A stretch of 64,000 bases of DNA. It comes from Diadema antillarum. Taxonomy: Eukaryota. Within the stretch, counting starts at the first letter, position 1; every line of letters starts with the position of its first letter. The notes beneath the pieces were generated by a model, which saw only the letters and a list, made by a program, of their open reading frames with translations, did not search any database and was not told where the DNA came from. The stretch covers positions 3,348,001 through 3,412,000 of the forward strand of contig NW_027271598.1 of NCBI RefSeq assembly GCF_040938485.1, given 5' to 3'. Below, piece by piece: positions 1 through 64,000 of this stretch. The translations under genes and the position numbers were made by a program.

Positions 1-3000
1 GGCATGCATATTAAAGATTCCAAATACAAATGTAGTCACAGTAGCTAGACACAGATACCAAGTTCAATTATTGTTTTGGATTAAGAAAAGGCAACTCATG
101 TTTACTATGCAAGATGGGAAGAGACTTGTGAATTTTTCTCACATTATTTTTTTTAGCTGCCTGGTGTTCCTGGTGTATTTGACTTCCTGCTGAAAGTTAA
201 AGACATTGGGGTGTAGGCTATCTTGATATACTGAATAACAAGTATGAAGACTACTTTTGGGGACGAAAAGTGACAAACTGTTGCCATTCCTTGCGCTCAT
301 AAATCCTATTGCTTGTGGGTACAACACCCTTGCTTCATAGTCAAACAGACTGACCAACAAACATTTTCATGACAAATTCTACTGAAAAGTAGCATCTCTG
401 ATCCTTTGTACAGTAAATAATTACATGAAGATGAAACCATTATTTCAGTATTGATACCTTTGCAGCTAAATGTATCACTTTGAGCATACTTTTCAGACAG
501 TTTGGGAAGTCAGCTGTTGATATTTCATATCAAACTGAACCCTGTATCATAACAAATTATGATGGGCCTATCTAATACTGTTTGTTTGTGTGTTCAATTG
601 TCTGTTTTTGACAAAAGATCTAAGGTGCAATAACAGTTGTCGTGTTTGTGGGTCAGTAAAGGTTGATCACACAGGGGAAGTAATTCTTTGTCCTAACAAA
701 AGTTACACAATTTTGTGCCTTTAGAGTGTAGGTTGTGCCTTGTGGTTCAGATCAAAGGATCGGATTTATTGAGGCTGTTCAGGGTGGTTGGAAATGTCTG
801 AAGAGCACCAGAGCTATAGGAATTACCTGGACAAAATCACTCCGGCAGATCTATAACGTTTTCTGTGTTATAATGGAATCACCTCTATAGCTGAAATGTT
901 GTTTCAAAAAGATATGACTTACTGACATCACTGTGAAGTTGGTGTATCATTTGCAAACAGTGACAGCCAATATGTATGAACACCACATCCACAACCAAAT
1001 GATCTGGCAACTTAACTGTATCAGTGTGTTCTGAAGTGTGTCATCCAGTTTCAATCTCTTGAGAAGTTGTATTTTCTTTTACAGTGCTGTAAGGAAGACA
1101 CTGTACAGATAAAACTCCAGCCATCCTCTGCAAAGTGTTGTGTGTAACAGCAGGAGTCTCAAACATGAGAGACGACTCGCTGCCACGAACAGTCATTGCT
1201 CATCCATTAAGGGTCAAAACAATGCTGTCCCAAAGACATGAGACATATCAAGTCATTTTCAAAATATTTTCATTAGAAAAGACAATGTAACAGCACCTTT
1301 GTGACTCACAGAAAGTGATTGGAAACTGAGGAAGACATTTTGTCTCACCATCAAAGGCAGAGGCAGTTTGATGTGAGAAAAGTAGCATTTCTCTCAAACT
1401 CACCTGTCTTTTTTAAATAATTGAACAATGTGTAGGAAAAAGAAGTAATCATGCATTTATACTCAACCACACTCCCCACAAAACACATGTCTTCATTTGA
1501 TGATGAAATGTCTAAAAATGAAGGGTTTTTTTTTTCCTGCTCGTGACATGCTAATCACTTCCTTGTAATCGTTTGGTCGTCAGTGAATACTAGTGGTTGA
1601 TGTTTTCATGTGTAGGCTCTTCCAAGTCTCTTTCTCACTGTAGAGTGACTCTGTCGTTTGGAAAATCTTTCTCTCTCTCCAAATGCATTTTGAAAAAGTA
1701 GGCTAGGAGTTGTTAAACATTTGCTTGGTAATCATTATAACTGTTTTTTTTTTTCACTAAGTTAAGCCACTTTCAGGCACAATGTCCCGATAGATGTTAA
1801 TCGTATGGCGGCATCACACCTCAGTATGCACTGTCGTGTTTCATGGGAAGTCTCTCCCCATGTGCAGTACGAACTTAGCAGGGCTTTGCACGTTATGTTC
1901 ATACTTTGCTGTGCATTCAAAACCCTAGCTGGTGAGCGCCATTGATAAGCCCCACCTATTCATACAATGTATGGATATGAGAGCATTCAAACACAAATAA
2001 ATGATGTATGGATATATGTTGTTTGAATATATACGAACATTCAGACATGTAAAGACATCCTACTATCCATTCTGAATTTGGAGGAAAGAATCTGAATTTT
2101 GACCTTTCCCACATCTCTTGTCTCAATGGGAGTTGCCTATTCTTCTTGATAATTTTACTACACACTTTCATGGGAACTGCTCATATTTCCTACTTTTGAG
2201 CAAATTCATCCCTACTTTTCAGTCAGAAAGGTTGGGAGGTCTGCATATGGATGTGGTATATCCATACAAGATATCTCTAGTCTGAAATGGAGGGGGGGGG
2301 GGGTGGGAGTAGTGAGGCAGATTGAATAGTATGAGGGATAGAAGGACACAGCCATATTGTATGTGTTACTGTACACTGCTCTAAACCAAGGATGCTATAT
2401 CAAATGTCTGTCTGCCATTGTTTGATTGATCCTGGTTGTCCCATTTCACTTGTTGCTGGCAGATAACAGAAAAAAAGCAAATTGTTCACGCAAAGTTTGT
2501 GTGCTTATTCATCTCGAAACGTTCCAGCATATTTTTTTATTCATTTTATGAGGCACATCTTTGATTTGGGGTGAAGGTAGGGGAGCCTTTTTACAGAGCT
2601 ACATATTGGGAAAAATTTTCTTCTGGACTTTCTAAATGGGACTTTAGATCTGGGTCAGGGGCATTTAGAGAATAGTGCAATCTCAACAAGGCAAACTCAC
2701 TTGTAGAATATAGACTTTTTCAATTACCGTTAGTCTTGCATCCACGTTCAGTGTGTCAATTAACTAAAATTTTACTTTGGATGTGTTCATTTGCTCAGGT
2801 TTGTATCTACTGATTATTTGCCACCAGTGTCTTTCATAGCAATTGTGTGCAGTGTTTAAGTGTGTGTACTTTTCTGTGTCATATCTAATCAGTATGAAAT
2901 GAATTAATTGAGGAAAAAAAAAAGATTCAACCCCCAATACCAAGCCCCTGCTATAGGTTTGGCTCAGATGGAAGAGGGCAACACCTGATGGACATGCATG

Positions 3001-3671
3001 ACAAAGGCAGTGATTTATACATCATGAATACAAATAAGTTCAGTTGTGCACCAATAGTTGCTTGATCCCACTACAACTGAACACTGTTTGAAAAAAAAAA
3101 AATATTCATACGTGTATATAAACTGGTCTACTGGTATTACAGCCAGCCATGGAATGGCTTCAAATAGAGCTGTTTGTTACCAAAATACAATAAACATCAA
3201 AACAACCTTATCACATACTATGCAGTAATTCCAGTGTGAATGCACCAACAACAACAACAGCAACAAACAAAGAAACAAGCAAGCTGATACAATGACCCTA
3301 TGGCCTTACTCTCAAATGGCCCAAAGCACATTTTGTGTTTACCCGCATTCCATCACTTGTATGCTCCACTATGTAATTTCTGTGCATATCCTTGACAACT
3401 GAAAAGAGATTAGGTTGTCTATTTGTAGATGACCAGTAAACTGGAATACCACGTACACAAACTGCGATATTATTTATATCATGCATCAGGTTGTACTGAG
3501 ATATACTCAGTTGTTTGCATTCTTTAGACTTTGTTAAGCACCTTTCTGCAGACACATTTATATTTGATTTCAATGCCTGGTGTTTTTTTTTTTTTTTTTT
3601 TTTTAATTGAAAGAATCTGGACCAGCACTGCAGTGGTCATTGTAGAAAGGACATACGTCGTTGCCAAGATG

Positions 3672-3908
3672 CATACTTGCCAACTAATAAGATTTTATCA
3701 GATTCAGTCAGATTTTTTACATTAAAAAATAGCAAAATAAGATTTTCTGTCAGAGAAATAAGATTTAAAAGAATATTTAGATATACCTTTCATGTGTATT
3801 TTCTGAATATTTGACTGAAAGTAAGATTTTTAACTTCAGTTTGCATATAAAATAAGATTTTTGCAATCCACAAGTGAGATATTTCATCTTGAAATGTTGG
3901 CAGGTATG
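3672..3908. mobile_element. hAT-like MITE with 7-bp TSD
   Basis: TIRs CATACTTGCCAAC / GTTGGCAGGTATG (12/13); flanking direct repeat CAAGATG at 3665-3671 and 3909-3915. Confidence 0.8.
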
Positions 3909-4766
3909 CAAGATGGTATCAGTATATCATAACTCTGTTACTCCTACAAATGAACCATGATGATGCACCTTTTTCTGTTGTTAGTCTTTTGAGTTTCTTG
4001 GTTTAAAAACATGCTTTTTGTCATCTTAATTGGTAAAATTAGATAACATAGCCGAGATACATCTAGTTATTTTTGCTATGTTGTTTGGTTGACCACCTCT
4101 CAGGTGTGTGTCCTTCTGAGTGGTTTGACTCTCCTTTTAAGCTGTATACTGTTGTGCCATCTGGTGCATACTACATGAAGTATTTTGGTTTATGCTCATA
4201 AAACAAAATATTGTCATTCTAATACTGCACATATTGCAGGAGTTATAGGGCAGCATAAAATTTTCCTTCACCTGTAAGCCAAAATATGAATGAAAGGTTG
4301 AGAGGCATGGGTGTAAAACCTACTTGAGATGATGTACCTCGTGCGTTTCACACCATTGTAAATACCCTCACACATGTGCTGCCACTACCGCAACACACTC
4401 TCAACCAGACATTTTATTGTATTTTTGATGCAACAGGCAGTATAGTATGCAGCCACTGTTTGTAGTATACTGACCCTGCAAGCCACGTGTCCAGTTTTGT
4501 CCCATGTGACAAACACATCTGCAATGTACGTGTGCTGCTTTCTCACACTGGTCACCGTAAATGCGACTAACTTCTAGTGTTTGCTGTACCACTCTACAGC
4601 TCGCTTCAGAGACAAGCCTGATTTCTTTGTTCTCCCCATTATATTGTATTCCATAAATTTGTATTTTGTAGTTCATTAGAGATATAAATCAAAGCAAAGT
4701 GATCTCAAGAACATCTTTTTGTAGAATAGTATGATTAGATATGTCTTAGAGGCCCCTTTTCATTTC

Positions 4767-4859
4767 TTAACCTGTTGAGGACAGGCTGATTTAGCTATAA
4801 CACGCATTTTCCATAGACACCTCCCCAAGTATTCTTGGGACTCATCTTAAATGGGTCAA
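4767..4859. mobile_element. Short TTAA-flanked non-autonomous element (second copy at about 14983-15056, opposite orientation)
   Basis: TTAACCTGTTGAGGAC...GGACTCATCTTAAATGGGTCAA; its reverse complement aligns with TTAACCCGTTGAAGACGAGTTCCGAGAATACTCGGGCAGGTGTCTATGG at 14983. Confidence 0.65.
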
Positions 4860-7800
4860 AAACTCTTTACACACTCTTCACTTTCAACTCCCCTAATAAC
4901 CTTTGAAAGGATGATGCTACTGCTTTGAAAGTTGGCATTAGTCATGGATAATGTGTTTTTAGAGCATGCTCAATTTCAGGATAATCTGGTAATCCCTTCA
5001 TTGTTTTTGTGATGAAGTCTTACGTCTTGTTTTTTTGTCCAATTCATTGCACAGAGCATAGCTTGTTAAAGATTAAGTGTTTTAATAGATCCTATACTTC
5101 AGAGCCTTTTTTATCAATACACACTGGAAGAATCCATTTGAATTGAGTTATATATCATTTTAAAGCTTAAAATCTGTTCTTTTAGAATCTGCCCTTAACT
5201 TAAAAAAACATGGTTTTTTGGTTCAGGGTCATATATGATGTTGAGGAAAGAAGAGTGTAGATCTTTTGATTTTTAGTAAAGTGAGAGTGGCGCAGTCACT
5301 TTCCATTCTGCATGTACTTGGTATTAGAGCATCTTTCTTTATTAGACTGATACATGATACCCCCCCCCCCCCTTGATCCTTGCCAGTGGGGAAATTGCAT
5401 TCAAATAAAGTCCCTGCATGTTTGTAATACATAAGTCAGGTATAGCTCTGTCTTATAGAAACATCCTTCCGAGGACACTGATGCTGTCGGGTTTCCTCAG
5501 AGCTGTGGTATCTGTTTATTTGTTATCAATCATTCCCCTATAAGCAGCATTCCCAGGCCAGTTTTTTTTTTTCTTTTTAGAGACGCCTAGATAAAATGCC
5601 AGGGTATTGCTTTTGTCATCTTCTCCTAGGTCGTTTTCACATGTACCGAGAGTGCAGTTTGAATCACGATTCCAGTGATGCATCACTAGAATCATAATTC
5701 AAAATGATGCATTATGGCCTTGTATCTATGGACACTGGAATTGCGGAGGGTGATTTGAATCGTAATTCAAATCGTAATTCAAGTGATGTTCCCGAGGTGT
5801 TCTCCAGTGACGATTCTCCAGAATTACGAAGCGAAACAGTCGTGTGTACAGATTGACCTCCACATTGTGTTTTGGGGGAGTGGAGCTAACGATGACCTTT
5901 CAACCACTTTTGCTGAAAAACCACGCTCACTACCGCTCAAGAGTGATTGATAGAAATTCGGAAAGAAGCCACACCTATTCTCGTCACTCTGAATTTCGAC
6001 ACAGCAGAATCCGGGAAGCCTTCCTCGGGCTTGTATGTGGATTATAATTCTAACTGCAATCGTTATCAGACTTGTAATTCAGCTTTACGTTTCTCAACCC
6101 GTGTTAAAACAGTCGTAGATGTATCGTCCTATGGGGGCAAAAGTGGGCAGCAAAAAGTGCATGCCATAAATCAAGCTTGTAATCAATTGTGGAGAGATTA
6201 TTTGGTAAATCTTCTGGGCAACGAACTGGACTACTGATGATGGCGGGAAGGGGGAATTGAAAGCTGAGTTCTCCAGTGCACTGAATTTTTTAGTAGTATA
6301 CATGCATTAAAGAAGGCTAACTCTGTTGTGTATAGATTTCCTTTGAGCGAGATCCCGGACTGATGCAAAGGAGGAAAAAGGAAAAAGAGAAGTTAGAAGT
6401 GCACAGTGCTAGCTGAGTTTTCTGACCATGTCGAGGCCGGCGCCTGTCCAGATAAGTGTTATGACTGGATGACTGAGATATATGCTCAAGCACGACACAT
6501 TCAAGCAAGTTTTGCTCTGGATATTTAAGGCATTGCTAATTCACTATTCACTATGATGATTTTTGCACATATCGTAATTCACATTACAAAGAAATGAATC
6601 AAATATGGGTGGAAATGCGCCGTCCTTCTTTGTTTCTTCCTAGATAGCAACAGCATTCTACGCTAAAAAAGCGGACAGTCATGTTCTACTGTAGTTCATG
6701 TCAGCATAATAGAGAGATCTGGAAAATTGATGTCCAGATAACCCAGGTCAGACTATATACAAACATGTTGGAATGAAGATAGAATGAGGTACATGTAACA
6801 AGATAAAAATAGAAAAATAGAAAAAAATATACAAACAAGAACTTGAGGGCAAGATTACTGCTCATAGTCAAGTTCCAGAGTTGAACTTTGATTGAAAACA
6901 GAATGGTTGAACGTCCTTGAGCAATGTTCTGTTTAAGGATGAGGAAGATTCATGTGAATTAAGAATTTCCATGTCCAATAATCATCCTACTCAGAAAATA
7001 ACTATTAACTATCTTACATATATGGGTTTTTCTCATTTTTAAATGTCACGCCCATTTCATGTCATATAAAAGGGATAATTTTTTTTAATTTTTTTTTTTG
7101 TGCCCCAAGATATTCCTTTGTGCCCCAAGATATTCCTTTGTGCAGTTACACACAGAAAGCTTGTGAAAAGGCCTTGGAAAGAAACATGTGTTTCAATAGA
7201 AGCTCTGTGCATCTGCAAATCTAACCATTCTTCCATCCCCTCCTCCTCCATCTTCTTCTCCTCTTGCCCCTTCTCCACCTTCCTCCTCCAGCTTATTTCA
7301 CTCTAACAGCTGGCTAAACATAGTAATGTCCACTGCCTTTCCCCATCACTCTCACCATATCTAACTTGAGGCTGTTTTGGCCACCCTATGGGGCTATTGA
7401 AGGGGCATTTACATTGCAAAAAGCCAGAATGAGAAAAACCGTGAGTTTTACTGTATACGCCTTTTACACTGCCACAAAAACACAGACACTTTCTGGCATT
7501 CTGGGAGGGAATGTGCATGCACGGAAAAAAACAACAACAAATGTTCAGGCTTTAGGGAGATAGTGAACATTTAAGAACATGTGCAAGTTCGTGCTTCATG
7601 TTCTTTGAGCATAGGCAGGCGGGCAGGAGAATTCCCATGCTAACGGCAGATGTCACATGACCCAGAAGCTGGAATAAAACTGGCAAGCCCGGGAGTGAGC
7701 ATTTATACTGGGGGAAAGTAAACATGAAACAAAACTGCAGAGTTTCCAAAAAATTCTTTACTTCTGAGGAGGTTTTTTCAGTTGTTTTTTCACCCATGTA

Positions 7801-8084
7801 CATGTACCTGTAGTCGCCTAGAAACTTCTGACAAAAAAAAGGAAAGTGCAGAAAACTATGGTTTTTGGTGGCAGTGTAAGTGCCCCTTACATTGTATAGC
7901 TCCATGGTCTCCTTCTCCTCTGTATACATGGCACCTGTACTTCAACTGCATGTGTGCACTTTATCTCTCCTTTTTAATAGCCTAATCCACTGCAAGTATA
8001 CATGTCTGTACCTGGCTATTAATTCTACTAACCGTCTCTTCTCAATATAATGGATGCCACTGAGATGTAGTCGAGCAAATAATG

Positions 8085-8490
8085 TGACCACCCAATTCCA
8101 CCCCAAACCTGACCATTCATCTCAACCAGATGCTGACCTTACTTTTTCCACCAAACTCTTGAATGTTCACCCGTCCCTAACTCTGACTATTCATCCAGAC
8201 TGCACACGGTCAATCTCAACCCAACTCTGACCATTCATCCTGTCCGAAACCAAGCTAGAAATCTCCATCCTACCATTATACATCACTGACCATCCATTCA
8301 TCCCATTCTCTGACCATCCATGCCACCCCAACCTGAACAATCTTATTCCATCCCAGCGCTGACCATCCGTATCGACTGGTCCACGACCATCCACCCCATC
8401 GCAACTGTGACCATATGTCTCACCCGGTCATAGAGCGTCTGTACCATTCCAACCCTGACCATTGTCCATACCACTCTGACCTTGGCCCCC
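8085..8490. repeat. Degenerate C-rich tandem array (CTGACCATYC-like units)
   Basis: More than 10 recurrences of (C)TGACCAT(C/T) at irregular spacing of tens of bp; strong C/G strand skew. Confidence 0.55.
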
Positions 8491-8715
8491 ATGCAAATTG
8501 TCATGGGTGGGATATAAAAGCAAAAATCAATCCTCAAAAAAATAAAAATGGTCTCTGTGCCTAAAAATAAATATGATTGTTACAAAAAGGGGTATATTCT
8601 GCTTATATCACAAGTAATCAATAGTTTGTTGTTAGAATTAGCAGCATTCGGAGTGTGTTAAATTCCCAGACACGTGGACACTTAGACGCTAGAGTCGGAA
8701 ACAAAACTTAAGAGA

Positions 8716-9485
8716 ATATGTGACCCACTACAACAAAATGGTCCTAAAGTCGCGCACGGTCGAATCCGTGAAAATCGAGTTCGAAGTCAGAGCATCAAAA
8801 TTGGTCAAAACTTACAATCTTCTTATTTTGACATATTATTAGAGTCTCACATGTCTTCTATCATCAGTCGAAATTTTGAAGCGAAATGATGAAAAGAAAG
8901 ACCAGAAAATGGTGTTTTTCTGGGCCATGTTTTTTTGGCGTTTCATCGAAGCAGAAACTGGTTCGAACATTTGGATTGAGCGCCACACATAGGCTCCGCC
9001 CCTAACAACGACCAGAGTGATCTCATTGGTCAGTTTGCTGCTTGCCGCTAACCAAAGCGTGAAGCTCGCACACTGCACAGTCGAATGGTGCGTGCGGGCG
9101 GGATGCGCTATGACCAGCCGCTTCGCCTGGCATCCTGGTCACTGATTGGTCGGTGAGGAGACCGCCGACGCTGTGTTTGAATGAGCATTTCGGGGGTTGC
9201 TAGGGCTTACCTTCTATTGTCCGGAGGTGAATATACTGACTTGCGTGTCCCTTGATCGTGATTGCATCGCAAGGAGAACTTTTCAAGCGCTTTTCTCGAA
9301 ACAGTGATTTCCCAGACGTCTCGACATGCTCTCTTTTAAACATCGATATCTCCGCAGCCGATTATTTTTATAAGATGTGTTATATATCAATTTAAAGCAG
9401 AAAGATTAGGGAATTGTGTCATGCAATTTTCAAATAATCGACCTCGCACGACTTTAGGATCATTTCGTTGTAGCGGGTCACATAT
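8716..9485. mobile_element. 770-bp non-autonomous TIR element, CpG-rich interior, superfamily unassigned
   Basis: 48-bp TIRs starting ATATGTGACCC, 42/48 identical; TSD (TA, AT or ATAT) is ambiguous because it is palindromic; no ORF. Confidence 0.8.
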
Positions 9486-9856
9486 ACTGTGCATCATCAT
9501 AATGCTTTAAGAGCTGACGATTAGTTTTGATGTCATACAGCTGTGTGTGCATACTTTTCCACTCTTATGTTTTGACATCTGCATTAGATGGTATATCAAC
9601 CACACAGAGCATTACAATAGCTCGTGTAATGTTTGAACAATTATTTTTTTTTTTGGTGGATGTTACAAACCTCAATAGAATAGTGGCATTCATAGGTTAA
9701 TAGCTCATAGAACAATGAAGTGCCCATCATAGGTTAATAGCTGTCCAGGAAAGTTCTCTCTTTTGACTTCGACAGATTCTTCAGAGAATTGAATTTGCTT
9801 GATGTGATTCAACTTTTTGTTATGCAAACTATTTCTCACTTTTAACTCCCTTCCAA

Positions 9857-9883
<27 letters not shown>
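9857..9883. repeat. (GT)n microsatellite
   Basis: Direct reading. Confidence 0.95.
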
Positions 9884-9888
<5 letters not shown>

Positions 9889-12800
9889 TTTCTTCACATC
9901 ATAGCATTGGCTTTGATTTGCCTCAGATTTGCCACGGTAGTGACATAATCGTGTAGAAATGTTATTATTAATTTCTCATCTTCATTTATTGCAGGTCTGT
10001 ATGTTTGTTTTGAAAATGTGTGATGATCAATTATGCTCTTAATGCATCCTCCAAGATGTAGGAATTTTGTGCTGTTTTCATTTTTGGCAAGGCAAACAAG
10101 GAGTTGAGATGTGGTGATGTTATGCCCAAGACTGCTATAATTGCAAGGCCCCTGATATGGACCTGGAGATAGTTCAAACTTCCAAATAATTTGTCAAAAA
10201 TCATCAACTTTTACCTATTTAGTTTTGTCACTTTACTTCCCTAATGTTTCATGTCCCTCTAAGTGCTCACGTATGTTCTGCAGGCCCTATTATTCAAAGT
10301 GTTTTATTTTGTTGTGCTTTTTTAGCAGTTCTCCCTTTGTGACTATACATCACTATACAAGGTCTTGCTTGGTGCAGTGAAGGGGACACAGTCTTAAGCA
10401 GTAGGCAAAGAAAACAATTTTGAACAAGTAACAGTGGAGATAACAATATAACTGTTTATGAATAAATAAAAAAAATACTCTAGTTACCTCTGGCAAGAGG
10501 ATTGGGCAGGGACCATTTTGGAAATCTGCAATATATGACAAATCTGAAACTTGCATCCACCTTGATGTATGAGATAGAGGGATGTGCAAGGGGTGTGCGA
10601 GAAGTTGGATGTATGATGTGGCATTACTGCCGAAATTTAAGGATTTCATGGAAAGTGCACAAGACAAATGAATGGGTGCTAGAGAAGATTGGGTCAGGGC
10701 TAGTCATACAAAGAGATACTGTTGTCACCCAAAAGCCCTGACTTTTAGGACACATCAGCAGAAGAAATTGGAAAGACTATTATGCCAGAAAAAAAAATGG
10801 AAGGAAAAAGGAGGCTTGAACTCCAAACATTAAGAAATACTCAAGAGTTACAGCTGTATGCATGCGTCAGATAGGGAGGATTGGCGTGAGCTCACTTATG
10901 TCACATTGGTTAGCACATAAAAAAGTGTATTTGTGTCAACTGAAATGATAATCATGGTGGTTATATAGGTGAAGGGAAGAGGGGAATAAAAATGACTATA
11001 TCATGATTCTTCTCAGTGATATGAGCCTGTGGCTTTGTGATATTATTCTCACATTATCATTAATGAGAATTGCACACCTACGTAGAGCTGTTATGATCTA
11101 CATTTTGCTGAAAGCAGAGCACATTAGTGAGAAATTAGACAAAATCAGATCGACTGGTTGAAAAAAAAATAGCAAAAATTTGAAAAGCAGTCAGACATTG
11201 GACATGACTTCCTCAAACAGGCATTAACTTTATGTATCCACTGTCAGTGAGTTTGTCTGTGTCAGGAAAGGGTAAGCTAGGCTGACTCCAATCATGGACG
11301 CAGTGGATAAGATGTACAAAGTACACACAAGTAAAAGGTAGCTGCAAACCAGGCAACTGTTATTCAACATCCTGTGTAGAATAGTTGGAATGATCAACTG
11401 AAATAAAGAAATGAAACTATGATTTGATAAGAATCCCAGAACTTACTATTTTCTCTATCCATCTTTGGAAGGGGAAAGGGTGGATTCAATCCTTTTCTCT
11501 CTCTCTCTCTCTTATGTCTCAGTAAGTTTATTTTGCATCCTTACTGTCATTTTAAGGTATGTAGTCTTTTTAGTTTAAAACTGACCATCCTGCATGATAA
11601 GGGGAGTGGAGGCAATATACAGAGTCTTGCATTTAGCAATATAGGAATAATATTTCCCCCCCCCCCCCCAAAAAAAAAAAAAAAAAAAAAAATGGTTCTG
11701 TGGAGAACTAAAAAATTAGACTCGGAGAAGACTAGATAAATCTGGGTTGACATTGGGCTCTCTGATCTATGCCATGTAGTAACTGGGGCAGTGTTCTCTG
11801 TGATAGTAATTTAGCACACAACTGCTTTTTTATTTTTTGTGTGTGTGTTGCTTTTCTTATCTATAGGATTAATTGCAGATTTGTTGATTATTAATCAAAT
11901 GGTAGCTAAATTAATTCTCTAATTTAGGGAAGGCAAGTGAGTATATACACTAACATACAAAAAAGGAGCCATGGTACGGGGAGGGGAGAACTGATGAGTA
12001 TGATGATGAGCACGAACTTGGGAGTGTGTTAATGAGTGACCGCGCTTGTCATTTAGATACATAATTGCCTTATGCCTGGCGCAGCAATTGCATCTGTGCC
12101 TCAAATAGCCTGTCAAGGACATTCCAATTAGCCCGAGATAGAAATTTGATGGCAGTTTTAACGCAGTCCCGTGTGACAAGCACGCACTGAAATCATGCAA
12201 CCCAGTATTGATTCTGTGATGCGGAACACGTGTGCAGGCCTGTCTCGGGTATTGTGTTGTAAGTGTATGAAATTTCATACCAACCACTGCTATGAATATG
12301 CATCACCTTTTGATAATTTGTCTGTCGTGAATGCTGGAGTGTTCTTCTGAGTGGATGTGTGGAAATTAATCCCAGTGGGTGGCTAAACCCATTCAGACAA
12401 GCTTGACATTATACGATGGGATGTTCTTACATGTGCCTAATTAGGTGATACACTTTTATTTGATTACTTTTGTTGGGGGTATGGGAGTGTTGATGACAGC
12501 GATGGTCTATACTCAAAATCTCTCATCCGTAATACTATCATGTGAACACATGCAGAATAGAGACCCTTGACTTTGCCATCTTGGAAAAAGAAATGGGTGT
12601 TTTATGTGAGAATGTTTTTTTTTAGTTATGTGAGAATGGAATTATTATTATTATTTTTTTTTGGGGGGGGGGGGTAGATGGGTAAACTGTCATTACTGTG
12701 ATATCTATATCATCCTACTCTATATCATGAGAGTCATCATTTATCATGTCTGTAGTACTTTAAATCTGGTACTGAAATATATACTAAAGATAAAGTCCAG

Positions 12801-13140
12801 TAAAATTCATACACACCACACTAATGCTGCTCACTTGTACGTCAGTATGATGACATCAGTAGCTGTAATGCTGTTCCTACATTTTCATCACATGAAAACT
12901 TGTCCTGAATTTTCCTTCATCACTGTTGTTATAGAATTAATAAGATTGTATTGATTAGGTTTAATGTAACATCTAAGAATAAGAAGCAGAACAAGGAAGA
13001 TTTTTAGAAAGAGATCAGTTGGGCTAACATCCAGTGTAAATCTATAAAGCAGGTAGTAATATCACACTGCTGATCAATGATAAGTCAGTAACTCATCTTA
13101 ACTTATGCCTCATGTTCTTCTCTTTTTTCTTCATGGCTAG

Positions 13141-13436
13141 GTTGTGGCAATGGCAAGTACCTCGGCATCAACAACCGAACTTTCAAGGTGGGCTCTGACT
13201 GCTGTACCAATCTCGTGGAGATCTCGGTGCGGAGAGGCCACGAGGCCATGGTGTGCGACAACCTCCGGCTCCCGTACCGTGACAGCTGCTTCGACGCCGT
13301 CATCTCCATTGCGGTCGTCCACCACTTCGCCACGGTGGAGCGCCGAGTGCAGGCCATCCAGGAGTTGGCCCGGATCTGCCGTCCTGGGGGTCTGGTCATG
13401 ATCTACGTCTGGGCGCTGGAGCAGAAACACAGACAG
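13141..13436 (+). CDS. TRMT9B: TRMT9B-like tRNA methyltransferase, internal exon (SAM-binding core)
   Basis: Pyrimidine tract then TAG|GT TGT GGC; encodes GCGNGKYLGIN...EAMVCDNLRLPYRDSCFDAVISIAVVHHF...MIYVWALEQKHRQ; donor CAG|GTGCGT. EAMVCDNL and MIYVWAxEQK match TRMT9B better than ALKBH8. The N-terminal exon was not found in the window. Confidence 0.92.
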
Positions 13437-27384: not shown

Positions 27385-27618
27385 TCAATGGGTTTCTGTA
27401 TAAGGCAGTTGCAAGTGGGTTTTCAGCCAATCTGCATTCTCCGCTAGCCAAGACACGGAGGGGACGTCTCTGTCGTGCGTCCACAGCGAGACAGTGTGGT
27501 AGCCAATTAATTTGAATTGTCTGCTTGGGTTAGCTTGCAAGAGCTGCAGAAATCTTGCAGTATGCGAAGCTCCTTCATAGGCACAGGGCATAGGATCATT
27601 GAGATTGCCAATTAATTC
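27385..27618 (-). other. Candidate terminal coding exon of an unrecognised gene (or a regulatory element)
   Basis: Pyrimidine tract then CACTCAG|GAA TTA ATT; 77 codons to TGA; GC/CpG-richer than its flanks; no recognisable homology. Confidence 0.3.
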
Positions 27619-28946
27619 CTGAGTGAGGGAGAGAGGAGGAGGAGGAGGAGATAATATTTGCCTCAGATATAAAAGAGTCCTATTATTTCTGTACTTAAAG
27701 TTGTCTGGAATGAGAATTACTTGAAACAGCATTCGTTCGGGCAATTACAGAGAAACATTAGTGCAATTTCTTGAGGCTGTAATTGCAGGCTAGCCCTTGG
27801 AGAGAAATCTATCTTCAATTTGTCTACAATTGCATGATGCTCCTCTCTCATTTCAGTTAGAAATTGGCTCTTGATGTAAATGAGGCTCTTATAATATCCA
27901 AATGCATGAAGCATTCCCCCTGCCTTCATTTGCACATTGATATACTATCTGGTTGAGATGGTAATGGCTGTACGTGTGCCAATGTGCATGTATACTTTTG
28001 TCTGACAGTGTGGAAATCTTCTTGTGCAATTGAGAAATGCATGTGTGAACCAGTGTATCTGTTTTATCCATGTGAGTGTCTGTATTTATGGGTCTGTCAA
28101 TGCAAATTCCCAACAGTACTACCAGTGTATAAGATGTTACATGTCATAATTGCTTGTAGAATTCAGAGCAAAGCAGATTCCACTGTGTAAACACTTGTGT
28201 TATTTTTCTGCAATTTATAATTATTTATGATTGATAACAAAACAAGGCATCTACATAGAGAAAGACATGCAAACCTGCTCTGTGATAATGCAGGGTAATG
28301 TTGGGTTATAATGTGTCTATGTAAGATTATTGTACTAAACAAGTTGGCAGTGACATACCATGTATATTTTACTTTAATTTGGCTACATTTTCGTTGACTA
28401 CAATTGGAATTTCTCAATTCCCCTTATGAAAGGAATTTGACGTTATCACACACAAATCTTTGAGCACATACATTTATTCCTTGGATGCTGCGATAATTCC
28501 ATACAAGGGAGAGATCACTTCACGTTGTGTGTCAATGTGGAGGAAATTTAACATGTCACAATTAGAGGCAAAAAGACAACTTCTCCACTTATTTGGTCAC
28601 AGCAAAGTACCATACAAGAACATCCTTCTTCTTTGTCAAAAATTTGCCCCTATTCTTAATTATGATTTAAATAGGGTCATACCAGACCAAACTGTACAAA
28701 ACAAAGTTTCGATCTTTCTCTTTCCCCATGCCCACATAGTAAAGGAAGCAATTTTGGGTTTACTGTGTCTCAAGGCCCACTCCATATCTGACTACAGGTA
28801 CCCAAAAGTCCATCAGAAAGTGAAATGTAAAAGATTTTGCTCAGCAAATGAGGCTCTCAAGCTTGTAGGAAGTGATACAGTGAAAGAGTATAGAGGCATG
28901 GTACTAGGGATCATTTGTAAAGTATGGTCATGCTTTTGAAGGGGTA

Positions 28947-29156
28947 CAGTAAAAGTGAAAATTTTCATGGTGTTGAAATTTTTTGCGCATTTCATGCAAC
29001 CAGAAACTAGTGTGAAAATAAAAGCAAACAAATATTATTGCTTGCCATATGTTCCAGTAGTTCATGTCTTGATTCCACGGAATTAAAAACATGCAAAACT
29101 CATCTTATCTGGCCGAGTACGAAAAATCACTCACATGAAAATATCCACTTTTACAG
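28947..29156. mobile_element. TA-flanked MITE (C[A/T]GTAAAAGTG termini, Tc1/mariner-like)
   Basis: TA|CAGTAAAAGTGAAAATTTTCATG ... CATGAAAATATCCACTTTTACAG. Confidence 0.7.
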
Positions 29157-29274
29157 ATTTCCACATGATGATTAATCACTGCTTTGTATTTGAAAACCAT
29201 CTAGTGCTGATAACACATCATCTCTCTTTATGTTAAAGAATCAAAGGCGTGATAAAAAACAAAAACAAAGAGTA

Positions 29275-29492
29275 TTGTAAATGTAGATATTTTCACGGTA
29301 CATTAATTTTTGCATATTTTGCACTACTTCCGGCTCGCTGGAATTCTAAAACCTGCGAAAATATCTTCACAATTTTCTCTGCACATTTTGAATGGGTTAA
29401 CAATTGTGCAGGTCAAGGTCAAGAACCTGCGAATACATTTTTAAGCTGCTCAGCGCGAAAAATTAATCACGTGAAAATATTGACGTTTACAG
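29275..29492. mobile_element. TA-flanked MITE, internally deleted and CpG-decayed relative of 63585-64000
   Basis: Ends GTGAAAATATTGACGTTTACAG; two blocks align in reverse orientation to 63585-63655 and 63940-64000. Confidence 0.75.
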
Positions 29493-30283
29493 CAATGAAG
29501 TTACGGGCCACATAAGTGTAGATTTCTATATCTTAACTGAAGGAAAATATTTCATTTGTTGTGCTGATTGTGTTACTTTGGGATGAATTCTGGTTATTGA
29601 AGAAATGTGTATATCATTGTAGCTGTGATTTTTTAGGGGATTTGTTTAGCCATGATTTACTGATATATTCAAATATAAGAATACAGTTTCTTCAAAAAAC
29701 TGAGAAACAAGATATTCTCTTTAACCTGCTTCTACTAAACACATTTCAATATGTGGACTCCCATGTGGTCTTTCCAGCTGTCTTGAACAACTGCTGTGAA
29801 AAGAAAAGCACAATTGACTGGAATGTGTCAGGAAACTATTCATTCAATATTTAATTGCATAATGTAAAATAGAAAACATTGGGTAATCTGTTACTATCAA
29901 ATTTGTATGCTTTAGAATTAGACACCAGTCCAGATGGTGTATCATGCATTTTTTTCTCTCTCTCTCCTTTTTGTATGTTTTTTTTTTTTTCTTGCTTGCG
30001 TGCTTGCTAGGGAAATGTGACACTTGATATAGAAAGAAAAAGAAGTGAATAATTATGCTCAAATTAAATATATTTTCAGTCTGACTAGCAGATATGTTGA
30101 TAAGATCTTCATCAATTTTCTAAGAAGTGGATGGTCTTTCAGCGTGTGTGACATTCCGAAACCAATCAGTACTTTGCCATAAAATCATGAGCCAGTCATC
30201 CTGAGATACATATTGTTTTTTAGGTTCCCATGGCATAAAGTGGAGGAGAGCAGTGTATAGTGAGAGTAAAAAATTGGAAGTTC

Positions 30284-30461
30284 CAGGGCTGCCAACACTC
30301 ACTCATTGAGAGTGAGACTCACTCATTTTGGTCCTTTCTCACTTTAAAACTTTATTTCATTTGCGTGCATTTCTAGTGATCTCACTCATTTTGACTCCTA
30401 AATTATAGCATTAGCCTATGGGAGTCTCACTCTCAACTAGTTTCCAATGTTGGCAGCCCTG
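30284..30461. mobile_element. hAT-like MITE with 6-bp TSD
   Basis: Perfect 13-bp TIRs CAGGGCTGCCAAC / GTTGGCAGCCCTG; AAGTTC on both flanks (also readable as an 8-bp GAAGTTCC TSD with AGGG termini). Confidence 0.85.
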
Positions 30462-31904
30462 AAGTTCCTTTTGCTCCATGCCTATTGCTATGTATCTATC
30501 AGTGTCATGAAAGCTTGTTTCCCATGCCACATTCTCTCATTACTGAAAAGTCGCATACAATGTATTATATCTTGGATGAGTAAAGTCTCTCGTCAGTGTG
30601 TGAACACGTTTCTGAACATATATAGCTCTTGTATGAGATGTTTTCTCACCAACGGAATCATGCACACTTTGTTTGCTGTCGTGGAATTAGTGCCAAGTGA
30701 GTGACTATAAGTTCTCTAACTGGATATTAAAATCATTACACAGTTGGTATGTGCACATTGATAAAGCAAGGAATGAGTTCCTTGCAAGAGCCAGTAGGTC
30801 TTTTCCCACACCTTGTATGCACAAAAAAAAATCCCGCTTCATGCAAATCTAGGCAAGATGATGTTTTCTTATCTCAAGAACAGGAATGGTAATTCTAGAG
30901 TAGTAGAATGATCAGTCACTGAAAATTGATAATTTTATGAAGTAAATTCAGCCTAAATTTGATAACCTGCTTCAAAATCTAGTAATACATTTCAATGCAA
31001 ATCCATGATGTAACAAACCGGAGTGGCTTCCCTGCAAAATGATAACTGAATTAATCAGTACAAATGTCTTCTGAGCATGGGTATATCAAAGTACTCAACA
31101 GTGGCTGTTATGAGAGTAAAAAAAAAAAGAATAATGTTTCTTTGGCAACTTTGAGTGTGCTTATATCAGTCTTAGTCAAGTAGAATGTAGCATTGATATG
31201 GGAGGGGAGAGGGGCTATTACTGGCGAAGTGTGAAGAATTTATAGATGCAATCATAAAGTTCCAAAATATTTGATGTATTTCCAGAACTAATTTTGATAT
31301 CTATTTTGTACACCATTGTGTTTGGTAAATATTCTGCAAGTCTGATGGATTAAATGTTATTTATTCACAATTCTTTTTAGAACTGTCATGCCGTCTTCTT
31401 CAGTAGCGTGTGTACAAGAATGATGCTGAGCAGCGTGTCTGGTATGATTATGTCAATGAAGTTGAGATGTTGATGTAGCACTGTACATGTATATTGCTGG
31501 CTGAGAACCAGAAGGCCTTTAGTGCAATTTTTTTGGGGGTATGTATTGAGTTATTGGTATCATGTTGTAGAGTTCGATCTCCTCTTCATTATGGTGTCAA
31601 TCTTAAATTAATTATTTTCATTTTCAGTTAAATATTAAAAGAATCAAAACCACAAGGGCATTATTTTACTCGATAGTTGGAACAATGCTGATAAATCTAC
31701 CCACTTTTGATTACATCAACTTTTTATTTCATGAAGATTGTTTCATTTTCATTTATGCTCAAATCTTGGAATGCGATAGCGCCCTTCTAGTTCTCAGCTG
31801 ACAATACGTGACCCTGTTGATGTCCAGGGAATGTAGAATGTGGATGCTCAGGTAGTGATACTGATGATGATTTTACTAGATCAGTGAGGATTGTGAGAGC
31901 AATG

Positions 31905-32208
31905 CAGAGACTCCAACCCCAAGCACCTTCTGATCTGGAGATTCTCCCGCCCGAAACCCCTAGCAAACGGGAGACTCCAAATTGATGTGTGCGAAGCGCG
32001 AAGTTCCTAGGATTCTAGATGTTCTCTGGTGCTATCTCAAGGCTTATTTTTTCAACATACGATAGAAATAAGTAAGAAATCCTTTCCACCGGGAGACACA
32101 GAGCCAGGGCGGGAGAAATCAAATCTCAAACGGGAGAACGGGAGATTGTGCAAAAATGGGCTTTCGGCGGGAGATCTCCCGTCGAAAACGGGAGAGTTGG
32201 AGTCTCTG
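31905..32208. mobile_element. hAT-like MITE with 6-bp TSD
   Basis: Perfect TIRs CAGAGACTCCAAC / GTTGGAGTCTCTG; GCAATG on both flanks; subterminal CGGGAGA repeats. Confidence 0.85.
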
Positions 32209-32987
32209 GCAATGAGCTATGGATGATGAAAGAGGAGTTAATGGCGATGACAGATAACCTTGCGTAGACAAAAATTATGATCAATATATTATAATGTATA
32301 CATAACAGTATTATTGTGTTCTTATGTTCTTATGTGTTTGGCAAGTTTTGATATACACTACACGTAAGGAGAGAACTATGTCAGGGCGGAATCTTGAAAT
32401 TCGATTCCCCCCCCCCCCCCCCCTTTTTCCTTTTTATTTTTGACGAGACAAAAGTGTGTGTGGGGGGGTGGGGGGGGTTTCACAGCCCCTGATAACTGAG
32501 AATCAAATTTTAGTTTTAGAATTTGACTGCTTTGCCTGTTATATCCAAACACTAGACAGTGATACCCATCACATAATATAGGAGTACAAATTACAGTGGC
32601 ACTGCCTAGCAAGTCTCCAACTGGTTGGACACAAATCTTCAACAACAACAAAAATCATACCCTTGCATCAAATTACCCAAGTATTTTTACCCTTTAAAAA
32701 AATATAGATGATAAAATATGTCCTCTTCTCACCTTCGTAAGAGCACTGTGATAGTGGAGGTTCATGGATAGACCTTGGAGGTACCCTCCTTGGATAGACG
32801 CATGAATGAGCTATTCTGGAAGAAAGGGGGCGTGTCCTGCCAAAGAAATTCCCAGGGCCTTCGCAGCATGTTGGTTGTGTACATAAATGTACCACTTATT
32901 AGTAATGCATGCGTGGGTGGGATGCACTGTCTCGAATGGTCCAAACAAAGGTCATACATACGTGACTTATACTGCTGTGTCGTCGTC

Positions 32988-33169
32988 ATGGATATGTCTG
33001 TAATTTCCTGGTTTTGGGCAATCACTACAGGCCTTTTCATACTTGTAGGGTTAGGCCACAGAATTTATAGATTTCTTCCAACCATTGCGAGAGATGCAAT
33101 CGTATATGGTAAACTACAGGACAAGACCCAGCGCTCGAGTTCGTTGCAACTTTTGCTTGTGCCTAAAAG
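32988..33169 (+). CDS. SRD5A3: Polyprenol/polyprenal reductase SRD5A3, exon 1
   Basis: MDMSVISWFWAITTGLFILVGLG...DAIVYGKL...LLVPK; YGK and VPK(R|WF) are family motifs; donor AG|GTGAGC. Confidence 0.88.
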
Positions 33170-33730
33170 GTGAGCATAACACAGTCCCATGTATTAGTTT
33201 ATGCGTACCGCGGACATATAGTGTCTTAGTTTATGTGTTGCACCGTTGGTTTACATGATATAAATTTACCGGGATCGTGGGATAGGACATTGGATTTGGA
33301 GTTTTTGGAATTTGACTAGGTACTACACAAAACATGAATTTTACAAACGTAATTGTTCACATGATCTTAACTGACATGTCCACAGATCTGAGACTAAATT
33401 TACATAATTTAATGCGTGGGCGCAACATGAACAGTAATACCACCGAGTTCACTCAAATAATGATAAAATATGAAATATAATACATTGTAATAATAATGAT
33501 TATCATTATTATTATGGATTGAATATTGGTATTATCATTATTATATTGTAAAAAGATATCATTAATATTATCGTCATCATCATCATTATTATTATTATTG
33601 TAAAAAGATATCATTTATATTATTGTCATCATCATCATTATTATTAATCTGGATCGTGATCAATGATTGGAACAGGCATTTAATTTCCTTTGTTTTGCAT
33701 CCACACCATCAATGATAATATCTGTCACAG

Positions 33731-33882
33731 GTGGTTCCTTCACTTCTACCTTTTGTCATTCATCTGGAATGGAATGACCCTGGCTATCACTCTTCGCTTT
33801 GTGCTGCAGGGAAATCCTTTCCCAGCATGGTATGTGAGGGTGCTGGAGACACTTACAAATTATCCCATTTCTACCCCAAGAG
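33731..33882 (+). CDS. SRD5A3: SRD5A3, exon 2
   Basis: CACAG|G TGG TTC CTT CAC TTC TAC (RWFLHFY motif); donor AGAG|GTAAGG. Confidence 0.9.
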
Positions 33883-34113
33883 GTAAGGTTTCTTATCAAC
33901 AATTCATTCAACTCCACCCTGTAGATATTCCATTGAAGTAAAACCTATTTACGAAAAGAGCATTGCACCACAAAGCAACGAAAGAAAGCATTGCATTTTA
34001 AATATTGATTTTGCAGATTCTCAATTTTTCATGAGTTTGGCTAGTTAAAATTGCCATTTATGAAAACCAGGTGAAGATCACAAAAGAGCAGTCATTGTGA
34101 CCAACAAATTTGC

Positions 34114-34520
34114 AATTTACAGATCAGCAGTTGCGATCTTAACAAATCTAATTTGCAGAGGGAGACAAATTGAAGAAACTCTCCCCTGAAACTTCACCCC
34201 TCTGAATAACAGATTTTTCTTTCATTTAATATGCCTTGTCCGCCTTGGATTACTTAACATAATAATGTCGGAATTTCGGAGCTTGGGTATTTGTTCCATG
34301 TTTATCGTGCCACTGCCGGCAACCAGGAACAGCCTGGTGGTAGTGTTGCTGCCCGGAAAGCAGTAGATGACAGGTTCGAATCCCACTGGTTCCTTTTTTC
34401 CAACATGTTTGTTAATTTACAGATCAGATTGCGATCTTAACAAATAAATTTGCAGAGGGAGACAAATTGAAGAAACTCACACCTGAACCTTCACCCCTCT
34501 GAATGATATCTTTCTTTCAT
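34114..34520. repeat. Direct duplication of about 110 bp (34114-34225 and 34414-34520) flanking the tRNA-like segment
   Basis: AATTTACAGATCAG...GCGATCTTAACAAAT...GCAGAGGGAGACAAATTGAAGAAACTC...CTTCACCCCTCTGAAT occurs twice, 300 bp apart. Confidence 0.85.
34321..34399 (+). pseudogene. Degenerate tRNA-derived sequence (SINE head or tRNA pseudogene) followed by T6
   Basis: A-box-like AGCCTGGTGG, B-box GGTTCGAATCC, hairpin GCTGC-CCGGAAA-GCAGT, T6 at 34394-34399; acceptor and T stems pair poorly. Confidence 0.5.
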
Positions 34521-35122
34521 AAAAATTTGCAATTTATTTCTCATTTCCTGACATATAACACTGAAATCAAATGGAGCAACATCATATGAAACTATTTGTT
34601 GACTCCTTCAGTCCTACGAGCAATAGTAAATAAACATTGTCAATAAGATTCCAAGTTCAGTTTAAAGAGATGGCATGTTACAAGCTTGACAATTAATATG
34701 TCACATGTAATTAGATGGAAGCATTAGAGATATATTGTAATGTGTCATTGGGTTTACGCTCTGAAATGACATCATGTTTATAACAACAAATGCACACAAA
34801 AAACAGAAAAACACAGAAGTGCATGTGGAATTACATATATAATACAATAGGTATAATTTGGTTTTATTCCATTGAAAGTACTGATATCAGCAATAATTTG
34901 ATTTTTCTTCAATTGTTGCATTAAAGTTTGTGTGTTCGTTTCATGAATCATGTGAAGTACATAATTATGTCACATGGATGGGGTATAAACACTATCACCT
35001 GCACTTTGCTTCCAATCTATGCAATAGAAGCTGAGGCTTACAAGTATCAAGTATTTGTTTGACATGTTTCTCAAGCTCCCTTACTCCTGATAACCATATT
35101 TCTGTCCCTCACACCCCCACAG

Positions 35123-35314
35123 TGGATCTACTGAGCATCACCATTGCCATAATGGTGATAGTGGTTCATGCATTCAGGAGGATATTGGAGTGCTTGTTTG
35201 TCAGCGTGTACTCCAAATCCAACATGCATGTGGCCCACTATCTGGCGGGAATATTCTTCTACTCGCTTCAGGGATTCAGCATCATTGGCGAGGGGCCACA
35301 AGTACACAGTGAAG
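35123..35314 (+). CDS. SRD5A3: SRD5A3, exon 3
   Basis: CACAG|TG GAT CTA; HAFRRILECLFVSVYSKSNMHVAHYLAGIFFY matches the family RRLxECxxVSVFS motif. 3' end placed at GAAG|GCGAGT (GC donor); a weaker in-phase GT donor lies 6 nt upstream. Confidence 0.85.
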
Positions 35315-35807
35315 GCGAGTGTGGACATTGGTTAACTTGGTGTGTTTTCCTGGCTTTGAAAAGAGGAGCTTACAATTTGCTTGACCATTACAATTTGGCA
35401 GTTTACAGAATTGAATGCCTGTGGCAAGTGTCCACACTTAAATTCATGTTTCCAATAAAGTAAGTGTTTTTCCCAGTATGGGCATATCAGATTTCAGATC
35501 TGAATTCCTTGCTATTTTTACTACAGGTTTCTTGATCACTGTTTGTATATGTGCCCTCCTTGATGGAAGATAGTGAACAGATCACCATGATACAATACAA
35601 CATGTGCTTCTATGCTGTTTGATACATCATACGTTGAGCGAAAGAAAGCGAGGCTTTTATGACAAATGCAGTTGATACTTGAATGAATGGCAATTGGAGT
35701 TGAAGGTTGTTCACACTAGTGCATCTAGCAACACCATCACTATTTTATCACTGGTTTGTCACTGTTAACTTGCATTACCATCAAATGTTGAAGCTAGGGT
35801 GTTTTAA

Positions 35808-36317
35808 CTCTTTGTGTGCCATGGTGGAAACCCCCTGTGTGCCACGTTATTCTGAGACACGAAGGTAGTCATGCTTTGAGAAAGAATTCTGTTTTTCCAA
35901 TTTGTATAATTTCAACAAATTTCTGTTAAGATAGGCATAATAGCAGGCAAACTTAAAGAGGACTGCCAAGCTTTGTCTCGATATAAATGGTATGACGAAT
36001 CTATTTTCAATTTTTCTTTTGAATTACCACTTGCTATACTACTGTAAAGGCATGACTTTTGCACATGAAACCGTGACAGTAACTTAGAATGTACGAGCAA
36101 ATCTAGTTGGGAACACCGCTTGATAGTCAATCACCACATAGAATGCAAGCCGTATATGAGAGGAACAAAAGCACGAGAAACGCTTTCATTGCGCCGCGGG
36201 ATTAGCAGTGATTAGCCGATTTACCGATCGGTTTTGGCGGCTTTGTTTGTTGAGCAGAATATGCGAAGTTGGCACGCCATCGACTGAGGTGGAAGTGCGA
36301 ACGTGGCACATAAAGAG
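35808..36317. mobile_element. TTAA-TSD MITE (piggyBac-like) in SRD5A3 intron 3
   Basis: TTAA|CTCTTTGTGTGCCA ... TGGCACATAAAGAG|TTAA. Confidence 0.8.
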
Positions 36318-36515
36318 TTAAACATGTATCATTGCAAAACTAAAATACAGCGATTGTAGCTACCTTTAAAGCACTTGGCTGTAGCAGATATCCAAGACCA
36401 ACAGGTATGCAGTAAGCAATACATTGTATTAAATTCTCCATGCATACTATTCTTGGAAGAGCTGCACAAAATTGGGAAGTAATAGGTGTTATTCTTTTGT
36501 TCATTGTCACAACAG

Positions 36516-36653
36516 GTGTTCCTCATACTATGTCTGAAATGATGAAGAACCTCAGAGTGAATCACATCGTTGGGGTGTTAGTGTTCCTCTGGGCCAGCTG
36601 GCATCACCACAGGGCTCATGAAATCTTTGCCAGCCTCAGATCCACAGCCAAAG
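36516..36653 (+). CDS. SRD5A3: SRD5A3, exon 4
   Basis: AACAG|GT GTT CCT; HIVGVLVFLWASWHHHRAHEIFASLR; donor AAAG|GTAGAT; phase 1-1. Confidence 0.9.
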
Positions 36654-37188
36654 GTAGATCATGGACCTAGGTCCATGGGTAGATGAACTGAGCGTTGTAA
36701 CATTCCAGTTTCAGTTATTGTGCTGTGGTGTCAATGCATTCTGTCACACTAATGATTTTCATGCAGGACCTTTGTCACTGAACCTTCCTTGTTTACAAGT
36801 TGTTCGCAAATGGGAGTATTTCTGTTCATTCACCAACTTTGATCACATTTTTTTATGTTGTCCAACACTTCTGTAAGGATATTTTTATATTTTGAACTGC
36901 TTTGTGAGGTAATTTCATCTTCGAAATCATACTTTGTTTTACATACCACTTAAAAACTTATTTCTCTATCATATATCAATTTACAGTCTGTAAGCCAACT
37001 TTTCTGATGCATGCAAAAACTGTGTTTTCAAATTTTGTGACTTCTGCCTGAAACTGTCGTGCAAGGCCACATGTGTTGTCACTTTCTAAGTGAATTGAGG
37101 TTGTATCAACCATATAAAGATTTTGAAGATTTTTAACATTTACACTTTGAGATAGTTAACTGAGTCCACTCCATGTAATCTTCCTCAG

Positions 37189-37439
37189 ATGTCAACAGGC
37201 ACATGATACCAAGAGGTGACTGGTTTGAGTACGTCTCCTGCCCCCACTACCTGGCCGAGATCCTCATCTACATCTCCCTGGGTCTCATCCTGGGCCCCGC
37301 CCAACAGACCTGGTGGCTGGTTCTAGCTTTTGTGGTGTCCAACCAGACAGCCGCCTCCCTTGAGGTGCACCGCTGGTACCGTGCCAAGTTTGAGGATTAC
37401 CCCAAGGACAGGAAGGCCTTTATACCATTCATTCTTTAA
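37189..37439 (+). CDS. SRD5A3: SRD5A3, last coding exon
   Basis: CTCAG|AT GTC AAC; HMIPRGDWFEYVSCPHYLAEILIY...YPKDRKAFIPFIL*, the steroid 5-alpha-reductase C-terminal domain. Spliced protein about 304 aa. Confidence 0.95.
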
Positions 37440-38048
37440 GACCTCGTCACTCCACTCTACCAGTTAAAGTTTGTGGTGGATCAGTATGCCTTCTACTAGA
37501 GTGCAAGTAATCAATGAGAATGGTGCTACATGAGTTTGTGGCTGTGGCCACTGTAAGCCTAATTACAGCCAGTGTATGAAAATGCCAACAGTGCAATTTG
37601 ATTGATTCAGTGAAGTAAAGCAATTTAGATCTAACTTGTGTGTAGTTTATAAGTGCAAAGAAGATAACTACCCATTGGTTACTGTTGCTGTACCAGTCTC
37701 TTGTCATTTGTAGGTTGCACGTTTACAAGCTACTTACAGATTTAGCCTGTTGAGAATGTCCTTGTTGTGCATGTACATGTGTACAGTGCACGAAGTTAAA
37801 GGCATGCTGAGAAAAGAAACCTTTTAGGTGGTACTAAATCAAATCAATTTTTTACTGGGTTATTCAACTTCTCTCTGAACAGTTCCTTTCCGTATATGTT
37901 CATATATGTGATTGTCGGTTATGGCTTCGCTTTCTGGTGGTTGACTTTATGAAGTATCTCACATATGTAGGGTTCTTTATCTCATTTGTATGATAGTGAT
38001 AGCCTGATTCAAACTACAGAACCTCTATTTTAGCATTATGTACTCCAG

Positions 38049-38197
38049 GGCCCTGATGCAGAAAAAAGATGAAATCTAACTGAAGTCAGAAAATCAAACA
38101 GAAGTCAGGCATGAGCCATACACAATTGTGCATTCAGAGACTTACGTTTAATTTTTGTTTTAACTTATGTTCGATCTCAACTTTTATGCAACAGGGC
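38049..38197. mobile_element. Harbinger-like foldback MITE (CWG TSD family), copy 1
   Basis: CAG|GGCCCTGATGCA...TGCAACAGGGC|CAG; aligns with 41107-41268 and 48251-48388. Confidence 0.7.
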
Positions 38198-50899: not shown

Positions 50900-51474
50900 G
50901 TGTCAAAGGTCAGTCAAGGAATACACCATCAAATGCATTCACACAATCCTTCGCTCTTTAAATCCTAGTCAGATATGGAATATTGTAACCGATATGCGAT
51001 AAAGATGGTGCACATTATTAAGTATGCTTCAAGAAATGCTTCAAAAAAATCAATTATGAATCTTTACCTTTTATATGCTTGTAGCGCTCTAAAGGCATTT
51101 TTTTTTAATTACCTGAATACATGCAAGATATTACTAGCAGAAGTCTGAGATCAAAACATGAGGGCCAACACAAACATGATAGATGTGGGACTAAATATGA
51201 GCAATTAGTATGGTGATGTACCATAGTTATGACCAGTGTAACAATTAAGCATGATTTTACACGGTGGCTGTACAGACAGTTGTGTGTGTGTGTGTGTCGG
51301 GGGGGGGGGGGGGGGTGGAGGGGGCTCTGGATAGGGATGAAACTCATGCTTGTATGGGTCAAGGGTCAATGCATCTGCCCATTAACCACCCCACCCCCAC
51401 TTCATTCAAACAGAGTTCTAAAGTAAGGTTATTTGATAATCAAATTGTTTGCTGGAATAACATGAAAAGGATAT
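50900..51474 (-). other. U12-type (minor spliceosome) AT-AC intron of TRAPPC2
   Basis: 5' end ATATCCTTTT at 51474, branch site TTCCTTGAC at 50921-50913, 3' end AC at 50901-50900, no long pyrimidine tract. Splicing here restores VTAG-R-MRF in frame. Confidence 0.95.
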
Positions 51475-51536
51475 TTCCTGCAGTGACAAATGCCGACACA
51501 AACCACTCGTTAAACTTGTCCACTGTCTTGAGGTAC
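51475..51536 (-). CDS. TRAPPC2: TRAPPC2, coding exon 3
   Basis: ATAG|G TAC CTC AAG; [20 protein letters not shown]; ends at the AT-AC donor. Confidence 0.95.
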
Positions 51537-52088
51537 CTATGAAAACAAACACAAAAAATGAATGAAAGAGTCATAAAGTATTAGAGTGTTTTCAAATGAC
51601 TGCTGCAAAACCCATTCTTACTGAACAATATGACGGAAATTTGTATATATCATTTACAATTGTAATACTGCATTTACAAGGTTTAATACTGCATTTACAA
51701 GGTTACATGGCATTCACACTCAGTCATTCTGCTGTTGTATGGTAAAAATCTGAACAAGAAAGGAATGGAAAGAATCAAATACGGTACCACAAAAAAAAAA
51801 AAATGCTTGTGAAGCATCCATTTGTTTGTATGCTGACAATGTGACATTGTTAAAAGCATTCAATTCTGAAGATCAATTTCGACTCCTGGAATTCAACAGT
51901 CAGCTTACACACTGTACCTATATGAAATGGAACTACACTACCACTGAAAAGAAATTTGACATTTAACAAAAATAAATAACAGCAGAGAATAGAGTTTGAG
52001 CATGGTCCAAAAGTGAACCACTACACGTCACACAACAGTACGTAGCCGGGCCTTTCTGCCCCAAATCTGCAGACTTTGATGGACTCAC

Positions 52089-52174
52089 ATGTTGGACGTT
52101 GTCCACATCTGTTCGTCTACCATATCCAGGGCAGCGTGGGCTATGAACTGATTCAAATGCCTGTGATCATCTTT
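52089..52174 (-). CDS. TRAPPC2: TRAPPC2, coding exon 2
   Basis: TTGCAG|AAA GAT GAT CAC; [28 protein letters not shown]; donor AT|GTGAGT. Confidence 0.95.
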
Positions 52175-52411
52175 CTGCAATTGCCAAAGAAATTCACATA
52201 ATAAACATGAGCCATACTTCCATTAAATCATAATTTGTACACGTGCATTACCAAAATACAACTTGATATTGCTATGCCCATATTTCTCCACAGAAATGAA
52301 GATGCAGTGTTTTTTGCTGTTTTTTTCAAAATATACTTGTGCATTGCAACTGTCCATTGCTAAACAGATGGATAACGGTTCATAGTTATCAAATCTGTGT
52401 TACAACTTATT

Positions 52412-52753
52412 GGCCCGAATTCACGAAGGTGGTACAAATGAAACCATGGTTTAAACCATGGACAAAAACCATGGAGCGCCAAGTGTCGCACGGAATATTT
52501 CGTTATGAAATTGGTCATTTCGTCGACAAAATTACTGTTTCATTAACGAAATTATCATTTCGTGGATGAAATGTTCATTTAGTTACAAAATGTTGTCATT
52601 TTGTTACAAAATAATCATTTCATTGACGAGATGACTGATTTCGTAACGACATATACATTCCATGCGACACTTGGCGCTCCATGGTTTTTGTCCATGGTTT
52701 AAAAAATGGTTTAAACCATGGTTTCATTTGTACCACCTTCGTGAATTCGGGCC
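52412..52753. mobile_element. Foldback MITE (GGCCCGAATTCACGAAGGTGGTACAAATGAAACCATGG TIRs) in TRAPPC2 intron 1
   Basis: Long near-perfect TIRs; no clean TSD; GGCC termini suggest PIF/Harbinger. Confidence 0.85.
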
Positions 52754-52907
52754 TATCTGTACAAAATGTTAAAGAAATTTTCTTTTGCAGAGAAATTGCA
52801 TTTTATGGCAAAACTAACAAAGAAGAGAATAGCCCTAAATAAAAATAAAAATACCGCCCGGTGATTTCTAGGTTGTCAGAATGCCAAGCATGCATTCTAA
52901 TACTCAC

Positions 52908-53003
52908 CTTTGCATCTGCTGCTTTTGATTGGCTGTTGTGCTCCATTTCAAAGATGGGGTTGTCGTGGTGACCAACAATAACAAAGTAGTAGTTCCCAGA
53001 CAT
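52908..53003 (-). CDS. TRAPPC2: TRAPPC2, coding exon 1
   Basis: [22 protein letters not shown]..., the sedlin N-terminus; donor AAG|GTGAGT. Spliced protein 142 aa. Confidence 0.95.
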
Positions 53004-53331
53004 CGCTTCTCCGGTCAGGTTTGTCTTAGTTCACAAAATAGCGCAACGATCTTGGCTCTCACACTAGTACATCCAGAACAGTTGTCCTGTGGAACAATGA
53101 ACATCAGAGAAAAGACATCATTCACTCAATGCCCCCTGCACAAATCATTCATGCCCCATCATGCAACAGGCAAGATTTTTAGATAAGACTACAAACTCTT
53201 CTGTACTGTAGCATGTATACTCACTGACAAAAATACACTTTGCAACAGATGTCAATTAAGCCATTGCCGATTAGTACAGTGTATTTTTAATTGCATTGTC
53301 TCAACATCCAACATCATTATTCTCACGTGTC

Positions 53332-53483
53332 TAGTGGCGGATCCAGGGGGGAGCGCATTGGGCACACGCCCCCCTTTATTTTTTGCTAAAACAAAAGAAA
53401 TCAAAAGGAAAAAATGGGGGTGCATGCCCCCTTTAATTTTGTAGAGGCGCCCCCTCTTTTCGGAACTCCTGGATCCGCCCCTG
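53332..53483. mobile_element. hAT MITE
   Basis: TAGTGGCGGATCCAGG / CCTGGATCCGCCCCTG; degenerate 8-bp TSD CACGTGTC / CATGTCTC. Confidence 0.75.
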
Positions 53484-54192
53484 CATGTCTCTGACAATAG
53501 TGCTCTGATGAATGCTTCTTTACACTTGTATTAGAATAAGAATGACTTAAAACTTGTCTCACTCTAACACTACAGTAACAACCACCTCTCTGACAAGCGC
53601 ACATCAGTCGCTTGTTCATCTCTCTTTACAGCCTACAGTACAGGTTCAAAGTTGTGGAATTATTATGGAATATTCAGTTCAATTGCTGCAGTAGTACTGC
53701 TAAAATGTTTTATCAAACTTCCAAGGTGCGTAATGATTAACGCCTCAACCAATTAAAAGTGATTCGTAATGTTGACCAAAATTATGTATCGAAATGCCTT
53801 GTTTGAACTTAAGTCTTTACATTTTAGTGTAGTCCGACCAGACTTTGGTCAACGCGGAATCCCCTCCCATATAAGTTCAAAAATGATTTTAAAAAACTCC
53901 TCCGGACAGATGGATTTTTCTGTTTATTGCAGTTTAATTTATGCATTGACAAAGCAGCATGCACACCTGGCTCATTGCATAAGTTAACCCATTGAAAGTG
54001 CTTTTATTCTTCTTAGAAAGCACCTCCCAGTTATGGTCGCCATATAAAGTTACAGTGCAGTGCTTTGAAGTCGGATTCATCCAATCTCGTGAACTGAAAT
54101 TCAACCCCCGGGCCGCGGTACCAATTGGACTTCTGTTGGAGCTTCAAGCTCCTTGCCAGTACACACCCCCAGAGCAGAGCCCCGATGCCCCG

Positions 54193-56488
54193 GGGGGTGT
54201 TTCACAAAGATTTAAGTTTGACTTAACTCATGCGTAAATCCCCAAACCCTGCGTAAATCCCTAAGTCCTGCGTAAATTTACGCAGGACTTTGAATCCTGT
54301 TTCACAAAGCTTAAGTCATGCGTAAGTCCCACCAAGTCCTGCGTAACTCTACGCATGGCCTGAAGCCATGCGTAGAGTCAGACTTAAATTCCAAAATGGG
54401 AAGTTCAAAAGCATAATCAACTCCTAATATTCATTAATTTCTTCCACTTTATCTTATCCTGAGTGAGATGGCAGTATTTTTAACAAACTAGAGAATCACT
54501 AGTTTCGTAGAGGGTCTACTCCTACACTATTCACTGAACAATGGTCCAAATTAAAAATAGTCATAAAAATAGATCCCTACCTACAAATGTACTGGTAGTT
54601 TGAACTGTTAAGTTAAACCAAAATTTTAGCTCATAAAGAGCTATATAATCTACATGTATCTGGACTTTGGAAATTAATTATATTTCTACCAATCCTTTCT
54701 TACCTGTGTTATCTTCTTAGCTGCTTACCCATGAATATTAATGCATGCCTATCCATTATACTATAGATGTCATGCATTCACAACAAATTAGAAAAACCCA
54801 ACAAATTAGTTAGACCTATACCTGGTACTTGTTAGAAATATCATACCTCTTGTGTACAGGACAGGGCTGTGTCTATCTACACTAACTGGTTAGACCGATA
54901 AATTTGTCTCTTGTTTGGTAGCCTAATTGTATCTGTACAGTCTGTAATACGGTCGACTGCATTAGCGACCGATATACAATTAACAAGAGGCTACCCAACA
55001 AGAGGCAGATTTATTGGTCTACACCCCTACACATGACTGCCAATGAAATTAGCCAAGTTCCATTTCTACGGTACCAGTTACATCTTAATGAATGCTTTTT
55101 TTTTTCCTGGAAGCAAAAAACAAAACAAAATAAGACATAACAACCCCCCCCCCCCCCCAAGCATTTTGTGTCAGTTAGAGGAAACGGTTAGCCAATAGAC
55201 AGTCACCTCTGCCTCGCATCAAAGGCTACAGTATTAAACGTATACACGGAAAACGTTAGAGGTCTAGTAGTTTCTATGCCTAATCTTGATTGATGCAGTT
55301 CTCAAACACATTCCAAAATCCGAAAATGCATAAATTCATCAATTACTTTCCAATTCAACTCAGGGCCCAGCAATTGGACTTTAAAATTCGACCAATTGAT
55401 AGCCATAGCTATGATTTATTATGGTTCTAACTAACCTTATACATGCAGTCTAGGGCAATCATGCACTTTGTTTTCTTCAAAATCATGAAGATGTGGCACT
55501 GTGCCCCTATCCTGATTAATAACACAGTGCACAGACTCTACACTAACTGTTAGGCATAGGCATGTTTAATTGATAGTCATACTAATACTAGAACTGATAA
55601 GAGTTTATATGTAGACATAACTATACACAGCCCAGTTATTCGCACATTGTATTAACAGCGTCTGGTCGGGCTAATGTAGACATTGTCTAATGACATGATA
55701 TTACTAATGAGCAGACTCTACAAATTACAATACAAGTACTGGTACAACACACACAGAGTTCATAATATTCAGTCCCTTCCTAACCATGCTAACCTTCGAT
55801 GAATCATCTCTTGCTCAAATTACATAATTTCAAGGACCTACCTAATGACTAACACTTAACAGTAGTAACAGATTAAGCTACACTCACTTCTGTAGTTACG
55901 ACCAACCCTAGCTAGTTGGAAAAGAAAACTTCTCTTCGTGTGCAACAAGAGGCTAGCCAGAATCCTCTTCTACCAAGGTCCACAGTTACCAATTGTGCAA
56001 TGTGAATGGTTGTACAGAATGCAGAGATCATATCATCAGTGCCAGCTAGATGCTGCGAGCTGCGCGAGCAACCCCATTCATCCTAACTTTCACACAGTCC
56101 AATACATGTGGGACTGGATTAAAGAGGCCTCATGCACAAAACATCTGTTATATCAAAATAATCATCAAACGAGCGGCTATTCATGTACAAAAGAGAAATA
56201 ATATGAGTCAGTAAATGAGCACTGTGAATAACGAATGATACAGTAATGTCATGAATCGTAGTTGCAGAAAATCAAAGCAATTTCCCTTCCAGAAATTACT
56301 CAAAAATCATCAGCAGACAACAAATGGCTAATTTGCATATTTTTGGCTCGTACATTATTATTCAAATCGAATAAGTCAGTCTTAGCCTAAGATTGACTTT
56401 GTGAAACAGACTTAAAAAGTCGCACTTAGACTAAGATTGACTAGCGCTAAGTCTGACTTACTAAGTGCGACCTTTGTGAAACAGGCCC
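54193..56488. mobile_element. 2.3-kb non-autonomous PIF/Harbinger-like element
   Basis: TIRs GGGGGTGTTTCACAAAG / CTTTGTGAAACAGGCCC (15/17); 3-bp TSD CCG on both sides; TIR core repeated internally at both ends; subterminal TGCGTA arrays; no transposase ORF. Confidence 0.75.
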
Positions 56489-56772
56489 CCGATCTCATTG
56501 CACAATCACCCACCATCACCACGCTACGGCCACACTGACTAACAACTTTACGATAATAAACATCCTTCATTTTAGACTCGTTTGTAGATCAATCAAGATA
56601 TTTAGATGGCTTCTAGGTATGCGATGCAACAAATATATTCTTAAACTAAGTTACAGAAGGATTCGCTATTTACTGTATTCCTGTGTTATTGTACTGGACA
56701 CTCTGGAAATCGTAGGGCGGCCGCCGCTACGTTGCACAGGACGCGACGAGGTGTGGGCGGGCGGAGCGGGGA

Positions 56773-57014
56773 GCGTGTTTTTTTTAGACGGCACAGATTG
56801 GGGAAACTAAAAATCTATTGGGGGCCCTATCCCTAAACCTAACCCTAATCCTAACCCTAACCATCAAACCCTAACCCTAACCCTAACCCTAACCCTAACC
56901 CCAACCCTAACCCTAACCCTAACCATAACCATAACCAAAAACCCTAACCCAACGTTTTTCCCATAGGTTTAACACGCGCCATACCCCAATCTGTGCCGTC
57001 TTAAAAAAAAACGC
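56773..57014. mobile_element. MITE with 31-bp TIRs and 9-bp TSD carrying (CCCTAA)n
   Basis: TIR GCGT(G/T)T7(T/A)AGACGGCACAGATTGGGG (29/31); TSD GAGCGGGGA at 56764-56772 and 57015-57023. Confidence 0.85.
56831..56950. repeat. Interstitial telomere-type repeat (CCCTAA)n with variant units
   Basis: Direct reading: runs of CCCTAA mixed with CCATAA, CCCCAA and CCTAAT variants. Confidence 0.9.
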
Positions 57015-57249
57015 GAGCGGGGAGGCCAAATGGATGAACAGCTACAGCTGATGAACAGTATACAGCTGGCTCGCCGTAACAAACGTACACAAACGCACCG
57101 AATCCCTCTCACGCTACGTACCAGTGGGTTCCTGCATTTACACACATAACTATGGGGGTTCCTCTAGCACTAGCCAGCGCATCGGAGAATATCCTGTACC
57201 TTCATCATTGCATGCAGTGTACCATCGGTACCGGCCATGTATAGTACCA

Positions 57250-57860
57250 CCATCCAATCAGCACCCTTGATACGAGGCGCGCGCCATTGTGCCTTGCCAC
57301 CAACCAGATCCTCAAAAACACGTCCGCCAATCAATTAGTCCTTGATTTTCTTGAAAATCATTTCGATAATGGACGAAAATGATAACGAGGAATAGGTAGT
57401 AGCTTATTGCAACACTATGATTTCGAATTCATTTACCTACGGTGCATTTCTTATCATGAGTTGACTACAGCACAAAGTAACATCAATGAAGAATTTGCAT
57501 ACAAAATTGGCAGGCGAACTGATATTGATACTGTACATGCGCAATGTTTAGATTTTCGATTTTCTCGCTCATCTCAGTGGAAAATGGCAGCCAATCTGGA
57601 AATGTACGGGTGTCTACGAGAGCAATAATTACCATTCTGTTGCAGCTTCTTTCCAGGTGTTCAGAACAGTGTGTACTCGGAAATCGCTGTGAAGAGCAAG
57701 AAGGTATATTATTCAAGGCTCCCATGAATTTCATTTTCTTGATTGAGGTCTGAACTGTTCAAAACAACGAATTTAGTCAAATGGTTGTCATGGTGTTTGC
57801 AAGCGGTGGCATAGCGCCATCTTGTTCAAGTATGGCCGTCTCAAAAGGTCATGTCACTCG
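57250..57860. promoter_or_regulatory. Candidate CpG-rich bidirectional promoter (TRAPPC2 / downstream + strand gene)
   Basis: CCAAT at 57254, 57327, 57591; YY1-like AAAATGGCAGCC (57581, +) and CAAGATGGCGC (57824-57814, -); lies between divergent genes. TSSs not determinable. Confidence 0.4.
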
Positions 57861-58117
57861 TGGTGGTCTTAATTTTGGCCTCGTAGGACATTTAATTCAG
57901 GAATTTATATAGCCCCCTGGTTATGCTTTCAAATCATCGCCTAATGTCAAATTATTTAGTTGTATTTTGTTGTATTCTTTATGTTATTTGAGGTTGGACA
58001 TCTCGAATATTATTCGCCTGACATCTGCTGGCGGCTGTTGAGACTGATGTTGTTCTGATGTAATGATGCGAGCAGTATAGATTCCATTCAGGCTCTTCTG
58101 CTATCCCCTCTTGAGTA

Positions 58118-58119
<2 letters not shown>

Positions 58120-58151
<32 letters not shown>
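58120..58151. repeat. (GT)n microsatellite
   Basis: Direct reading. Confidence 0.95.
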
Positions 58152-58153
<2 letters not shown>

Positions 58154-59076
58154 GCGGAGATTAACTGTTAGTGTTAGAATCTTGTGGTATTAAAAGTTTA
58201 ATTGCAAATTGTGCATACCGCCTGGTTACGTGGTAGTGTACAAGTAATACTGCAATTGCGGTGAGGCTCAGGCATAAGGACGTGACTGATTTTAAAAAAA
58301 AAAGGACAAAAAGTAGTAGCTACAAGTGTAGATGAGGAAAACTGGAGTGACTCGATTCGCCTAAAAATCTGCATCTCCTCATGGGGTGGGGGGGGGGGGG
58401 GGGCTCCTGCTCATAAGACACTCTCCCCTTCGTATGGAATATAACAAGTTACATTGTCATTGTATGAGCACCCCTGCCCTGGACAGCCCGGAATGCTCAG
58501 GAGGCCTCCTCTTCACTTGTCATCCATCGCACATCTGACATAGACAGCAGCCACATACATGTACAGAGCTACCAAGTCTCACGCATTTAAAAAAAGGTCC
58601 GTCTCAAGATCTCACGCATGGAACCCATTTTTCTCGCGCATCGGGACCATAGCTCAAAAGATTAAAGTGATAATTGCAGTCGAAGGTATATTTCCCTTTT
58701 GTCTTTAAAGATAAGTAAAAAATAGTCACAGTTTACGTTTGTAAGTATGCACCAGGTCACACCATTAACTACCTATAACAGCTTAAAAAAAACAAAAACA
58801 TAGAGACTCAAGAAATTGCCACAAATTTGCGTGGTGATTTTTTGTTAGAAACTAGAGTCTACACATGTCCACTCTCCATGATGAAAAGAAGAAAAACATT
58901 CTGTCTGTTCATTGTGACAAAGATCAAGTTTTAGTGGGTTCACTCAATGCGGGACAGCCACCTTATTGGCCTGATCTGACTCAAAAAGTTTTTCTGCGGC
59001 TGTCGCCTCTCCACTCAAAAATCAGTGCCGTGAAACTAAAGTCTGCATTTCTGACATTATTTACAAATATTCTTGA

Positions 59077-59900
59077 GGGCAATTCCGCAGTTAGGAGGAC
59101 ATGACATCAATGCACAAAATTGAAAAAATGTGCCTCTTTGTCTTAATCTTTGATTTGGGTATTTCTAATACCATGGATATTCAGAAATCATGAAGGTCTT
59201 TCAAATTCAGTAGATTTTATTTTTCTTAAAATATTCATTGACTTTGTTAGATCTAAAACCATCGTTAGAAATGTACATGTGGGACTGGGGACCATTAAAA
59301 ATCACATAAATGCAAATTACAGTGAGTTCCTTGGATATTTTTTTTCCTCCATGTTTTGCTAAAGGGAAAAAGATGAATAAATCTAAATATTTTCTGAGTT
59401 CATGTGATATTTCATCAATTACAAAGGGTGAAATGATCTGCAGAATTACTACCAACAAATGTAACATTAACTGTAATGTTACTACATGGTGTAACCATGC
59501 TTTTGGGGGTCTAGTTAAAAAATATTGTCAGTCAAACTGCTGAAAATATTTAAGGGAACATATGTTATGATGCAATAATTGAAATTAATGCAACACTTTG
59601 TTTGTACATAAATAACTTACATTTTTGCACACTTTTTGTCACAAGACATTGATGTTTTAGTACATTTCCTTTTTAGGTAATGTTACTAACCAATCCTTTA
59701 AGTTGCGATGGCAACTCAAATATTTGGTGAATTGTATTCATTCTTTTATACATCATAAACCTGGGAAGGATGAACATGCTTTTAACATGATTTTGACTTG
59801 AAATGATTAAATGGTGATTAAGTAGTAAAAATGAATATGAAAATTAGTAATTTTTAATTTGTAGATGAAATGTAACATTACTAAAACCACGGAATTGCCC
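59077..59900. mobile_element. TTAA-flanked MITE
   Basis: TTGA|GGGCAATTCCGCAGTT ... AACCACGGAATTGCCC|TTAA. Confidence 0.65.
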
Positions 59901-60498
59901 TTAAAAGAGAAATATAAAAAAATCAGAACTAACCTGATCTTGTGCAAGTAGGATCTATTCCAAATTACTCTTCTGCACTGATAATAGAGTAGCTGGGTAC
60001 TCGAATTTGTAAGCAAACTATTCACTTTGTAAGTATTTTGGGTTCACTTTCTACATGAGTTTGGCTGTCCACCAGCCTTTGGGCACCATTTGTGCAAGCA
60101 TCCCGCGGCATCCAGCACAGACAGCACATGTTTGATTTTCTCAGAGACTTTTTCCAGTCTCCAGCTGGTTGTGGAGACTAATTTTATTGGCGAGGTCTCC
60201 AAGACATCTCTGTAATTTTGTGGAGACCCATTGGCGACCTGCCAGAGATGTTGCAGAAATGTCTCCGTGACTGAGAAGACATCTCAGAGATGTTGCTGCA
60301 ACATCTCTGTGACTTTGGGGCAAATAAATTATACCCTTGTTTGGAGAGGTCTCTGAAGTCGCCTCGAAGTCACTTTCTAGATGAGAGCGCAAGCCAATTT
60401 TTTGTCAAGTTACGAGTTGCACAAGTAGTGGTGACTCAGTCATGGCAGTCACTAAGTCTACACTGAGTGAGATATGCCCTTAACAGAAATTTGACTTG

Positions 60499-60503
60499 TA
60501 TTA

Positions 60504-60543
<40 letters not shown>

Positions 60544-60890
60544 CGTTATTATTGTTATTATTATTATAATCATAATTATTATTATAATCATTATTATTAT
60601 AGATTTATCGGGGTCGCACTTAACTTTTTTTTTAACTAGCCAGGCGGACTACTTAGAATCAATTTTGATACTGAAGCGATTTTTTGGCTAGCCAGACGGA
60701 CTAGTAACTTCAGAATTTTATGATTTTTAGCTAGTCCGATGTGATTTTGGGTGGCCAATGGCCAGCGGACCATCGCCAATTTCGACCCTTGATAATTATT
60801 ATTATTATAATCATAATTATTATTATTATTGTTATTATTATTGTTGTTGTTGTTGTTATTATTATTATTATTTTCATTATCGTTATTATT
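60499..60890. repeat. (ATT)n/(GTT)n microsatellite split by the MITE
   Basis: Direct reading, 60499-60600 and 60793-60890. Confidence 0.9.
60609..60791. mobile_element. hAT-like MITE inside an (ATT)n microsatellite
   Basis: CGGGGTCGCACTT / AATTTCGACCCTTG; flanks AGATTTAT / ATAATTAT (6/8). Confidence 0.55.
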
Positions 60891-61036
60891 TAACTTCCAA
60901 AGTGTTTAGCTTATGCCAGAATCCATTTTGTTCACAAGGTAAAACAAAAACAAAACAAAAACAAAACAAAAACTAAAAAATTACGTGGTCTATATATGAG
61001 AAACAGGTAGCATCTTTCATATTTGAAATATCTTAT

Positions 61037-61248
61037 ACAAAGCAAGGAATTTTCGTGGCATGAAATTTTCAGGGGTTGGAACCAACAGCTTTCTTTGCAA
61101 CATGAAATTTTTGCAAATTGCCTCTGGCATCCAATGCATTGTAGTGTAAACATGAATTTTTGCGTGCATTTTAATTTCGCAGATCTGTGCTCTCGCAAAA
61201 CTCACATTTTCTGGTTTAGAAAATTCAAGAAATTTTCAGGTTTTACAG
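61037..61248. mobile_element. Degenerate TA-flanked MITE (TTTTACAG|TA family)
   Basis: Ends AAATTTTCAGGTTTTACAG|TA; interior ATTTTCGTGGCATGAAATTTT motifs. Confidence 0.55.
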
Positions 61249-61888
61249 TAAAGTTAGCCTTAGTGTTTTTTTTGTGTGTGTTTGTTTGTTTTTTGTTTTT
61301 TTTTTGTTTTGTTTTTTACTAGGAGAGCTGTCTCACAAGTGTACAATGGAGTATTCTTTCATTCCAGTCTATTTTCCTTGTGACCTGTCATTGAAAATAA
61401 CATTCTTGGTATGGGCCCCTTAGCCTTCATACTTTCTTGGCTGGTTGCACATGAACATTGTGGGTAATAGTAAAGGAAGGTTTAGAAATCTTGATAATCA
61501 CTTGTACTTGTCATGATGAGTAACAAGGAACCAAAGCTGTTCTGTGGTTGTGCTTTGTTGTGTCATGTTTCTTGAAAAATCATGCATAAATTTTGCGAAC
61601 AGAAACCCTGTCCCAACCCGACTCGTCACGCCTGTCACTTCGCAACAGCCCTTTTGCTGAAAATGATCATGCTGCTGTGATTGCTCATGTCTACCTGCTG
61701 TGTGGATGGGAAGACCTATAATTGCTATGGGTGTAGAATACAGGTCAAATTAAAGATTGAGATAATCAAGAGACTATTGTGAAACAAGTTTGTCCATTTC
61801 TCGAGAATTGTTTCTGAATTCAGATACATGTAGGAGAGCAAATGTCACAGAATGTGTTAATATTCACACTGTCTGAAAATTTTATTAA

Positions 61889-62278
61889 AGGGATGGTACA
61901 GTATTGGTGGAGATGAGAATTGGGCTTTCAACTTTTTGCGAGATACCAAGAAAACACTTATGATATAGTACAGAGCATACCATTTTAAGAGGAATTAAAA
62001 GTTTATTTGATGAAAATCGGGTTTGGAATGACTGAAACATCCAAAAACAAAGTAAAACAAAGCAATCGTAATAAAGTGTGGATCCCACACTTTATTTGAA
62101 TCGCTCTTTTTTGGATACACGTGTATCTCAGCCATTTCAAAACCAATTTTCATCAAATAAACGTTGAATTCCTCATAGAATTACATGCTCTTTCATATTT
62201 CATAAGAGGTTTCTCATTATCTCACCAAAAAATGTTAGAAACCTGAAATGAGGTCTCAACCAAAACTGTACGATCCCT
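61889..62278. mobile_element. Kolobok-like foldback MITE (TTAA TSD)
   Basis: TTAA|AGGGATGGTACAGTATTGGT ... ACCAAAACTGTACGATCCCT|TTAA. Confidence 0.8.
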
Positions 62279-62746
62279 TTAAAGGCATAAACTGTATAAA
62301 GATCCAGAATTTTTTTTCCTGTTTTAGTTTTGGAATGCCATCAATATAATTGTGTTTACTCTAAACACAATAGAAGGTAATTGCATACTGATAGAAGAAA
62401 CCCCCAACAAAAGTGTAATAGTACCCGCAATAGTTGCAAGATGCAATTTTATCGTACTCACAGTAATTGTCTCTGTGTAAATATTGTATTGTTTCTGAAA
62501 TAGAATCCTGTCTGCTACTTGCGCTATCATAAAAATCATAAGAGTAATTGCCTCTTGGCCCAAACATACATGTCACATTGTATTTTCAAGTCGGTTTGAA
62601 TTACAAAACTGATTACGTACATACACTGTATATACATGTACCAAGGGAGAACTCGTACATAAGTGTACACAATGCAGTCCAAAAAGTTTATTCTTTACAC
62701 ACTTTTAAACTCTGCCCTGCCTATACATTGTATTTTATGTGACAGT

Positions 62747-62902
62747 ATGGCAGCCGGCCAGGCTACCCAGCTCCCAAGGGGTGTCATGTCTGAGCCCCGC
62801 ATCCACTCCATGCCCAGATACAATGCCCTCCAGTCCAGCGATGATCGATTCCTCTTCAACTCCATTGGTGGTGACAAGGAAGAGAGCAAGCCTAACAACT
62901 AT
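62747..62902 (+). CDS. Probable first coding exon of an unidentified gene (continues beyond the window)
   Basis: TTTTATGTGACAG|T ATG GCA GCC; 52 GC-rich codons MAAGQATQLPRGVMSEPRIHSMPRYNALQSSDDRFLFNSIGGDKEESKPNNY; donor TAT|GTAAGT. Family not recognised. Confidence 0.65.
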
Positions 62903-62961
62903 GTAAGTGCATCACTTTGATACAGGTCATGTTGTTGCTTTAACATTTGGTATGTTCTTAA

Positions 62962-63317
62962 AGGCATAATTTACCATTTGCAGATGAAACAAAAACCCAG
63001 CTTTACAGTGCTTCAAAATAGTTCTAAAATGTGAGTTAGGGATAGAAACAACCAATGTAAAAATTTGAGCAGTATAATCAATGTTAAGTATTGTTAAATA
63101 TACAAAATGTGAACAATAATTTAAAAATGTTTCCAGACTAAACCGTCTACAGTTACGGTTTAATGAGGAAAATTGTGATATCTCCTTATATTTCAGGTTT
63201 TATTGCAAAAATCCTTTATGGTAGGATGTTTTGTGATACAACTGACCTACACGTATGCATCAAATGTGATATCTTGTACATTTTTTGAATCGCTGCTCCC
63301 AAAGGTAAACAGGACCT
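62962..63317. mobile_element. Degenerate Kolobok-like MITE
   Basis: TTAA|AGGCATAATTTACCATTT ... AAAGGTAAACAGGACCT..TTAA; TIRs only partly match. Confidence 0.5.
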
Positions 63318-63584
63318 TTTTAAGTTCCAGTTTTCATACTACTACAGTAAATATCCTTTTATAGGGAAGGCTTGCAGCCCCATGCAAATGGCATACATGT
63401 AGAAGTAGTAGTTAAAGTCTTTGAATGTAGTCATGAAATTATGACCTAATGAGGGTACAAGTGCTTTTTGCCTAAAGCAACAAGTGCCACATATCAGCAG
63501 ACTCAGGATGTTCACTTATTGAATGCGCACATACTTCATCATTGTAAAGTCTGTTGGATCAACGCTCGGTATGAAAGAACCATA

Positions 63585-64000
63585 CTGTAAACGTCAATAT
63601 TTTCGCGCGATTAATTTTTCGCGCTGAGCGGCTCGTAAACATATTCGCGGGTTCTTAAATTCGCGCTCCACAGCGGGTTAATACACAGTCTCTGTTTTCA
63701 TCCAGCGATGCCAGCGTACGATAAGCGACGTAGCGAGCGGCGCGAGTGCGAGTACAAGCGCTCAACTACGTAGTACATGTGTATTTTACTCGATGTACTG
63801 TAGTACTAGTACTGTAGTCGCGGGGATGTAGCAATCGGCCATGGGCTCGGTGCGTGCGGTGCGTGCGATGATACTGCTATATGCGTAAACATGTCTGTGC
63901 TACGTAGCTGTATCATCGACGAAGCGCGCACAATTCAGGCCGTTCAAAATGTGCATAGAAAATTGCGAAGATATATTCGCGCGTTTTTGAATTCGCGCTA
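63585..64000. mobile_element. CpG-rich TA-flanked MITE, truncated by the window end
   Basis: TA|CTGTAAACGTCAATATTTTCGCGCG...; homologous to 29275-29492. Confidence 0.75.

Follow-up and report, generated by a model that had tools for sequence, protein, structure and literature searches.

The window, the 64-kb stretch of Diadema antillarum DNA analysed here, was searched for inverted and direct repeats and with TRF, which together gave the anatomy of an element at positions 56773–57014. The element is 242 bp long, carries TIRs of 31 nt that pair at 29 of 31 positions (94% complementary), and is bounded on both sides by a perfect 9-bp TSD. Its parts, in window coordinates, are as follows.

56764–56772, no strand: left TSD copy, GAGCGGGGA, a 9-bp direct repeat that fits NNCCSGGNN.
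56773–56803, plus strand: left TIR, consisting of GCGTG, then T8, then the 18-nt core AGACGGCACAGATTGGGG; one arm of the 31-nt inverted pair (29/31).
56804–56824, plus strand: left subterminal unique region, AAACTAAAAATCTATYGGGGA..., kept among main-family copies (alignment A1).
56825–56950, plus strand, with the C-rich strand on plus: degenerate telomeric array (CCCTAA)n, from TRF.
56951–56983, plus strand: right subterminal unique region, which ends ...GTTTTTCCCATAGGTTTAACACGCGCCATR and diverges by 0.8% from the consensus.
56984–57014, minus strand: right TIR, the inverted partner of the left arm.
57015–57023, no strand: right TSD copy, GAGCGGGGA, with no second copy at the empty site on contig C709.

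The central array was scored by TRF as 20.5 units of CCCTAA with 84% matches, and accounts for 126 of the 242 bp (52%). It includes a perfect (CCCTAA)5 at 56869–56898 and three further perfect units at 56905–56922. The TIR core is matched twice in the window, against an expectation of 0 (none in 100 shuffles). The stretch at 56700–56772 has a GC content of 0.71 and a CpG o/e of 1.33, compared with 0.39 and 0.50 for the whole window. An Rfam search of the region returned no family match, and a Pfam search of the nearest open frames around the element found nothing. The original prediction for this DNA had described an element of this length with these TIRs and this TSD, about half of it telomeric repeat, inserted in a CpG-rich stretch. 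The repeat search reproduced the boundaries in full, TRF bore out the telomeric share, and the base composition agrees with the CpG-rich setting, though the stretch is short. A second telomere-like site in the window, at 49225–49242, was considered as a further element and rejected, as it is without TIRs.

Family size and architecture

The genome searched was the window's own assembly (G000; 1.755 Gb in 2,963 contigs), in which Cn denotes a contig and Lnnn an inspected locus. The figures published for the Diadema antillarum assembly are 1.73–1.75 Gb and 2,964 scaffolds, and both haplotypes are retained in it, with 84.4% duplicated BUSCOs and 2.52% heterozygosity (PMC13511894; preprint 10.64898/2026.05.24.727502). 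The occurrence of MULE-domain matches as identical pairs on different contigs is consistent with the retention of both haplotypes.

A genome-wide search with the TIR core, allowing at most 2 mismatches, gave 1,446 matches per strand, compared with 12–13 for the reversed control. Many of these matches form inverted pairs spaced 192, 198, 204, 210 or 222 bp apart, that is, in steps of six. BLAST searches with two whole loci returned 1,482 and 1,490 first-look candidates. The counts agree on a family size of about 1,450 copies, both haplotypes of the assembly included.

The same architecture was found in all 9 paired copies first inspected, and also in the further copies examined. Alignment A1 comprises 11 independent copies with a mean column identity of 92%, and the TIRs are kept in all of them. 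Read from the left, the element begins with GCGTG(T)n, the TIR core, AAACTAAAAATCTATCGGGGACCCTAT, the degenerate stretch CCCTAAACCTAACCCTAATCCTAATCCTAACCCTAACCATCAAA and a perfect run. CCCCAA separates this run from another perfect one, after which come CCATAACCATAACCAAAAACCCTAACCCAACG, the right subterminal region, the TIR core again and (A)nCACGC. The array is marked by the landmarks CCATCAAA, CCCCAA, CCATAACCATAA and CCAAAAA, which are the same in the 11 independent copies. The two ends of the element differ from each other, and the C-rich strand is always read from the same end. Element lengths in a 30-copy sample range from 117 to 274 bp, with a median of 242. The element has no coding capacity, and telomeric units are present in all copies and subfamilies inspected. 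The family combines the features by which MITEs are recognised, namely TIRs, a TSD of fixed length, small, non-coding and homogeneous elements in high copy number, and single-copy empty sites.

About 200 TIR matches continue with GGGGAC and form a class that is apparently without the left subterminal region; L021 and the right end of L031 suggest that about 22 nt may have been lost in it between two GGGGA repeats. Other short variants have cores of 91–160 nt, and the overall core range is from 91 nt to 248 nt. The poly-T/poly-A tract that separates GCGTG from the TIR core is of variable length, 8 to about 28 nt (e.g., in L021, L041, L045 and L048), and in some copies this terminal tract has turned into (TTA)n or (TG)n, so that each element holds three unstable simple repeats.

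Target sites, recent insertion and candidate transposases

TSDs were surveyed in 24 copies anchored on their GCG...CGC termini. A perfect 9-bp TSD is present in 18 of the 24 copies and a TSD with one mismatch in 2 more, while it is unrecognisable in L015, L033/L037 and L049. All 18 perfect TSDs are 9 bp long, and none is 10 bp. In 20 of 20, position 4 is C and position 6 is G; position 5 holds either C or G, and C predominates at position 3 as G does at position 7. The target is, then, the palindrome NNCCSGGNN, always with a CpG, at which a transposase supplied in trans would make staggered cuts 9 bp apart.

The GC content of the flanks is 0.60 over the nearest 25 bp to the left and right, compared with 0.39–0.40 beyond 200 bp, and their CpG o/e is 0.8–1.2, compared with 0.50 for the 64-kb window. 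Copies lie in short GC- and CpG-rich patches, such as that at 56700–56772, because the target is NNCCSGGNN. In a CpG-depleted genome, a CpG-containing target may suffice to bias insertion toward unmethylated, promoter-like patches, and delivery of the array to promoter-like DNA is plausible from the measured preference for CpG-rich CCSGG sites. The strict target constitutes an unusually clean signature, which should help to name the responsible transposase.

Outside the TIRs, copies diverge from the consensus by 0.8% on the right side and 2.6% on the left side, values that are biased low by the selection of the sample through near-exact TIR matches. The best 40 BLAST copies are 88–98% identical to L026 over the whole element. 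An empty site, with a single target copy and flanks that are 92–99% identical, was found for each of the three main-family insertions tested. The empty site of the window copy is located at C709:454958–455824, where both flanks align at 92–95% and exactly the element plus one TSD copy is missing; it reads ...GGGCGGGCG GCGCGGGGA AGGCC.... For L026 (on C6), the counterpart on C619 matches the query at 1–588 and 846–1401 with a 6-nt overlap, and for L022 (on C5), the counterpart at C5:738710–739864 matches the query at 1–594 and 825–1401 at 99% with a 15-nt overlap. Filled/filled pairs provide positive controls (L006/L028, 99.6% over 2.3 kb; L033/L037, 96.6% over 2.5 kb). The members of a filled/empty pair (C709/C710 and others) are alleles or recent paralogues, and the sites are empty in either case. 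Since empty counterparts exist for all three insertions tested, the activity of the family is recent.

The empty-site check proposed together with the original prediction thus came out in its favour, the unoccupied counterpart lying each time (3/3) on a second near-identical copy of the locus. Two outcomes that it had named against itself, the absence of other copies or TSDs and the absence of CCCTAA from the other copies, are contradicted by the hundreds of copies with TIRs and 9-bp TSDs and by the presence of CCCTAA in every copy inspected.

Just upstream of the MITE, the window contains at 56200–56489 a very young high-copy repeat, with at least 40 genomic copies that are 97–100% identical over about 290 bp. 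This repeat is absent from the C709 copy, whose homology begins at about position 56487 of the window. It is another polymorphic insertion, at 280 bp from the MITE. The left MITE flank at L022 (L022:900–1493; G000:C5:3044307–3044900) is also a repeat, of about 594 bp and with at least 40 copies at 95–99%, which ends exactly at the insertion site. A MITE copy also follows this flank repeat on C2051 (88% over query 1–855). The pattern suggests that one and the same target has been hit repeatedly in separate copies of the repeat, or that repeat and MITE form a composite unit.

The TSD of Mutator and MULE transposons is typically 9 bp. PMC10045372 gives TSD lengths of 4–10 bp for MuDR, 9–10 bp for AcademH and 8 bp for Merlin and IS1016. 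The 9-bp TSD of the MITE falls in the MuDR range and also in that of AcademH, and the fit to MuDR is thus not exclusive. The genome contains 22 matches to the MULE domain (PF10551), some of them in open frames of 656–1201 aa. None has a MITE TIR within ±1.5 kb, and the TIR is also missing from the 7.9 kb beside the 1201-aa MULE ORF. We would put the class of the enzyme at about 45% for MULE, about 25% for AcademH and about 30% for other or unknown.

Mobilisation of the family by an AcademH transposon (transposase plus helicase), and not by a Mutator-like one, is an unlikely alternative but one to be taken seriously. AcademH makes TSDs of 9 or 10 bp according to PMC10045372, which cites Kojima 2020, but the perfect TSDs of the MITE are 9 bp in 18 of 18 cases and never 10 bp. 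A Merlin-type (IS1595-like) transposase is much less probable still. Merlin-type ORFs are abundant and several are apparently intact (86 matches; 348–531 aa at multiple loci), but the TSD reported for Merlin and IS1016 is 8 bp (PMC10045372), in disagreement with the uniform 9 bp of the 18 perfect TSDs, and the one Merlin-type locus inspected (5 kb, with a 472-aa ORF) is without the MITE TIR. The assignment of the TSD to Mutator-like and also Merlin transposases in the original prediction fits on length for Mutator and fails on length for Merlin, and it had omitted AcademH. The autonomous element that was to be sought did not emerge, as none with these TIRs was found among the 22 MULE-domain matches, the one Merlin-type locus and the odd TIR continuations.

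The 86 matches to the Merlin/IS1595-type domain (PF12762) include C92:539765, C147:1799354, C783:412210 and C1504:657090. Several of their frames, of 348–531 aa, are stop-free and have identical scores at multiple loci, which suggests recently active Merlin families, and decayed Merlin-type copies are clustered on C640 and C713.

Exact TIR cores with non-standard next bases number 20 (class K) and 213 (class MB). As autonomous relatives these continuations were rejected, those examined being MITE variants, nested insertions or truncations. A TIR pair spanning 3.2 kb on C4 was discarded as a longer relative, since it is a regular copy whose array houses a nested, unrelated element with 72-nt TIRs. 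This nested element (L031:1105–4087; G000:C4, about 1579604–1582586) is non-coding and about 3 kb long, has 72-nt TIRs that are 93% complementary, and contains tandem units of about 300 bp and a (GACG)n-like tract in its interior. L038 and L040, in which a TIR is followed by a non-telomeric interior, are a single locus present twice, with shared flanks, in which an unrelated repeat of about 840 bp is nested and no ORF occurs. L008/L054 and L046/L055 have authentic ends and target-type flanks, but lack a transposase domain and, over 8 kb, another TIR; beyond the TIR, they are unrelated to each other.

Another, small element, with CACAGAACTC...GAGTTCTGTG ends (CACAG..CTGTG) and an 8-bp TSD, ATTGGGGC, is found at the same position inside the MITE TIR at two loci, L054:2076 onward (G000:C2:6537875) and L084 (G000:C8:5402073). 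At L084 only a 34-bp palindrome, formed by its two joined ends, is left. To judge from the 8-bp TSD, this element looks hAT-like.

The telomeric array and interstitial telomeric sequence

Differences in array length between copies correspond to whole hexamers within the two perfect runs. Run 1 holds 2–6 perfect units, and in short copies the unit number goes down to 3. In L033/L037, which represent the same insertion on two copies of the locus, the array differs by exactly 30 bp (5 hexamers) and the poly-T by 6 nt. This pair provides direct evidence that the array changes in length after insertion. Because the copies share the same landmarks in the same order and orientation, and differ in array length only by whole hexamers, the founder already had the array, and had it in degenerate form.

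In the proposed mechanism, the degenerate array of the founder element would be copied passively with each transposition as a hitchhiking microsatellite, and post-insertion slippage would then cause the two perfect runs to gain and lose whole hexamers. The array itself may have originated, for example, by telomerase healing, or as filler DNA in the abortive gap repair of a longer progenitor. With a probability of about 0.9, the feature in the window belongs, as a single copy, to a young MITE family of high copy number (non-autonomous class II TIR transposons) whose array was inherited from the founder. The original prediction that transposition spreads telomere-repeat arrays is supported by the inherited array pattern, the TIRs and TSDs, and the empty sites (3/3). 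As for the cut-and-paste mobilisation that it invoked, insertion is borne out by these same empty sites, and excision would follow from the class of the element.

It is improbable, although worth considering, that the array is instead a working part of the element, serving as a platform for the transposase, for a Myb-like telomere-repeat-binding accessory protein or for the recruitment of a host telomere protein. Telomeric units are indeed kept in every TIR-sharing subfamily, with cores from 91 nt to 248 nt, as such a role would explain. However, all sequence between the subterminal regions is array, so that derivatives with internal deletions keep some of it by default. The number of units varies freely (2–6 in run 1; 3 units in short copies), and microsatellites are known to hitchhike in MITEs as a neutral phenomenon (PMC6947457). 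We likewise find it doubtful that the array acts as a functional module behind the success of the family, in which a telomere-repeat-binding factor would aid transposition or targeting, or would shield copies near promoters. If such a functional reading were true, transposition would supply interstitial telomeric sites to an animal genome on a major scale and under regulation.

An independent origin of the arrays from locus to locus, through telomerase-assisted repair or through local expansion within a pre-existing MITE, is scarcely credible: array length does vary among copies, but it varies by whole hexamers inside two perfect runs, all 11 of the 11 aligned copies show the same landmarks with one order and one orientation with respect to the asymmetric ends, and the shared degenerate pattern therefore rules out independent telomerase additions.

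The contribution of the MITE family, with its inherited array, to the interstitial telomeric sequence of the genome was estimated from exact matches. These number 55,011 for (CCCTAA)4 and 45,765 for (CCCTAA)5, the difference giving 9,246 perfect runs that are at least 4 units long. Copies in the 30-copy sample hold on average 0.9 perfect runs of at least 4 units and 1.6 (CCCTAA)4 matches each. The share of the family is roughly 14% of the perfect runs of at least 4 units, and about 4% of the (CCCTAA)4 matches. Most telomeric sequence in the genome is found in long arrays, and the MITE family is a minority by bases. Among the short dispersed telomeric sites in the first 5.16 Mb of contig C2, a small sample, 4 of 4 are copies of the MITE family. 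The proposal to measure the fraction of all interstitial telomeric sequence inside this MITE thus has a partial answer, in the 14% of runs and the four sampled sites.

A large telomeric block at C2:5.164–5.171 Mb, one example of the long arrays, was also considered as MITE-built and rejected, as it lacks the TIR and is dissimilar to the MITE. The block (C2:5164326–5171161; L094 covers 5164250–5166400) is internal in a 6.78-Mb contig and extends over more than 6.8 kb. It is organised as telomeric arrays of at least 0.2–0.4 kb that alternate with non-telomeric spacers of about 1.5 kb, with a period of about 2.1 kb. A relocated subtelomere, the relic of a fusion and a join made in assembly are its possible origins.

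At least 4 perfect units are present in 20 of the 30 sampled copies. In sequence terms, 4 perfect units would suffice for a putative G-quadruplex or TRF-type site. DNA transposition has brought well over a thousand short (TTAGGG)n blocks into an animal genome, through insertions that are recent, polymorphic and aimed at CpG-containing GC-rich sites. Filled and empty copies of the same locus in one individual constitute a natural experiment on internal, promoter-like telomeric blocks. The value of the family lies in its clean target motif, its very recent activity and the filled/empty pairs, which make the function of internal telomeric repeats testable. Scans of echinoderm genomes for telomere motifs, such as those used for fusion inference and assembly-end checks, will be confounded by this MITE family.

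Comparison with known systems

Internal tandem repeats or hitchhiking microsatellites are established in MITEs, and PMC6947457 lists the insect (GTCY)n MITEs (Coates et al. 2011), Xenopus Xstir and the bivalve BIV160/pearl-type elements. Like the microsatellite-carrying MITEs, the element described here is small, non-coding and bounded by TIRs, and has at its centre a simple-sequence array that is copied along and then changes in unit number. Unlike the repeat-carrying MITEs of insects, Xenopus and bivalves, its repeat is the telomeric hexamer, and its 9-bp TSD comes with the strict NNCCSGGNN target. A literature search, with most subscription journals, Repbase and Dfam outside it, found no animal MITE with an internal telomeric array. 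A MITE with simple-repeat cargo is therefore known as a kind, and telomere-repeat cargo is undescribed in the literature searched, which is not proof of novelty.

The family resembles the non-autonomous elements of MULEs, which have a GC-rich, gene-proximal and probably unmethylated preference, in its 9-bp TSD and in flanks that were measured here to be GC- and CpG-rich, and MULE transposase genes occur in the same genome. Unlike those of MULEs, the TIRs of the MITE are short (31 nt), and no MULE copy with these TIRs is found among the 22 matches. We know of no described MULE with a strict CCSGG core target. The family is also like AcademH with respect to the TSD range of 9–10 bp (Kojima 2020, as cited in PMC10045372).

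The Oxytricha TBE of the ciliate germline is a protein-coding Tc1/mariner DNA transposon with telomeric repeats at its extreme ends (PMC4724952). The MITE is analogous to TBE in that both are DNA transposons that physically bear telomeric repeats. By contrast with TBE, the repeats of the MITE are internal, the element is non-coding, its termini are GCGTG..CACGC, its TSD is 9 bp and its host is an animal.

Interstitial telomeric sequences are usually explained by telomerase-assisted repair of double-strand breaks or by chromosome fusion, and the short ones are reportedly the subject of a review by Lin and Yan from 2008, which is referenced in PMC9071541. Like the sequences derived from repair or fusion, the arrays of the MITE are short (TTAGGG)n blocks at internal chromosomal sites. 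Repair- and fusion-derived sequences, however, have no TIRs, no TSDs and no shared pattern of interruptions, whereas the MITE copies have all three.
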